Positions 1-64,000 of a DNA stretch of 64,000 nt are shown here, one piece after another. Where the stretch lies: the NCBI GenBank assembly GCA_040755995.1, contig JBFMAF010000016.1, forward strand, positions 67,172-131,171, read 5' to 3'. Source of the stretch: Acidobacteriota bacterium (lineage in GTDB: Bacteria > Acidobacteriota > CAIWXX01). The notes under the pieces are model-generated. The model did not search any database. It was not told the DNA's origin and saw nothing but the letters and a program-made list of their open reading frames with translations. Every line of letters starts with the position of its first letter. Position 1 is the first letter of the stretch. Made by a program: the position numbers and the translations under genes.

Positions 1-354
1 CCGTCGGCATCGGATCGTATACGTAAGGGCGACCCTGTCCGAGTGGAGGGCGTGGCCCGCGACCAAACACCACTCAGTGGTCCCCACGGCCGTCGCCATT
101 GGTGTCCATCAGGAATGGCCAGGCTTGCCGGGCAGCAGGCTGTGATCATGACGCCGGTCCTGTGCCGCGTCTGCGTGGGAGCGGAACGAGCCGGCATCGA
201 TCTGCATGGCCGGCCGTAGCCGCGTATCACGCGGCGAGGCACGGCGGTATCCAAAAACCCGGGGAAAAATCAGAGGCAATTCGCGGCCCGGCTGCCGACA
301 TGCTCGACTGCAAGTCTGGAACGGCTGCGGAGAGGGGGTGGCTTGAATCGTCTG

Positions 355-1752
355 CTATCGGTTCGTCGAGCTGCGATCGAGGAGAGGGAGCTGTGGGTCG
401 AGCGTCCCGCGCTTGTACGTAGCTGTATAGAATGGCGTCAGGTAGTGCTCTCCCTTCTCACGAGAGGTGAAGTACTTCGCGACTAGCGACATCCATGCCA
501 GCTCGGCCTGCGTGAAGCTCTTGTTTTTCACCATTATGAAGGCGATCTTGAAGCTCTTCGGCGAGTCCTTTGCAGCAGGGATGCGCGGCCCCCCCGCTTC
601 GTCCATGAGCTCCTGAATGCTCCAGGTCTCCACCTGCCCGGCCGTCACGCGGTCCGGGTTGCTGTAGTCCGGCTGGATCAGCCGATGCACGGGCTTGACC
701 TTCCCGGGCGGTGCCAGGCCCATCAGATACAGGTCAAGCCACGAGTAGCGCTCAGTAGCGGGATCCGCAGGTACGACCCGCCACGTGCCGTCGCCGTTGC
801 CACAAAGATGGCCGGAACGCGATCCGGCGAACACAAAGCTCGACATCTGCCCCGCGACGTCGGTGTTCTCCTCCCAGTGCACGCCGTCCGACAACCCTAT
901 CTCACTGCCGAAGTCCCATGCGGACCAGGCGTGGCCGACCTCGTGGTCGAGGATCGCGCCGTAGCCGAAGCTGTGATACACCATCGTCCTCAAGCGTCCG
1001 GCCGAGAAGAACTTCGCAGTGTCGTCGAAGAGCTGCATGCCGATGTTCTGTATCTCGTTCTTCGCGGGCACTGCATAGGGCACGTTCTCAGCGTAGTTGC
1101 GATTCGGGTCGTAGATGCTGCCGGCCGGCATCACGACGACGAAATCGAATACGTCGCCGAACACACTGTAGAGTCTCTGAAATGCGCCGAATGCGGTATC
1201 GCCGCACTTGACTCTCGCCAGCGGGATCTTGCCTCCAAGCATCTTCCCCGTAGGATCGACCATGCCCACGGCACACTCGGTCGCGTAGACGTCGGACGCG
1301 AGCCTCACGGATTGGAACACCTGCGACTTGTCAACGATTCCGAGCGACGGCGCCCATCCGTCGACAAGCTGCGTCGTGCCGTCAGTCTTCTTGATCCTGA
1401 CATAGACCCCCGTGATTACGTGCGTTCCTCCAAACCAGAGATGGATACTCGTCTTGCCCAGCGTGTCCGTCGTGATTCCGTTGAGCGTGTAGATCCCATC
1501 ACGGGCGGTCTTGTCACCGTGCGTGCCATCGTCGAACATGTCGGGCCATGCTCCGTTCGCTCCCTGCATCTGTACGCCGGTGACATCCGTCTTCGTCGTC
1601 GCCACACGCAGCACCGTGCTGCTCGCGCCGTCGTTGTATATCACGTTCGGGTCGAAAGAGGCGTAGAGGAACGCACCGGTGCGCTCTGCTCGAGCAACCT
1701 GAGTGAAGCCGAGAGCTGCTACGGCCGCGAGCGCGAATCCTATCTTGTGCAT
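355..1752 (-). CDS. Secreted putative zinc metallopeptidase (465 aa)
   Basis: Signal peptide MHKIGFALAAVAALGFTQVARA; DDGTHGDKTARDG motif (choice-of-anchor X-like); HEVGH zinc motif followed by GLSDGVHW; YSWLDLYLMGL motif. Confidence 0.75.
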   Translation of the reverse strand: MHKIGFALAAVAALGFTQVARAERTGAFLYASFDPNVIYNDGASSTVLRVATTKTDVTGVQMQGANGAWPDMFDDGTHGDKTARDGIYTLNGITTDTLGKTSIHLWFGGTHVITGVYVRIKKTDGTTQLVDGWAPSLGIVDKSQVFQSVRLASDVYATECAVGMVDPTGKMLGGKIPLARVKCGDTAFGAFQRLYSVFGDVFDFVVVMPAGSIYDPNRNYAENVPYAVPAKNEIQNIGMQLFDDTAKFFSAGRLRTMVYHSFGYGAILDHEVGHAWSAWDFGSEIGLSDGVHWEENTDVAGQMSSFVFAGSRSGHLCGNGDGTWRVVPADPATERYSWLDLYLMGLAPPGKVKPVHRLIQPDYSNPDRVTAGQVETWSIQELMDEAGGPRIPAAKDSPKSFKIAFIMVKNKSFTQAELAWMSLVAKYFTSREKGEHYLTPFYTATYKRGTLDPQLPLLDRSSTNR

Positions 1753-1850
1753 TTGAACACCCCCACGATTGCGGTTAGAGGGTCGAAGCCCCAGCCTATA
1801 TAGACCATGCTATCCGCGTTTTGTACCAATCGTGGCGGGCGATAGGCGCT

Positions 1851-1899
1851 CTACTTGAGATGCTTGAGCTGGGCCGAGTCGGTCGAGAGGATGAGCCAG
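1851..1899 (-). pseudogene. hflC: hflC 3'-end remnant
   Basis: Encodes WLILSTDSAQLKHLK-stop versus WLILSTDSALLKHLK-stop of intact hflC (6292-6340). Confidence 0.85.
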
Positions 1900-2052
1900 C
1901 TCCCGTTACTTGCGGCGGGCGGCAGCGTGGCACTCCAGGTCAAGGCCACTCCGTCGAGCACGCACAAGCACATCATAGCGGTCGTCGACTCGGCCGGTGC
2001 CGTCGCCGAAGCGAACGAGGCGAACCACGCCATCGCCAACGCACTCCCTTGA
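1900..2052 (+). pseudogene. 3' remnant of a CARDB-like domain gene
   Basis: LAAGGSVALQV...HIIAVVDSAGAVAEANEANH resembles the CARDB C-terminal AVVD...V.E.NE.NN pattern; no start or N-terminal part. Confidence 0.5.
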
Positions 2053-2211
2053 GTGAGCGGCGCCAGAGTGACGGTTGTACCGCTCGGTTTGGCCCACCGC
2101 GCACTCAGTTGATTAGATGCCGGACGCGAGCTTCACGGCTGGGAACAGCTGCGACTTGTCGCCAATGCGCTCCCTTGAGTGAGGGGCGTCACAGTGCTGA
2201 TTGTTCCACTC
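2033..2211. repeat. Degenerate 53-bp direct repeat (2033-2085 and 2159-2211)
   Basis: tcgccaacgcactcccttgagtgagcggcgcc... versus tcgccaatgcgctcccttgagtgaggggcgtc...; duplicates the CARDB remnant stop region. Confidence 0.8.
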
Positions 2212-2271
2212 ACCCTCGCTGGTACGTTCTCGCCGCCGGGCGGTCTTTCCAGGTGACAAGGAGAGAGGACG

Positions 2272-3573
2272 ATGAAGATCAATTCCGGAACGCAATTCCA
2301 GGCCAGCGTGGATCCCGCCAACGGCAGCTCACGCGGAGTCCAGACCGGAAAGACCGGCCAGGCGCAGGGGAGGCCAGCAACGGCCAGGTCCGAGCCGGCA
2401 GCCGGTGTCGCCGCGCGCGACATCTTCGAACGGTCTCAGGGAAGGACTTTCCAGCAACTAGTGACGACCCCCGGAACCGGCCTGCTTGTTGGAAAGAGTG
2501 ACTTGCCGGAAGCCACAGTGCACCACGACGCCTCCGGCGGAAGACCGAAAGGGGGCTTCGATCAACGTTGGGTAGATCGATACAAGGTCCTCGAGGACTG
2601 GAGGAAGCGTTTCGAGAACACGATCATTACACCGGAGAACCGCGACGAGCAGGAGTCGCTCCGGTTCATGATCCAGAATCTCGAGAGAGGCCTCGGGCTT
2701 GAGCCCGGGCAGAACGCGGTCGTGAACGGGGAAACGGGTGAATACATCATTGGGCCTTCCCAGTCCGGGACCGGCACTCCGCATCAGGCGTTTGACTTCA
2801 GGAACCTCGAATCCTTCACTCATCCGACTGGAGGGGGAGGTGCCGGTATCGGGCCCCACCCCGGCCAGGGGGCGACACTGACGGGTCTCGGCGGCACCGG
2901 TGGAGGAGGTGGAGGAGGCGTTGGCGCTCCCGGAGGCAACTCCAATGCGAACACCGCGGGCGGGTTCTTCGGAGGCGGAATCTGGCGTGAACCGGGGTCG
3001 GCGCATGGCCATGACCCGAGCTCGAATCGAGGTCATACACCCCAAGGGCCGGGCCAGCCGCCTGCCGGTCATGATACTCCGTCGACTCCTTCGCACCCTT
3101 CGTCGCCGGGCCAGGCACCCAAGGTGGACCGTGACAAGGACAAGGCCATCAAGGTGCACGACACGGGTGGTGAATCTCCGACCACCAAGGACACCATGAC
3201 CGTCGTGGACAAGCTCATCCGCTCGTGGGACCAGCCGGAGTCTGAAAGCGGCGAAGGGCTGCCACCCGCCGACGAGACTCGACACGGTGGCGCGCGCGGC
3301 TCCGACATTGGCACACACCGACCCGAAGGACTTCGAGGGATCACCCAACAGGAGATCGACCTGTTCGGTCCTGCTATCAGGAAGGAAACCGGACCCGACG
3401 ACAAGGACCGGCCGGAAACCGGCAGCACGAGCGGCAGTCAGGCTCCGGGCGATCTGGGCGATGACATCGGTGGACGAGGGATAAGCTCACTGCGGAGGGG
3501 CGGCGGTGGTGAGGCAGGACCTCTCTGGAAGGACCTGCGCGTGCTCAACCCGATCGATCCGTCGAAGGTCTAG
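2272..3573 (+). CDS. Hypothetical Gly/Pro-rich, largely disordered protein (433 aa)
   Basis: Long ORF, RBS (ggagagaggacg) before ATG, GC-rich third positions; no family recognised. Confidence 0.75.
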   Translation: MKINSGTQFQASVDPANGSSRGVQTGKTGQAQGRPATARSEPAAGVAARDIFERSQGRTFQQLVTTPGTGLLVGKSDLPEATVHHDASGGRPKGGFDQRWVDRYKVLEDWRKRFENTIITPENRDEQESLRFMIQNLERGLGLEPGQNAVVNGETGEYIIGPSQSGTGTPHQAFDFRNLESFTHPTGGGGAGIGPHPGQGATLTGLGGTGGGGGGGVGAPGGNSNANTAGGFFGGGIWREPGSAHGHDPSSNRGHTPQGPGQPPAGHDTPSTPSHPSSPGQAPKVDRDKDKAIKVHDTGGESPTTKDTMTVVDKLIRSWDQPESESGEGLPPADETRHGGARGSDIGTHRPEGLRGITQQEIDLFGPAIRKETGPDDKDRPETGSTSGSQAPGDLGDDIGGRGISSLRRGGGGEAGPLWKDLRVLNPIDPSKV

Positions 3574-3578
3574 GCGCT

Positions 3579-3640
3579 CAGAATCCCACGGGATCGACAA
3601 TTCGCCAGCGGGCGTACGTGTCGACACAGAGGTACTTCTT
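3579..3640 (-). pseudogene. hflC: Internal hflC remnant
   Basis: attcgccagcgggcgtacgtgtcgac...gtacttctt matches hflC about 6914-6975 (KKYIWVDTYARWRI region). Confidence 0.8.
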
Positions 3641-4029
3641 CGCGCCTGGACTGAGCGTCGTCGGACCGCTGACCGGGTTGAGGTCCCGGATCGGACCAAG
3701 CATCGCTTCGCGGTGGCAGGAGCCTCGAAGCTCCCGAACAGGGCTACCCTCCCGTCGTGATCAACCGTCGATCCCCACAACTTCGCCGCCGAACGCGCCC
3801 ATCTTCCGTCCCCGGGGCGGAGGATGGGTCCATGTGCTTCCACTTCCATGCTGGTGTTACTACCCCAGTAGTAATTCCGACACGCAGTCCGAAAAGCGAC
3901 TTCCTGTGTCCTCAATAGCTGGCCCGAGAACGTGGGATTCGCGGGCCGCATCGGTTGTTTTCAAACAGTGCCGCCGAAGAGAGAGGGTTATCTTCCCGAC
4001 GAGCAGAACGCCGGACGCGATGTGGCGTG

Positions 4030-4785
4030 TCAGGGCAGCTCCAGCGTTCGCAGCCACATGTAGAAGTCAGCCGTTGTGAACAGCTCGTTGGTTTCGTTGT
4101 CCAAGCTCTGAATTTCTGCGACATAGCCGACATACGGTGCGATCCAATAGTATCTGATGAAGGACCAGGGTTCAGAACCTCCGAAGCTGATCTTCACCTG
4201 AACCATCGCCGAGTCATTGAATGTGCCGGCGCCGACGATCACCGTGCCCTTGGCGACGACCCTCGTGACGACGGTCATGGGAATGCTCCCTTCGGAGAAG
4301 ACGAGTGATGTCCGTTGAGTAACAGCCTTTCCCACCTTCGCGGGGAAGAAGAAGAGCCGGAACTTCGGTGCAAAACTGAAGTTCTCATCGGCATCGCCAT
4401 TTGTATTCGACATCCCGTAGAAGTAGAGGCCGGCCGGAGTCTTCTTCAGAAAGCTGCATACCTTATCTCCACCGGGCTTGACTACTTGCAGAGCCACGGC
4501 CGCATCCGGGTAGTTGCCACCGTTGTACGCCTGGGACTTGTCGATCCACGCGCTGGCGACGGTCGCCATCCTGGGACCGCCTGTCAGGTCCCAGGGCGGA
4601 CTGAAAGTCAGTGTGACAGGCACGGTGATACCGCTGGTATTGGAGTACCAAGTTCCCTTGATTCCAATCGTCACGGGGTAGTGGCCGGCCTTGATCGTGA
4701 CGTTGGGGGAGCCTGGCCAGGCAGAGTGGGCCATCGTGCAGATGAACAGAATGGCCGATACGGCTGAAAGAGCTCGCTTGTTCAC
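4030..4785 (-). CDS. Secreted beta-rich hypothetical protein
   Basis: GGAGGT RBS then GTG at 4785 (ORF track start 4803); signal peptide; V.VGAGTF..S and YYWIAPYVGYV motifs typical of DUF3108-like/TapB-like proteins. Confidence 0.7.
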   Translation of the reverse strand: MNKRALSAVSAILFICTMAHSAWPGSPNVTIKAGHYPVTIGIKGTWYSNTSGITVPVTLTFSPPWDLTGGPRMATVASAWIDKSQAYNGGNYPDAAVALQVVKPGGDKVCSFLKKTPAGLYFYGMSNTNGDADENFSFAPKFRLFFFPAKVGKAVTQRTSLVFSEGSIPMTVVTRVVAKGTVIVGAGTFNDSAMVQVKISFGGSEPWSFIRYYWIAPYVGYVAEIQSLDNETNELFTTADFYMWLRTLELP

Positions 4786-5101
4786 GGGGACACCTCCAAT
4801 CATGTGTTGCGCCGCGTTGCGAACAATGGCACTCTACACCACTCCCCGTCACAGCGCACACCTCTCCTGCGAAGCACGAAGCATGCCTGATCTCTGCGGC
4901 CTCGACGCTCCCGCACGGTCGTCGGAATCAATAGGTTGGCAATCGTGCGACCTCTCATGCGTGGATGTCATTCCGGACGTCACTATCAAGCGCTTTATCA
5001 ACTGTCAAGTTGCTTCTCGGTTTCTGTCAAGCTGGCGCACTGTGATCCTTGTCCTTGAGATGTGCCCGCGTGAGGTGGTTCGTCTCGTGGGCAAGGAGAC
5101 C

Positions 5102-5158
5102 GGACCTCTCTGGAAGGACCTGTGCGTTCTCAACCCGATCGATCCGACGAAGGTGTAG
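5102..5158 (+). pseudogene. Second copy of the last 18 codons and stop of the 433-aa gene
   Basis: GPLWKDLCVLNPIDPTKV-stop versus GPLWKDLRVLNPIDPSKV-stop at 3517-3573. Confidence 0.9.
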
Positions 5159-5163
5159 GCGCG

Positions 5164-5280
5164 CAGAACCCCAGGGGATCCGCGATTCGCCAGCAGGCAT
5201 ACGTGTCGGCCCAGGTGTACTTCTTGTCCTTGGTGAGGACTTGGCCGGCATGGCCTTGGGCGTTGTTGACCCGTTCCGAG
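5164..5280 (-). pseudogene. Chimeric hflC/hflK remnant
   Basis: 5164-5255 matches hflC 6914-7005 and 5247-5280 matches hflK 7395-7427; junction at the shared ggc(a/g)tcgcc-like 9-mer. Confidence 0.75.
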
Positions 5281-5489
5281 CCGCTCCTTGACTTCTTCGA
5301 GGGGCAGTATCCGGCGACGATTCACGAGGTCCTCGGTGCAGCTGAACCTGGCGAGAATTCCGGCGAGGTCTTCGCGCACCAACCCGGATTCCGACGCCAG
5401 GTTCAAGCCCTGGTCTCGTACGTTGGGCGGGCCTGAGCGCGCTCCAATGCATGGCTGGGAATTCAGACAGCCACCATCGGGTCCGACTC

Positions 5490-6340
5490 TCGCGGCCCTA
5501 CTGCCGATATGCTCGTTCGCGAGTCTGGAACGGCTGCAGCGAGGGGGGGTGGCTCGAATCGTCTGCTATCGGTTCGTCGAGCCGCGATCGGGGAGAGGGA
5601 GCTGTGGGTCGAGCGTCCCCCGCTTGTACGTGGCGGTATAGAACGGCGTCAGGTAGTGCTCCCCCTTCTCACGAGAGGTGAAGTACTTCGCGACGAGCGA
5701 CATCCAGGCCAGCTCGGCCTGCGTGAAGCTCTTGTTTTTCACCATCATGAAGGCGATCTTGAAGTTCTTCGCCGAGTCCTTTGCAGCAGGGATGCGCGGT
5801 CCCCCCGCTTCGTCCAGGAGCTCCTGGATGCTCCAGGTCTCCACCTGCCCGGCCGTCACTCGGTCCGGGTCGCTGTAGTCCGGCTGGATCAGCCGATGCA
5901 CGGGCTTGACCTTCCCGGGCGGCGCCAGGCCCATCAGATACAGGTCAAGCCACGAGTAGCGCTCGGTAATGGGATTCACTGGCACGACCCGCCACGTGCC
6001 GTCGCCGTTGCCATGCAGATGGCCGGAACGCGATCCGGCGAACACAAAGCTCGACATCTGCCCCGCGACGTCGTTGTAGATGACATTCGGGTCGAATGAT
6101 GCGTAGAGGAACGCACCGGTGCGTTCTGCACGAGCAACCTGAGTGAAGCCGAGAGCCGCTATGGCCGCGACCGCGAATCCGATCTTCTGCATTTCGACAC
6201 CCCCACCATCCCGATCTGCAAGCCGAACACCCAACCTGTATAGACCACCCCATCTGCGTTTCGTACCAATCGTGGCGGGCTATGCGCGGCCCTACTTGAG
6301 ATGCTTGAGCAGTGCCGAGTCGGTCGATAGGATCAGCCAG
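5490..6340. repeat. Diverged direct duplication, copy 2
   Basis: Homologous to 281-1899 except for a 771-bp internal deletion. Confidence 0.9.
5566..6192 (-). pseudogene. Internally deleted, in-frame paralog of the 465-aa peptidase (208 aa, lacks HEXXH)
   Basis: MQKIG...NVIYND joined directly to VAGQMSS...; 465-257=208 aa. Confidence 0.85.
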
Positions 6341-7212
6341 GTGTTCTGGTCGAGGCCGGCCTGGAGTGTTTCCAGCGATTTCAGGAACTGGTACAGGTCG
6401 GGGTCCCTGCCGTAGGCCTTCGCGTAGATCGTCGTGGCCTTGGCGTCGGCGGCGCCCTTTATCTCCTGAGCCGTTCGGTATCCCGCGGAGGAGGCTGCGA
6501 GCACGTCGCGCTCCTTCTGTCCTCGAATCTCGGCCGCCTTGCCCTGGCCCTCCGACCTGCTGCGTTCCGCTATGCGCTTCCTCTCCGAGATCATCCGCTC
6601 GAACACTTTCTGCTGCACGGTCTCGACGTAGTTGATCCGCTTGAAGCGCACGTCGACAAGCTCCACACCGAACTGCGGCGTGATCGCCGCGGCGTTCTTG
6701 AGGATCTCCTGGGCGATCATCTCGCGTCCCGTGGTGATCTCGGCCATGGCCTCGGCCGAGCCGATCCCGGCGAGCTCCTCGGTTACTTGGAACTCGCGGT
6801 TGCTGGATCGGACGATCTCGATGAGGTCGTACTTGGCGACGGAATTGCGCGTCGCGCCGTCGACGATATCATCCAGTCGGCTCTGGCCTCCGCGCTCGTC
6901 GCGCACCGCCTTGTAGAAGCCCAGAGGGTCTGCGATTCGCCAGCGGGCGTACGTGTCGACCCAGATGTACTTCTTGTCCTTGGTGGGGATTTCGTTGGCA
7001 TCGCCGTTGAACTCGAGCCAGCGCTTGTCAAAGCGATGGACATCCTGGATGAAAGGCAGCTTGACGTGCAGCCCGGCGTTGGTGATGGCGCCGCTGACGG
7101 GCCGGCCGAACTGCGTAATGATCACCTGCTCGGTTTCCGAAACGGTGTAGACCGACGACCAGAGGAGAATGAGGACCATCAGCCCACCGAATGCGATCGG
7201 TACCTTTTTCAT
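6292..7212 (-). CDS. hflC: FtsH protease modulator HflC
   Basis: SPFH domain: GLHVKLPFIQDV, TKDKKYIWVDTYARWRIADP, VFERMISER. Confidence 0.95.
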   Translation of the reverse strand: MKKVPIAFGGLMVLILLWSSVYTVSETEQVIITQFGRPVSGAITNAGLHVKLPFIQDVHRFDKRWLEFNGDANEIPTKDKKYIWVDTYARWRIADPLGFYKAVRDERGGQSRLDDIVDGATRNSVAKYDLIEIVRSSNREFQVTEELAGIGSAEAMAEITTGREMIAQEILKNAAAITPQFGVELVDVRFKRINYVETVQQKVFERMISERKRIAERSRSEGQGKAAEIRGQKERDVLAASSAGYRTAQEIKGAADAKATTIYAKAYGRDPDLYQFLKSLETLQAGLDQNTWLILSTDSALLKHLK

Positions 7213-8234
7213 TCCTTCACCTCCCTCTTCTCACCATCTAGTTGGAGTAGCGGGATGATGCCGCGTGCCGCCTCGTCGATGACCAGCTTGCGTCCGAGCT
7301 TCGGGAGCAGAGTGGCCATGGTCTCCAGGTACAGGCGCTTGCGTGTCACGTCCGGCGCCTTCTTGTATTCCTCGTACAGCGCATCAAACCGCTTGGCGTC
7401 GCCCTCGGCGTTGTTGACGCGTTCGAGTGCGTAGCCTTCGGCGGAGCGCACGGCCTGCTCGGCCTCCCCCTTGGCGCGCGGCACGGCCATGTTGTACTCC
7501 GCCCAGGCCTCATTGATGGCGCGCTCCTTCTCCTGGATCGCCTGGTTCACTTCGTTGAAGGCGGGGCGCACGGGATCCGGCGGGTTGACGTCCTGAAGCA
7601 CGAGCTGCTGGATCTCTATCCCTATGCCGTAGAAGTCGCAGAGCCTCTGCAGCTCCTGCTTCGCGTCGAGCGCAATCGTCTCGCGCCCGATGGTGATGAC
7701 CTCGTCGACACTGTGGTCGCCGACGACCTTTCGAACCGCCGCCTCAGACATGTATCGAAATGTTTCGCGTTGGTCACGGATGTGGAAGAGGTAAGCCCTG
7801 GGGTCCTTGATGCGGAACTGCACGATCCATTCCACGACCGCGACGTTGAGGTCGCCCGTGAGCATGGTCGATTCTCCCACGGTTTCCTCGGATGCCGGCG
7901 CGTACTCGGTCGACTTGCCCGCGAACTGGGTGCGGAAGCCGAACTCTTCCTTGAGCTGGCGCTGCACAGGCACCTTGATGACGCGCTCCGCCCCGAACGG
8001 CAGCTTGAAATGCGGGCCCGGATCGGCCGTGCGGACGTGTCTGCCAAAGCGCAGCACAACACCCACCTCGTCTGGCTCGATCTGGTAGTAACTGGTGAAG
8101 AGAAGCAGCAGCACCACGAAGCCTATAATGAGGCCGCGTATGAGCCGCCCTGTCATGCGAGGCACGCCGGGGATGCGGATGTGCGCCCGGCCTCCTCCGA
8201 TGTCGATCGGTTCGTCGCTCCAGGCTCTCGCCAT
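7209..8234 (-). CDS. hflK: FtsH protease modulator HflK
   Basis: SPFH domain: MLTGDLNV, LQDVNPPDPVRPAFNEV, APDVTRKRLYLETM; GGAGG RBS before ATG 8234; overlaps hflC start. Confidence 0.95.
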   Translation of the reverse strand: MARAWSDEPIDIGGGRAHIRIPGVPRMTGRLIRGLIIGFVVLLLLFTSYYQIEPDEVGVVLRFGRHVRTADPGPHFKLPFGAERVIKVPVQRQLKEEFGFRTQFAGKSTEYAPASEETVGESTMLTGDLNVAVVEWIVQFRIKDPRAYLFHIRDQRETFRYMSEAAVRKVVGDHSVDEVITIGRETIALDAKQELQRLCDFYGIGIEIQQLVLQDVNPPDPVRPAFNEVNQAIQEKERAINEAWAEYNMAVPRAKGEAEQAVRSAEGYALERVNNAEGDAKRFDALYEEYKKAPDVTRKRLYLETMATLLPKLGRKLVIDEAARGIIPLLQLDGEKREVKE

Positions 8235-8358
8235 CGATTTCCTCCTTCGATTACTGGTCAGTATACCTTCGATCCGGCATCGAGCCAAAGCCAGATTGAA
8301 CTGCGACTCCAGAGTTGCCGTTCAGCCAGCGGCCTCGAGGGGTCGGCCGCGCGCGAGG

Positions 8359-10569
8359 TCACCCGTGCAGGCGGTCGCGCCGGATTCCGGCGACTGCCAG
8401 ATGGATGACGAAGGCGACGAACAGGCGGACGTCGCGGACGAAGTTGTACGCGAAAAGAACAGGGTTTATTCGGAACACCTTCCCCCGCTTCAAATTGGCT
8501 ATGGTCCTGTCCCAAAAGCGCGCCAGCGGTTCTCGGCTGGTGGTCCGGGGCGAAACGACACGCACCGCCTGCCGAGTGGCAGACTTGACGAACGACGCAA
8601 GCTTGGCTTTCATCCTGCTCGCCGAGGTCGTGCAAGCCTTGAGTCTCTCCTGTACCTCGATCTGTTGTTGAATCGCAGAAATGTGCTCTGCGATCGACGT
8701 CAGCGCGCGCTTGGCGTCGAACTCGCGCATCCTCCTCAGCATCAAATCCAGGTGTTGCCGGAATTCCAAAGCATCCTTCCCCCTGAACTGGTGCAGAGTA
8801 TCGATGAGCCACTGGCGGGCGTCGCGGTAATCGATCCCGCGGATTTGGATGAGCAGATTGGCGACGCGGTGCTGGAGCTCCTTGACGAACTCGATTCTCT
8901 GCCACGCCTGGCGGCGCGTCTGCAGCCAGACCTCTTCCATCTCGAAGAGCAGCCGCCAGACGCCGCGAGCGTGGCGTATCCACTCCGGGATCCTGCGCTT
9001 CAAGTGCGCCCATCGCCCATCGACGGCGTACCCGGGCCGGCGATCCGTTCTGTCCTTGATCCGGAAGAAGCCCGAGATCATCGGATGCTGCCCGTCGATC
9101 AACGCGTTCTTGTACCAGAAGTAGTTCTTGAGGATGTCCCAGTACGTGCCGCGGTGCGCGCGGAACAGCACAGCCTCCATGTTCTTGGGGCCGTAGAAGC
9201 TCGCCCACGCCTCCCGGTACGTCCGTTCGAGCTCACCCGGCGGGAAGTTGGGATGAGGGAAGGTCTCGTGAAAGGAGTCGTATTTGTTGTGGTCCGAATC
9301 CATCGCATCACCGCGTTCGACCATTCTCTTGTGGTCGAGGGATCCCGGCAGCGGGACCAGGATGAAGAAGGAGGCCATGTCGACCTTGACCTCCTCCGCA
9401 AGCCGCCGCACATCCTCACGCACCGACTCCGGCGTGTCGTGCGGAAATCCGACGATGTATCCTACGTGGGTGAAGATGCCCGCATTGTGCCAGGCCGCGA
9501 TCAGGTTCTTGAAGTCCTCGACCTGGTTCTGCGTCTTGCCCACCGCCTCGAGATTCTTCGGATTGATGCTCTCCATGCCGATGAACACGTTCGAGCAGCC
9601 GGCCTCCTTCGCCTTCGCGATGAAGCCGGGGATCTTGTACGACTGCACGTCGACCTGCATCATGAACTGGAGCTTCATGCCCTCGTCGCGCCGGAGGCGG
9701 ACCAGCACGTCCATGATCGCCTCCCAGTTCTTGTTTCGGGCGAAGTTGTCATCGGTGAAGAAATAGAAGTTCACGCCCATGGCATGGTAGTCGTGCCGAA
9801 TCCGCTCCTCGATCAGCCCCGCGCTCCGATGCCGCATCTCTCGCCCCTGGACGTTGATGATCGTGCAAAAGCTGCAATCGAACGGGCAGCCACGCCCGGC
9901 ATCGATGGTGCCGAACTTGCGAAACACGAATCGCCTCATGTAGTCGGACGGAACCCTTGGGATCGGCTGGTGCGTCAAGTCGGGTTTCCGTTTGGAGAAA
10001 TCGTAGATCGGAGGGAGGCGATCGTGGAGCGCGTCACGCAGGATGGACTCCCACGAATCCTCCACCTCGCCCCTCACCAGCGTGACTCCCTGGTCAACCA
10101 GCACCTGCATGTGGTCCGGGAGATGCTCCATGAGCGCGAGCCAGCCGGAGACGTGAAATCCTCCAATCAGCACCGGCAGTCCGTGCGTCCTGAATCGAAG
10201 CGCGAGGTCGCTCGCACGCGGGAACTGGTTGGTCTGCACACCGGCAAGCGCGATGACCGTGAGGGTGTCCGATCGGCGCCGAGCCCTGCGAGCGATGGCA
10301 TCTACGTCGACCTTCTGCACGGTCTCGTCCAGGATCGTCATCTCGATCGATAGAGATTCGCCAAGCGCATGGCCGGTCCGCAGGTCGTCAGTGAGACTCG
10401 CGAGGCAGGCGAGCGTGTTGCTCGGCAACACCCCCCGCACGTACCGGATGACGTATCCGTCGTCGTCATACTTCGACGGCTTGATGAGATATACGTGCAG
10501 CCGCCGGATGCCCTGCCGCGCCTGGCCGTCGCTGCCCTCCGGGAGATGTCCCCCGCCTACTAACGGCAT
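8359..10569 (-). CDS. B12-binding-domain-type radical SAM protein with long helical C-terminal extension
   Basis: GRGCPFDCSFC CxxxCxxC motif, FFTDDNF, VFIGMESIN, N-terminal LIKPSKYDDDGYVI; start uncertain (10569 chosen; track 10722). Confidence 0.85.
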   Translation of the reverse strand: MPLVGGGHLPEGSDGQARQGIRRLHVYLIKPSKYDDDGYVIRYVRGVLPSNTLACLASLTDDLRTGHALGESLSIEMTILDETVQKVDVDAIARRARRRSDTLTVIALAGVQTNQFPRASDLALRFRTHGLPVLIGGFHVSGWLALMEHLPDHMQVLVDQGVTLVRGEVEDSWESILRDALHDRLPPIYDFSKRKPDLTHQPIPRVPSDYMRRFVFRKFGTIDAGRGCPFDCSFCTIINVQGREMRHRSAGLIEERIRHDYHAMGVNFYFFTDDNFARNKNWEAIMDVLVRLRRDEGMKLQFMMQVDVQSYKIPGFIAKAKEAGCSNVFIGMESINPKNLEAVGKTQNQVEDFKNLIAAWHNAGIFTHVGYIVGFPHDTPESVREDVRRLAEEVKVDMASFFILVPLPGSLDHKRMVERGDAMDSDHNKYDSFHETFPHPNFPPGELERTYREAWASFYGPKNMEAVLFRAHRGTYWDILKNYFWYKNALIDGQHPMISGFFRIKDRTDRRPGYAVDGRWAHLKRRIPEWIRHARGVWRLLFEMEEVWLQTRRQAWQRIEFVKELQHRVANLLIQIRGIDYRDARQWLIDTLHQFRGKDALEFRQHLDLMLRRMREFDAKRALTSIAEHISAIQQQIEVQERLKACTTSASRMKAKLASFVKSATRQAVRVVSPRTTSREPLARFWDRTIANLKRGKVFRINPVLFAYNFVRDVRLFVAFVIHLAVAGIRRDRLHG

Positions 10570-10780
10570 GTCCGTATTGTGATCGGCCTTTACGCCGATG
10601 TCAATAGAAGCTGCACAATTCCTATCCTGGTGCAGCGTTCTTGAAACCGTGGATGCTGCGTGAACGCGAATCGATACTTCACCGGCGGTCCCTTCAGCCA
10701 ACGCCGTCCGCCCCAAGCGCAAAGACCGCCGATTCGCGTCGGGGTCCGGGAGGCGAGATCGAATATCTCTGCCAGGCCCC

Positions 10781-10827
10781 TTGACAAACCGTGCGTCCTG
10801 CTTTATATTCCTAGTGTTGAAGTAGGA
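10781..10827 (+). promoter_or_regulatory. Sigma70-type promoter and possible Rrf2 operator
   Basis: TTGACA (10781-10786), 17 bp, TATATT (10804-10809); TCCTA-N9-TAGGA inverted repeat at 10809-10827. Confidence 0.65.
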
Positions 10828-10832
10828 TAAGG

Positions 10833-11273
10833 ATGCTGAATGTAAGCTATCGCACAGAATACGCCATACGGGCGCTGGTGACGCTTGCTGAGCACTGGGA
10901 GAAACCGCCGGTGGGTCTGAGCCGCATCGCCGTGCAGAAGGATGTTTCGTTCAAGTACCTCGAGCAGCTCATGATGGCTCTTCGGAAGGCCGGCTTGGTG
11001 AAGGCGATGCGAGGCAGGACGGGCGGCTACAGTCTCACTCGGCCGCCCGCAGCGATCACGCTGGCAGAGGTGCTTGACGTGCTTGAAGGACCGGTGCAGA
11101 TAAGGGACTGCGCTCCCAGCGATCACGCGTGCAAATTCTCAAAAGACTGCTTGGTGAAGTATCTGTGGAGAGAGATGGAACGCTCGCTCGTGACAATTCT
11201 GAAAAACCGAACCCTGGCCGACCTCGTGCCGGGAAACGGTAACAAAGCGCGTGCGGGCGTGGCGAAGGCTTAG
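10833..11273 (+). CDS. Rrf2 family transcriptional regulator (IscR/CymR-like, three Cys)
   Basis: YAIRAL, SFKYLEQLM..LRKAGLV, RGRTGGYSL, C-x6-C-x5-C. Confidence 0.92.
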   Translation: MLNVSYRTEYAIRALVTLAEHWEKPPVGLSRIAVQKDVSFKYLEQLMMALRKAGLVKAMRGRTGGYSLTRPPAAITLAEVLDVLEGPVQIRDCAPSDHACKFSKDCLVKYLWREMERSLVTILKNRTLADLVPGNGNKARAGVAKA

Positions 11274-11700
11274 CGGGCATCGAACACGGGTAGCGGAGCG
11301 GAGCTGTGATGGAAGGGTGGAGGACGGGTGACAAGGCGTCACGAGGTATTAGATTACAACTTGTTTCGAAGGGTGAAAGCGAGGGGTTCGGATGACCCCA
11401 CTGCCCCTGGGTGGTGGTCCGGGTCACCAACGGGCGTTGGATGATTAGAAACAGGGCACCATCCGGAAATCCGAGTCCCCTCGCTGGATCCCATAACGAA
11501 TCTAGCACATTCTTCCCATAAAGGGAATAGCCGCTGGCTCTGCGGCTCTGCGGTCCTGCAGGCGCGCAACGGATTTGGGGGGCGACGACTCTTACCCATC
11601 AATGCGCGCGCTTACCGGCTCGCTTACCCGAGTAGAGCAGGACGGGTACGGTTACGAGTCGAGGCCTCGCCAGATCCGTCAGGCACCCTGGTGAAGCCGC

Positions 11701-12066
11701 TCAATACGCCTTCGGTCGGAGATTCACAAACAGGGACAGACAGAGCGCAGCGAAGAAAACCGCGCAAGTCAACGCATCCACAGCGCCAGGATCGGTATTG
11801 GCGCCCGTGACGGAGTCAATCATCAGCTTCACGAAGGAAGCCGGTGTCGCTGCCAGCCCCAGTTTCTCGCGAACCTGCCAGTGCCAGTCAGTCCAGAAGC
11901 AGTAGCCCAAGCCGAAGCAGAGTCCGAGCCCGAACCACGAGAATGCGATGACCAGCAGGAGGATGAGATGAACCTTGCGGGTCCTCCGGAAGGCCCACCC
12001 TGCAAGGACGAACACGATCATGCAGACGTGAGACGCGAAGAAGAAGTAGTCAAGAAGGCGGTACAA
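11701..12066 (-). CDS. DUF2784-like membrane protein
   Basis: GGAG RBS plus TTG at 12066; hydrophobic helices with GYCFWTDWHWQVR motif. Confidence 0.7.
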   Translation of the reverse strand: MYRLLDYFFFASHVCMIVFVLAGWAFRRTRKVHLILLLVIAFSWFGLGLCFGLGYCFWTDWHWQVREKLGLAATPASFVKLMIDSVTGANTDPGAVDALTCAVFFAALCLSLFVNLRPKAY

Positions 12067-12377
12067 GAATACTCCCGACCTTCGAGGAGGATATGTGCGA
12101 GGCAACGTCGAGTCAAGCGCGCGCGGCCGACCGGGCCACCCGCAGATCTGGCGGCTGCCAGATGTCAGAATACCGGCGTACACCGATTGATTTTCATCTG
12201 CGTAATCTACCTGAATCTGCGCGATCTGCGGATTCCCCTCCGCGCGTCGCCATGGACCCCCCAACTTTCGATGGATGCACTCGGCGGAGCACAGTCGATT
12301 GCGCCGGCACTGATGTCGCTGATAGAATCGCGGCGTCGTTGGCAATCTACGGAGATCGCAATCGGAGGAACAACCCC

Positions 12378-12764
12378 ATGCCACTGGCAATTGACGTAGT
12401 GAGGGCGTCGAGTCCGGGGGGTCCGACCGTCACGGTCGCGCTTCGCGGGCGGCTCGACTCAGACACCGCTCCACAACTGGAAGCGGCGTTGAAACCCGTG
12501 CTGGAGTCCTATGTAAGGCACGTCATCTTCGACCTCGCGGAGCTCCAGTTCATCAGCAGCGCCGGGATTCGCGTCTTCATTCTGGCGCGCAAGCAGCTGA
12601 AGCCCCCGGACTGCACGCTCTCCATGAAGAACCTCCAGCCGCAGATCGCGAAGGTGTTCGAGATCATCAAGGCCGTGCCGGGCTTTCAGATCTTCAAGGA
12701 TCAGGCAGAGCTCGACGAGTACCTTGCGGCGATGCAGGAGAAGTACACCAGGCCGGGAGAATAG
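12378..12764 (+). CDS. STAS-domain anti-sigma factor antagonist
   Basis: LRGRLDSDTAPQL, FDLAELQFISSAGIR; GGAGG RBS before ATG 12378. Confidence 0.9.
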   Translation: MPLAIDVVRASSPGGPTVTVALRGRLDSDTAPQLEAALKPVLESYVRHVIFDLAELQFISSAGIRVFILARKQLKPPDCTLSMKNLQPQIAKVFEIIKAVPGFQIFKDQAELDEYLAAMQEKYTRPGE

Positions 12765-12770
12765 TGCAGG

Positions 12771-12816
12771 TCGAGCCCGAGGGCCGCGGCAGAGCCCGTT
12801 AGCGGCCGGGGCTCGA
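12771..12816. terminator. GC-rich hairpin between convergent genes
   Basis: tcgagccc/gggctcga and ggccgc/gcggcc arms; no U-tract. Confidence 0.4.
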
Positions 12817-12820
12817 GGGA

Positions 12821-13975
12821 TCAGTCCAGGGCTTGCGCGAAGTCGTTTATCAGGTCCTCCACGGCCTCGATGCCGGTAGAGACGCGGACAAGTGAATCAC
12901 TGACACCCATGCGACGGCGCGCTTCGGGCGACAGGCCGGCGTGCGACGTGGTGGCCGGACGGGTGATCAGCGTTTCCACACCGCCCAGGCTGGGCGCCTG
13001 GATCGGGATCCTCGCGCGCGAAATGAATCGTTCGGCTGCTTCGAGCCCGCCGCGCAGCTCGAAGCTCAGCATACCGCCGAAGAGGTCAAAGAGCCGGCTG
13101 GCCCGCGCGTGTCGCGGGTGGCTCTCGAGGCCCGGGTAGCGCACCTCTGCGACGGCGGGATGCTGCGCTAGGAAGCGCGCAATGCGCCCGGCGCTTTCGC
13201 TCTGGCAGCGCACGCGCAACGCAAGGGTCTTGAGGCCTCGCTGCAACAGGAATGCCGCGTGCGGGTCCAGCGAGCCGCCCAGGTGGTTCAGCCGGTGCTT
13301 GATCCTCTCTACGAGCCGAGCGCTGCCGATCACCGCCCCCGCGACGATGTCGGAATGCCCGTTGAGGTACTTGGTGCAGCTGTGGACCGACAGGTCGAAT
13401 CCGCGCTCGACTGGACGGAAGCCAACGGGTGTCGCGAAGGTGTTGTCGATGATTGACACCAGACCGTGCTCGCGTGCGAAGGAAACCACGGCTTCGAGGT
13501 CGGCGACGTCGAGCAGCGGGTTGGTCATGGTCTCGACGTAGACGGCCTTCGAGTTCGGCCTGAGGGCGTCTTTCCAGCTCTCTTTGTCGTCGCAGTCGAT
13601 GACCGAGTATGACAGGCCGAAACCGGCGAAGTCTTCGGTGATGAAACTGTGTGTGCCGCCGTAAAGGCAATTCTGGGCGAGGAGATGGTCGCCGGCTGAG
13701 AGCACTGTCAAGAGCGTTGTCGTGATGGCAGCCATGCCGCTGGCGGTCACAAGGGCCGCGTCGGCACCCTCCAGCGCTGCAAGCTTCGCGTGCAGGGCGA
13801 GGTGATTGGGCGTGTTGTTCAGCCGGATGTAGCGTAGATCGTCGTAGCTCGATTGCCCTTGGTACTCGTATGTGGAGCTCTGGAAGATCGGCATGCTCAC
13901 CGCGCCGTGGATGCGCGGCCTCGGTTCTCCCTCGTGAATCAGCTTCGTCTCCAGCCGTCGTTGCGATTTCTCCAT
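12821..13975 (-). CDS. PLP-dependent trans-sulfuration enzyme (cystathionine gamma-synthase/lyase family)
   Basis: ASGMAAI, YGGT, ETMTNP, DNTFATP, HSCTKYLNGHSD, SLGGVETL. Confidence 0.93.
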   Translation of the reverse strand: MEKSQRRLETKLIHEGEPRPRIHGAVSMPIFQSSTYEYQGQSSYDDLRYIRLNNTPNHLALHAKLAALEGADAALVTASGMAAITTTLLTVLSAGDHLLAQNCLYGGTHSFITEDFAGFGLSYSVIDCDDKESWKDALRPNSKAVYVETMTNPLLDVADLEAVVSFAREHGLVSIIDNTFATPVGFRPVERGFDLSVHSCTKYLNGHSDIVAGAVIGSARLVERIKHRLNHLGGSLDPHAAFLLQRGLKTLALRVRCQSESAGRIARFLAQHPAVAEVRYPGLESHPRHARASRLFDLFGGMLSFELRGGLEAAERFISRARIPIQAPSLGGVETLITRPATTSHAGLSPEARRRMGVSDSLVRVSTGIEAVEDLINDFAQALD

Positions 13976-14128
13976 TGTTCCTCCTACTGGCCCGCCGATC
14001 ATCTAGCGAAGCAGCCTGCCCGTCAAGCGTCCGAGACGGGCCGAGATCAACGCCGGATCGTGGGCGCCCTTCCCGCTCGTCGAATTCGCCCGCTGGCCAG
14101 CGTCGCGATGCTGCGCGGGCCACGTGGC

Positions 14129-14431
14129 TCAGTCCACTTTCACGTACACAGGCGAGCTTGTGGATCGCACGGTGACGTTGCCCGACGCGTCTGCTTGCAG
14201 TGTCGTCGTTCCCGTTCCGAGCATGTCCGTCTTCGTGGCTTGACTCGCAGGAGCTATGTTGATCTTCACGTTCCGCTCGACCACTTGCTTGAGCCTCGGC
14301 GGGTCGGACTGATCGAGGCTGCTCATCAGCCCGAAGTCCTCCGGGAGGCGCGTCTTGCTGAACAGCTCATAGTAAACCCACCCTCTTAGATTCAAATCCG
14401 GAGTGCGAGCGACGATGAAGGTCTCCGCCAC
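14129..14431 (-). pseudogene. Probable 3' fragment of a secreted protein gene
   Basis: Coding-like codon usage, ends NVTVRSTSSPVYVKVD; no clear RBS or N-terminus. Confidence 0.35.
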
Positions 14432-14496
14432 CTGTTCAGCGTGCGTGCTGGGTGATGTTCTCTGTGTCTGGATTAGAGTGCTGCAGAAGCCCGTCC

Positions 14497-15864
14497 TCAG
14501 CGCTCGGAGGCAGACGGCTCGTAAGCTCCCATGTCATGAACCGCGACGCCGTCGCCGTCGCCGTCCTGGGGTCGAGGACTTCCCTCGAAGTCGAACGACG
14601 GCGCCCGCGATGGAGATCCGCTGTCCCTCGCTCGGGAAGCAGCTTTCAGGTGAAAATCTCTTCTAGCGGGGTTCACGAACTGGGGATCCGCCTCGACGTA
14701 GTCGGTCCCACGGACCTCGGTCTCCTCGCCCGTGTACCTGTCGATCAAGTTGTGGTCCACGGTAACCTGGCTCTGCGGCGCGCTGACTGCAATCTGGAAT
14801 GCAGAGTTCTTGCTGCAGATGTTATTTCGGACGACGATGGCCTTCAGATCCGGATTGGGGCATGTAATTCCCCCGCCCCATGGGATGCCGTTCCCCCAGG
14901 TCGTGTTGTTGATGATCTCGATTCGCCGGACGGGTCGAGACGGTCCGGCTCCATAGTCGGAGAGCTCAATGCCACAGTAGCCGTTCCGATAGACGATGTT
15001 GTTGTAGATGCGGACGTCCTCGTTGACACCGCCCATCTCGGATGCCACCGTGATTCCGCTGTCTTTTATCACGTCGTGGACCCGATTGCCGTAGATCTCG
15101 ATGTGGTGAGTGCGGTTCTCCCATGCGTCCACGTAGATCCCGACCGCCGTTGTGTGGTGCACATCGTTGCCATATACCTTCCCGTACGATGAGCCGTCCT
15201 TGACGCAGATCCCCTCTTTCTCCACACTCCTGGGCACATGATGGACGTGGTTGTTCCGGACCTGGAACCTCGTGGTGCCCACGATGGAAATAGACTCCTG
15301 CATGCCTCCCGAGCACGCCTTCGACACGTCGTTGCCGTCTACGTCGATGTCCGAGCACGACCAGACCCCGATGCCGGACGATACGGTCTTCAAGGTGCGA
15401 TTCTGCGAGAGCGTGATGTAGCTGGAATCCTGCACGTAGAAGCCGGCGTACCCGGCGTTTGCGATCTTGAGCCCCGAAGCGACTATGTAACGCTTGCCCA
15501 GGACGTAGAAGAGGCCCTCGTCTTCCGGCACATGGATCCCTCTTCCGTCCAGCAGCGGAGCCTCGCCGGGGTACGCGGCGTAAGTGATCAGGCTGCTTGC
15601 GCCGTTGCCTGAGTTCCGTGGCAGCACCCTTGTCCGATACGTTCCCGCTCGTATGTACACCGTGTCTCCCGCAGCGAGCGTATCGGCCGCCTTCTGGATT
15701 GTGCGCCAAGGACTCGAGATGGTGCCAGGATTAGAATCGTTGCCATTCACCGACACGTAGAATTCCCCCGCTCTCGATGGCGCTGCAAAGGTCGCGGCAC
15801 AGATCGCAACGCCGAATGCGATCATCATCGGAGCAGGCCTCGCCGAAAGCCTAGCGTGATTCAT
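14497..15864 (-). CDS. Secreted right-handed beta-helix (pectin lyase-like) protein with choice-of-anchor Q-like tail
   Basis: YVSVNGNDSNPGTISSPWRTIQKAA, GDTVYIRAGTY, repeated I.IYNN/GN strands, DPQFVN...DFHL...DMGAYE. Confidence 0.88.
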   Translation of the reverse strand: MNHARLSARPAPMMIAFGVAICAATFAAPSRAGEFYVSVNGNDSNPGTISSPWRTIQKAADTLAAGDTVYIRAGTYRTRVLPRNSGNGASSLITYAAYPGEAPLLDGRGIHVPEDEGLFYVLGKRYIVASGLKIANAGYAGFYVQDSSYITLSQNRTLKTVSSGIGVWSCSDIDVDGNDVSKACSGGMQESISIVGTTRFQVRNNHVHHVPRSVEKEGICVKDGSSYGKVYGNDVHHTTAVGIYVDAWENRTHHIEIYGNRVHDVIKDSGITVASEMGGVNEDVRIYNNIVYRNGYCGIELSDYGAGPSRPVRRIEIINNTTWGNGIPWGGGITCPNPDLKAIVVRNNICSKNSAFQIAVSAPQSQVTVDHNLIDRYTGEETEVRGTDYVEADPQFVNPARRDFHLKAASRARDSGSPSRAPSFDFEGSPRPQDGDGDGVAVHDMGAYEPSASER

Positions 15865-17032
15865 GGCTCTCCCCTCCATCGAAGGTCCGAAACGATTCGT
15901 CGCCCGCATGCCTCCCGCGACTCTCCAGAACCCGGCCCAGGACCTCCAGCGCATCCGGAAAAGACCGCCGTCCCAGGCCAATCCGAAAATGCCGGCCGGG
16001 CATGTCGAACATCGATCCCGGCACAACCAGGACATCCTGCGATTCCAGCGCGTGATGGCAGAATTCCTCGACCGGCTCGGGCCCAACCCAGCGCGGGAAC
16101 GCCGTTGATCCGGCCCGAGGCGGAACCCAGCTGAAGAGTGCCGGATGCCGGGAGAAGAACAGGGTGGCATGGACAATGTTGCTTTGAATAATCGCCAGAT
16201 TGCGTGCGGTGATCCGTTTTCCCGCGCGCAACGCCATCAGCGCCAGCACCTCGCTCGGCGCGCTGTGACAGATCGTCGTGTAGTCCTTGAGCTTCAGCCA
16301 CTGAGCCATGAGGTCGCGCGATTGCGTGGCGAGCCACCCGATGCGCAGCCCCGCGAGACCCTGAGTCTTCGATAGCCCCGAAAGCGAGACGCCTCTCTCG
16401 AAAATCTCGGCGACAGCCGGCAGACGCTGAGACGAGCTGTACTCGAGGCCGCGGTACATCTCGTCGGAGAAGACGCAAAGGTCGTGCTTGCGCGCGAGAG
16501 GCAGGACTGCATCGAGGACCTCACGCCGGGGCAGATAGCCTGTCGGGTTATGCGGAAAGTTGATGATGAGCAGCCGAGTCCGCGGAGCGAGGAGGCGCGC
16601 GAGATGGTCGATGTCCGCCTCCCAGCCCGCCTCGCTCTCCACCATCGGCCACAACGCCACCTCGCACCCGATTCCGCGCGCGATCTCGTGGAGCGACTGG
16701 TATGCGGGTGCTATAGCGACGACGCGATCCCCCGGCCTGAGCAAACTGAGCATGGCGATGAAGATGCCCTCTTCGGGCGTCAGAACCAAGATGCTCTCCG
16801 CTGAGAGCGCGGGATACAGCCGGGCGATCTCGGCGCGCAGCACCGGATGCCCCTGCGACTCGGTGTAGCCCAGCGTCAGGTTCTCCCACAGTGCCCGGCA
16901 CTCATCGTCGGACAAAGCGAGCAGCTCACGTTGGCTCAGACTCTCGCAATCGGAGGGGCTCAAAAAATAGCGGGCCCTGAACTCATGCTCCGCAAGGAAG
17001 CGTTCGAGCTTGAAGGGATTCAAATCCTGCAT
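15851..17032 (-). CDS. Class I/II PLP aminotransferase-fold enzyme
   Basis: LGYTESQG, INFPHNPTG, FSDEMYRGL, SGLSKTQGLAGLRIGW. Confidence 0.9.
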   Translation of the reverse strand: MQDLNPFKLERFLAEHEFRARYFLSPSDCESLSQRELLALSDDECRALWENLTLGYTESQGHPVLRAEIARLYPALSAESILVLTPEEGIFIAMLSLLRPGDRVVAIAPAYQSLHEIARGIGCEVALWPMVESEAGWEADIDHLARLLAPRTRLLIINFPHNPTGYLPRREVLDAVLPLARKHDLCVFSDEMYRGLEYSSSQRLPAVAEIFERGVSLSGLSKTQGLAGLRIGWLATQSRDLMAQWLKLKDYTTICHSAPSEVLALMALRAGKRITARNLAIIQSNIVHATLFFSRHPALFSWVPPRAGSTAFPRWVGPEPVEEFCHHALESQDVLVVPGSMFDMPGRHFRIGLGRRSFPDALEVLGRVLESRGRHAGDESFRTFDGGESHESR

Positions 17033-17320
17033 GATGGAATCCTACCGGATACCGAGGCAGGTCTCAACGCACCTATGCCATCCGTCCGACGTGTACATGC
17101 ATTTCGCGGTTCGACTTTGGAAGCCTCGCAGTTGTCATAGAGCGCATGGCGGGCACCCGGCCGAGGGCGTGAGCCCAGTTCGCCGACTGAGCAGCCCGCC
17201 ACGCTGGATCGCCCCGGGTCCAGCCGTGTGATCCGCGTCACACCCGACTGGACGCGGTGCCGGGAGCGGCCTACAATTCCTAGTAGGGGAGTAGGAATTG
17301 AACCTGAACAGAAGGACCGA

Positions 17321-19090
17321 GTGATGATGATGAGAAGAATCGCTCTCGCCACTTTGAGCATGCTCGCCGTACCAGTGCTCTACGCGCACCAGACACTGAA
17401 GACTCTGACACTTTCTCCGGATTTCAGCGAGGTCGCGGGGACGCCTCGCATGGCGACGGACACTACCCAGCGCCAGTGGGCGGTCGCGTGGCTTCAATAT
17501 GGGAGCCCCGTCAAGATCATGGGGCGCATCGTGAAGCCGGATGGGAGCCTGAAGCCGCCCAAACTGCTTGCATCGTCAGTCGAGGAGTTCGAGCAGAATT
17601 TTGACCTCGCATACGGCTTCGTCGATCGCACCTATCTGCTCGTCTTCGAGAATGCTGCCGGATTGCAGGTCCAACGGCTCACGAAGGACCTGGCGCGGAA
17701 GGGGAAGCCGATTCTGATCGAGGCGGGAACTGAAGGAGTGAATCCGAGGATGGTGTACGATCCCACGGGCAATCGATTCCTGGTGATCTGGATCGGCAAC
17801 CAGGATGGAAGCGAGCGCAACGCGCTCAGAGGCGCGGTGCTGGCCTCGACGGGCGTGCCCACTGAGCCTGCGCACACGCTGGCCCTCGCTGCGAAAGGAC
17901 GAGCGTTGGCCATTCCGTCGGTCGTGCGCAACGAAGAGACCAACAACTTCACGGTTCTGGTCGTGGAGAAGACCGGCACGGCCGGACGGTTTCTGGGCTT
18001 CACTGCCAGGCCCGATGGATCGCTGCTGCGCTCGACGCCGATTCAATTTCAGGGCATGACCCCGGGGCTCAGCGCCATTGGCGCCTCGGCGTACTCCGAG
18101 AGCGGGTTCGGGTTTGCAGCGTGGCTCGACCGGGGCAAGCTCAAATACCGAAAGGTCTCGCCGACCGGCGGCCTGGCATCGGGCATCAAGACGGTGGCGA
18201 ACGCGGCCGACAGCAGCAGCTCCGAGGTCTCCTTTGTGTACGACGGATCCCACGACGAATTCGTTGGGGTCTGGACCAAAGCCAACGGGGCGTACGCTGC
18301 GGGGCTGGCCGAGGCATCAGGCAAGGTGTCCGACGCGCCGTTTCAGATCGCCGCGTCGGCGCTGAGCCAGTCTCTCCATCCTGCACTATCGATCGATCAG
18401 ACATCTGGTCGACTGTTTGCAATCTGGGAGGACAGCCAGGCCGCGTCGAGATCGGCCATCGCAGCCGCCACGAAGTACAGGGTACGAGCTGCGCTGTTCG
18501 CCAGGGAGGCGCAGGGTGCCGTCGTAGACGTCTCCGGCGAGGACAACGTCTTCGCGCCGTCTACGGTCAATATTTCGCCAGGCGACACCGTGAGGTGGAC
18601 GATGACCGGCAACAATCCGCATACGGTGACGAGTGGAACGCCTTCATCTTCCCCCGGTACGCTGTTCGACAGCGGCACGCTGACCAAGGGCCAGACGTTC
18701 CAGTTTCAATTCACGACTCCGGGAACGTACCCGTACTTCTGCCGAATTCATGGCGCAATGATGTCCGGAACGGTCGTAGTGGGCGGGGGGCCTTCGACGA
18801 AGCAGGTCTCCATTGGAGACGGCTCCTTCGCTCCAGCCTCGATCTCGGTGGCTGCCGGGTCCACCGTCACGTGGAAAATGAGCTCGACCATGCAGCACAC
18901 GGTAACCAGCGGCTCTCCCTCGTCGTCGCCCGGGGCGCTCTTCGACAGCGGCACCTTGAAATCCGGCGATGTCTTCAGTTTCCGATTCACCGACGCCGGA
19001 ACATACACTTACTACTGCCGCCTGCACGGGGACGGGATGTCGGGTACGGTGGAGGTCACATCTTACGACGGGGGTGGGGACCCGTATTGA
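17321..19090 (+). CDS. Secreted protein with repeat-rich N-terminal domain and two C-terminal plastocyanin-like cupredoxin domains
   Basis: Signal peptide; two PHTV/QHTV...Y(F/Y)CR(I/L)HG..MSG type-1 copper motifs. Confidence 0.85.
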   Translation: MMMMRRIALATLSMLAVPVLYAHQTLKTLTLSPDFSEVAGTPRMATDTTQRQWAVAWLQYGSPVKIMGRIVKPDGSLKPPKLLASSVEEFEQNFDLAYGFVDRTYLLVFENAAGLQVQRLTKDLARKGKPILIEAGTEGVNPRMVYDPTGNRFLVIWIGNQDGSERNALRGAVLASTGVPTEPAHTLALAAKGRALAIPSVVRNEETNNFTVLVVEKTGTAGRFLGFTARPDGSLLRSTPIQFQGMTPGLSAIGASAYSESGFGFAAWLDRGKLKYRKVSPTGGLASGIKTVANAADSSSSEVSFVYDGSHDEFVGVWTKANGAYAAGLAEASGKVSDAPFQIAASALSQSLHPALSIDQTSGRLFAIWEDSQAASRSAIAAATKYRVRAALFAREAQGAVVDVSGEDNVFAPSTVNISPGDTVRWTMTGNNPHTVTSGTPSSSPGTLFDSGTLTKGQTFQFQFTTPGTYPYFCRIHGAMMSGTVVVGGGPSTKQVSIGDGSFAPASISVAAGSTVTWKMSSTMQHTVTSGSPSSSPGALFDSGTLKSGDVFSFRFTDAGTYTYYCRLHGDGMSGTVEVTSYDGGGDPY

Positions 19091-19125
19091 CTTCTCTCCC
19101 GACGCGTACCTGATCGGCGAGAGAC

Positions 19126-19166
19126 GGCGGAAGGGACGAGGTCTGCGAGCGTCCCTTTCGCCTTTC
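19126..19166 (+). terminator. Putative intrinsic terminator
   Basis: ggcggaagggacg / cgtccctttcgcc 13-bp stem followed by ttt, just after the cupredoxin gene. Confidence 0.55.
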
Positions 19167-19252
19167 CCACTCCCGGCACCTTCGCCGTAATACCCTGTTG
19201 CCCGGCTGGCGAACCGCGATCAGCACAGGAACGATCCATGCGAGGGCATCGG

Positions 19253-19504
19253 TTAGCCGGCGGGAGCCTGCTCCTTGCGCCGCCACACGAGCCATGCCGA
19301 CCGCAGTCTGCCGATAACGAGCGACACAACACCCGCGAGCAGAAACGTCATGTCTCCCGTCATGCGAACCAAGTGTTTAACATCGGCGACCTCCGTCCCG
19401 TTCCCGACTCGGGCATTCGCACCCGCGGTCAGGGCTCGGTGGAGAAACTCCGCTTGGCGTCGGGGGCGTGGGTGGAGTAGAATCGCCCCCAACGAAAGGG
19501 ACAC
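19253..19504 (-). pseudogene. Possible 3' remnant of a quinol-dependent NO reductase-like gene
   Basis: RQAEFL and VRMTGDMTFLLAGVVSL resemble the qNor C-terminal ARS.EF and LRM.GD..F..G motifs (recalled, not searched). Confidence 0.25.
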
Positions 19505-19559
19505 CCACCGAGCGGTGCGCGCCGAGGCCTTTGCGCACCATGGGGTCAGGCAACGCCGG

Positions 19560-20534
19560 ATGATTCAAGACGGGCTCGTCGAGTATCTCATGCCGCTCAG
19601 AACTGTGCCGAAGAACTTTGCCCGACTCGACACGCAGCGCCTGATGCTCCAAGACCGCGTTCGCGTGGCCGCACTGCAACGGGCGATCACCGCGGCTGTA
19701 CAGCCGGGCGACGTGGTGCTCGAGATCGGAACGGGAACGGGCCTGCTGGCGATTCTCGCGGCACGCGCCGGTGCTCGCAGGGTATACGCGATTGAGATGA
19801 CGGAGATGGTGGAGGTCGCGCGCGAGATGGTGCGCCGAAACGGCCTGGCGGCGCAGATCCAGATACTGGAAGGCGTGTCGTTCGAGATCGAGCTACCGGA
19901 GCGTGCTGACGTGCTGATCAGCGAGACCCTGGGGCATCTCGGCATAGACGAGGGCATCGTGCAGACCGTAGCTGATGCGCGCCGGCGCCTCCTGAAACCT
20001 CACGCGCTCCAGGTGCCCATCAGCCTCGACATCCTGCTTGCCCTGACAGCCGATCGCGCAGCGCAGAATCGCGAGCTGGCATTCTGGCGCCAACCGCTCG
20101 CAGGTGTTGACTGCAGCGCCGCTGCCGACGCCGCCGCCGGCCGCGTCTACCTGCGACGCGTCATGGATAGCGAGTTGCTTTCACATCCACGGATCGTAGC
20201 TCACATCGACCTGACCACGGCAGAACAGCCGCCCGCTGTGTTTGGTGCATGCCTCGCCGTCTGCAGGGCCGGCGAGGTGAGCGGAATCGCAGCCTGGTTT
20301 GAGTGCCAGCTCTTCGACGACGTGCGCCTCATGTCGCGAAGCACGTCGAATTGGTACCCGGTCCTCTTCCCGGTCGACCCGCCGCTTGCGGTGGCCCCGA
20401 TGGAGGAAGTCCGGAGCTGCATCACCGTGCGCGAGCATCGAGGTGAGGCAGCATGGTCATGGTGTGTGCGCGGCGTCTCTGGGGAACGCAGGTGCGGGCG
20501 CTGTGATCTACCTGACCCCGGACAGCTGTCTTGA
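19560..20534 (+). CDS. Protein-arginine-methyltransferase-like class I SAM methyltransferase
   Basis: MLQDRVR, VLEIGTGTGLLAILAARAGARRVYAIE, double-E loop-like DVLISETLGHLGIDE, GIAAWF and STSNWYP (THW-loop-like). Confidence 0.85.
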   Translation: MIQDGLVEYLMPLRTVPKNFARLDTQRLMLQDRVRVAALQRAITAAVQPGDVVLEIGTGTGLLAILAARAGARRVYAIEMTEMVEVAREMVRRNGLAAQIQILEGVSFEIELPERADVLISETLGHLGIDEGIVQTVADARRRLLKPHALQVPISLDILLALTADRAAQNRELAFWRQPLAGVDCSAAADAAAGRVYLRRVMDSELLSHPRIVAHIDLTTAEQPPAVFGACLAVCRAGEVSGIAAWFECQLFDDVRLMSRSTSNWYPVLFPVDPPLAVAPMEEVRSCITVREHRGEAAWSWCVRGVSGERRCGRCDLPDPGQLS

Positions 20535-20675
20535 GGTGGAAGAACTTCGGTCGACGACGCCTATCAATACGATCCGGCCAGGTGCAGAGAGAGCTGGCAA
20601 CAGGCTGTTCGAGTGTGCGAGAATAGGGGCAGGAGAGAATGCCGATCGGGGGCGGAATCTGCCCGCGATGCGAGG

Positions 20676-21776
20676 ATGAGATCCTACACATGGCCCCAGG
20701 CCGCCGTCTGGGAGACGACCCTGGCGTGCGACATGCGTTGCCGCCACTGCGGATCTTACGCGGGGCGTGCCCGCGCCGAGGAGCTCCCGACCAGGGTGAC
20801 GCTCGACCTCTGCGACCAGCTCATAGACATCGGTTGCTCGCGGGTGATCCTCTCCGGCGGCGAGACCTTTCTCAGGGAGGACTGGGAGGAGATCGCGACG
20901 AGGCTCTTGAGGGGGCGGTGCGAAGTCGGGATCATCTCGAACGGTTTGATGCTGGGCACGGGCTCTGCTCTGCTGGATCGGCTCACGAGTGTCCGCCTCG
21001 AATCGGGAGAGATCACGGTCGGCATCAGCCTGGACGGCCTGGAAGAGACTCACGACTCGATCCGCGGGATGCCGGGAAGCTTCAGGGCTGCGCTCAGGGC
21101 CGTCGACCTGCTCATGGAGCGTAGCATCGCTGTCGTCGTGCTGACGACGGTGAATCGAATGAATCTGCTCGACCTGCTCCCTCTGCGCGACGAGGTCATA
21201 TACCCCCGGCGACCTTATGCGTGGCAGGTTCAGACATCCAACTATTACGGGAGAATGAGGGCGCACCCGGAGTGGGTGCTGGCCGATGAGGACTACATGG
21301 AGCTTGCCGAGATTCTGGCGGAGTCCCGACGGCTTCGCCGATCGGAGCCGAGGACGGACCCGGCGGATTGCATCGGCTACTACGGGATACTCGAAGGCGA
21401 TCTGCGGGAAACACCCTGGAACGGCTGTCAGGCGGGGCTCCGCTGCGTCGGCATCCAGAGCAACGGGAACGTGAAGGGCTGCCTCTCGCTGATCGACGAC
21501 CGGTTTGTCGAAGGGAACATCCGCGAACGATCGCTCCTGGAGATATGGGACACGCCTGGGGCGTTCGCGTACAACCGCGAGGCGGACCCGGGGCGGCTGG
21601 AGGGCCTTTGCGCCGGATGCGAGCACGGGCGGAAATGCCATGGCGGCTGCCGGTCGTCTGCACACTCTCACACGGGATCGCTGTACAGCGCTCCCTATTG
21701 CCTGTACGGTTTCCAGAGGGCCCGGCCGAGCCCATCGCTTGCCGGGGTAACGGGATGCGAGCCAGCAATACAGTAG
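20676..21776 (+). CDS. Radical SAM/SPASM peptide maturase, PlpX-like (splicease family)
   Basis: AVWETTLACDMRCRHCGSYAGRAR, SLDGLEETHDSIRG, AWQVQ, IGYYG, WNGCQAG..GIQSNGNVKGCLSL, CxxC-x5-C-xxx-C and PYC SPASM motifs. Confidence 0.9.
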   Translation: MRSYTWPQAAVWETTLACDMRCRHCGSYAGRARAEELPTRVTLDLCDQLIDIGCSRVILSGGETFLREDWEEIATRLLRGRCEVGIISNGLMLGTGSALLDRLTSVRLESGEITVGISLDGLEETHDSIRGMPGSFRAALRAVDLLMERSIAVVVLTTVNRMNLLDLLPLRDEVIYPRRPYAWQVQTSNYYGRMRAHPEWVLADEDYMELAEILAESRRLRRSEPRTDPADCIGYYGILEGDLRETPWNGCQAGLRCVGIQSNGNVKGCLSLIDDRFVEGNIRERSLLEIWDTPGAFAYNREADPGRLEGLCAGCEHGRKCHGGCRSSAHSHTGSLYSAPYCLYGFQRARPSPSLAGVTGCEPAIQ

Positions 21777-21785
21777 GAGGGCACC

Positions 21786-22127
21786 ATGAAAATCTCGAGT
21801 CATCAGGCGGCGGTCACAGCGATCAAGACCGCACTGACCGGCAAGACCGCAGCCGCTGGAAAGGCGAAGCGGAGCGAGCCACTCGCCACGCTCAAGAGGG
21901 CCGGCCCGGCGGACGTGTCCAAGATCTTCTCGCGAAAAGTGGGCGGGCTACCGGCGGATGCCCCGCAAATCAAGATGATGTACGGCCTCCCCACCATGCC
22001 GGCCGACAAGCTCCCTGGCCCCGTCCTGCGGTATGGCCTCATTCCGCATCTGCAATCGCAGCAGCCCACAGAGCCGCAGATCATCATGAAATACGGGATC
22101 GCCCCAAAGCCAGGTTCCAATGAATGA
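21786..22127 (+). CDS. Putative RiPP precursor with three XYG motifs (113 aa)
   Basis: AGGAGG RBS; 9 bp after the rSAM stop; PQIKMMYGLP, PGPVLRYGLIP, PQIIMKYGIAP. Confidence 0.8.
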   Translation: MKISSHQAAVTAIKTALTGKTAAAGKAKRSEPLATLKRAGPADVSKIFSRKVGGLPADAPQIKMMYGLPTMPADKLPGPVLRYGLIPHLQSQQPTEPQIIMKYGIAPKPGSNE

Positions 22128-22145
22128 CCGTGGGGGAGTCACGCC

Positions 22146-22418
22146 ATGAAGACGCAGCAGCCTGAACTGCAGTTCCGGGTATTAGACAGAGTCGTGGCCC
22201 AGGGCCGGACACGGCTCGAGAGCATGTTTCGCGAGACCATGTCGGACCTCTCACAGCTTTCGCGGGAATCGCTCGACGATGAACAGCGCCACGAGCTGGA
22301 TAGTCTGCTCGATGCGTACCGTCTCGTCGAGGAGCTCGTCATGGAACTGGTCTCTCTCAAGGAGGACCTGATGCTCAGAGCGAGATCGGAATCCGGGAGG
22401 GTCAGATGTCGCACCTGA
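22146..22418 (+). CDS. Small acidic helical hypothetical protein (90 aa)
   Basis: GGGGGAG RBS; operon spacing; amphipathic helical pattern. Confidence 0.75.
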   Translation: MKTQQPELQFRVLDRVVAQGRTRLESMFRETMSDLSQLSRESLDDEQRHELDSLLDAYRLVEELVMELVSLKEDLMLRARSESGRVRCRT

Positions 22419-22828
22419 ACATCCAGGCAAGTCCGGAAGAGGTGCTCGTCCTGATGGAAGCCAGCATGCTCTTCTACGCCCGATGCGAGTACGAGAAAGC
22501 GGAGAAGGTCCTTCGAGGCGCCCTCGTCATGTCACCCGGCAATTCTGATATCTACGCCTGCCTGGGGGCTCTCTATCACGCGCAGGACCGTCTGGATGAA
22601 GCCTACGAGTGCTATGAGCAAGCGCTCAAGGGATGCCCGTCGGAAGAGTGCGCGCGGAGCAACCGGGCCACGCTTCTGATGCAACGAGGCAAGGCCGAGG
22701 ACGCGATCCAGGAGCTCAAGCGGGTGATCCAGGAGCACGATCCCTCCAACCCGGTCGTCGAACGCTCGAAGGAGCTCCTAAAGGTGGCCGAGTCGCTTGT
22801 CACGCGGAAGACAGGGGCCGCCGGATAA
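22406..22828 (+). CDS. Small TPR protein (140 aa), secretion-chaperone-like
   Basis: About three TPRs (YEKAEKVLRGAL..SP, LGALYHAQDRLDEAYECYEQAL, RATLLMQRGKAEDAIQEL); overlaps the upstream gene. Confidence 0.85.
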   Translation: MSHLNIQASPEEVLVLMEASMLFYARCEYEKAEKVLRGALVMSPGNSDIYACLGALYHAQDRLDEAYECYEQALKGCPSEECARSNRATLLMQRGKAEDAIQELKRVIQEHDPSNPVVERSKELLKVAESLVTRKTGAAG

Positions 22829-23008
22829 CATGTGGCTATCGGGTCTGCTGTAGGACCGAGGGCGCGTCCGGGCGGCACTGGGCTGAGGGCGGGGCCGCGT
22901 CGCCGTCCGAACCGGCCGGAGCACGATGTGCCCGACCGCGATCCTGGACAGCCAAACCGCCCCGGCCTATACTTGAGTCATCATAGAGGATTCCGGGGAG
23001 GTGGACTC

Positions 23009-25462
23009 ATGAGATGCAATTCACTCCTCACCGTGGCTCTGCTGGTTATGGGAGCCAGCATTCTTTCATCAGGCGATAACCGGTGGACATGCATCGGTCC
23101 GTATGGCGGCGACATTGGCAAGTTCGCGTTCCATCCGTCGCTTCACAATCTAGTTTTCGCAAGCGGGGATACTGGGCTGTTCCGAAGCGCGGATGGTGGG
23201 CGCAAGTGGGAGCGTGTGCATGACTCGTGGGTGGTGGGAGACGGCACCGAGCCGAATGTGCGCATACACCCCGCAGACGGAGCGCGGGTCTTCCTGGCAG
23301 ATGACCGTCTGTATGTCAGTAGTGACCGTGGAACCACATGGCAGCTGATATCACGGGAGCCGTTTCCGGAGCGGGCCTCTGACTTCGAGATGGATCCGTC
23401 CGACCCGAGTGTCCTGTACATACTCACACGGCTTCACGGAGTGTACAGGAGCACGGACGGCGGAGTGACGTGGGCTCCGAGGAACTCCGGATTGGACATC
23501 CCCGCAGGCCGTTTTGCCGCCAGACCTCAGTTGGAAATCAACCCGACTGGCGGCAACACGCTCTATGTCTTGCTGCCAGATCACAAGATCTTCAAGACGA
23601 CTACCGGTGGTGCTCACTGGAAGCGCATGGATAAAGGAATCGATCCCAGCTCGGACGGAAGAGCGCTCATGATCGACCCTTCGAATACAGACTTCCTGTA
23701 CACAGCGGGCGAGGCTGGAGTATTCAAGACCACAGACGCCGGAATGAACTGGGCCAAGGTCCATGACGCTGCCACATGGGGACTCGCAACAGACCACGGG
23801 AGACCCAATTCTGTCTACGCAGTGAGGCTGTCTGAATTGCTCAAAACCGTCGACGGGGGCGCCACCTGGACATCGATCGACCTGGATCTCTCTCATGCTA
23901 CCGTTGCCGGCGTTCATCCCTCCAAGGACAATCTCATCCTAGTCGGAGAGAAACTGGGCATCACCCGGTCCACGGACACGGGTAAGTCATGGCATGCCGT
24001 GAACGCAGGCATTGACAACTACCTGGCAACCCGAATGGCCTATACAGAGAGTCCTGTGAAACGACTGTTCTGCGTTGCGTCTGCCGCCCTCTACGAGAGT
24101 CAGGATGGCGGAAGAAACTGGGCGCTGTCTTCACTTTCCGAGGAAGGTCGGCTTGTGATCGACCTGCAGGTTCACGCTGCAAACCCGCGGCTGATTTTCG
24201 CGGGGTTGGGCGTGACGACCGAAATCCTCGCCCTGAGCCGCGACGGCGGCTCAACATGGGAGTTCGGAGCTCCTATCCGCAAGACCGGGTGGTGCCATGG
24301 TGTGGCGATAGCACTCGACCCGCGTGAGGAGAGCATTGTTTACATGGCGGTCTGGGAAGATCGCGAGAACGCTCCACGCATAGGACGCGGAGTGGCAAAG
24401 AGCACGGACCAGGGGCAGACCTGGCGATTCATGAACGCAGGGCTCTCGGAAAGGTATGTAACTGCACTCGCCGTCGATCCGAGACGTGCCTCGGTACTCT
24501 TGGCCGGCACAGGCGATCTGCACGGCCAGGGCGTGGCCACCGGCCAGATATTCAAGACCACAAACGGCGGAGCAACATGGAAGAAGAGCAGCACTGGTCT
24601 GGCCGAGGACGAGGTTCTGGTGTCGGCGATCACGTTCGACCCGGATGATTCCACAGTTGTTTACACAGCCACAGGTTCCGGTGTGTACAAGAGCAGCGAT
24701 GGCGGTCGAACCTGGGCGCTCAAGACAGGTCCGCTGGGCTGTGCTTTCGTGCAGCCTCTGCCGGCAATGCCAAAGACCCTAATGGCGGGCAGGTCCGGCA
24801 GCCTCCTGATCTCGATTGATCAAGGTGAGTCCTGGACGGCCTTCGATTCCACTGGCCTCGGCCCCTTCGGCATGAACGACTTCATGCTCGACCCATTGGA
24901 CTCAAGCCGCTACCTCATAGGCACCAACCGCGGAGTCTTCTCATATACCCGGAAGGGTGCTATTGGGGGTCCTGTCATCCAGCAGCTCTCGCCTGACGCC
25001 GGGAGAGTCGGTGACTCCGTGACGATCAACGGGAGCGGATACGGCCAGCTCCAGCTGGACTCGAAAGTGCGCTTCGGATCAATCGATGCCGGCGTCGCGC
25101 AATCGTGGTCGGACGAGAGCATCAGAGTGACGGTGCCGTCTGGCGCCCGCACCGGGGCGGTAGCGGTCACGGTACTTGGCAAGAAGAGCAACGCTTTCGG
25201 CTTCATCGTCATGCCGGCCACCGGGAACATAGAGCCCACGGGCGGCCCGGCCTCAGGCGGCACACGCGTCACGATCCTCGCCCCATCGGGAACCTCGGGC
25301 ACACAGTTCAACGTGCTCTTCGGCTCCACCCTCGCCAGGAATATCGGTTTCGTCCAGCCGAATGTTATCACGTGCGAGAGCCCACCTGGCTCGGGCACGG
25401 TCGAGGTGAAGGTGACGAGCAGCGTGACGAGCACGACCGTGGGCCAATTCACGTACTACTGA
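23009..25462 (+). CDS. Secreted Asp-box (BNR/VPS10/Ycf48-like) beta-propeller protein with C-terminal IPT/TIG domains
   Basis: Many (R/K)STDGG.TW Asp-boxes; signal peptide; LSPDAGRVGDSVTINGSGYG and PTGGPASGGTRVTI IPT motifs. Confidence 0.88.
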   Translation: MRCNSLLTVALLVMGASILSSGDNRWTCIGPYGGDIGKFAFHPSLHNLVFASGDTGLFRSADGGRKWERVHDSWVVGDGTEPNVRIHPADGARVFLADDRLYVSSDRGTTWQLISREPFPERASDFEMDPSDPSVLYILTRLHGVYRSTDGGVTWAPRNSGLDIPAGRFAARPQLEINPTGGNTLYVLLPDHKIFKTTTGGAHWKRMDKGIDPSSDGRALMIDPSNTDFLYTAGEAGVFKTTDAGMNWAKVHDAATWGLATDHGRPNSVYAVRLSELLKTVDGGATWTSIDLDLSHATVAGVHPSKDNLILVGEKLGITRSTDTGKSWHAVNAGIDNYLATRMAYTESPVKRLFCVASAALYESQDGGRNWALSSLSEEGRLVIDLQVHAANPRLIFAGLGVTTEILALSRDGGSTWEFGAPIRKTGWCHGVAIALDPREESIVYMAVWEDRENAPRIGRGVAKSTDQGQTWRFMNAGLSERYVTALAVDPRRASVLLAGTGDLHGQGVATGQIFKTTNGGATWKKSSTGLAEDEVLVSAITFDPDDSTVVYTATGSGVYKSSDGGRTWALKTGPLGCAFVQPLPAMPKTLMAGRSGSLLISIDQGESWTAFDSTGLGPFGMNDFMLDPLDSSRYLIGTNRGVFSYTRKGAIGGPVIQQLSPDAGRVGDSVTINGSGYGQLQLDSKVRFGSIDAGVAQSWSDESIRVTVPSGARTGAVAVTVLGKKSNAFGFIVMPATGNIEPTGGPASGGTRVTILAPSGTSGTQFNVLFGSTLARNIGFVQPNVITCESPPGSGTVEVKVTSSVTSTTVGQFTYY

Positions 25463-25529
25463 TCCGGCAGACCCTGGAGGCGCCGGTCGACAGCCGCGGT
25501 TGACCCGGCCTGCCCCTCGATATTCGACG

Positions 25530-26741
25530 CTACGACAGCCCGAAATTCCGCCGGGCAAGCTCTGCTATGCTCTGCCCGATGCTGATCGATGCCGTGGCGG
25601 CGGGTGAGGGTGCATTCAGAACGTGGATCATCCGGTCCGCCTCAGCTATTCTGAAGTCATCTAGAAGGTTGCCTGCAGCATCGAGCGCCTGAGCCCGGAT
25701 ACCGGCACCGCCCGGCCACAGGTCGGGCGAATTGAGGTCCGGCACGAGCCGCTGCAAGGCTCGAACGAATGCGCGCTTGCTGGCGGAGCGATAGAACTCC
25801 CCCGTGCCGACCCGCCAGTACCTGACGGCGAGGCGCCAGAAGCCCGGATAGAGTACCGTCTCTCCGAAATCCCGTAGCGAGAAGCTCCACTTCTCATATC
25901 CTTCCCGCTTGAACGCGAGCACCGCGTTGGGACCGGCTTCGATTCCCCCAGAAATCCTCCGCGTGAAGTGCACGCCGAGAAAGGGGAATTTGGGATTGGG
26001 GACGGGGTACACCAGGTGCCGCACGATATCGCGACGCTCCGGACCGATCTCGTAGTACTCGCCGCGGAACGGCACAATGCGAACATCCGGAACGAGGCCC
26101 GCGAGCCGCGCGACGCGATCGCTCTGTAGACCTGCGCAATTCACCAAGAATGAACAGGCGACGGCGCCTGCAGTGGTTTCCACCACGAGCCCGCCCTGCT
26201 CGCGGCAGATGCCGGTGACGCGCGCAGCGGTTTGAATCTCGCCGCCCGCCTGCCGCACGACGCCTGCATATCCCCTGGCGACCTCGACGTAGTCCACGAT
26301 GCCGGTCTCGGGCACGAGCAGTCCCGCCACACCTGCCACGTTCGGCTCGCGCTCTCGCATCTCCTCCGGCCCCAGGCGGCGCAGGCCGACCAGCCCGTTG
26401 GCACGCCCTCGACGTGCGAGTTCCTCCAGCGCCGGTAGCTCTGTAGCGTCGACGGCCACCACCAGTTTCCCGCAGCGCTCGTGCGGGACGGCGTGTTTTC
26501 GGCAGAAGCTGTATAGCGCCTTGCGGCCGGCGGCACAATGCTGCGCTTTGAGCGAGCCCGGCTTGTAGTAGAGCCCCGCGTGGATCACGCCGCTGTTGTG
26601 CCCTGTCTGATGGGCGGCCAGTGTGTCCTCCGCCTCCAGCACTATCAGCGACGAATGCTGGGAGGAACCGAGCGCCATCGCCGTGGCCAGGCCCACAATG
26701 CCGCCTCCAACGACGGCGACGTCGAACTTCATCGCGCTCAT
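25530..26741 (-). CDS. lhgO: L-2-hydroxyglutarate oxidase
   Basis: GGGIVG FAD motif, HQTGHNSGVIHAGLYYKPGSLKA, VPFRGEYY, PFLGVHFT, NAPSPAATAS. Confidence 0.93.
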   Translation of the reverse strand: MSAMKFDVAVVGGGIVGLATAMALGSSQHSSLIVLEAEDTLAAHQTGHNSGVIHAGLYYKPGSLKAQHCAAGRKALYSFCRKHAVPHERCGKLVVAVDATELPALEELARRGRANGLVGLRRLGPEEMREREPNVAGVAGLLVPETGIVDYVEVARGYAGVVRQAGGEIQTAARVTGICREQGGLVVETTAGAVACSFLVNCAGLQSDRVARLAGLVPDVRIVPFRGEYYEIGPERRDIVRHLVYPVPNPKFPFLGVHFTRRISGGIEAGPNAVLAFKREGYEKWSFSLRDFGETVLYPGFWRLAVRYWRVGTGEFYRSASKRAFVRALQRLVPDLNSPDLWPGGAGIRAQALDAAGNLLDDFRIAEADRMIHVLNAPSPAATASISIGQSIAELARRNFGLS

Positions 26742-26976
26742 CTGCTCCCGTCAAGGTACAAGCCTACCATCGGATTCCCAATTTGGAAATCCGGATCTCG
26801 GACCTGCGCCTGCGCGCGCGACGGCCGCCGCCGTGCAGAGCTGGTACGATCTGTGGAATCTCCATGATCTGCCACATCTGCGGTTTCATCTTGCGAACTC
26901 TGCCCTGCCCGATGCTCGATGTGTGAAATCGTCACGGAGGTGTGCGAGAATGGAGCAGTCTAGAGAGGTGACCCGC

Positions 26977-27705
26977 ATGGGCAGTGCGAGCGTAAAGAAA
27001 CGCGAGGCGGTGCTGCTGCTTTCCGGCGGGCTCGACTCTTATACAGCCGGCGCCGTCGCTCGTAGGCGAGGCTGGGGCCTGGTTGCGCTGACCGTCGGGT
27101 ATGGGCAGAGACACTCTGTCGAGCTGGATGCGGCGAGAGCGGTTGCTCGCGACCTCGGCGTAGAGCATCACTACTTCCAGACTGTCGACTTGCGAGCCTG
27201 GGGCGGATCGGCGCTCACCGGCCCGGCGCGCGTCCCCAAGGGAGGGTCGATCGGCCGATCGATCCCGGCCACGTATGTTCCGGCGCGGAACACGATCCTG
27301 CTGAGCCTGGCGCTGGGACTGGCCGAGGCCCGCGGGTTGTGCGACATCATCATCGGAGTGAACGCGCTGGACTACAGCGGATACCCGGACTGCCGCCCCC
27401 CCTTCATCCGTTCATTTCAGCAGACCGCGAACCTTGCCACGAGAGCAGCAGTCGCAGCCGGAGTCAGATTCCGCATACAGACGCCGTTGATACGCATGAC
27501 AAAGGCTCGGATCATCCGGACCGGCCTGCGCCTCGGCTGCGACTATTCGCTCACATGGAGCTGCTACGATCCGCAGCGGCGAGGGCGGCGGCCCGTACCC
27601 TGCCTGCGGTGCGACAGCTGCCGGCTCCGGGCCAAGGGATTTCACGAAGCGGGGGTCCCCGACCCGCTTGAACCGCGTGAGGGCGCCGACAGGAAGCGAC
27701 CGTGA
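26977..27705 (+). CDS. queC: 7-cyano-7-deazaguanine synthase
   Basis: LLSGGLDS, YGQRH..EL, TYVPARN, DYSGYPDCRP, TWSCY, C..CDSC..R. Confidence 0.95.
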   Translation: MGSASVKKREAVLLLSGGLDSYTAGAVARRRGWGLVALTVGYGQRHSVELDAARAVARDLGVEHHYFQTVDLRAWGGSALTGPARVPKGGSIGRSIPATYVPARNTILLSLALGLAEARGLCDIIIGVNALDYSGYPDCRPPFIRSFQQTANLATRAAVAAGVRFRIQTPLIRMTKARIIRTGLRLGCDYSLTWSCYDPQRRGRRPVPCLRCDSCRLRAKGFHEAGVPDPLEPREGADRKRP

Positions 27706-27744
27706 CTACTTCCTCCATGGCACGCCATCCAGGGTTGGGTCGTC

Positions 27745-27773
27745 TTGTGTTACCCAACCGCGCAAGTTAGAAT
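27745..27773 (+). promoter_or_regulatory. Possible sigma70 promoter
   Basis: TTGTGT, 17 bp, TAGAAT upstream of the gene at 27971. Confidence 0.35.
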
Positions 27774-27970
27774 CAGTTCTGAGAAGTGGGCCCCAATTCC
27801 GCGACGGAAAGGATGGTATTCACTTCACATGGTCGGGCAGAGCTCTTTCCACTGCACCGTGGTGTCGAACAGTCCAGAATCAAGGGCGTGCTGACCATGA
27901 GCGACGACAGGAGGCCGAACAGCTGCGCATCCATCCGAACCGTCGTGAGTCTCGCTGCAGAGGAGGGGGT

Positions 27971-28801
27971 ATGGCGATCATAACCATCTCGAGAGGCTCT
28001 CATACCCGCGGCAAGGAGGTGGCCGAGCTGGTGGCACGCCGTCTGGGATACTCGTGTATATCACGCGAAATACTGCTGGAAGCTTCGGAGCAATTCAATG
28101 TTCCGGAGATAAGACTGCAGCACGCAATACGTGACGTTCCCTCATTCTTCAAGCGCTTTTCTTCCACGCAAAGCAGATATGTCGCGTATATACAACTCGC
28201 TCTGCTCAGGCACCTCTTGCAGGACAATACGGTGTACCACGGGCTGGCTGGCCATTTCTTTGTTCAAGGTATCTCGCATGTGCTCAAGGTCAGGATCATC
28301 GCCGATATTCAGGATCGGATCGCGCTCGTAATGGAACGGGACAAGATCTCAGCCAAGCAGGCTGAACGGCTTATCATCAACGTCGACCGGCAGCGGAAAA
28401 AATGGGGCCTCAATCTCTACGGAATCGACACAACGGATAGCCAGCTCTACGATCTGGTCATCAACACGGCCAGGTTTTCGATCGAAGATGCCGTTGATAT
28501 CATCTGTCACACTGTCCAAAAGGATGCCTTCCGCGCGACCACTGAGTCCCGCCGGGAGATGGAAAACCTTGTCTTGAGAGCAGAAATCAATGCCGTGTTT
28601 CAGGAAATGCATTTCAATGTCCCGCTGGAAATCCACGTCAGTGACAGCATGGTGACACTGAAAACACCGGTGGAATACTCACTCGACAAGAGTGTCGCCG
28701 ATGAGATTGAGGCCAAGGTGAAATCGCTGGCCGGCGTTCGCGAGGTCAGGATTCTCGGAGCGTCGCGAACGGTTCATACCAATCCATTTCACAACATATA
28801 G
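27971..28801 (+). CDS. Cytidylate kinase-like family protein with C-terminal BON-like domain
   Basis: MAIITISRGSHTRGKEVAE, VLKVRIIA, YDLVINT; GGAGG RBS. Confidence 0.85.
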   Translation: MAIITISRGSHTRGKEVAELVARRLGYSCISREILLEASEQFNVPEIRLQHAIRDVPSFFKRFSSTQSRYVAYIQLALLRHLLQDNTVYHGLAGHFFVQGISHVLKVRIIADIQDRIALVMERDKISAKQAERLIINVDRQRKKWGLNLYGIDTTDSQLYDLVINTARFSIEDAVDIICHTVQKDAFRATTESRREMENLVLRAEINAVFQEMHFNVPLEIHVSDSMVTLKTPVEYSLDKSVADEIEAKVKSLAGVREVRILGASRTVHTNPFHNI

Positions 28802-29065
28802 CAAGGCGCTACCTCAGACCCCCAGACCGATGGAGCATGCGAGGCCGTCTTGGCTTCGCGGGCCCACAGGCGAGGGTTGAAGGTCGAAAGTGAATGCTCT
28901 GAAGTTTCAGGACCCCAAAGACCGGGCCGGGAGGTGACCACCACGACCTGTCGAGATCGGCACCCGTACCTTGGCTGGAAGCGGGGAATTCGAGATCCCG
29001 ACTGATCTCGAAATCCGAAAGCCGCCCTCATGCGTTTGCTTATCGGACTCTGAAAGGGGGCGACA

Positions 29066-29854
29066 ATGTTGCGCAAGATACTGCTCATCGGCTTCTCGAT
29101 CGCGCTGCTGCCGAGACTCGCGAGCTCGTGGTGGAACACGGGATACTCGGTGGATGTGCTCATAGACGGCCGGCCGGCTCCCGAGTATCAGCACGGCGGG
29201 AGGTGCTACATCGAGGCGCTGCAGGGCAAAGAGTACTCTGTGCGGCTGCACAACCCGACACCCGAGCGCGTCGCCGTTGCCCTTTCGGTCGACGGGCTGA
29301 ATTCAATCGACGCGAAGCGCACATCGGCGCGTGAAGCCGCCAAGTGGGTGCTCGGTCCGCACGAGACGCTGACAATCGACGGATGGCAGACCAGCAGCGC
29401 CACAGCGCGACGTTTCTACTTCACTACAGAGTCGGACTCGTACGCTCGCTGGATCGGAGACACCCGCAACATCGGCATCATCACCGCTGCGTTTTTCCGA
29501 GAGAGGCGGATAGTGGTGCCCATGCTGGAGAGGGACCGCCGCGACTATGCGGGCCGTGGCGAGGCCGCTCAGGAACCGCAGGCCGGCAAGTGTGCCCCCA
29601 GTCCCGTCCCCTCCGACGAGATGGCGGCCACGGGGATCGGACGCGAAACGGATCACCGCGTGACCCGCGTGCACATGGATCTTGAAGACTCCCCTGCCTC
29701 AACGGTAAACATCCGATATGAGTTCCGCGACGAGCTGGTCAGGCTCGGCATCATTCCCCGCCATGTCCATCCCGACCCGATTGAACGCCGGGAAGATGCC
29801 ACAGGCTTCGACGGCATGCGATTCGCACCAGATCCGTACAGGCGGCAATGGTAG
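29066..29854 (+). CDS. Conserved secreted hypothetical protein
   Basis: Signal peptide; YSVRLHN..ERVAVALSVDGLN, WVLGP...IDGW, F.FT, NIGII..AFFRE. Confidence 0.8.
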   Translation: MLRKILLIGFSIALLPRLASSWWNTGYSVDVLIDGRPAPEYQHGGRCYIEALQGKEYSVRLHNPTPERVAVALSVDGLNSIDAKRTSAREAAKWVLGPHETLTIDGWQTSSATARRFYFTTESDSYARWIGDTRNIGIITAAFFRERRIVVPMLERDRRDYAGRGEAAQEPQAGKCAPSPVPSDEMAATGIGRETDHRVTRVHMDLEDSPASTVNIRYEFRDELVRLGIIPRHVHPDPIERREDATGFDGMRFAPDPYRRQW

Positions 29855-29859
29855 CATCT

Positions 29860-29957
29860 GAATGCGGAGTGCGGAATGCGGAATTGGGAACGGCGGTCCC
29901 GCGAAGGGCCGGTCGATCCACGGAGTACTCCGCCAGAGCCAAGTGCGGAGTGCGGAA
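29860..29957. repeat. Heptamer tandem repeats (GAATGCG/GAGTGCG)
   Basis: Four units at 29860-29887 and two to three more at 29941-29957. Confidence 0.7.
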
Positions 29958-29993
29958 TCCAGGAAGCCCATCCCGTGTGGTAGACTCGACCAC

Positions 29994-31043
29994 GTGGTAT
30001 CGCAGGAGGCCGCATCGGGAATCCGTGGCGCCGCCGGACCTATCGGCGTCCTGATCGCCAACACAGGAACGCCGGACGCACCCGCTGCGCGCGCGGTTCG
30101 CCGCTACCTGCGTGAGTTTCTGTCGGACCCGCAGGTCGTGGATCTGCCGCGGCCGCTGTGGTGGCCCATCCTGAACCTGTTCATCCTCCCGTTCCGCCCG
30201 CTGCGTTCGGCCAGGCTCTACGCGAAGATCTGGACACAGGCGGGCTCTCCACTGCTGGTGACTGCGCGAAAACAGGCCGCGGGCCTGGAGGCGAGGCTGA
30301 GGGGGTCACTCGGACGCCCGGTCAGGGTCACAGTCGGTATGCGATACGGCCGCCCCGCGCTTGGCGAGGCCATTGCGGAGCTCCTTGGGGCCGGATGCGC
30401 CCGAATCCTGCTCATGCCGCTCTTCCCCCAGTACTCGGGCGCGACCACCGGATCCGTTATCGCCGCGGTGCAGCAGGAGATCGCCGGGCTGCAGAGTACT
30501 ATCGAGCTTGCGTCGGTCATCCACTATCACGACGAGGCTGCCTACATCCGCGCGCTCACGCACAGCGTTCGAGAGGTGTGGAATCGGGAGGGCGAGCCCG
30601 ATCGCTTGCTGGTTTCGTTTCATGGTCTTCCCGAAAGGCGCGCCGCCGCCGGCGACCCCTACCGGGCGCATTGCGAGGAGACTGCACGGCTGCTCGCCGC
30701 CGAGCTGGAGCTTTCGCTCGACAGATGGCGCATCGCCTACCAATCGCGCTTCGGGCCGGGCGAGTGGCTCAAACCGTACGCGGACCAGATGCTCAGAGAG
30801 TGGGCGGCCGGCGGGGTCGGCACAGTCGACGTGATTTGCCCGGGGTTCTCAGCCGACTGCCTGGAGACGCTGGAGGAGATAACGATCAGGCACCGGGCGA
30901 TGTTCCTGAGAGCCGGCGGGAGGCGGTTCCGCTATATTCCGGCGCTGAACGACCGTGCGGACCACGTCGAGGCGCTTTGCGGGATCGCGCTCAGGAGGCT
31001 CAGAGGTTGGTTGACTGACCGCGCCTCGACCGGGGGGTCGTAG
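29994..31043 (+). CDS. hemH: Ferrochelatase
   Basis: GVLIANTGTP, YLREFLSD, MRYGRP, PLFPQYS, SFHGLP, YQSRFG..EWL.PY, GFSADCLETLEE; start approximate. Confidence 0.95.
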   Translation: MVSQEAASGIRGAAGPIGVLIANTGTPDAPAARAVRRYLREFLSDPQVVDLPRPLWWPILNLFILPFRPLRSARLYAKIWTQAGSPLLVTARKQAAGLEARLRGSLGRPVRVTVGMRYGRPALGEAIAELLGAGCARILLMPLFPQYSGATTGSVIAAVQQEIAGLQSTIELASVIHYHDEAAYIRALTHSVREVWNREGEPDRLLVSFHGLPERRAAAGDPYRAHCEETARLLAAELELSLDRWRIAYQSRFGPGEWLKPYADQMLREWAAGGVGTVDVICPGFSADCLETLEEITIRHRAMFLRAGGRRFRYIPALNDRADHVEALCGIALRRLRGWLTDRASTGGS

Positions 31044-31068
31044 TCGGGGCCTCAGAGACGCGCCGGAT

Positions 31069-32037
31069 CTACTTCGCGGTCGCCTTGCGATCGAGCAGCT
31101 TCCTCGCCGCTGCGGCGATGCCTCGCGCCGAGAGCCCGTACTTGTCGTAGAGCTGCGCCGGCGTGCCGCTCTCGGCGTAGGTGTCGGGCAATGTGACGAA
31201 CGCGGCGAGGGTCGGCAGCCTCTCTGCCAGGCAGCGTGCAACAGCGCTGGACAAGGCACCGTCGGCCAGAGCCTCTTCGACCACGAGGACGGCGCCAGTA
31301 CGTTGCGCCTCGGCCACAATGAGATCGCCGTCCAGGGGCTTGATCGTGTGCATGTCGACGACACTCGCCCGCAGCCCGAATTCCTTCTCGATCTGGTCCC
31401 TCGCTCGCAGCGATTCGATCAACAGCCCACCGCAAGTGATGATGGTCAGGTCGTCGCCGACCTCGACACGTTTGCCCTTGCCGAGCTCAAACTGCTCGCT
31501 CGCGGCGTAGATGATGGGGGCTTTTGGCCTGCCCACCCGCATGAACACCGGCCCGCGGCGCTCATAGGCCCTCCGCACGAGCGCTCGCGTGGCGACCTCG
31601 TCGGCCGGCACGTTCACGATGAAGCCCGGCAGAGAGCATGCGAGGGCGATGTCTTCGATCGCCTGCTGTGACGGTCCATCCTCGCCCACGCTGATGCCTC
31701 CGTGCGAGACTACGACTTTCACGTTGGTGCCAGGGTAGGCGACGCACATGCGGAGCTGGTCGAATGACTTGTCGATCAGGAACACGGAGAAGCTGCTGAC
31801 GAACGGTGTCTTCCCGCAGAGCGCCAAACCCGAGGCCATCGAGACCATGTTCGCTTCGCAGATTCCCGCGTTGAAGAACCGCTCGGGGAACTCCTTCCCG
31901 AACATGTGCGTTTGGGTGCTCTTCGACAGGTCGGCGTCGAGCACTACCACGTTTGGGTCTTCGTGCCCCAGCTTGACGAGTGTTTGGCCGTAGGCTTCGC
32001 GCGTAGCCAGTCCCATGGGATATTCGCGCGCCATCAC
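31069..32037 (-). CDS. Transketolase, C-terminal subunit
   Basis: ATREAYG, DADLSKST, GICEANM, GEDGPSQQ, DMHTIKPLD. Confidence 0.93.
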   Translation of the reverse strand: MMAREYPMGLATREAYGQTLVKLGHEDPNVVVLDADLSKSTQTHMFGKEFPERFFNAGICEANMVSMASGLALCGKTPFVSSFSVFLIDKSFDQLRMCVAYPGTNVKVVVSHGGISVGEDGPSQQAIEDIALACSLPGFIVNVPADEVATRALVRRAYERRGPVFMRVGRPKAPIIYAASEQFELGKGKRVEVGDDLTIITCGGLLIESLRARDQIEKEFGLRASVVDMHTIKPLDGDLIVAEAQRTGAVLVVEEALADGALSSAVARCLAERLPTLAAFVTLPDTYAESGTPAQLYDKYGLSARGIAAAARKLLDRKATAK

Positions 32038-32891
32038 GCAAGCTCCCTCAACGCGCGCTCGGCCTCATCCTTGGTGGGCGCCTTCCCATGGAATTCGTTG
32101 TTATTCTCCATGAAGGAGACGCCCTTGCCCTTGATAGTGTGCGCGACGATTGCGCGCGGCCTGCCTTCGGGCTCGCGGCGCAGCGCCGGCACGATCTGCC
32201 GCAGGTCGTGCCCGTCGATCTCGATCGCATCCCAGCCGAAAGCTCGCCACTTGTCGAGGATCGGCTCCATGTCGAGAATCTGCTTCACGGGTCCGTCGAG
32301 CTGGTACTTGTTGTAGTCCACGACGGCCACCAGGTTCTGCAGCTTGTGAAAACTGGCGTATGCCGCGGCTTCCCAGACCTGCCCCTCGTCGATCTCGCCG
32401 TCGCCTAGTATTACGTAGGTGCGATAGGCGAGCCGATCGAGGCGGGCCGCCAACGCCATGCCGATACCGATCGAGAGCCCCTGGCCCAGTGAACCGGTGG
32501 AGGCTTCCAGCACCGGGAGGAAGCGCTTGTCGGGGTGGCCCTGCAGCGGGCTGCCGAGCTTCCTCAGCGTGGTGAGGATCTCACGGTCCAGATATCCGGC
32601 CTCCGCGAGCGCCGCATAGAGCGCCGGACAGCCGTGTCCCTTGCTCAGGATCAGGCGATCACGGTCGGGCCAGAGCGGATCTGAGGGGTTGTGGCGGAGC
32701 ACGCTGAAGTAGAACGCCACCAGCAACTCCACCACCGACAGGCTGCCCCCGGGGTGACCCGACCCGGCCGCAGCCGTCATGCGGATCACATGCCGCCGAA
32801 TCTCGCGGGCAATTCCCTCCAGCTTGACGAAGTCTATATTCTCGCCGACCTGCTCGCTCACCTGGTGGTGGACGACTCGATTGTCTCTCAA
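32034..32891 (-). CDS. Transketolase, N-terminal subunit
   Basis: SGHPGGSLS, RDRLILSKGH, LQGHP, TGSLGQG, GDGEIDEG ThDP motif. Confidence 0.93.
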   Translation of the reverse strand: MRDNRVVHHQVSEQVGENIDFVKLEGIAREIRRHVIRMTAAAGSGHPGGSLSVVELLVAFYFSVLRHNPSDPLWPDRDRLILSKGHGCPALYAALAEAGYLDREILTTLRKLGSPLQGHPDKRFLPVLEASTGSLGQGLSIGIGMALAARLDRLAYRTYVILGDGEIDEGQVWEAAAYASFHKLQNLVAVVDYNKYQLDGPVKQILDMEPILDKWRAFGWDAIEIDGHDLRQIVPALRREPEGRPRAIVAHTIKGKGVSFMENNNEFHGKAPTKDEAERALRELA

Positions 32892-34381
32892 GCTTTCTGA
32901 TTCCCGAGAACCGGTACTTCCTCCTCTTTCTCCTTACGCTGGATCAACGAAAGAGAGGCAGTGTACAGGAATCCGATCTGGAATAGCAACAGGAAAGGAA
33001 GGATCGGATACAGCCCCGTAGTGAGTGCGAAGAAGACGGCGAAGGTGAAGTAGAGCCCGAAGAGCAACTCCACGTACGGCTGCACGTCCTGCCGGCCCGA
33101 GTACTTCTTGCCCTTCCACTGGTCGAACGAAGTCGTGATTCCGTACTTGGGCGTCCGCCGGAAGGGACTTTGATGATTGAACAGTGCCTCGACCACGGCC
33201 TTGGAGTTGTTGATGCACAACCCGACGCCCACCCACATCAGCGGCGGCAGGTACTTCAGGCGGGCCGGCCAGTTCGCGTAGACCTCCTTCTGGCAGACGA
33301 TGTAGAACGAGGAGACCGACAAGGTCGCTGCTGCGAACAGAGGGAAATCCACCAGGAGCAGATCGTACCAGCCCAGGTTGTACCGGATGACCATCGACGG
33401 GAACATCAGGATGGAGAGAGGAATCATGAGGAGGTACGCGATGTTGGCCGATAGATGGAAGAACGCCTCGACCTTGATCCTCAGCGGAAGTTCCGCCTTG
33501 AAAACCTTCGGGAGGATCTTCTTCATGGTCTGTATGGAGCCCTTGGCCCAGCGGTGCTGCTGGCTCTTGAATGCATTGATCTCCGGCGGTATTTCGGCGG
33601 GGCTCACGATGTCTTGCAGGAACACGAACCTCCATCCGCGCATCTGAGCGCGGTAGCTCAGATCCAGGTCCTCGGTCAGGGTGTCGTGTTGCCAGCCGCC
33701 GCCGTCGACTATTGCGTTGCGTCGCCAGATCCCCGCAGTGCCGTTGAAGTTGAAGAACCGCCCCGAGCGGTTGCGGCACGTGTGCTCGATGACGAAGTGG
33801 CCGTCGAGCATGATCGATTGTATCTGGGTCAGAATCGAGTAGTCGCGGTTGATGTGCCCCCAGCGCGCCTGAACCATCGCGACCTTCGGATCGGTGAAGT
33901 AGTGGATCATCCTCCGGAGCATGTCGGAGGCCGGGATGAAATCGGCGTCGAAGATCGTGATGAAGTCGGCCTTCGCGAACTTCATCCCCTCGTGCAGAGC
34001 CCCGGCCTTGAATCCCGTGCGATCCTCCCGATGGAAGTAGCTGATGTCGAATCCCTGCTCGCGCGCCCGATCGACACAGATCCGCGCAAGCTGCTGGGTC
34101 TCGTCGGTAGAGTCGTCCAGTACCTGTATGTCAAGTCTGTCCTTCGGATAGTCGAGCTTGCAGACGGCATCGACCAGGCGCTTCACCACGTGCATTTCGT
34201 TGAATATGGGCAGCTGCACGGTAATTCGGGGCAGCTCGTCGAAGTGTGCTTTCGGCTTCGGCACGTGGTGCTTGTACCGATAGTACATGTAGACCATGTA
34301 GTAGCGGTGGAGACCGTAGATGGACATCACGATCAGCACCGAGAAGTAGATGATGAGGACGGTGAATTGAGCTGGGCTCAT
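32888..34381 (-). CDS. Processive GT2 glycosyltransferase (CslA/cellulose-synthase-like)
   Basis: QLPIFNE, LDDSTD, KAGAL, FDADF, TEDLD, QQHRW (D,D,D,QxxRW) and C-terminal TM helices. Confidence 0.92.
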   Translation of the reverse strand: MSPAQFTVLIIYFSVLIVMSIYGLHRYYMVYMYYRYKHHVPKPKAHFDELPRITVQLPIFNEMHVVKRLVDAVCKLDYPKDRLDIQVLDDSTDETQQLARICVDRAREQGFDISYFHREDRTGFKAGALHEGMKFAKADFITIFDADFIPASDMLRRMIHYFTDPKVAMVQARWGHINRDYSILTQIQSIMLDGHFVIEHTCRNRSGRFFNFNGTAGIWRRNAIVDGGGWQHDTLTEDLDLSYRAQMRGWRFVFLQDIVSPAEIPPEINAFKSQQHRWAKGSIQTMKKILPKVFKAELPLRIKVEAFFHLSANIAYLLMIPLSILMFPSMVIRYNLGWYDLLLVDFPLFAAATLSVSSFYIVCQKEVYANWPARLKYLPPLMWVGVGLCINNSKAVVEALFNHQSPFRRTPKYGITTSFDQWKGKKYSGRQDVQPYVELLFGLYFTFAVFFALTTGLYPILPFLLLFQIGFLYTASLSLIQRKEKEEEVPVLGNQKA

Positions 34382-34933
34382 TGGTACAAGGACGAAGGCT
34401 CTCCGGACGCATAGCGCAGGGCTGAGCGCGCGGTGGCGCACAGTTCCGGCCCCGGGCAATGCAGCAGGATCACTTCCTTCCTCTTCCTCCTTTCTCCACG
34501 AGACGAACGATCTATCAATCTCTCACCAGCAGCCGAGGCGAACCCCGGTTGCTTCACAGAATTCTACCCTGAGGGGCGGACGCAATAGGCGCGACCATCG
34601 GGCCGCACCCGCAGCACTCATCCCGCTCATAGCATTCGCCCGCGCCTACGAAACGAGCGGGCACCTCGTCCTCCCCTGCGTGCTCATGTCGTGGAGGTAA
34701 CCTGTGATTGGTTGGGAAAGCCGGGCTGTCGGGACCTTCTAAGACTGGTCTTCAGTTGCGGCGTCTGTCGCGCCGAAGACCGTCCATTCCGATCCTCTCG
34801 TCATGCTCCCCCACCTCCACTGCACGCGCACCATTATATGACCCTGAACACGGTTGTCAAGCTTCGAGCCCACTTCACCACTTCAACGGGAGTCGGGGGT
34901 GAAACCCCCTCACCCGTGTGCTATGTTCATAGC

Positions 34934-36058
34934 GTGGATAGCACGGTGCGTAGGGGCAGAGCGACTCGCGCTGGTGCCGCCCGTTATGCACAGCGATTCC
35001 TGTGCTCACATCCGGGCGCCGCGCCGAGCCACTTTCGTCTGGCCGATGACGGCCTGTTGCTGTCGTCTATAGGCCTGGGCACCTACCTGGGCGAGCCGGA
35101 TGACCGTACCGACGAACGGTATCGAGAGAGCATCAGACTTGCGCTCGGCCTCGGCTGCAACGTCATCGACACCGCGATCAACTACAGGTTTCAGCGCAGC
35201 GAGCGCGCCATCGGCGTGGCCCTCGACGAGGCGATTCTAGACGGTACCGTGGCTCGGGACGAAGTGTTTTTGTCGACAAAGGGAGGCTTCCTGTCATTTG
35301 AGCCGGGCTGGTCCGGACAGACCGATCGGTGGATCACCGAAACGTTCGTTGTGCCGCGGATCGCATCCGCCGATGACTTCGTTCACGGCCACTGCATGAG
35401 CCCCGCCTATCTTCGCCACCAGATATCGCAAAGCCGCAAGAACCTGGGGGTCGACTGCATCGATCTGTATTACCTGCACAACCCCGAAAGCCAGCTCCCC
35501 TACATCAGGCCTCCCGAATTCATGCGACGCATGACGGCGGCATTCGAGGAGCTCGAGGCAGCCGTCGCGCGCGGCGAGATCGCGGGCTACGGCACGGCCA
35601 CATGGAACGCCTACCGGCAACCGCTCAAGTCGCACAATCACCTCTCGCTGGAATCTGTTCTGGAGATCGCCCGAACGGTGGCTGGAGACCGCCATCACTT
35701 CTGCGCCGTCCAGCTGCCGCTCAACATGCTCCTGGCCGAGGCGCTGCTGGAGCCCACGCAGCTGCACAAAGGTGAGATGTGCACGCTACTGGAAGTCTCG
35801 CTGGACCTCGGCATTTCGGTATACGCGAGCGCCTCGATCATGCAGGGCAGGCTGGCAGCCGGCCTGCCTGCGGGTCTGCGCGACAAGTTTCCGGGCTGCG
35901 CGATAGACGCACAGCGGGCTCTGCAGTTCGCGCGTTCGACCCCCGGCCTGACTTCGGCGCTGGTGGGCATGAGCAGTCCCGAGCACGTTCGCCAGAACAT
36001 GGCGCTGACCCACATCCCGCCGCTCGACGTGGCCTCCTTCTCGGCCCTGTTCGAATAG
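34934..36058 (+). CDS. Aldo/keto reductase
   Basis: SSIGLGTYLG, IDTAINY, SERAIG, STKGG, IDLYYLHNPE, LVGMSSPEHV; start approximate. Confidence 0.9.
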   Translation: MDSTVRRGRATRAGAARYAQRFLCSHPGAAPSHFRLADDGLLLSSIGLGTYLGEPDDRTDERYRESIRLALGLGCNVIDTAINYRFQRSERAIGVALDEAILDGTVARDEVFLSTKGGFLSFEPGWSGQTDRWITETFVVPRIASADDFVHGHCMSPAYLRHQISQSRKNLGVDCIDLYYLHNPESQLPYIRPPEFMRRMTAAFEELEAAVARGEIAGYGTATWNAYRQPLKSHNHLSLESVLEIARTVAGDRHHFCAVQLPLNMLLAEALLEPTQLHKGEMCTLLEVSLDLGISVYASASIMQGRLAAGLPAGLRDKFPGCAIDAQRALQFARSTPGLTSALVGMSSPEHVRQNMALTHIPPLDVASFSALFE

Positions 36059-36154
36059 CCCTGCCCCGGGGCCGAAGGTGCCGTCGTGGCACAGGTCGCC
36101 TTCAGCGGCGGGCGCCCGGGTACGGTGATCAACCAGAAGCGATCGCGGAGACCT

Positions 36155-37105
36155 CTACTTCACTGAGACCAGCGCATAGTAATGCCTCATCGTCTGCAAC
36201 GAATGGTCCTCAACGATGATTTGGACTGCGGCCCGGTTGGCATAGCAGGCCAATGGCATGATGGCCCTGACGGTTGTGTCTTTCTCAGCGTGTGAAGCGA
36301 TCGTGTTCAGGAGTATATCGCCTATGACGTCCACTCCACCGGATGCTCCATAGATCCGCAGCTGCCCGACGGCCTGCCGTCCCTCGCCTCGAGCTGCCAT
36401 CGGCGCGAGCAATGAACCATCGCCTAACACGCCGACGGAACCGGTGACTTCCTCGTTCTGGAAATCAACGGGGACACCGGGTTTTCGGAGGCGCCCGTCC
36501 GCATCAAATACAGGGTAGTAGCCCGGCTCCAAACACACGAACCGGGCAAAGTCCGCTTGAGACTGCTCGCAATCGGACCTCAAGACCGAGACAAGATTCG
36601 GCACGCCCCCGGCGTCCACCGAGAAGCTGGGCAGCATTCCAAGCAGTCCGGGAAGCCTCTGTTCGCGAAGGAGTCGCCCATCGCGAGCTCCGCTCAGGAG
36701 GCGTGGAACTCTGCCCGTGGTGTCGAGGATATATCGCCGTCCATCCTGCGTGGCGTACCCAGATACACCTCCCGGTTCGCGCGAGATGAAGGGGCCTACG
36801 CCCTCGATCAAGTCGGTCGTATCCCCCTCCGGCAACTTCGTGATCCGGACCCAGACCTTGAATTCATCTATTACACCTTCCGCAAGCGGATCGCTCGGGA
36901 ACGCCACGGTCGCGACAAGCTCATTCGAAGAGGTCAGAGTCGCCGGGGCGTCCGAGGTGAAGCTCTCCTCTGTTCCCGCTGGTGTCAATCCCAGGACGGT
37001 GACTTCCGCCGCGTAAGACATTCCTGCGTTGGCTGCCACAACCACCAGCATGGTGGCAAGGGCTCGCAGACTGTCGTGCCTCAGCCTCATCAATCTCTGG
37101 CTCAT
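36155..37105 (-). CDS. Secreted hypothetical protein
   Basis: Long ORF with signal-like LATMLVVVAANAGMSYA; start uncertain (37105-37168). Confidence 0.65.
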   Translation of the reverse strand: MSQRLMRLRHDSLRALATMLVVVAANAGMSYAAEVTVLGLTPAGTEESFTSDAPATLTSSNELVATVAFPSDPLAEGVIDEFKVWVRITKLPEGDTTDLIEGVGPFISREPGGVSGYATQDGRRYILDTTGRVPRLLSGARDGRLLREQRLPGLLGMLPSFSVDAGGVPNLVSVLRSDCEQSQADFARFVCLEPGYYPVFDADGRLRKPGVPVDFQNEEVTGSVGVLGDGSLLAPMAARGEGRQAVGQLRIYGASGGVDVIGDILLNTIASHAEKDTTVRAIMPLACYANRAAVQIIVEDHSLQTMRHYYALVSVK

Positions 37106-37124
37106 TGTCGCCCTCGTGGCCCCG

Positions 37125-37451
37125 TTACTTGCAATTGGGGTCATAATCGGATATCCACCTGTCCTCACAGTAGCCCCCTGATGCTCTCTCGCATCGGTAG
37201 CGCGCGAATTTCACGGTACAAGTCCTCATGTATGGTCGAGCAGTTCTGCAACATTTCTCTTGGGTGTAAACGGTGTAGCAGCAGTACACCCGTGTGTAGC
37301 AGTCATTCAATCTGCAACGCGGCTCCGGCGCCGGCCCCTCGTCTGAGGCAATTGGCGACGGAGCCGCAAACCACGTCCCGGCCAGGAATGATGCCACGAG
37401 AAGGTACCGCGAGTACCACCGCGAATGAGCTTTTCCACTGTCCGAATTCAT
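37125..37451 (-). CDS. Secreted cysteine-rich miniprotein (108 aa, 10 Cys)
   Basis: AAGGAGG RBS 7 nt before ATG; hydrophobic signal-like segment; C-C-CC-CC-C-C-C-C pattern. Confidence 0.7.
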   Translation of the reverse strand: MNSDSGKAHSRWYSRYLLVASFLAGTWFAAPSPIASDEGPAPEPRCRLNDCYTRVYCCYTVYTQEKCCRTARPYMRTCTVKFARYRCERASGGYCEDRWISDYDPNCK

Positions 37452-37476
37452 TTGCTTGCCTCCTTGATTTCAGGTC

Positions 37477-37508
37477 AGACTAGCACATACACGGGGGGGG
37501 GGTGGCAA
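37477..37508 (-). promoter_or_regulatory. Candidate promoter with a C10 tract in the spacer
   Basis: Minus strand TTGCCA-C10-GTGTATGTGC-TAGTCT (TGn-extended -10, 20-bp spacer). Confidence 0.4.
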
Positions 37509-37611
37509 GACCGCGACCGACCGCCCAACCGCGACCGACCGCCCAACCGCGACCAACCGACCATGCGACCGACCGCCCAACCGCGACCAACCGACCATGC
37601 GACCGACCGAC
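37509..37611. repeat. Tandem repeat tract of 18-bp and 34-bp units
   Basis: ccgcgaccgaccgcccaa and gcgaccaaccgaccat units repeated. Confidence 0.85.
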
Positions 37612-37646
37612 TGTCCGTTTTCCTCGGAACCTCTGTCGCTCAGGAC

Positions 37647-38009
37647 TCATCGAAATCCCAGGCTTCGCTTGAGCGCTTCATCGACCTGTGACATCTCCTC
37701 CACCGTGAGCCTGCCACGGGCTTGTCCACAAAGCCGGGCCTTGCTGATCGTCAGGATTTGCTCGCATTTCGCATACGAGTCGGACTTGAGGCGGTTGTTC
37801 TTCGATGGCCGAAGGTGCACGTGAACGGGAATATCGCGTCCGGCTGTGCTGACTGCAACCACGATCGTATTCGGGTAGTTATCTGCACGATTGCCGAAGT
37901 CATTCTGGACGATCAGCGCAGGACGCCGTCCCGTCTGCTCGGATCCGCGCCCCGGTGACGAATCGACATCCCAGATCTCGCCGCGATTGATCTTGGTTAT
38001 ACTAGCCAC
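37647..38009 (-). CDS. mazF: MazF/PemK family endoribonuclease toxin
   Basis: RGEIWDV..SPGRGSEQTGRRPALIVQND.GN, DSYAKCEQILTISKARL. Confidence 0.92.
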   Translation of the reverse strand: MASITKINRGEIWDVDSSPGRGSEQTGRRPALIVQNDFGNRADNYPNTIVVAVSTAGRDIPVHVHLRPSKNNRLKSDSYAKCEQILTISKARLCGQARGRLTVEEMSQVDEALKRSLGFR

Positions 38010-38247
38010 GACGGATCACCTCTGCCTGAGCGGGCAGGAATCGCTCGACATTGGAATCGGCATCAGTTGAGGGATCCCGATACGCGGCGCGCATCTTCTC
38101 GGCCATCTCCTCCTCAGCAAGGCGCTCGATGCCCTCATGCGCCAGTCTGTTTACGCTCACGCCGCGCAGCATGGCCAGCCGTTTCGCTGTGCGCTAGAGC
38201 CCGGCAGGGAGCCGCAGACTCAATTGCTTCATCGTTTCAGTTCTCAT
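38002..38247 (-). pseudogene. Ribbon-helix-helix antitoxin interrupted by an in-frame TAG at codon 18
   Basis: MRTETMKQLSLRLPAGL*RTAKRLAMLRGVSVNRLAHEGIERL...AQAEVIRRG-stop; TAG at 38194-38196; overlaps the mazF start. Confidence 0.8.
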
Positions 38248-38484
38248 CCTTGCCGCCACCTCCGTACGGTATCACCATTTGATATCATGCACCGGTATCA
38301 TCATCGCGCCAGTTGCCATCGAGGCGCTGGTGTCCGGCACTCCATGCAGAGCACAGTGACTGACCGACCCTTTCACCGCCGGCCTGGCCCGCGCGTGCCC
38401 GGACCGCCTCCGCGGCAGCCGGGTCGCCTTGAGTGGTGGAAACGCCTATAATTCACCGTAGATCCGCTTCGAGGAGAAGACGAC

Positions 38485-38988
38485 GTGCACGACTACGGTA
38501 GCTACTCGAGAGAGATGCTTGCGCGGTGGCTGGAGGACGCGGCGAAGCTCTGGCTGGCTCATGACGGCCTCTGGTTCCAGGCAGTCGAGTCAATGGGCGG
38601 CCTGGAGGCGGCCGTGAAGTGTGATGCAGAGGCCTGGTCGCGTTTCTCACCACTGGAGGCGAAGAGGATAATGGAGCGCCTCGAAATGGCGCCGGGCGGA
38701 GGTCTGCCGACGCTCGCACAGGCCCTCCGTGCACGACTCTACAGCCTTCTCAATGAGGACGAGATCGCACTCGAACAGGGCCGCCTCGTCTACACGATGA
38801 AGCGCTGCCGGGTGCAGGAGGCACGAAGGCGCAAGGGGCTTGCCGACTTTCCGTGCAAATCCGTGGGGATCGTCGAGTATACGACGTTCGCCCATACGAT
38901 CGATCCGCGAATCAGGACACAATGCCTGGCGTGCCCGCCGGAGCCTCACGATGGGGACTTCTATTGCTCGTGGGAGTTCACGATGTAG
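38485..38988 (+). CDS. DUF6125-like Cys-containing protein
   Basis: WLAHDGLWFQAVE, CRVQ.AR.RKGL..FPCK.VG..EY, C..CPP...C.WEF. Confidence 0.75.
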   Translation: MHDYGSYSREMLARWLEDAAKLWLAHDGLWFQAVESMGGLEAAVKCDAEAWSRFSPLEAKRIMERLEMAPGGGLPTLAQALRARLYSLLNEDEIALEQGRLVYTMKRCRVQEARRRKGLADFPCKSVGIVEYTTFAHTIDPRIRTQCLACPPEPHDGDFYCSWEFTM

Positions 38989-39043
38989 GTTGGAGCGGCA
39001 CGGCCGGGTGAACCGGCCGGCTTGCCTCGAAGGGAGGTTGCAG

Positions 39044-39694
39044 ATGAACAGGATTCTCGTCACGGCGCTCCTCGGGGTCTGGCTGCTCGCTGCACTGCCC
39101 GCAGCCGCGGCTGACGGCTGGGTTTTCCAGTTTTTCGGCGGCTCGGCTCTCAACATCGACACACCGCTTACGATTCGCCAGCCGGGCTACGAAGACATCG
39201 ACATCAGCGCGACCTACATGACGAGGCCCTTCGAAGATTCGCCGTACTACGCCTACCGCATCGCGCGATGGAAGGGCGGGGCGGCCTGGGAGCTCGAATT
39301 CGTACATCACAAGCTGCATCTGCGAAATACAACGTCCGAAGTCCCGCATTTCGAGGTCACGCACGGGTTCAATCTCCTGCATGTGAATCGAGCCTGGGAG
39401 CGGCCTCGGTTCTTGTATCGGGTCGGAGCCGGAGTAGTCATCGGACACCCCGAATCTACTGTCCGGGGCATGCCTTCCTCAGGCAAGGGCGGCCTCTTCA
39501 ACGCGGGATACTTCCTCGCGGGTATCACCGGACATGTGGCGGCGGAGAAACGGTTCCATCTGACCCGGAAGCTCTTCGCATCACTCGAAGGCAAGCTGGG
39601 CGCGGCCTACGCGCGAGTGCCCGTCGCGGAAGGAAAGGCCACGGTACCCAATGTGGCCTTCCACGGGCTCTTCGGGATCGGCTACGAGTTCTGA
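39044..39694 (+). CDS. Outer-membrane beta-barrel protein, LpxQ (lipid A oxidase)-like
   Basis: Signal peptide, PF..SPYYAYR, ELEFVHHK, FEVTHGFNLL, GAGVVIGHPE, terminal GIGYEF. Confidence 0.65.
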   Translation: MNRILVTALLGVWLLAALPAAAADGWVFQFFGGSALNIDTPLTIRQPGYEDIDISATYMTRPFEDSPYYAYRIARWKGGAAWELEFVHHKLHLRNTTSEVPHFEVTHGFNLLHVNRAWERPRFLYRVGAGVVIGHPESTVRGMPSSGKGGLFNAGYFLAGITGHVAAEKRFHLTRKLFASLEGKLGAAYARVPVAEGKATVPNVAFHGLFGIGYEF

Positions 39695-39864
39695 CCGGCA
39701 CCCGGGGTGGGCCGTAGGACCGTTGTCTTGGCCTCGCCGGTCCTAGTTATGGTATAAGATCGGCGGGAGGTTACCCGTGCGTGAGGACGGCAATGCCTGC
39801 TGCGTGACGCTCGCCACTGCCCGGCCAGCTCGAGGCACTTGAGGCGTGAGAGGGGTGAATCAAC

Positions 39865-41976
<2,112 letters not shown>

Positions 41977-42005
41977 TTCAACCGCGGGGCAGCCAGACTG
42001 CCCGT

Positions 42006-43031
42006 TCAGCCGAGCGTCAGGATGATCTTCCCGATTGTCTCTCGCTGTTGCATCCTCCGGTGAGCCTCGGCCGCCTTCTCGAGCGGCAGCGAGAGTCCGA
42101 TCCGCGGCCGGACGGCTCCGTCAGCCCGCAGTCTGAGCAGAGCCTCGGCGGCTTCGCGCAGGATGTCGGGTCGAGATGAGAGGTGGAACAGGTTGAAGCC
42201 GGCGAGCGTTCGGTTCTGGCCGATCATCTTGAGAGGTGAGACGAAGAGCATTTTGCGAAGGCGCCAGAGGGCACCCACCTTGAGGACGAGTCCGGGTGCG
42301 ACTGCCGATGCAGCGCCGAAAAGTATGTGTCGCCCGTACGGGGCCAGCAGGTCCCAGGACTTCCGAAAAACGTCGCCGCCTACCGAGTCCATGACGACGT
42401 CGACACCGCGTCCTGCAGTCTCCTGCCGGATTATTCCGGCGAAATCCTCCTCTTGATACAGAATTGTCCGTGCCCACGGGCATTCCTGCTCGACGACAGC
42501 GACCTTCGACTTCGAGCCGACGGTTGCATAGACCTTGGAACCGAGGTGGCGGAGAAGTTGCAGGCAGGCGATCCCGACGCCTCCGGCTGCGGCATGGACG
42601 AGCACCATGTCGCTCTTGCGCACTCGCGCGAGCTGATGGAGACCGTGGTATGCGGTCAGGTACTGGACCGGGAAGGCGGCTGCTTCCTCGAACGACATGT
42701 CCTCCGGCAGCCGGATGGCAAAAGTCGACGGCACGGAAACCTTCTCCGCGTAGCCTCCGAATTGACAGAACGACATGACGCGGTCCCCCACCGCGTAGTC
42801 CTGAACACCTTCACCGACACCGGCCACGCGACCTGCGACTTCGATGCCCGGGATGAACGGAGGTGGCGGAGCTGCATCGTAGATGCCGGCTCTGGCGAGC
42901 ACGTCTGCGAAGTTGACGCCGATTGCTTTCACGTCGACAAGCAGTTTCCCCTTCTTCGCCCCCGGCTCGGGTGTCTCGCGCATCTCCAACACGGACTCGT
43001 CGCCGTGCCTGGTCACGACCATCGCTTTCAT
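42006..43031 (-). CDS. NADPH:quinone oxidoreductase (MDR/VAT-1-like)
   Basis: IGVNFAD, PGIEVAG, VLVHAAAGGVG, GKIIL. Confidence 0.9.
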   Translation of the reverse strand: MKAMVVTRHGDESVLEMRETPEPGAKKGKLLVDVKAIGVNFADVLARAGIYDAAPPPPFIPGIEVAGRVAGVGEGVQDYAVGDRVMSFCQFGGYAEKVSVPSTFAIRLPEDMSFEEAAAFPVQYLTAYHGLHQLARVRKSDMVLVHAAAGGVGIACLQLLRHLGSKVYATVGSKSKVAVVEQECPWARTILYQEEDFAGIIRQETAGRGVDVVMDSVGGDVFRKSWDLLAPYGRHILFGAASAVAPGLVLKVGALWRLRKMLFVSPLKMIGQNRTLAGFNLFHLSSRPDILREAAEALLRLRADGAVRPRIGLSLPLEKAAEAHRRMQQRETIGKIILTLG

Positions 43032-43100
43032 GGCAGTTACCTCGCTCTCAACGATCCGATGAGGCCATCGGGTATCTGGGTGGACGATCGGCTGAGCGGC

Positions 43101-43694
43101 TCACTCTGTGAGCTGCCCTTCCTTGAGGAGTCGGCTGAGAGACCTGAACTTCTCGTGCTCCTTGTCTCTGGCCCACTCGAAGGCGACGGACTCGTGGTTG
43201 GTTATCACCGCGCCTGCCTGCTTCATCCGCTCCAGCGCGTGACGGCGATATTCCTCGCCTCGAGAGCTCACGGACTCCCAGCACAGATGTACCTGCGTGC
43301 CCATTCGAAGCAGCTCAATCACAGTCTGCATGACGCACACGTGGGCTTCGATCCCCGCGACGACCACCTGCCTCTCGTCGGGGCGGAGGTTGGGGCGGAC
43401 CTCGGCGAGGAGGCGCTCGTAGTTGGGATCGCCGCAACACCCGAAGCTCGACTTGTCCATGTACCGCTTCGTGGTGGTCAGCGCGTCGTAGACGTCGCGC
43501 ACCTCCGGGTGAGTCACGCCCAGGCCTGCCGGGTACTGCTCCGTCATGATCACCGGCACGCCGAACAGCTCGGCGATCCTCATGAGCCGCTTGGATGCGG
43601 CTATGACGAGACTCGGGCGGTAGATCATTTCCATCAGCTTCCCCTGCAAGTCGATCATGGTGACCACGCTGCGATTCACATCCAGTAGTTCCAT
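43101..43694 (-). CDS. Isochorismatase-family hydrolase
   Basis: IDLQGKL, TEQYPAGLG.T, KSSFGC, GIEAHVCVMQT. Confidence 0.9.
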   Translation of the reverse strand: MELLDVNRSVVTMIDLQGKLMEMIYRPSLVIAASKRLMRIAELFGVPVIMTEQYPAGLGVTHPEVRDVYDALTTTKRYMDKSSFGCCGDPNYERLLAEVRPNLRPDERQVVVAGIEAHVCVMQTVIELLRMGTQVHLCWESVSSRGEEYRRHALERMKQAGAVITNHESVAFEWARDKEHEKFRSLSRLLKEGQLTE

Positions 43695-43772
43695 GACACC
43701 TCCTCTGATCCGGGGCATTCTACACCCAACGGGTCAAGATCGGATTCCGGATACGACCGGAACGGGTGGCAC

Positions 43773-43806
43773 CGAAATCCGCAATTCGAAATCCGAAATC
43801 CGAAAT
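43773..43806. repeat. Heptamer tandem repeat (CGAAATC)
   Basis: cgaaatc cgcaatt cgaaatc cgaaatc cgaaat. Confidence 0.75.
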
Positions 43807-43848
43807 ATAGCCGCCACGCTACTGCCGGCCGTCGCGCGACTCAGGGAC

Positions 43849-45732
43849 TCAATCGATCAGAGGCAGGTACAGATGGAATGTCGTGCCCTTGCCGAGCGTG
43901 CTTTCGACATCGATCCTTCCGGAATGGGCCAAGATCGTCTTCTCGACCAGGGCCAGGCCGAGTCCGTAGCCCGCTTCCTTTGTCGTGTAGAACGGGATGA
44001 AAATCTTCCCGAGATCAGCCGGGTCTATGCCGGGCCCGCCGTCCTGGACCTGCATATGCAGCTCCCTCGCCGCGGTATCCACATCCGCTGACACGCGCAC
44101 TCTCACGTTTTCGCCTGCTTCGATCCCGTTCTTGATGAGATTGAAGAACGCCTGGCGCAGCAACCCCTCGTCGCCCTTCACTCGGGCGAAGCCGCCCTCG
44201 ATGCTCACAGAATCGGATCGTTCCGGAAACTGCGTGAGGATTTCCTGCACGCACCACCTCAGCACATCGGCGCAGTCCACCGCCTCGCTCCGGATGCTCA
44301 ACGGGCGGGTGAAGTCCAGGAAATCCGAGACGATCCGGTTCATCTCCTGGACCTCTTTCTGCATCATCTCGCGAAATCTGCGCCTGTCCTCATCGACACC
44401 GAGCTGCCCTGCGGCCTGCCTCGCTCTCCCCAGGGAATCCGCTTGCGGGGGCGCGAGCAGCCGGAGGAGCCCGACCAGTGTGCCTAGCGAGTTCCGGATC
44501 TCGTGGGCGAGTCCTCTCGACATCTCGCCCAACGCAGCCAGCTTCTCGCTCTCGGCCAGCTGTTTCTCCAGGCGCGCGCGATCGGTGACGTCCATGATCA
44601 CGCAGAGAGCCCCGGCCTTTCCTTCGGTGTCCGACACGGGTGTGGCGCTGACACGGCAGACTCGTTCCTCGGAGCCCACGACAAGCGGAAGCACCTGATC
44701 CTGCGTCCGCTCACCGTCCTCGATGCAGCGGCTCACGAGGGCCTGCCACTGAGGCTCATCGGCGAGCAGCCGAGTGTAGTGCTGGTTATAGAGGACCAGG
44801 GATGACCTGCCGAACAGCTCCGAGGCTGCCCGGTTGCTCTGGACTACTCGTCCCTGGTGAGAGAACATCAGCACTGATGCGACCATCTGCTCCAGGATGT
44901 CGCTGCTGAGTCTGGTCGCGGTGATCGCGCGTTCGCGATCGAGGCGCGACATCTCGAGAAGCTCCTTCTCCTTCTGCCGCAGCTTCGCGATCACGCCCTG
45001 GAACGAGGCGATCATCATGGCGCTGTCGTCCTGAGGGAGATCCTTCCCGGCGAAAACCTCGTTGCTTGCCGTGCGCGCGGCCAGCAGGACTCGCCTGTAC
45101 GGGCGGACGATCCAGAATCCCAGCATCCCGACCAAGAGCATGGTGGCCGCGATACCGAGGGCCTGGTAGACGAGTATGTCCCGAGATATCTTGCCGATGC
45201 GCCCAAGCGTGTCGTCGAGGATCGTCGCCTTCAGAGCGTAGACGGATCCGTCATTCGTCTTGAACGGCACATACGCGCTGACCGGCTGCGGTGCAGCCTC
45301 CGCAGCCGGCTTCGGCCTGGTGACCTGGGGCACCATGTTCTGAAACAGGTCCCGCTGCATCTCCGGGGAGATTCCTGGAAGACGGTCGCGGGCCAGGAGC
45401 GACCGGCCGCTCTGCGAGGACGCCACCAGGATGCCCAAGCGGTTGATGACCTCTACTGAAATGAACCCGTATCGCGATCCGATCTGTAGCAAATCCATCT
45501 GTGGCACACCGCGGTCTTCCAGCCGCCCCCGGCCCCCGAGGATCCCACTGTTGACATCGACCTCACGTCTCAGGATCCTCGTCAGGAGCTCGGCTCGCGC
45601 CTTCTGTTGGGTCTCGAGATACTGTTTGGCCGACAGGAAGATGCGCAGAGCATGGGCGTCGAGTATGAGCAGGGATAGGACTGCGGCGAGCATCAGGACC
45701 TGCCGCTGCCGGCTGCTGAGCATCGGTTCCAT
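43849..45732 (-). CDS. Membrane PAS sensor histidine kinase (PilS/NtrB-like)
   Basis: Two TM helices, EKLAALGEMSRGLAHEIRNSL, NLIKNGIEA, DGGPGI, PFYTTK..GYGLGL. Confidence 0.92.
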   Translation of the reverse strand: MEPMLSSRQRQVLMLAAVLSLLILDAHALRIFLSAKQYLETQQKARAELLTRILRREVDVNSGILGGRGRLEDRGVPQMDLLQIGSRYGFISVEVINRLGILVASSQSGRSLLARDRLPGISPEMQRDLFQNMVPQVTRPKPAAEAAPQPVSAYVPFKTNDGSVYALKATILDDTLGRIGKISRDILVYQALGIAATMLLVGMLGFWIVRPYRRVLLAARTASNEVFAGKDLPQDDSAMMIASFQGVIAKLRQKEKELLEMSRLDRERAITATRLSSDILEQMVASVLMFSHQGRVVQSNRAASELFGRSSLVLYNQHYTRLLADEPQWQALVSRCIEDGERTQDQVLPLVVGSEERVCRVSATPVSDTEGKAGALCVIMDVTDRARLEKQLAESEKLAALGEMSRGLAHEIRNSLGTLVGLLRLLAPPQADSLGRARQAAGQLGVDEDRRRFREMMQKEVQEMNRIVSDFLDFTRPLSIRSEAVDCADVLRWCVQEILTQFPERSDSVSIEGGFARVKGDEGLLRQAFFNLIKNGIEAGENVRVRVSADVDTAARELHMQVQDGGPGIDPADLGKIFIPFYTTKEAGYGLGLALVEKTILAHSGRIDVESTLGKGTTFHLYLPLID

Positions 45733-45750
45733 CTGCGATCCCTGAGATTC

Positions 45751-46536
45751 TCAGCCTAGGAGGAGCGACAGATACCAGTCGACAGGTGCGCTCGCCGTCA
45801 CGTAGGCCAGCGCTGCGGCGGGCGCGAGGAAACACCCGAAGGGGACCTCCGAGTCGAACTTCCTTCCGGCGAGGAGCAGACCGATGGAGAACAGCCCGCC
45901 GGCCAGGCTGGCCGCGACCAAGGTGAACAGGGCGCCCTTCAGCCCGACAAAGGCTCCGACGCTCAGCATCATCTTCACATCACCTGTCCCCATGCCCTGG
46001 CGCCGGCGCAGCAGGTAATAGAGCCCCATGACCACCAAGAGGGCCGCGGCACCGGAGCAGCTGCCGGCCAATGCATCGACGAACCTCAGCGGTGCGGCAC
46101 CGAGGACCGAGAATAGAAGCCCGAGGACGGCGCAGGGGAAGGTGATGACGTTGGGGAGGATCATGTGCCGGAGGTCGATGAAAAACAGCACAACGAGACA
46201 TGATATGAAGATCAACCCCCGCACCAGCTCGACCGAGATGCCGTTTCGCGCGAATAGCCCTGCCAGCGTGATTCCTTCGACCAGCTCGACGATCGGATAC
46301 ACCGGTGAGATGCGGCCTCGGCAGCTCCGGCATCGACCAAGCAGCAGCAGGTAGCTGAGCAAGGGGATATTGTCGTACCAGCGAATACGCGCCGAGCAGC
46401 GGGGGCAGGCGGACGGTGGAAAGACCACGGAGCGTTCCTCGGGGATTCGTGCGATACAGACGTTCAGGAAACTGCCGATGCAAAGCCCGACGGCGAAGAA
46501 CCAGGCCGTGAGGACAGGGGCCGGTATCCACTCCAT
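45751..46536 (-). CDS. pilD: Prepilin peptidase (A24)
   Basis: GSFLNVCI.R.P, SACPRC, DNIPLLSY..L.GRCRSC, IDLRHMILP, GMGTGDVK, VPFG.FLA. Confidence 0.93.
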   Translation of the reverse strand: MEWIPAPVLTAWFFAVGLCIGSFLNVCIARIPEERSVVFPPSACPRCSARIRWYDNIPLLSYLLLLGRCRSCRGRISPVYPIVELVEGITLAGLFARNGISVELVRGLIFISCLVVLFFIDLRHMILPNVITFPCAVLGLLFSVLGAAPLRFVDALAGSCSGAAALLVVMGLYYLLRRRQGMGTGDVKMMLSVGAFVGLKGALFTLVAASLAGGLFSIGLLLAGRKFDSEVPFGCFLAPAAALAYVTASAPVDWYLSLLLG

Positions 46537-46610
46537 ATGACCTCAGTCGAATGTCGGGGGAGTCTCCGGGTGCTTCCCGGGTGGCGTTCCACGCCGTCCA
46601 AGTCGCACCT

Positions 46611-46819
46611 TACAGCGCGACACGGGTCGCGCTGTATGCGCGTGGGGGTTCCGGGGGAGGCCTCGCGCGGAGGTCTCCCCCGGTGGGGTACGTGGGGAGG
46701 GCTCAGGCCTTGCGCGGCCGAATGGCCGCAGATGCAAGGCCTGAGGCCATGCCCGCGAATACAGCGCGTCAGGCTGCGCTGACTCCTTGAATCTGTTGCG
46801 GACTTCTGACGCGCTGTAT
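46611..46819. repeat. Cluster of four GC-rich hairpins, REP/MITE-like
   Basis: TACAGCGCG/CGCGCTGTA occurs four times in alternating orientation; stems of 11-14 bp. Confidence 0.75.
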
Positions 46820-46846
46820 AGCGGCCGGTCCGTCGCTATTCGCCGG

Positions 46847-47692
46847 TCATTCACGGCGGTTCAGCTTGAAGGGTGCCGGCGCCTTGACCTCGCCGGTCCT
46901 CGGGTCGTAGAGGTATTCGCTGCCCTCCAGGTTTCTCGGCAGCTCCCTCAACAGCCCGGCATCTACCAGGCGTGACAATCGTGCCGGACGGTGGCCGTAC
47001 ACAGCCGAATACGCGTCGATAGCCTGGCGCAGGATCTTCACATGGAGCACCTGGGTGAGGTCGAAGTAGTGGTTGTATGCGATTCTACGCGAGTCCGCAT
47101 CGGGCGCGCTCCTGTAGAGCTCTTCCCAGAATGCCACTGCCGTAGCGAGGTCGCCCTTGCGGCGGTACATATCGGCGAGCATCCGCCGGACCACACCCGG
47201 AGCTCCAGGCCTCTCCGACGCGATGCGGAAATAATGGATTGCGAGGTCGTAGTTTCTGGCCTCAATGAAGGCGTAGAAGCCGGCGTCCACTGGAATCTGC
47301 CAGTTGTTCGGGAGGTTCTTGATGCCTCTGTCCAGGGTGTGGAATGCCATCGACAGGTCGCCCATTTCGTACACCATCATCATCGCTCCGACCTGGTATG
47401 GATCTACGTAGTTTGGGTCAAGGTCGGAGATCACTGTGTACATGTGCTCGACGCGGGCGAATCGATCTGGTGCCTCGGTGTCGCCGGTGTACTGTATTGA
47501 CCAGAGGTAGATTACGTCGGCCAGAAGCTGCTGGTAGCCGAACGACAGGAGCTGGATGTGCTTACCTGTAGGGAGGTAGAGAACTTCGTACCCGGCCGGC
47601 AAGTGTGCTCGCAGGCCGTCGATCCGGAGCTGAAGACGATAGATCAGCGCAACCTGGGCGACCATGACCGCGCAGACCAGGATCCTCGCCAC
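46847..47692 (-). CDS. Membrane-anchored TPR-like pilus/T2SS-associated protein
   Basis: N-terminal TM, ADVIYL.SIQY.G, LDP.Y...Y, C-terminal pseudopilin-like P..L..LV.AGLL..LP...G..Y.YD. Confidence 0.65.
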   Translation of the reverse strand: MARILVCAVMVAQVALIYRLQLRIDGLRAHLPAGYEVLYLPTGKHIQLLSFGYQQLLADVIYLWSIQYTGDTEAPDRFARVEHMYTVISDLDPNYVDPYQVGAMMMVYEMGDLSMAFHTLDRGIKNLPNNWQIPVDAGFYAFIEARNYDLAIHYFRIASERPGAPGVVRRMLADMYRRKGDLATAVAFWEELYRSAPDADSRRIAYNHYFDLTQVLHVKILRQAIDAYSAVYGHRPARLSRLVDAGLLRELPRNLEGSEYLYDPRTGEVKAPAPFKLNRRE

Positions 47693-48466
47693 TTACTGGA
47701 AATCCCTCTTGCGGAAGATGACGATGGACAGCAAGAGCAGGATCGACGCGTATACGAACGAGTAGGCAACGGCCGTCAAGACGAACCCGCTCGGAACCGG
47801 CAGCCCGTGCACAGCGGCCGCCTTCAGATTGAAGTTCTCGAGATTGGGAAGCAGGTAGTACAGGATCCAGAGGGTGGCCTGACTCGTCCTGCTGGTGACC
47901 TTGGCTGCAAGGTCGATGAGCCCGTAGCTGAGGTGGCCGACGAGGTAGAAGCCGAGCGTGAGCAGGAAGCTCAGGATAGGGGTCGAGAACGAGGAGAAGA
48001 GGATCGCGATGGCAACCACGATCAGCATCTCGAAGTAGATGAGGAAGCATGCGCGAAGCACTGGGTAGTTGCCGTGGCCGGTCTTGAGGTAGATCGCCAC
48101 CTGGAGCATCGCCGACATGAGCGCCAGGACGAGCAGAAGCGTCCAGGCCAGCCCCAAGAACTTGCCCGCTATGAATTCGTAGCGATGGATCGGCTTGCTC
48201 ACGATGGTGTAGACCGTCTTGCGTTCGATTTCCTTGTGCACGATGCTGATGCCGATGAACGTCGCCAGGAGGACGCCGAAAACGCTGATCGCGGCGAGCC
48301 CCACGTCTATGATGATCTTGATCTCGGCGCCGACCGTGAGCCATGAGATCACACGCGAAACGACGATCAGCAACAGGCCGAAGAACAGCAGCAGATACAG
48401 AATCTTGTCCCGTATCATCTCGCGGAAGGAGTTCACGGCAATGGCGCGCACCGCGGCTGATCTCAT
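47693..48466 (-). CDS. ABC-2 type permease (myxobacterial PilI-like)
   Basis: NSFREMIRDKILY, EIERKTVYTIVSKPI.R, GKFLG, FRKRDF. Confidence 0.88.
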   Translation of the reverse strand: MRSAAVRAIAVNSFREMIRDKILYLLLFFGLLLIVVSRVISWLTVGAEIKIIIDVGLAAISVFGVLLATFIGISIVHKEIERKTVYTIVSKPIHRYEFIAGKFLGLAWTLLLVLALMSAMLQVAIYLKTGHGNYPVLRACFLIYFEMLIVVAIAILFSSFSTPILSFLLTLGFYLVGHLSYGLIDLAAKVTSRTSQATLWILYYLLPNLENFNLKAAAVHGLPVPSGFVLTAVAYSFVYASILLLLSIVIFRKRDFQ

Positions 48467-49410
48467 GCCGGCCCGGCTCCTTCCATTCCACCGGCGTTCC
48501 CGGCGCCAACCTCCTTCATGAACACATCCTCCAAGGTGCGCCGCACCGGCACCACCGAAACGATCTTTCCTCCACGAGACTGGATCGCGGAAATCGCCCT
48601 GCCAAGGGCGCCCTGATTCTCCACCAGCAGGTAAGTGGTCAGATCCTGCCTGGTCACTATCTTCCCTACGTCGGCCAGCGCAGCATCCTCACAGCCGACC
48701 AGGGAAATCTCGTAGCCGGTGACGTCGCCCGACGTCAGCTCCTGCAGACTTCCCGATTTGCGAAGTTGGCCGTTCACGAGAATGCCCACGCGATTGCAGA
48801 TCATCTCGGCGTCCTGGAGGATGTGCGACGAGAAGAATACTGTCTTCCCGCGATCGCGCAGCCCGAGGATGATATCCCGGAATTCCTTTCGACCGACGGG
48901 ATCCAGGCCGCTCAACGGCTCGTCCAACACGAGGAGGTCAGGATCGCTGATCAACGCCTGCGCAAGTCCGAGGCGCTGGACCATTCCCTTCGAGTACTTG
49001 CGGATGGGAAGCCCCGGGCTGTCGTCGAGCCCCACCATTCGCAAGAGCTCGGGAATCCTTCTGCGCGCGTCCGGTCGAGGAAGGCCGCAGAGGTCCGCGT
49101 AAAACCTCAGAAATTCATCGGCGTTCAGAAACTGATAGAAGTACGGATTTTCGGGCAAGAACCCCAACTTGCTCCTGGCCTGGATCGTCCCAGCCCGCAG
49201 TCCGAAGATCGTCACGACGCCCGACGTTGGCCGAAGGAGTCCGACGATCACCTTCAGGGTCGTCGTCTTTCCTGCGCCGTTTGGACCGAGGAATCCGAAC
49301 ACCTCCCCACGCGCTACCTCGAAGCTCACGTCCTTCAACGCCTGGCGGCGCCGGGGTATGAAACCACTGCGGTAGATCTTCGTCAGGTTCTGTACGACGA
49401 GTGCACTCAT
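48463..49410 (-). CDS. ABC transporter ATP-binding protein (myxobacterial PilH-like)
   Basis: GPNGAGKTT, YSKGMVQR, LDEPLSGLDP, SSHIL. Confidence 0.93.
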   Translation of the reverse strand: MSALVVQNLTKIYRSGFIPRRRQALKDVSFEVARGEVFGFLGPNGAGKTTTLKVIVGLLRPTSGVVTIFGLRAGTIQARSKLGFLPENPYFYQFLNADEFLRFYADLCGLPRPDARRRIPELLRMVGLDDSPGLPIRKYSKGMVQRLGLAQALISDPDLLVLDEPLSGLDPVGRKEFRDIILGLRDRGKTVFFSSHILQDAEMICNRVGILVNGQLRKSGSLQELTSGDVTGYEISLVGCEDAALADVGKIVTRQDLTTYLLVENQGALGRAISAIQSRGGKIVSVVPVRRTLEDVFMKEVGAGNAGGMEGAGPA

Positions 49411-49420
49411 GGCGTCGAGG

Positions 49421-49987
49421 CTATTTGACCTTCATCTCCAACACGCGTTGAGACTCTTCCGCAGGCACCGCCATACCCTCGATCTTCTTCGACACCTTGA
49501 AGGTGCCGACGAGCACCGGTCCGGACGCTCGCGACTGTGCGAAAACCTTCGCGTACACCGACTTGAAGCCGGGATTGTTCTGGAACGCCTGCTTTGAGCT
49601 GGCCCGATACCCATAGTTCGATTTCAAAATCACTGTCTCGCTCAGCTGGCCGCTCCGGAGCGGAGCGGCTCCGATCGAATAGGCGAAAGCATCACCCAAA
49701 TTCTGCGAATCCCCTTCAAGCGCAAAGACGCTGCTGAACTGGAGGTACTGCAGCGGCTCGGCTCTCTTGTTCCGAACCTTGAAACTGATGACCGGGACCA
49801 TGACCACCTCGCCCGGCCGTGACGACTTCTCCGCCCAGTAGCTGTCGAATTCCACGATCTCGACCGCGGCCCGAATCGCCTCGGGCTTCTCGCTTCTGCA
49901 GAACGGGGTCCTCGAAATCAGCACGACGACCACCGCACAAACAGCGATCATGATCCAATAGAAGTATCTGGGCACCTGCATGCTCAT
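49421..49987 (-). CDS. Membrane-anchored hypothetical protein
   Basis: N-terminal TM helix and beta-rich remainder; first gene of the ABC/pilD run. Confidence 0.7.
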   Translation of the reverse strand: MSMQVPRYFYWIMIAVCAVVVVLISRTPFCRSEKPEAIRAAVEIVEFDSYWAEKSSRPGEVVMVPVISFKVRNKRAEPLQYLQFSSVFALEGDSQNLGDAFAYSIGAAPLRSGQLSETVILKSNYGYRASSKQAFQNNPGFKSVYAKVFAQSRASGPVLVGTFKVSKKIEGMAVPAEESQRVLEMKVK

Positions 49988-50426
49988 GACTGCCCCCTCT
50001 GGAGAGCGAACCTCACCGTTGCACCCTCCCGTCTACAGACAACATGTTGTCACCTGCACAGCATCATGCGCTAATATACCTCAGCAACAAGGGCTTTTCC
50101 ATCATCTCGTTGCCGAAACGAAGAGCCATTGCTGACTTCCCGTGGCCGTGGGTCTGCGGCGGGCTGAACGTGAAAAGAAAAAGAAAAAAACAAAAACGAT
50201 GGCATTGACCTCGGCCTTCGAAGTGTGGTATTCGTTCGCCATGATAAGCAGCATGAGGGGGCATTGCTGTGACAGGTTGCTTCTCTGATGTCGCAATCTC
50301 GACGCAGGTCCCGCTATCATGGATTGGTCTGCGCTGTCTGCCGCTTGATTTAGCACCGCGCCACATTCTCCCCCCCCCCACAGTAGGAATTTCCCTCCCG
50401 CGCGAGTCTGGGGAGCTGGGGCTCTC

Positions 50427-51401
50427 ATGAGTGCTCGCCGGGAGTCGTGCCGTGTCCTTCGGCGTCTCGGTGCTGCTGTTGTCGCGGCGGTGTTCCTCGC
50501 GTGCGTAGGTTGCGGCAACACACCGCCATCGGCCACGAACGATCAGGCCACCATCGTGCTGCAAGCGTCGCCGTCGAAGGTGGCTCCGCGGGGGCGTTCC
50601 ACCATCATCGCCACGGGCATCAAGAAGACGGGCAGCGTGATCTGGCCCGGAACTCGCATACAATTCACAACTGATCGCGGCCGCATCGAACCTGCGGAAG
50701 CTGCGTTCGATAGCAACGGGCGTGCTGAGGTGACGTACCTCGCGCCTGACACGATCTGCACAGCGAACATAGACGCCACTTCCGGCAGTGTGGATATCGT
50801 AGCGATCACGATCGAAGTCGGCTCGGCGGTGAGCTCGGTGGTGCTGACTGCCAGCCGCACGTCGCTTCCGGAACCGGGTGGAACCGTCACGCTCCGGGCA
50901 ATGGCTTACGGTGAGAGCAGCAACCCGGTGGCAAGAACGCCGATCGTGTTCACGGCGACAGCCGGGGCGCTGGGTTCCGGCGGGCGACCTGTGCTGACGA
51001 ACGCATCGGGCACAGCCAAGGACCATCTCACGACGACTGCCAGTGCGACCGTTCTAGCGCATGCCGGCTCAGCCGCAAGCACGGAGGTCGAGATCACGGT
51101 CGCAGAGCCGGTGGAAAACGAACCGCCTACCGCCGACTTCGTGTACTCGCCACAGAATCCGGTCACGACGGAGAAAGTGTACTTCAACGGTGATGTCTCC
51201 TCCGATCCAGACGGTCGCATAGTGAGGTGGCAATGGGACCTTGGCGACGGCACTACGGCATCCGGCAAGCGGACGAGCCATTCCTACGTCACCGCGGCAA
51301 CGTATGCGGTCGTCCTCTGTGTCACTGATGACGACGGAGCCCGCGACTGCCAATCGTATGACGTGGTTGTCGCCGAGCCCGCGGCCGCTGCCGCGAGGTA
51401 G
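50427..51401 (+). CDS. Lipoprotein with invasin-type Ig domains and C-terminal PKD domain
   Basis: Lipobox-like LACVGC; FTTDRG.I, TNASGTA; NEPPTADF..SP, SSDPDG.I..WQWDLGDG. Confidence 0.85.
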   Translation: MSARRESCRVLRRLGAAVVAAVFLACVGCGNTPPSATNDQATIVLQASPSKVAPRGRSTIIATGIKKTGSVIWPGTRIQFTTDRGRIEPAEAAFDSNGRAEVTYLAPDTICTANIDATSGSVDIVAITIEVGSAVSSVVLTASRTSLPEPGGTVTLRAMAYGESSNPVARTPIVFTATAGALGSGGRPVLTNASGTAKDHLTTTASATVLAHAGSAASTEVEITVAEPVENEPPTADFVYSPQNPVTTEKVYFNGDVSSDPDGRIVRWQWDLGDGTTASGKRTSHSYVTAATYAVVLCVTDDDGARDCQSYDVVVAEPAAAAAR

Positions 51402-51404
51402 ACC

Positions 51405-51887
51405 ATGGATCGCACCTCCAGGCTCATCGTTTTGCTCGCGCTGCTGGCTGCGGTGATCGCGATGGCCTTCTCGCAGAATCGTGCCTCAGTCCACCTTACT
51501 CAGAGGGCGCGCACGCCGCCGAGGTATGTCCCGATGAAGTCGGTGCCGGTGGTGCGAGGCTTCCCCGAAACACCGGCTAATCCTCCCGACAGGTGTGCCT
51601 CGCATCGCAACCCCTTCAAGTACGCCGATGAACCTGAGACGCCACCGTACGTTCCGCCTCCTCCGCCACCGCCCCCACCGGATATCAAACCCGAGAGCCG
51701 GTTCCTCGGGACGATCTACATGGGAGAGCCGTTTGCCCTATTCAGTCTCAAGAACGAAGTGACGCCGTTGCGGCAGGGCGAGGTTCTCGAGGAGAAGTAC
51801 ACGATCACGCAGATCGACTCCGAGTCGGTCCTCCTTGAAGACACGCGGTACATGCACACGGCGATGCTTTCGCTGGGCAAGAGCTGA
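51405..51887 (+). CDS. PilP/GspC-like accessory protein
   Basis: TM helix, RNPF.Y, poly-Pro linker, FLGTI...ALF...GEVL...Y.IT.I; directly upstream of the secretin. Confidence 0.6.
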   Translation: MDRTSRLIVLLALLAAVIAMAFSQNRASVHLTQRARTPPRYVPMKSVPVVRGFPETPANPPDRCASHRNPFKYADEPETPPYVPPPPPPPPPDIKPESRFLGTIYMGEPFALFSLKNEVTPLRQGEVLEEKYTITQIDSESVLLEDTRYMHTAMLSLGKS

Positions 51888-51888
51888 C

Positions 51889-54123
51889 ATGGGCACCAAT
51901 CACGCGGAGAAGATCAGGCATCGCGGGCGCTGCGTATCCCTCACTGCCTCTCTCTTGACGTTGGCGCTCCTTCTCCCGTCGTGCGCCGCCAATCGGGCAT
52001 ACAAGGCCGGGCTGCGGGCGGAGCGAGCCGAGCGCTATGCCGACGCGATCCGGCACTATTCCGAGGCCGCCGCGCGCAAACCAGACGAACCCAGGTACCG
52101 GATGGCGCTTTCGAATGCGCTGATGCGGAGCGGAGAGGCTCATATGGAGCGGGGCGAGGCGTTAGAGCGCGGCGGCGAGCTCGAACTGGCCTATCGCGAG
52201 TACGACATGGCGTGGCAGGAGACTCTGCTCGACCACGCGTTGCTCAAGCGCGACATCCTGCGCAAGCGCCTGCTGGCGCAGGCCGAAGGGCCGGGCCGCC
52301 CCAAGGAGCCGCCGATCCAGTCGCCGCTCGATGCTCTTCCGGCTCGGCCCATCACCCTCAAGATGGCCGACTGCGAGCTCACCGAGGTCTTCTCGAGCAT
52401 CGAGAAGCTGACAGGAATACTGTTCATCTATGACGACACGTTCAAGTCTCGGAAGGTCACGGTGAACATGCAGCAGCTGACATTTCGTGATGCGCTCGAC
52501 CGGCTCATGCTAATGAACCACCTGTTCTACCGGCCGATCGACTCGAAAACGGTCCTGATCGCGCCTGAGAACAAGCGAGAGGAGTACGAGGAGCTGCTGC
52601 TGAAGACATTCTTCCTGCACAACTCCGATCCTGCGAAGGTGGCTGCCAACATCAGATCGATCCTCGAGCCGAAGAAGATGATGGTGAACCAGGAGCTCAA
52701 AGCAATCACGATCAAGGACAGCGCGGAGAGGCTGGAGCTTGCGCGGCGGCTGATCGAGAAGGAGGACATGCGGCGGGCTGAGGTTGTGGTGGACATGGAG
52801 ATTCTGGAGTTCAACAGGGCGAAACTGCAACTTTACGGACTCGACTTGAGCTCATATGCCGTGGGTGCGGCTGTCGCTCTGGAGCCGCAGACGACGTTTC
52901 CGTCGGGGAGCCTCATCCGCGGGCACATGCTGGGCAACATCGAGCTCTCTGACATTCTGTTCTCCGTGCCGTCAGTGGTCTACCGGCTGCTTCGAACCGA
53001 TACTCGGACGCGGCTGATCGCGAAGCCGCAGGTGCGGTGCGCCGAGGGCGAGACGGCGGTGGTGAAGGTGGGGGAAAGGGTCGGAATAGCTCAGACCGTC
53101 TTCGTGCCTGTCGCCGGTGGCGGTGTCAACAACCAGCCGATCACGTCCTTCGTCATGACCGACGTGGGCCTCACGATCGAGCTGACGCCGACCGCCTATT
53201 ACAACGAAGAGGTGGCGTTGAAGCTGAAGTTCGACCTGACGAACATCATCAGAGAAGGCACCGTCACGCAGCCTCCGACACTCGGCAACCGCTCGGTCAC
53301 CTCCACCATCAGACTCAAGGACGGCGAGACGACGCTGATCGCGGGATTGATCCGAGACGAAGAGCGGAAGAGCCGGAGCGGTCTGCCGGGCGTCTCACAG
53401 ATCCCGGTTCTGGGGCATCTCTTCGCATCGAACCAAGATGGCAACGCACGAACGGACATACTGGTGACACTGACGCCGCACATAGTACGAATGGCTCAGG
53501 TAACTGAGGAGGAACGGCGGGGGGTGTGGGTGGGCACTGAGAAGACGCTTCGCATTTCCGACGAGCCGCCCCCGTTTGCCGAAGTCGACAAGTCTCAGTC
53601 GCCGCTCGTGGATGAAACCCAGCCAGGGGCGCCGCCGGCACAGCCTCGCCCTCCTGAAGGACCACCGTCCGCTCTGGACAAGCCTCCGAGCGCACCGCCT
53701 GAGAAACCGCGAACCGAGAACCGGGAACCAGGAACGATCCTGTTCGATCCGATGGAAGTGGTGGTGCCATTGGGCGAGGAGTTCTCGATGCAGATCAGGG
53801 GGCAGTCTCTCGAGCCGCTTGCTCGCTGCTCCTTCACAGTCGTCTTCGACCAGGCGCTTCTCACAGTGGTGAGAATCGAGCCTGGCGAGAGAGTGGCGGG
53901 CAACTTGAAGGCCGAGATCGCCCAAGGCGCTGCGCGGATCAGCTTCGTCTCAGGGAAGGACTTCGATGGGAACGTGTGCAACGTTGTGTTCACCAGCAAG
54001 GCGCCGGGGCCGGCACAGTTGCTTATTGACGGCTCGATCCTGACCAACGCGTCAGGCGCGTCATCGAAGCTGTCCTTTGTGCCCGCCTCAGTGCACATAG
54101 CAGGCGAGCGGGGCTCGATATGA
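51889..54123 (+). CDS. Secretin (GspD-like) with N-terminal TPR and C-terminal cohesin-like domain
   Basis: Lipobox LPSC, EVVVDMEILE, LIAKPQVR, DVGLTIELTP, RLKDGETTLIAGLI, PGVSQIPVLGHLF, LTPHIVR. Confidence 0.9.
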   Translation: MGTNHAEKIRHRGRCVSLTASLLTLALLLPSCAANRAYKAGLRAERAERYADAIRHYSEAAARKPDEPRYRMALSNALMRSGEAHMERGEALERGGELELAYREYDMAWQETLLDHALLKRDILRKRLLAQAEGPGRPKEPPIQSPLDALPARPITLKMADCELTEVFSSIEKLTGILFIYDDTFKSRKVTVNMQQLTFRDALDRLMLMNHLFYRPIDSKTVLIAPENKREEYEELLLKTFFLHNSDPAKVAANIRSILEPKKMMVNQELKAITIKDSAERLELARRLIEKEDMRRAEVVVDMEILEFNRAKLQLYGLDLSSYAVGAAVALEPQTTFPSGSLIRGHMLGNIELSDILFSVPSVVYRLLRTDTRTRLIAKPQVRCAEGETAVVKVGERVGIAQTVFVPVAGGGVNNQPITSFVMTDVGLTIELTPTAYYNEEVALKLKFDLTNIIREGTVTQPPTLGNRSVTSTIRLKDGETTLIAGLIRDEERKSRSGLPGVSQIPVLGHLFASNQDGNARTDILVTLTPHIVRMAQVTEEERRGVWVGTEKTLRISDEPPPFAEVDKSQSPLVDETQPGAPPAQPRPPEGPPSALDKPPSAPPEKPRTENREPGTILFDPMEVVVPLGEEFSMQIRGQSLEPLARCSFTVVFDQALLTVVRIEPGERVAGNLKAEIAQGAARISFVSGKDFDGNVCNVVFTSKAPGPAQLLIDGSILTNASGASSKLSFVPASVHIAGERGSI

Positions 54124-54273
54124 TTCGCAAGTCTCAGGGCACGGGAGTGCAGTGCCGCGAGGATCTCCTTTTGATAGGCCAAGGTTTCTTGATTCTCATG
54201 ACACGCATATGAACCAGAGGGCGCATTCAGAAAGGGCGAGAAGGAGGGCGTGATGGTTGACAGGTTTCGCTGA

Positions 54274-57200
54274 TTGAGTCTTGGGGCGAAGTTCGGAATC
54301 ATGGTGGTGACGTTGGCCGCGCTTGCGGGGTCATTGTACGGAGGACGGCTGTTTCTGCTTCAGCCCTCACAGACTCCGCCGAGCGCACTCAAAGGCGGGC
54401 CGCCCCAGTCGGTCCAAATCATGAGCGCCGCTTGGGTACCGCTTTGGTTCTCCGAGAGCACGACCTTCACGGCGGAGGTAGTCGCGCGTGCGCCGCATGG
54501 CATGTTCGTAGTCCACGGGACTCTACGCATAACGGACGGAGCGGGAAACCTCGTGCGCTCCTGGGCCGAGATCAAGAAAGTCAAGACTGATACCGGAGAG
54601 GAGACACTTGTATTCAGCTGGACCTTTGATGGAAGAGACGGTCTTGGCCAGCCTGTGCCAGACGGCGCCTATGGCGCGGCCTTCGAGGTCCAATTCAGAG
54701 GACAAAGAGCGACGTGGAGCGGGGTGGTCGGGCTAGATCGGCTGCCGCCCACTGTGGCAATTGACCAACCCGAAGAAGGCCAGCTGACGGGAGCCTCAGT
54801 CGAGGTCCGTGCAACGTGGGCGGACCCGCTCAGCGGGATAGATCCGACCACAGGGAGCGTGACTCTCGACGGCGCGCCTGTCAATGGACTCCAGATCGAT
54901 GCGAGTGGAACTCGCGGGACGATCGAGGACATCGCCGGCGGGCAGCATACGCTCGTAGTGTCGGTGGCGGACTACGCCGGAAACGCGGTCAGTGCGTCCA
55001 GGGAGTTCGTGACGGATCGCACGCCGCCTGCAATCACCATCCAGCAGCCCCGAGGGCAGATCAACGGGCCGTCTGTGCCGGTTGAGGTCGTGTGGTCAGA
55101 TGACGGCGGAGCCGGAATCGACTCCAGCAGCGGAGAGATATCGCTCGACGGCTCGCCGACCTCCGGGCTCACCATCGATGAGCAGGGCGCGAGAGGGACG
55201 CTCGATGTTTCTCCAGGCGCGCACTCGCTGAGCGCTTCAGTAAGCGACGAGGTCGGCAATGAGGCCAGTGCGATGAGCGATTTCGAAGTGACAAGCGGGC
55301 AGCCCGGCGTGCAGAACACGAGCATCGTCGGGACAGTAGCCGACTCGACTGGCGCGTCACTCTCCGGTGTCGAAGTGTCGAGTCCCGGCGCGAGTCAATC
55401 GGTGACCACCGACGCCGATGGCCGCTTCCTGATCGAGATGACATCCGGCGGCGGCACACACTGGCTGACATTCGAGAAGGAAGGCTACATCCCCGTGCAG
55501 CGCCCCGCCACGGTGCCCGAAGGCCAGCACTTCCACCTAGGGCAGGTGCATATGGTTGCCGAGGATTCCAACGTCACGACGATCGGCCCAGGAGGCGGGA
55601 CTGCGACAGATTCGAGCGGCGACGTGGAACTGGTCGTGCCGCCGGGGGCACTCTCGGAGCCTGTAGACATACGCCTGACGCACATTCCTACATCGAAGGA
55701 ACTGCCGGGGCCGCTCAACGCCTCTGAGAATGTGCAGTTTCCCATAAGCTATACGTTCTGTGTCTATCTCGAGCCGTATGGCACGGCGTTTTCCCAGGCA
55801 ACAACGCTGCGCTATCCGAACCGATGGGGTTTCGCTGCCGGCCATCGGGTCCCTACCGCGTTCTGGGACGAATCAGCAAGCAAGTGGATACCCGACGGCG
55901 GCCAGATGATCGTCTCACAGAACGGCGCCACGATCGAGAAGCAGATCTCGGCGTTCTCGCTGCCGGGGCAGCGCAGGGCCTTGCAACGGACGGCCAGCGG
56001 CATCGAACAGCAGCAGGTGCCCCAGACCCAGAAGGGTGTCGGACTTGACGGTAATCACAGTCCGACGGACGATGGAAGCACGCCTCAGACGGCTCCAGAT
56101 ACCCAGGATCCTCCTTGTAAGACGGCACCCACACCGTCCCGATCGAGCATGAGGATATTCGACTCCTCGTTCAGCAAGTCCTTCGCACTTCCAGCCATGA
56201 GCGAGGGCGGAGCCAACGTGGCTCTGTCATTCCAGTACCACAGCGCGACCGCGTTGCCAGGTCGATTCGTCAACATACTGAACTCGTTCGGTACCAATGC
56301 CGGCCAGATGGTTGACTGGAGCTACTCGATTGAGGTGAACGGCAGCCGCAAGGACCTGGTGTTTTCGCCACCGAGCGGTCCAAGTCGACTTCTCTATTTC
56401 TGGGATGGCCGCAATGGGCGAGGGGATCTCTCGCCAACCGCGTTGTATCAGTACACTTCCTCGATATGCGCGCGTTACCCGGGCTATTTCGCCAATCAAG
56501 CCGCCTGGGGAGGCACTCCTACTGGCGTCACCTCTGGAAGGATGGATGAGCCCGCAGAGAGAAGGATAACCCTGGAGCAGCCCATCTCGCTCGTCAATTC
56601 GGCGACCAGCCCCTATGGCGCCGGCTGGGACCTGGCAGGACTGCGCCGGCTCCACCTGCAGCCGGATGGCAAGGTGATGATGGTAGAGGGTGGCTCAGCG
56701 ACTGGTATCTACTGGCCGCGCCTCAATTTCGCGCTGATCTCAGAGGGGGCTTCCATTGCCGACGTCAGGAGCGTGGGGAGCGAAGGCGACCCACGGAACA
56801 TGCTCGGATACCATGGCGCCGGGGCGCGGACGGAGGGCCAGTTGTCGGATCTAGAGTACCAGGATGCATTCGAGTTCGGCGCGATCGCTGGTTCGGAACG
56901 GGACTGGGTAGTGGTGGACTTGGGCCAGGAGCGACTCGTGCACACACTTGGGATCTCTTTCATGGTTCCGGACATCTCAGACGGCCTGGTGACTGAGCCG
57001 CTCGTGAGGATCTACACATCGCTGGACAACGTCAACTGGACCTCCCGGTCGAACGCCTACTACCAGACGCTCAACGGCACGACCGCCGTGAGACTGAGCA
57101 GTCCATACCTCGCGCGCAGCTCGGCACCGGAGAACGTGCGCTACGTCCGCTTCGAGATCGAGTCTCCAATGGCATTCGGCATTGATTCGCACTCCTTCAT

Positions 57201-60200
57201 CTACCGGCTGTTCGCATTCGGCGACTCCGAGAGATACGGCACGGGCCCATACGGGCAGGACGAGCAGTACCCACGACTGCGACGTCTGCAGCAGGGTGAA
57301 TTCGAACAGACGGAGCGCGACGGGACGGTGTGGCTCTATTCAGCCGATGGTTTCCTGCGGTCTGTCACGGATATCCACGGCAACGCCACGGTATACGGGT
57401 GGACCGATGGGCTCCTGACGCAGATTACCCACCCTGCAGGTGGGATTACTGCGCTCAACTACGACGGGGGCAAGCTGGTGAGCGTGACCGATCCGGCCGG
57501 ACGCGTTACCCGCTTCACCGTGTCCGGGCAGGGCGACCTGGCGTCCGTGCAGATGCCGGATGATTCCACCGTCCAATTCGCTTACGACGCGCGGCATCTG
57601 CTGAGCTCTGTCACCGATCCGCGTGGCCAAGCGACGACCTACACATGGAACGAGTCATATCCGCGATTGGAGAAGATACGCGCGCCGACCGGTGGTGAGA
57701 TCATCTACCACTCGGGCTACTTCGACCATCTTATCAATCTCACTGAAGGCACTGAGCATGCCCCTGCCCCTGCACCCTCGATACAACTCGAGAGCACGGC
57801 CAACGACGAGCTCGGACGGACGTACAGCTACAAGTGGGAGGCCTATGAGAGCGTCTACCCGTACAAGCGTATCTATGCCCGCACAGTTGTGGATCCTGCC
57901 GGGCGGCAGACTGTCCGCTACATGCACCCGCGGATGGAGGACGTGGAGTCGTTGCGCGTCGACCCGGACGGCTCGAGAATCAGGAACACCCGCGATCCCG
58001 ACGAGGGCCTGTATGTGGTGAAGGTCGAGGACATGAGCGAGACGGTGTTGCGCACGAAGGCTGAGTTCACATATGAGCCGACCTTCAAACGACTTGCATC
58101 GAGCACCGACCTGGGCGGGCACACCACAACCTACCTCTACAACCAGAAAGGGGACCTCATCTCCACCACCGATCCGGCGGGCCACGTGACGCAGATGACC
58201 TACGACTCCAATGGAATGCTGCTTACGGTCACCGATGCGGAGAATGCCGTGACGCGATACGAGTACGACGCCCGTGGAAATCGTATCAAAGTTATTGATC
58301 CGCTCGGACGCGAGACCGTGATGACGTACGACATCGCTGGCAACATGACATCCTTGACCGATCCGGAGGGCCATGTGACGCGCTGGGAATACGACAGCGT
58401 AGGGAGAGTGACAAAGGTGATCGATCCGGCCGGCGGGGAGACTCGGTACGCATACGAGCCCGCTGGATGCGCGAGCGGCTGCGGAGGGAGCGGTGGGCTG
58501 CTCACCTCGATAACGGATCCCTCTGGCCGGACGACGACGTTTGAGTACGACTCAGACGCGCGGATGACCGCGGTGGTCAACCCACTCGGAGTCCGCAAAG
58601 AGTACACCTATGATCTCGGCGGTCGTCTCATCAAGTTCAAGAACGGCCGCGGCCAGGAGATTCTGTACCAGTATGACGCCAGCAACAACCTGGTGAAGAG
58701 GACCCTGCCTGAGGAGGGCGATGTCGACTATACTTATGACATTGACGACCGGGTGACGAGCGTGGCCGATGCGGATTCGATTCTACGCTACGGATACGCA
58801 CCGTATACTGGGTTCCAGAATGTGCTGCCCGGTCACCAGGCGACAGGGCTCAAAGGGATGAAGATGTACGAGATGGCCGGTGTGAAAGGCGATCCTCGCT
58901 ATCAGAACCAGATGTCCGCCTATCAGATCTACAACTACAACACGTACGTCGGAGGGGTCAACACTTACGAGCTGCTCGGGCAGATCAGGATGTTTGTGGA
59001 CATGCCTGATGGGACAACGAAGGAGATCAGCCAGTCCTTCGACAGCTACGACCTTGGACACCGGCTGGCACACATGTGGGCAAGCGGTGTGGAGGTCACG
59101 TTGAGCTACGACCGAGTCGGACGGCGTACGAGAATGACCGCGCGGCCGTATCACTGGGGTTCGAGCCTTTCGACGGATTATGACTACGACGCCGGTGGCC
59201 AGCTTCTGAGTCTGCAGAATCTGGGTCCACTGGGCGGCACCGGCGGGATCTGGCAGACGGACTTCGCGTATTCTTATGATGCCGCAGGGAATCGCACGTC
59301 CATGACCGATCCTGCCGGGACGCACAGCTTCGGGTACGACGATCGCTATCAGCTGACCAGTGCCACGCACCCGACGATCCCGCCCGAGGCCTTTGGCTAC
59401 GATCCTGTGGGCAACCGTACCACCTCGCACATCTCCCCCTCGTACACCTACAACAGCGCGAACCAGCTCCTTGACGACGCGGAATTTAGCTACACGTATG
59501 ACCTCGACGGAAACTGCGTGCGGAAAGTGAGCAAGCTCGACGGGACGCGTCACGAGTACATTTTCAACTCCGAGAACCGGATGACGGGCTACCGAAAGTA
59601 CGACATCAGTAGTAACCTGATCACCTCGGCCAATTACTACTACGACCCTGCCGGTCGGCGCATCGCCAAGGAGGTGAACGGCCAACGGCGTAGGTACGTG
59701 TACCAGGAAGAAGATGTATGGCTCGTTGAGCGCGAGGATGTGCCCCAGTACTACTGGGTCAATGTGCACGCGCCGGGGATCGATGATCCGCTCTTCTTCT
59801 ATCTTCAGTATCTGCCAAGCTGGGACTGGGGTCCGCCATTCGGAGGCGGCGGACGCGGCCTGTGGACATACTACCTCGTGAAGGACGGCCTGGGCACAGT
59901 CCGCGAGCTCCGCAACTACTGGACCGGCAGCGGTCAGGTGACCACCGCCCTCACCTATGACTCCTTCGGCCAGATCCTCTCGCCCACCAACCCCACCGAC
60001 CAAACCTACGCTTTCACGGGCCGGGAATTCGACGCCGAATCGAACTCGTTTTTCTTGAGAGCCCGCAGCTACGAGCCGAGGACGGGGAGGTTCACGGCGG
60101 AGGATCCGTTGGGCCACATTCCGCGTGTGCCTCTAACATCGTTCTACGCGTATTCGCTTAATAGGCCGGTCACCTTCGCGGATCCTCTTGGATGGACTGC

Positions 60201-60612
60201 GATCAACTGGGGCGACGGGAGCTGTCCCGGGAAAGTGCGTGGGATCATTGAAACGGCGGCGGGCTTGGCCCACGCGGCCGCTGTGCTTTGCTTGCCGAAA
60301 CGACTGAAGGACAAGACCGTGCCTGCCGCAGGCGGCACGGTCACAATCGAGTGCTACAACGTTCTTGACCCACCGGGATGTGCCGGCCAGGTCGGAAGCC
60401 AGATAAACCTCAGGAAACGGGCCATCAGCAGCAGCGGTGGGTGCGGATGTCTAGCTTCCGTACTCTTCCATGAGTTCATGCACATAGGTGAGGCTGACGA
60501 CGGCGGTGAACGCATTCCGTGCGCATGCGAACTGCTGTGCTTTCCCGAGTGCGCGGTGGTCGGAGCTAAGTGCGCTGGGGAGCCGATCCCGACTGCCTGC
60601 GAGTGCGAGTAG
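54274..60612 (+). CDS. Teneurin-like Rhs/YD-repeat polymorphic toxin (2112 aa)
   Basis: N-terminal FlgD-Ig/Big domains, many YD repeats, YAFTGREFDAES...RARSYEP.TGRF..EDP core, DPLG cleavage motif at 60181, C-terminal HEFMH. Confidence 0.93.
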   Translation: MSLGAKFGIMVVTLAALAGSLYGGRLFLLQPSQTPPSALKGGPPQSVQIMSAAWVPLWFSESTTFTAEVVARAPHGMFVVHGTLRITDGAGNLVRSWAEIKKVKTDTGEETLVFSWTFDGRDGLGQPVPDGAYGAAFEVQFRGQRATWSGVVGLDRLPPTVAIDQPEEGQLTGASVEVRATWADPLSGIDPTTGSVTLDGAPVNGLQIDASGTRGTIEDIAGGQHTLVVSVADYAGNAVSASREFVTDRTPPAITIQQPRGQINGPSVPVEVVWSDDGGAGIDSSSGEISLDGSPTSGLTIDEQGARGTLDVSPGAHSLSASVSDEVGNEASAMSDFEVTSGQPGVQNTSIVGTVADSTGASLSGVEVSSPGASQSVTTDADGRFLIEMTSGGGTHWLTFEKEGYIPVQRPATVPEGQHFHLGQVHMVAEDSNVTTIGPGGGTATDSSGDVELVVPPGALSEPVDIRLTHIPTSKELPGPLNASENVQFPISYTFCVYLEPYGTAFSQATTLRYPNRWGFAAGHRVPTAFWDESASKWIPDGGQMIVSQNGATIEKQISAFSLPGQRRALQRTASGIEQQQVPQTQKGVGLDGNHSPTDDGSTPQTAPDTQDPPCKTAPTPSRSSMRIFDSSFSKSFALPAMSEGGANVALSFQYHSATALPGRFVNILNSFGTNAGQMVDWSYSIEVNGSRKDLVFSPPSGPSRLLYFWDGRNGRGDLSPTALYQYTSSICARYPGYFANQAAWGGTPTGVTSGRMDEPAERRITLEQPISLVNSATSPYGAGWDLAGLRRLHLQPDGKVMMVEGGSATGIYWPRLNFALISEGASIADVRSVGSEGDPRNMLGYHGAGARTEGQLSDLEYQDAFEFGAIAGSERDWVVVDLGQERLVHTLGISFMVPDISDGLVTEPLVRIYTSLDNVNWTSRSNAYYQTLNGTTAVRLSSPYLARSSAPENVRYVRFEIESPMAFGIDSHSFIYRLFAFGDSERYGTGPYGQDEQYPRLRRLQQGEFEQTERDGTVWLYSADGFLRSVTDIHGNATVYGWTDGLLTQITHPAGGITALNYDGGKLVSVTDPAGRVTRFTVSGQGDLASVQMPDDSTVQFAYDARHLLSSVTDPRGQATTYTWNESYPRLEKIRAPTGGEIIYHSGYFDHLINLTEGTEHAPAPAPSIQLESTANDELGRTYSYKWEAYESVYPYKRIYARTVVDPAGRQTVRYMHPRMEDVESLRVDPDGSRIRNTRDPDEGLYVVKVEDMSETVLRTKAEFTYEPTFKRLASSTDLGGHTTTYLYNQKGDLISTTDPAGHVTQMTYDSNGMLLTVTDAENAVTRYEYDARGNRIKVIDPLGRETVMTYDIAGNMTSLTDPEGHVTRWEYDSVGRVTKVIDPAGGETRYAYEPAGCASGCGGSGGLLTSITDPSGRTTTFEYDSDARMTAVVNPLGVRKEYTYDLGGRLIKFKNGRGQEILYQYDASNNLVKRTLPEEGDVDYTYDIDDRVTSVADADSILRYGYAPYTGFQNVLPGHQATGLKGMKMYEMAGVKGDPRYQNQMSAYQIYNYNTYVGGVNTYELLGQIRMFVDMPDGTTKEISQSFDSYDLGHRLAHMWASGVEVTLSYDRVGRRTRMTARPYHWGSSLSTDYDYDAGGQLLSLQNLGPLGGTGGIWQTDFAYSYDAAGNRTSMTDPAGTHSFGYDDRYQLTSATHPTIPPEAFGYDPVGNRTTSHISPSYTYNSANQLLDDAEFSYTYDLDGNCVRKVSKLDGTRHEYIFNSENRMTGYRKYDISSNLITSANYYYDPAGRRIAKEVNGQRRRYVYQEEDVWLVEREDVPQYYWVNVHAPGIDDPLFFYLQYLPSWDWGPPFGGGGRGLWTYYLVKDGLGTVRELRNYWTGSGQVTTALTYDSFGQILSPTNPTDQTYAFTGREFDAESNSFFLRARSYEPRTGRFTAEDPLGHIPRVPLTSFYAYSLNRPVTFADPLGWTAINWGDGSCPGKVRGIIETAAGLAHAAAVLCLPKRLKDKTVPAAGGTVTIECYNVLDPPGCAGQVGSQINLRKRAISSSGGCGCLASVLFHEFMHIGEADDGGERIPCACELLCFPECAVVGAKCAGEPIPTACECE

Positions 60613-60624
60613 AAGGAGGCGCAC

Positions 60625-61224
60625 ATGATCAGTCGTAGGGTATATTGTGCACTCCTGATTGCGCTGGCCTCGACACTGACGATTTCCGTTGCAGCGCCGC
60701 CAGCCGACCTCGTCCTACGGGTCGGGACAGACAAGACCCACTACTTGCTCGACGAAGATGTCACTGCACGCATTAGCCTCGCCAACAGCGCGGCACATCC
60801 CCTCATAATTCCTGCCTCGCTAGTTGTCACCGCAGACAATACACGGAGTGGCATCGCGCTACACGTGCTTCGAGACGGCAAAGTGGTGAAGTACCTGGGT
60901 GAACGGTTTAAGATGAACGAAATGGTAGATGCATGCGACATGCTGCGACTGCTACCAGGGTATACCTACGGTACCCAGATCTCCCTTTCAAAGAGTTATG
61001 CTCGCTTCGATCTAAGCCAGCCAGGGCGATATCAAGTTCGATCCAGTTTCAGGGTGCTGGAACACCTGAAAGACGACCCCGTGGTACTACGACTCATAAG
61101 GGGTGGGTGCTTTGCGGAGTGCTTCGCTGAGGAGGCGGAGACTTGGCAAGGAGTGGTGGTCGCGGAGACAGAGTTCACCATTGAGAAACCTGAGCAGGCG
61201 GGTGCCCAGCGCTGGAGTCGATAG
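60625..61224 (+). CDS. Probable immunity protein (secreted, Ig-like)
   Basis: AAGGAGG RBS, 12 bp after the Rhs stop, signal peptide, lower GC. Confidence 0.65.
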   Translation: MISRRVYCALLIALASTLTISVAAPPADLVLRVGTDKTHYLLDEDVTARISLANSAAHPLIIPASLVVTADNTRSGIALHVLRDGKVVKYLGERFKMNEMVDACDMLRLLPGYTYGTQISLSKSYARFDLSQPGRYQVRSSFRVLEHLKDDPVVLRLIRGGCFAECFAEEAETWQGVVVAETEFTIEKPEQAGAQRWSR

Positions 61225-61757
61225 CTGGCAAGTTGAGGCGGCGCGCGATGTTCCGTCATGGGTACGCCCCATACACCGGCTACCAGCATGTCCTGCCTGA
61301 TCGGCGGTGCCAGGTCTTGATCTTTGACTTTGCGCGCCCGAGGGGATCGAGTCGGGCGCCGCGGGGGGTTTCGGTGACCGGGGTCACCTTGTCCGGCGAC
61401 GCCGTACTTCTCGCTGAGAGCTTGGATGTGGTCGAGGACGGCGTGACGGGCGCGGGTAGGTAGCTTCTCGACCATGCGGAGCTGACGCAAGAGGCGTTCA
61501 TTTCGCGGTCTCTTCCGGGGGGACATGGGTTCGCGGCCGAGGAGCTGATCAGCGCTGATCCCGATGGCGTCAGCGATGGCCGGCAGAAGCTGGGCCGGCG
61601 GGCGATGCGTCTGAGCCTCATAGTAGGCGAGCATGCGTTGGGAGATCCCAATCTGCGGGCCGAGGCCGCGCTGCGAGTAGCCATCCGCCTTACGTAGTCG
61701 TGCGAGTCTGCGGGCGAAGGTCTCCGATTCGCTGACTTCGGCCTTCTTCTTGGGCAT
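61032..61757 (-). CDS. XRE-family HTH transcriptional regulator
   Basis: FARRLARLRKADGYSQRGL...GISQRMLAYYE...P..LLP.IA..GISADQLLG; GGAGG RBS before ATG 61757; only the first ~120 aa look native. Confidence 0.85.
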   Translation of the reverse strand: MPKKKAEVSESETFARRLARLRKADGYSQRGLGPQIGISQRMLAYYEAQTHRPPAQLLPAIADAIGISADQLLGREPMSPRKRPRNERLLRQLRMVEKLPTRARHAVLDHIQALSEKYGVAGQGDPGHRNPPRRPTRSPRARKVKDQDLAPPIRQDMLVAGVWGVPMTEHRAPPQLASYRLQRWAPACSGFSMVNSVSATTTPCQVSASSAKHSAKHPPLMSRSTTGSSFRCSSTLKLDRT

Positions 61758-61838
61758 CGAGTCCTCCAGTAACGTTAGCTCTCGCCCAAGATCGTAATCC
61801 CACATTGTGGTCCGCACGGCTTTCCCTCGTTTTTCTCC

Positions 61839-61883
61839 TTGACAGATGCGATACATGTTACGTATCACCGATGTAAACGTCAA
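61839..61883. promoter_or_regulatory. Overlapping divergent promoters with palindromic operator
   Basis: TTGACA at 61839 on +; TTGACG-17-TAACAT on -; GATAC-N7-GTATC palindrome at 61850-61866. Confidence 0.55.
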
Positions 61884-61956
61884 CCTATTTCAAAACAGAA
61901 ACAGAAGAAAGTTGCAATTCCCTCTTGACAAGATTCTGGAAGAAGGGACTTTTCCT

Positions 61957-64000
61957 ATGATTCCAGCCGAAGTGATCGCTGACATCCGTGCCCGTCATGA
62001 GCTCGTTGCCTTCATCCAGGCTGCGGGTGTGGAGCTTTGCCGGCGTGGGGCGGACTACGTCGGCCGTTGCCCCTTTCACGCCGGAGCGGCCGAGAGGAAC
62101 CCCTCGCTCGTCGTATCGCCGCGGAAGCAGTACTGGTGCTGTCACGGGGCTTGTTCGGCGAATGGGAAGCGGGTGGGCGGAGACGTCATCGAGTTTGCGA
62201 TGAGGCTGTGGAACCTGGGATTCAAGGAGACGGTGGCGAGACCGGAGCCTGGCGCGCTGTCCAGCAGCACGTCGCGGAGGGCGCCAACGATGCAGCCAGG
62301 GCGGCTGCTTGAGCGTGTGGTGGACTACTACCAGAAGTGCTTTCTTTCTTCGCTGCCGGCGCAGGAGTATCTGCGATCGCGCGGGATCACGAATCCGGAG
62401 ATACTCCGCGCGCTGCAGGTGGGCTACTGCGCTGGCTCGTTGATCGAACGTGCGCCTGAACAGAGCAAGACGCGCGCGGCGCTCCGGAAGCTCGGCGTGA
62501 TTGCGGCCGTCGGCGCTGAGCTCTTTCTTCGCTGCATCGTGCTGCCGTTGCGCGATCTCGCCGGCAACGTCGTGGGCATGTACCGCCGCGCGGTCGATCG
62601 CGATCAGCACCTGTTCCTGCCCGGGCCGCGGCGAGGCCTCGTGAACGCTGCTGGTGCTGCTACCAGCAGCGAGATCATCATCACTGAGTCGGTGATCGAC
62701 GCGATTTCCTTCCCGGAGGCAGGCATCGCGAATGCCATTCCCATATACGGCATCAACGGCTGGACCGCGGATCACGACGAGCTGCTCGAGAAACACCGCA
62801 CCCGCCGCGTCGTCCTGGCGCTTGACTCAGACGAGGCCGGCCAGAAGGCCTCCGCGGCGATCGCGGAGAAGCTCACCGCACGCGGCATCGAGGTGCGCAA
62901 CGTCGTGCTTCCCGCAAAAGACGCCAACGAGCTGCTCGTGCGCGAGGGCGCAGCGAGGTTCGCGGCGACATGGCTCAGCCTGGCTGCGGTGCCCTCTTCT
63001 CTTTCGCTGCCAGTCTCCACCGAATGCAGCCACGCCACCGTCTCCGGAGCAGCGAAAGAAGAAGGAGCAGTTGGCGGTTGTCAGTTGGCAGTTGTCAGTG
63101 GAGGTCAACTGGCGACGGCGCCTGAGAGCCCCGCGACCGGCACGCCGCCGTCCGGTCTGGAAACGCCACCGACCGCACCGAACGAGAAACTGTTAACTGA
63201 CAACAGACAACTGACAACTGCCGACGGCGCCTACGTGCTGGCCTTCGCGCAGCGCACGTACCGGATCCGCGGTCTCGCGCAATATGTTGGGGACCGGCTG
63301 CGGGTGAATGTGCGTGTGGAGCAGGATGGGCGGTTCCATGTGGACACGTTAGATCTCTACTCGGCGCGGGCTCGCAGGAGCTTCCAGGAGGCCGCGTGCG
63401 AGGCCTTTGGGCTTGCGGAGGAGGAGGGACGAACCGTTGCCAGGGAGCTCGACACACTGATCGATGCGCTTGAGCGTGAGCGCGCCCAGTTCAAGGGGCG
63501 CGGCCGCACTGAGGCCGCGAAGCACGCGATGTCGGCCGCCGAGCGCGAGGAGGCGATGGCGCTTCTGAAATCGCCGAACCTGATCGATCTGATCCGCCAG
63601 GACTTCATCGCAATCGGCTGTGTGGGCGAAGAGATGGCGATGCTCACGGGCTACCTGGCAGGGCTCTCGCGGATGCTGCCGGATGAGGCGCTGGCAGTGC
63701 TTTGCAGCGCGCGCTCGGGCGCCGGCAAGAGCATGATGCAGAAGCGCATCGTCGAGTTCGTTCCGCCCGAGGCCTTGATCGAGCGCACCTGTGTGACCAG
63801 GCAAGCGCTCTTCTACAAGGACGAAAACGCTCTGGTCCACAAGGTCCTGGCGATAGACGAAGAGGGCGGTGCAATCGAAGCCGCCTACGCGCTGCGCAGC
63901 CTCCAGAGCGCGGGGTACCTTTCGATCACATCCACCCGCACCGATCCGCAGACCGGCAAGCAGCGGGCCGAAGACTACCGCGTCAACGGCCCGTGCGCGA
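61957..64000 (+). CDS. Mobile-element DNA primase (CHC2 zinc finger, Toprim, P-loop ATPase); partial, runs off the window
   Basis: Absent from the ORF track because no stop occurs; my translation from ATG 61957 shows GRCPFH, WCCHGAC, ITESVIDA, LALDSDEAG, KDANE, FHVDTLDLY, SARSGAGKS. Confidence 0.9.
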   Translation, partial: MIPAEVIADIRARHELVAFIQAAGVELCRRGADYVGRCPFHAGAAERNPSLVVSPRKQYWCCHGACSANGKRVGGDVIEFAMRLWNLGFKETVARPEPGALSSSTSRRAPTMQPGRLLERVVDYYQKCFLSSLPAQEYLRSRGITNPEILRALQVGYCAGSLIERAPEQSKTRAALRKLGVIAAVGAELFLRCIVLPLRDLAGNVVGMYRRAVDRDQHLFLPGPRRGLVNAAGAATSSEIIITESVIDAISFPEAGIANAIPIYGINGWTADHDELLEKHRTRRVVLALDSDEAGQKASAAIAEKLTARGIEVRNVVLPAKDANELLVREGAARFAATWLSLAAVPSSLSLPVSTECSHATVSGAAKEEGAVGGCQLAVVSGGQLATAPESPATGTPPSGLETPPTAPNEKLLTDNRQLTTADGAYVLAFAQRTYRIRGLAQYVGDRLRVNVRVEQDGRFHVDTLDLYSARARRSFQEAACEAFGLAEEEGRTVARELDTLIDALERERAQFKGRGRTEAAKHAMSAAEREEAMALLKSPNLIDLIRQDFIAIGCVGEEMAMLTGYLAGLSRMLPDEALAVLCSARSGAGKSMMQKRIVEFVPPEALIERTCVTRQALFYKDENALVHKVLAIDEEGGAIEAAYALRSLQSAGYLSITSTRTDPQTGKQRAEDYRVNGPCA
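63068..63220. repeat. Inverted pair of heptamer arrays inside the primase ORF
   Basis: (CAGTTGG/CAGTTGT)x~5 at 63068-63101 and (AACTGAC)x~5 at 63188-63220. Confidence 0.75.

Follow-up and report, generated by a model that had tools for sequence, protein, structure and literature searches.

To our knowledge, no enzymes other than spliceases introduce beta-amino acids and ketoamide warheads into ribosomal proteins. Spliceases are under development as protein-engineering tools, and ketoamides of the Arg/Lys type are a classical pharmacophore for trypsin-like proteases. One report counts 27 spliceotide systems as characterized and 939 as predicted (PMC10533398), and another describes ketoamide spliceotides as inhibitors of Ser and Cys proteases (PMC11626197). 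Binary spliceotide systems that lack a Y protein are also known, with an activating helix that works in cis, in trans or as a fusion (PMC11414181).

Here we describe a locus from an Acidobacteriota bacterium whose conserved core comprises a radical SAM (rSAM)/SPASM enzyme, a putative substrate in which X-Tyr-Gly occurs three times, a helical domain that follows these sites and a small TPR protein. From sequence comparison, we see an even chance that this is a splicease-like cassette, in which the enzyme acts on the three Tyr-Gly sites, likely by tyramine excision, and is assisted by the follower and the TPR protein.

Organization of the locus

The window, which is the whole stretch of 64,000 nucleotides that was analyzed, covers positions 67,172 to 131,171 of the forward strand of contig JBFMAF010000016.1 (assembly GCA_040755995.1); the host is described as a soil-type bacterium. 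Five genes, all on the + strand, were read at window positions 19560-22828, with a 113-aa ORF preceded by a strong ribosome-binding site (RBS) 9 nt past the rSAM/SPASM gene, as the preliminary description had reported. The first gene (19560..20534) encodes a PRMT-type SAM methyltransferase of 324 aa, recognized by Pfam and PDB matches, and its ATG start at 19560 is backed by the start of its paralogue. The rSAM/SPASM gene (Pfam and NCBIfam matches) spans 20676..21776 if translated from an ATG (366 aa) or begins at a GTG at 20613 (387 aa). Its TAG stop (21774-21776) is separated by the 9-nt gap from the ATG at 21786 of the 113-aa ORF (21786..22127), and the AGGAGG ahead of this ORF (21775-21780) overlaps the stop. 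The 113-aa ORF and a 90-aa ORF (22146..22418) share one reading frame and are divided by an in-frame TGA (22125..22127) plus 18 nt, and a GGGGGAG RBS and the ATG at 22146 come after this TGA. The fifth gene (22406..22828) overlaps the 90-aa gene by 13 nt and encodes a three-repeat TPR protein of 140 aa (Pfam TPR_2, TPR_1 and others). An Rfam search of positions 18900-23300 gave no match at E <= 0.1.

The radical SAM/SPASM enzyme

The enzyme matched Radical_SAM (PF04055, 63.3 bits) and SPASM (PF13186, 34.3 bits) in Pfam, and its CxxxCxxC motif (C18, C22, C25) and eight further Cys are invariant among 25 homologues. The three NCBIfam models named in the preliminary description did rank at the top, namely TIGR04103 (rSAM_nif11_3, the PlpX equivalog; 213.9 bits, or 213.1 in the genome search), TIGR03913 (GDL motif peptide-associated maturase; 190 bits) and TIGR04133 (171 bits), and the fourth-best family reached 114.5 bits; secondary matches were of the NirJ-/AhbD-type, at about 111-115 bits. 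However, all three leading scores fall far short of the respective curated cut-offs (725, 591.75 and 425 bits), and the enzyme is therefore not a member of these equivalogs. In all 73 relatives scanned, which were drawn from the 147 long-match loci, the first NCBIfam match was TIGR04103 or TIGR03913. The PlpX-like motifs listed earlier for the enzyme were all located (WETTLACDMRCRHC, SLDGLEETHDSIRG, AWQVQ, IGYY, WNGCQAG and KGCLS), and most of them are common to near-TIGR04103 enzymes (L062, L064) and true TIGR03913 enzymes (L038, L045). These four enzymes served in the tree as proxies for characterized spliceases. The clade of the window's enzyme was monophyletic (8 rows, SH-like support 95-97) and fell in a main branch that contained none of the four. 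We know of no characterized enzyme from this branch, and a literature search on TIGR03913, TIGR04103 and TIGR04133 found no paper. These sequence matches support assigning the enzyme to the section of the SPASM superfamily that is related to spliceases.

Pairing of enzyme and Tyr-Gly protein in relatives

The expectation that homologous enzymes would carry adjacent X-Tyr-Gly (XYG) proteins was borne out. Within the enzyme's own clade, such a protein is encoded beside the enzyme in 9/9 loci, and in this protein hardly any residues besides the Tyr-Gly pairs are invariant. In the wider family, a strict criterion of a run of at least three YG and no other Tyr adjoining the enzyme was positive in 20/147 loci, compared to 3/600 among 4-kb windows drawn at random from this genome and 1/116 far flanks. 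The other 127 loci showed no YG run beside the enzyme by this criterion, and some of these misses are due to short contigs and to the exclusion rule, which drops L001 too. Beside the near-TIGR04103 enzymes of L062 and L064, the unit QPVYGVIQPP occurs five times.

Between loci, just the enzyme, the substrate, the helical domain and the TPR protein are kept, and the flanks differ. The cassette is rare and its spread patchy. No peptidase or exporter was found to be conserved with the cassette, so that there is no clear sign of a small RiPP for secretion.

A putative substrate with three Tyr-Gly sites

The putative precursor of 113 aa has an N-terminal helical, leader-like part followed by three Pro-flanked X-Tyr-Gly sites, M65-Y66-G67 (21978..21986, + strand), R82-Y83-G84 (22029..22037, +) and K102-Y103-G104 (22089..22097, +). 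These contain its only three Tyr, each of them followed by Gly in the units PQIKMMYGLP, PGPVLRYGLIP and PQIIMKYGIAP, exactly as first noted. This pattern exceeds chance. When the entire 7.7-Mb genome was scanned in six frames for M-started ORFs of at least 60 aa with at least three Tyr (n = 8243), only two ORFs had every Tyr in a YG pair, the 113-aa ORF being one, and this ORF alone had at least two copies of the extended motif.

A word-based homologue search with the 113-aa protein returned the self match alone, and orthologous substrates were located through the neighborhood of the enzyme. Alignment of the 9 orthologous substrates showed invariant M1, G67, Y83, G84, P87, Y103 and G104 against a mean column identity of just 33%. 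At site 1, 8/9 of them retain the Tyr, and sites 2 and 3 are YG in 9/9; the 9 substrates have 26 YG sites. An AF2 model of the fused substrate of L001, used for secondary structure alone (mean pLDDT 38.7), rendered the site region as low-confidence coil. The context of site 1 resembles the PlpA3-derived splice tag ...P(G/M)YGLPI, and the tag GGPIRPGYGLPI resembles MMYGLP (PMC10533398). Neither the 113-aa nor the 90-aa protein had a Pfam or NCBIfam match at E <= 0.01, and neither a Nif11/NHLP leader nor a PqqD-like Y protein was recognized. The reported lack of a PlpY/RRE gene and a Nif11 leader holds for this locus, and the same is already known for binary spliceotide types (PMC11414181).

The helical follower domain and the TPR protein

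In relatives with a fused substrate, the last 77 aa of that substrate are homologous to the 90-aa protein. The helical domain is fused to the substrate in L001, L002, L090, L091, L171 and L099 and is split off in the window, L089, L092 and L093; L092 is split by the same in-frame TGA as the window, and L089 and L093 are split otherwise. The family of this domain has 14 representatives in 1.84 billion proteins, and the 13 members retrieved comprise 8 standalone proteins and 5 fused ones, each of the latter with three XYG. The fused proteins P0127 and P0130 have no counterpart among the 9 orthologous substrates. The AF2 model of the 90-aa protein is all-helical (mean pLDDT 80.4; helices 11-18, 21-36 and 45-85), and Foldseek against the PDB found nothing at E <= 0.001 (best E 1.6). 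Prediction of a complex of the enzyme with the 90-aa protein, both entered as alignments, gave ipSAE values of 0.06 and 0.02 against a mark of 0.32, in runs without controls. Judged by its homology, the 90-aa protein is a helical hairpin that originally formed the C-terminal domain of the substrate itself and is detached in this lineage.

Orthologues of the TPR protein are encoded directly after the substrate in L001, L002, L089, L090, L091, L092 and L093 (41-52% identity) and in L099 (27% identity). By this conservation, the TPR protein is a third component of the cassette. Of the "chaperone-like pair" in the preliminary description, this half is retained as a conserved component, but the 90-aa half is the detached substrate domain. 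The solved sequences nearest to the TPR protein are generic peptide-binding TPRs, e.g., CTPR3 and OGT. A role as a type III secretion chaperone was considered and rejected: the protein scored 40.9 bits against TIGR02552 (SycD/LcrH), below the cut-off of 104.8, and no secretion genes lie nearby; a profile match to CdsG was weak (E 5e-5). The word "tetratricopeptide" does not occur in the available text of the splicease papers PMC11414181, PMC10533398, PMC11626197 and PMC9811515.

Alternative readings of the locus

The methyltransferase had been proposed as part of the system. In such a five-gene system, the PRMT-type enzyme would tailor the spliced product, e.g., at Arg82 or another Arg, and the two small proteins would form a chaperone pair. 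Its gene has the same orientation and ends 78-141 nt ahead of the enzyme gene, no terminator-like site was found between the two, and Arg is often the X residue in the substrate and its orthologues. The protein is a PRMT homologue, with Pfam matches to PrmA (40.8 bits) and, both just under the cut-offs, to PRMT_C (25.3) and PRMT5_C (27.9); residues 20-291 matched PRMT6, CARM1 and PRMT1 in the PDB at E of about 4e-30 to 1e-24, and the Rossmann SAM domain is followed by a beta-barrel/oligomerization domain, as in the PRMT fold. However, no methyltransferase homologue was found in 160 rSAM loci, and 5 rSAM-bearing genomes that were searched gave weak generic matches alone. Moreover, the genome has a 64% paralogue at another location, and 11 of 41 related genomes, G000 among them, contain homologues; apart from G000, none of these 11 genomes was among the rSAM matches. 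The copies have no shared neighbors, so that synteny gave no indel picture of cassette insertion. The homology of the 90-aa protein to the substrate C-terminus of relatives also speaks against a chaperone pair. The five-gene reading is quite improbable, and the methyltransferase is probably a neighbor and not part of the cassette, being absent from the related loci and present in enzyme-free genomes.

We regard it as very improbable that the enzyme and the YG protein have no functional link, the former serving another pathway (cofactor or heme-type chemistry) and the latter being an unrelated proline-rich protein. The NirJ-/AhbD-type secondary matches and the many family members without a visible YG neighbor would fit such a reading, but gene order is maintained, at a spacing of 9 nt and with an RBS over the stop, the cassette is retained in 9 loci with unrelated flanks, and the YG pairs are almost the sole invariant substrate residues. 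The genome-wide uniqueness of the 113-aa ORF likewise argues against chance. Possible, though not probable, is that the same cassette and sites serve another radical chemistry on Tyr or its neighbor in a Y-x-hydrophobic-(x)-Pro motif, such as a cross-link, a hydroxylation or another backbone or side-chain edit. The enzyme is under all splicease cut-offs, and its main branch of the tree contains no curated family members. In addition, KYM, KYI, KYA and KYG repeats occur in the substrates of a sister Myxococcota clade, which also has a second rSAM, and L093, which belongs to the window's clade, adds three PP(M/I)YI(M/L)PPGG motifs; therefore, Gly is not a general requirement of these enzymes. 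Given the Tyr-Met, Tyr-Ile and Tyr-Ala repeats of the sister clade, the chemistry of this branch may differ from tyramine excision. Against this, Gly after Tyr is invariant at 26/26 sites in the 9 substrates of the clade, each of the 5 fused proteins retains its three XYG, and tyramine excision is the sole chemistry shown for any relative. The match of the local MYGLP context to the Plp splice tag (PMC10533398) points the same way.

Discussion

In a splicease-like cassette, the reading that we prefer, the enzyme most likely acts on the Tyr-Gly sites of the protein encoded immediately downstream, and the reaction most likely excises tyramine (C8H9NO, -135 Da) from the peptide backbone, as shown for PlpX, RhaX, RcsX and RasX. 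Met65, Arg82 and Lys102, the residues before the Tyr, would thereby become alpha-keto-beta-amino amides, and a product with three ketoamide warheads, two of them on basic residues, would fit a role as an inhibitor of trypsin-like serine or cysteine proteases. Separated by an in-frame stop and a new start, the 90-aa domain could act in trans whatever its role. It may dock to either the enzyme or the TPR protein, and such docking would parallel the published activation of spliceases by a leader helix in cis or the PlpY helix in trans. The TPR protein would bind peptides as an adaptor or chaperone, with either the proline-rich, disordered site region or the helical domain as its client. In a more specific form that we hold to be unlikely, the 90-aa protein would have evolved into a trans-acting splicease activator, a PlpY analogue by fission, and would make up, jointly with the TPR protein, a recognition module in place of a PqqD-type RRE; the product would be a protein of ~110-200 aa bearing three beta-Arg/beta-Lys/beta-Met ketoamide warheads and no small secreted peptide.

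The mostly basic X residues predict ketoamides of the Arg/Lys type. If the chemistry is confirmed, splicease chemistry would extend to a deep, uncharacterized branch of the family. The fused and split forms of the helical domain in close relatives provide a natural experiment on enzyme activation, and the TPR protein may be a new kind of substrate-handling partner. If the chemistry differs, the branch, with its Tyr-Met/Tyr-Ile sister clades, would be a source of new radical peptide chemistry.

Several known systems share parts of this organization. Type III secretion TPR chaperones (SycD/LcrH; CdsG/PscG-type) are likewise three-repeat TPR proteins of ~140 aa encoded with a small helical hairpin, and EscE/EsaH appeared among the Foldseek rows for the 90-aa model, although not significantly (E above 1); this likeness is generic to such folds. 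The TIGR03913 "GDL motif peptide-associated" rSAM/SPASM trio (Azospirillum and others) and TIGR04133 belong to the same superfamily, provide the second- and third-best models for the enzyme and have a parallel in the repeat proteins that neighbor the enzyme in many relatives. In contrast to TIGR03913 systems, the 113-aa protein has no GDL motif, and the true members L038 and L045 are on the other main branch.

The type I systems PlpX/PlpY/PlpA and PcpXYA (Pleurocapsa) correspond to the best-scoring model, TIGR04103 (PMC11414181, PMC11002830). Shared with them are the motifs WETTL.C...C.HC, S.DG....HD..RG, AWQ.Q, W.GC.AG and KGC.S, the resemblance of the MYGLP site context to the Plp splice tag and a trans-acting small helical protein possibly akin to PlpY. 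Unlike type I, the enzyme scores 214 bits against a cut-off of 725, the locus has no Nif11/NHLP leader, PqqD-like protein or epimerase neighbor, and the 90-aa protein, which is an all-helical hairpin, derives from the substrate itself.

Similar in layout are the "type II" pairs RhaX/RhaA, RcsX/RcsA and RasX/RasA of Rheinheimera, in which an rSAM/SPASM enzyme lies beside an X-Tyr-Gly substrate with no PlpY/RRE gene, activation of the enzyme is attributed to a helical element within the substrate, and a ketoamide protease inhibitor is expected (PMC11414181, PMC11626197). In contrast to type II, the enzyme described here is far under the TIGR04103 cut-off and on another main tree branch than the proxies, and the locus has no graspetide or peptidase neighbors. 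Type II substrates have one or two sites, whereas the substrate described here has three, mostly with a basic X, together with a conserved helical domain that is C-terminal to the sites and split off, and a dedicated TPR protein.

Gene organization around the radical SAM/SPASM enzyme

Five genes are located on the + strand between positions 19560 and 22828: a 324-aa methyltransferase (19560-20534), a radical SAM (rSAM)/SPASM enzyme (ATG at 20676 or GTG at 20613, to 21776), a 113-aa ORF taken as the substrate (21786-22127), a 90-aa ORF (22146-22418), and a 140-aa TPR ORF (22406-22828). The start of the 113-aa ORF is 9 nt from the enzyme stop, which is overlapped by an AGGAGG at 21775-21780. The sequence confirmed that this ORF has three Tyr residues (Y66, Y83, and Y103), each with Gly directly after it and each within a Pro-flanked unit, in agreement with the preliminary description. 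Two features had gone unnoticed there: the 113-aa and 90-aa ORFs are in one frame, separated by a single TGA and 18 nt, and the last 13 nt of the 90-aa gene lie within the TPR gene. One flanking gene (17321-19090) encodes a protein of 589-620 aa whose C-terminal part has two cupredoxin domains, and the other (22832-25462) a BNR/Sortilin-repeat protein of 876 aa that carries TIG domains; neither is conserved with the cassette. Further unrelated neighbors on either side include a DAO oxidoreductase, an aminotransferase, and QueC, and no peptidase or exporter was found among the genes flanking the cassette on either side.

The enzyme is a distant relative of splicease-related families

Pfam places Radical_SAM and SPASM domains in the enzyme, and its top three NCBIfam models are those proposed beforehand: TIGR04103 (213.9 bits), TIGR03913 (190 bits), and TIGR04133 (171 bits), followed by NirJ (114.5 bits). 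Because these three scores fall below the curated cut-offs of 725, 591.75, and 425 bits, respectively, the enzyme is a distant relative outside those equivalogs. The PlpX-type motifs named in the preliminary description are present in the enzyme, and most are common to near-TIGR04103 enzymes (L062 and L064; 602 and 598 bits, partial sequence) and to true TIGR03913 members (L038 and L045; 616 and 615 bits). Among 8000 candidates scored, 819 were homologues at E ≤1e-20, and the closest named ones came from Acidobacteriota and Myxococcota MAGs. A CxxxCxxC motif and eight additional Cys residues are invariant across 25 aligned homologues. The PDB search found no splicease structure; among solved proteins, SkfB and PqqE come closest to the enzyme.

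In a FastTree phylogeny of 145 enzymes, rooted with three distant SPASM paralogues from the window genome as outgroup, the eight TPR-linked enzymes form a single clade (SH-like support 95-97) nested with two Myxococcota clades in a group of 22 (support 93). The tree has two main branches: this group falls on the larger one (93 rows), and the TIGR03913 members and near-TIGR04103 enzymes on the other (52 rows). The deep order of the tree is unsure, because the program warns of long-branch joins. Spread within the phylum is patchy: at E ≤1e-60, the enzyme occurs in 6 of 301 genomes searched, with that of the window counted. Within its own family neither of two genomes had it, and in another family four of eight did.

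Conservation of the cassette and its substrate

The five window proteins were used as queries against 160 loci, half of them from species genomes (80) and half from metagenomes (80). Only the enzyme, substrate, helical (90-aa) domain, and TPR protein are shared across loci, and the flanks differ. At every TPR-bearing locus, the DNA between the enzyme and TPR genes encodes a substrate that has two or three X-Tyr-Gly (XYG) sites. As a check against chance, M-started ORFs of ≥60 aa were scanned across the whole 7.7-Mb genome: 8243 contain at least three Tyr, and in only two of these, one being the 113-aa ORF, is every Tyr followed by Gly. No other ORF has the extended motif twice or more. Across the aligned N-terminal parts of nine substrates, column identity averages only 33%, and M1, G67, Y83, G84, P87, Y103, and G104 are invariant; the first-site Tyr is kept in eight of the nine. 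At such low overall identity, the invariance of these residues means that selection acts on the Tyr-Gly pairs as such. Tyr is preceded mostly by Arg, Lys, or Met. Within the TPR clade, the L093 substrate (3925-4428) has only two sites, both RYGIV, and also carries three PP(M/I)YI(M/L)PPGG repeats, a motif also seen at the C-termini of the Myxococcota proteins.

TPR orthologues are clear in L001, L002, L089, L090, L091, L092, and L093 (42-52% identity), weaker in L099 (28%), and doubtful in L003. The protein is a generic three-repeat TPR, closest among solved sequences to consensus TPRs, OGT, and PEX5. Assignment to SycD/LcrH was rejected, with a score far under the model cut-off.

The 90-aa protein is a split-off substrate domain

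The 90-aa protein has matches in seven of the TPR-bearing loci, and its homologue forms the C-terminal end of the substrate in L001, L002, L090, L091, L171, and L099. Thus, this protein, previously described as chaperone-like, is instead a substrate domain that has become separate. It has its own ORF in the window (junction 22125-22145; in frame after TGA plus 18 nt), L092 (junction 5517-5522; in frame after TGA plus 3 nt, starting at a GTG), L089 (after a TAA, in a different frame), and L093 (gap of ~160 nt). Occasional read-through of the single in-frame TGA (TGA-C in the window and TGA-G in L092) would yield a fused substrate form; an in-frame arrangement in two of four split loci is not beyond chance. 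Nine copies of the domain align with 49% mean identity. An AF2 model of the 90-aa protein is a helical hairpin (mean pLDDT 80.4), and Foldseek returned no significant match to it among solved structures. Searching 1.84 billion representative proteins with a profile of the domain recovered only 14 at E ≤0.001, of which 13 were examined and a 1234-aa protein with seven matched stretches was left out. Five of the 13 are 193-208 aa long with three XYG sites ahead of the domain, and eight are stand-alone proteins of 58-88 aa. With so few members, in both fused and stand-alone forms, the family is rare and has undergone fission or fusion more than once.

The methyltransferase is probably a neighbor

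The methyltransferase is a PRMT homologue, with PDB matches to PRMT6, CARM1, and PRMT1 (E 4e-30 to 1e-24) that span both the SAM domain and the barrel. The absence of terminator-like sites between the two genes suggests that it may be co-transcribed with the enzyme here. A 64% paralogue is encoded on another contig of the same genome (G000:C32:85876-86823). Homologues occur in 11 of 41 related genomes searched, counting that of the window, and no rSAM match was found among those 11 genomes apart from the window genome; the five rSAM-bearing genomes gave only weak generic matches to the methyltransferase. No shared neighbors were found around the other methyltransferase copies. Sequence comparison lends no support to a role in the cassette. 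The enzyme and triple-XYG substrate of the proposed five-gene system hold, but the methyltransferase, with no homologue in the 160 fetched loci, is probably a PRMT-type neighbor. The cassette as corrected comprises the enzyme, the substrate, the detached substrate domain, and the TPR protein.

Tyr-Gly runs in the wider family and the chemistry of the enzyme

We applied a strict rule of at least three YG within 90 residues, with no other Tyr between, ≤1.5 kb from the enzyme on either strand. Such a run was present at 20 of 147 loci. As controls, 600 random 4-kb windows of the window genome gave 3 cases, and 116 far flanks taken from those loci gave 1. The rule undercounts: L001 is lost to an overlap rule, archaeal YKAGTxYGTVS repeats are lost through their extra Tyr, and many contigs are short. 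Even allowing for this undercount, most wider-family loci lack a YG run beside the enzyme. Short ORFs with tandem DVYKAGTxYGTVS or DVYKSGGxYGTIS-like repeats adjoin the enzyme in archaeal and metagenome loci (L041, L044, L136, L140, L159, L163, and L134). At L013, L119, L121, L132, L135, and L145, a neighboring ORF with WIYG..GM.H.FCFP is a putative methyltransferase. Loci from Zixibacteria, Ignavibacteria, and FCB (L022, L023, L028, L030, L037, L058, L117, and L167), where no Tyr-Gly run was seen, have an upstream ORF of ~391-504 aa; excerpts of six of the eight show APxMACNMxCxYCYE, suggesting a second rSAM. A long ORF lies downstream in L028, L037, and L117.

In the sister Myxococcota clade (L004 1671-3404, L005, L006, L008 6093-7945, L009 6158-8040, L010 4317-5968, L011, L095, and L106), substrate-like proteins of 200-250 aa combine a conserved helical domain in the middle with GPIYIMAPGG-type motifs at the C-terminus; in their repeats, M, I, A, or G comes after Tyr. 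A second rSAM gene accompanies these substrates, directly downstream in L004, L005, L008, L009, and L010. Their repeats (VAAKYMVVRPP, VAKYIAPKP, TPKYAVVP, and TPKYGVKPP) share with the window substrate a core of Tyr-x-hydrophobic-(x)-Pro, in which Gly is fixed in the window's clade only. In the Plp system, both Tyr and Gly are required.

A splicease-type reading is the best explanation of the enzyme and its triple-XYG substrate, and it is likely that the enzyme acts on the three sites. The full reading, in which tyramine would be excised, we regard as evenly balanced. That the enzyme carries out some other chemistry seems rather unlikely; we retain this alternative mainly because Gly is fixed solely in the window's clade and the sister repeats, with Met, Ile, or Ala after Tyr, differ at this position. 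The second rSAM of the sister loci and the three PPGG-ending motifs added in L093 also favor it.

Comparison with known splicease systems

Spliceases excise tyramine at XYG sites (PMC11414181; PMC9811515), 27 systems are characterized and 939 predicted (PMC10533398), PlpX-like enzymes with YG-rich neighbors span 189 genera (PMC10849128), and spliceotide products inhibit Ser and Cys proteases (PMC11626197). The Y protein is missing from hundreds of pathways outside cyanobacteria, pathways are grouped into types, and the splicease is activated by a helix, either the leader's or PlpY's, that works in cis, in trans, or fused (PMC11414181). Because many published pathways already lack a Y protein, the absence of PlpY and of a Nif11 leader here is not new. 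Neither a TPR partner nor a C-terminal follower domain is mentioned in the splicease papers searched, which did not include Scott et al. 2022. The first site of the window substrate, MMYGLP, resembles the published Plp-derived splice tag GGPIRPGYGLPI (PMC10533398).
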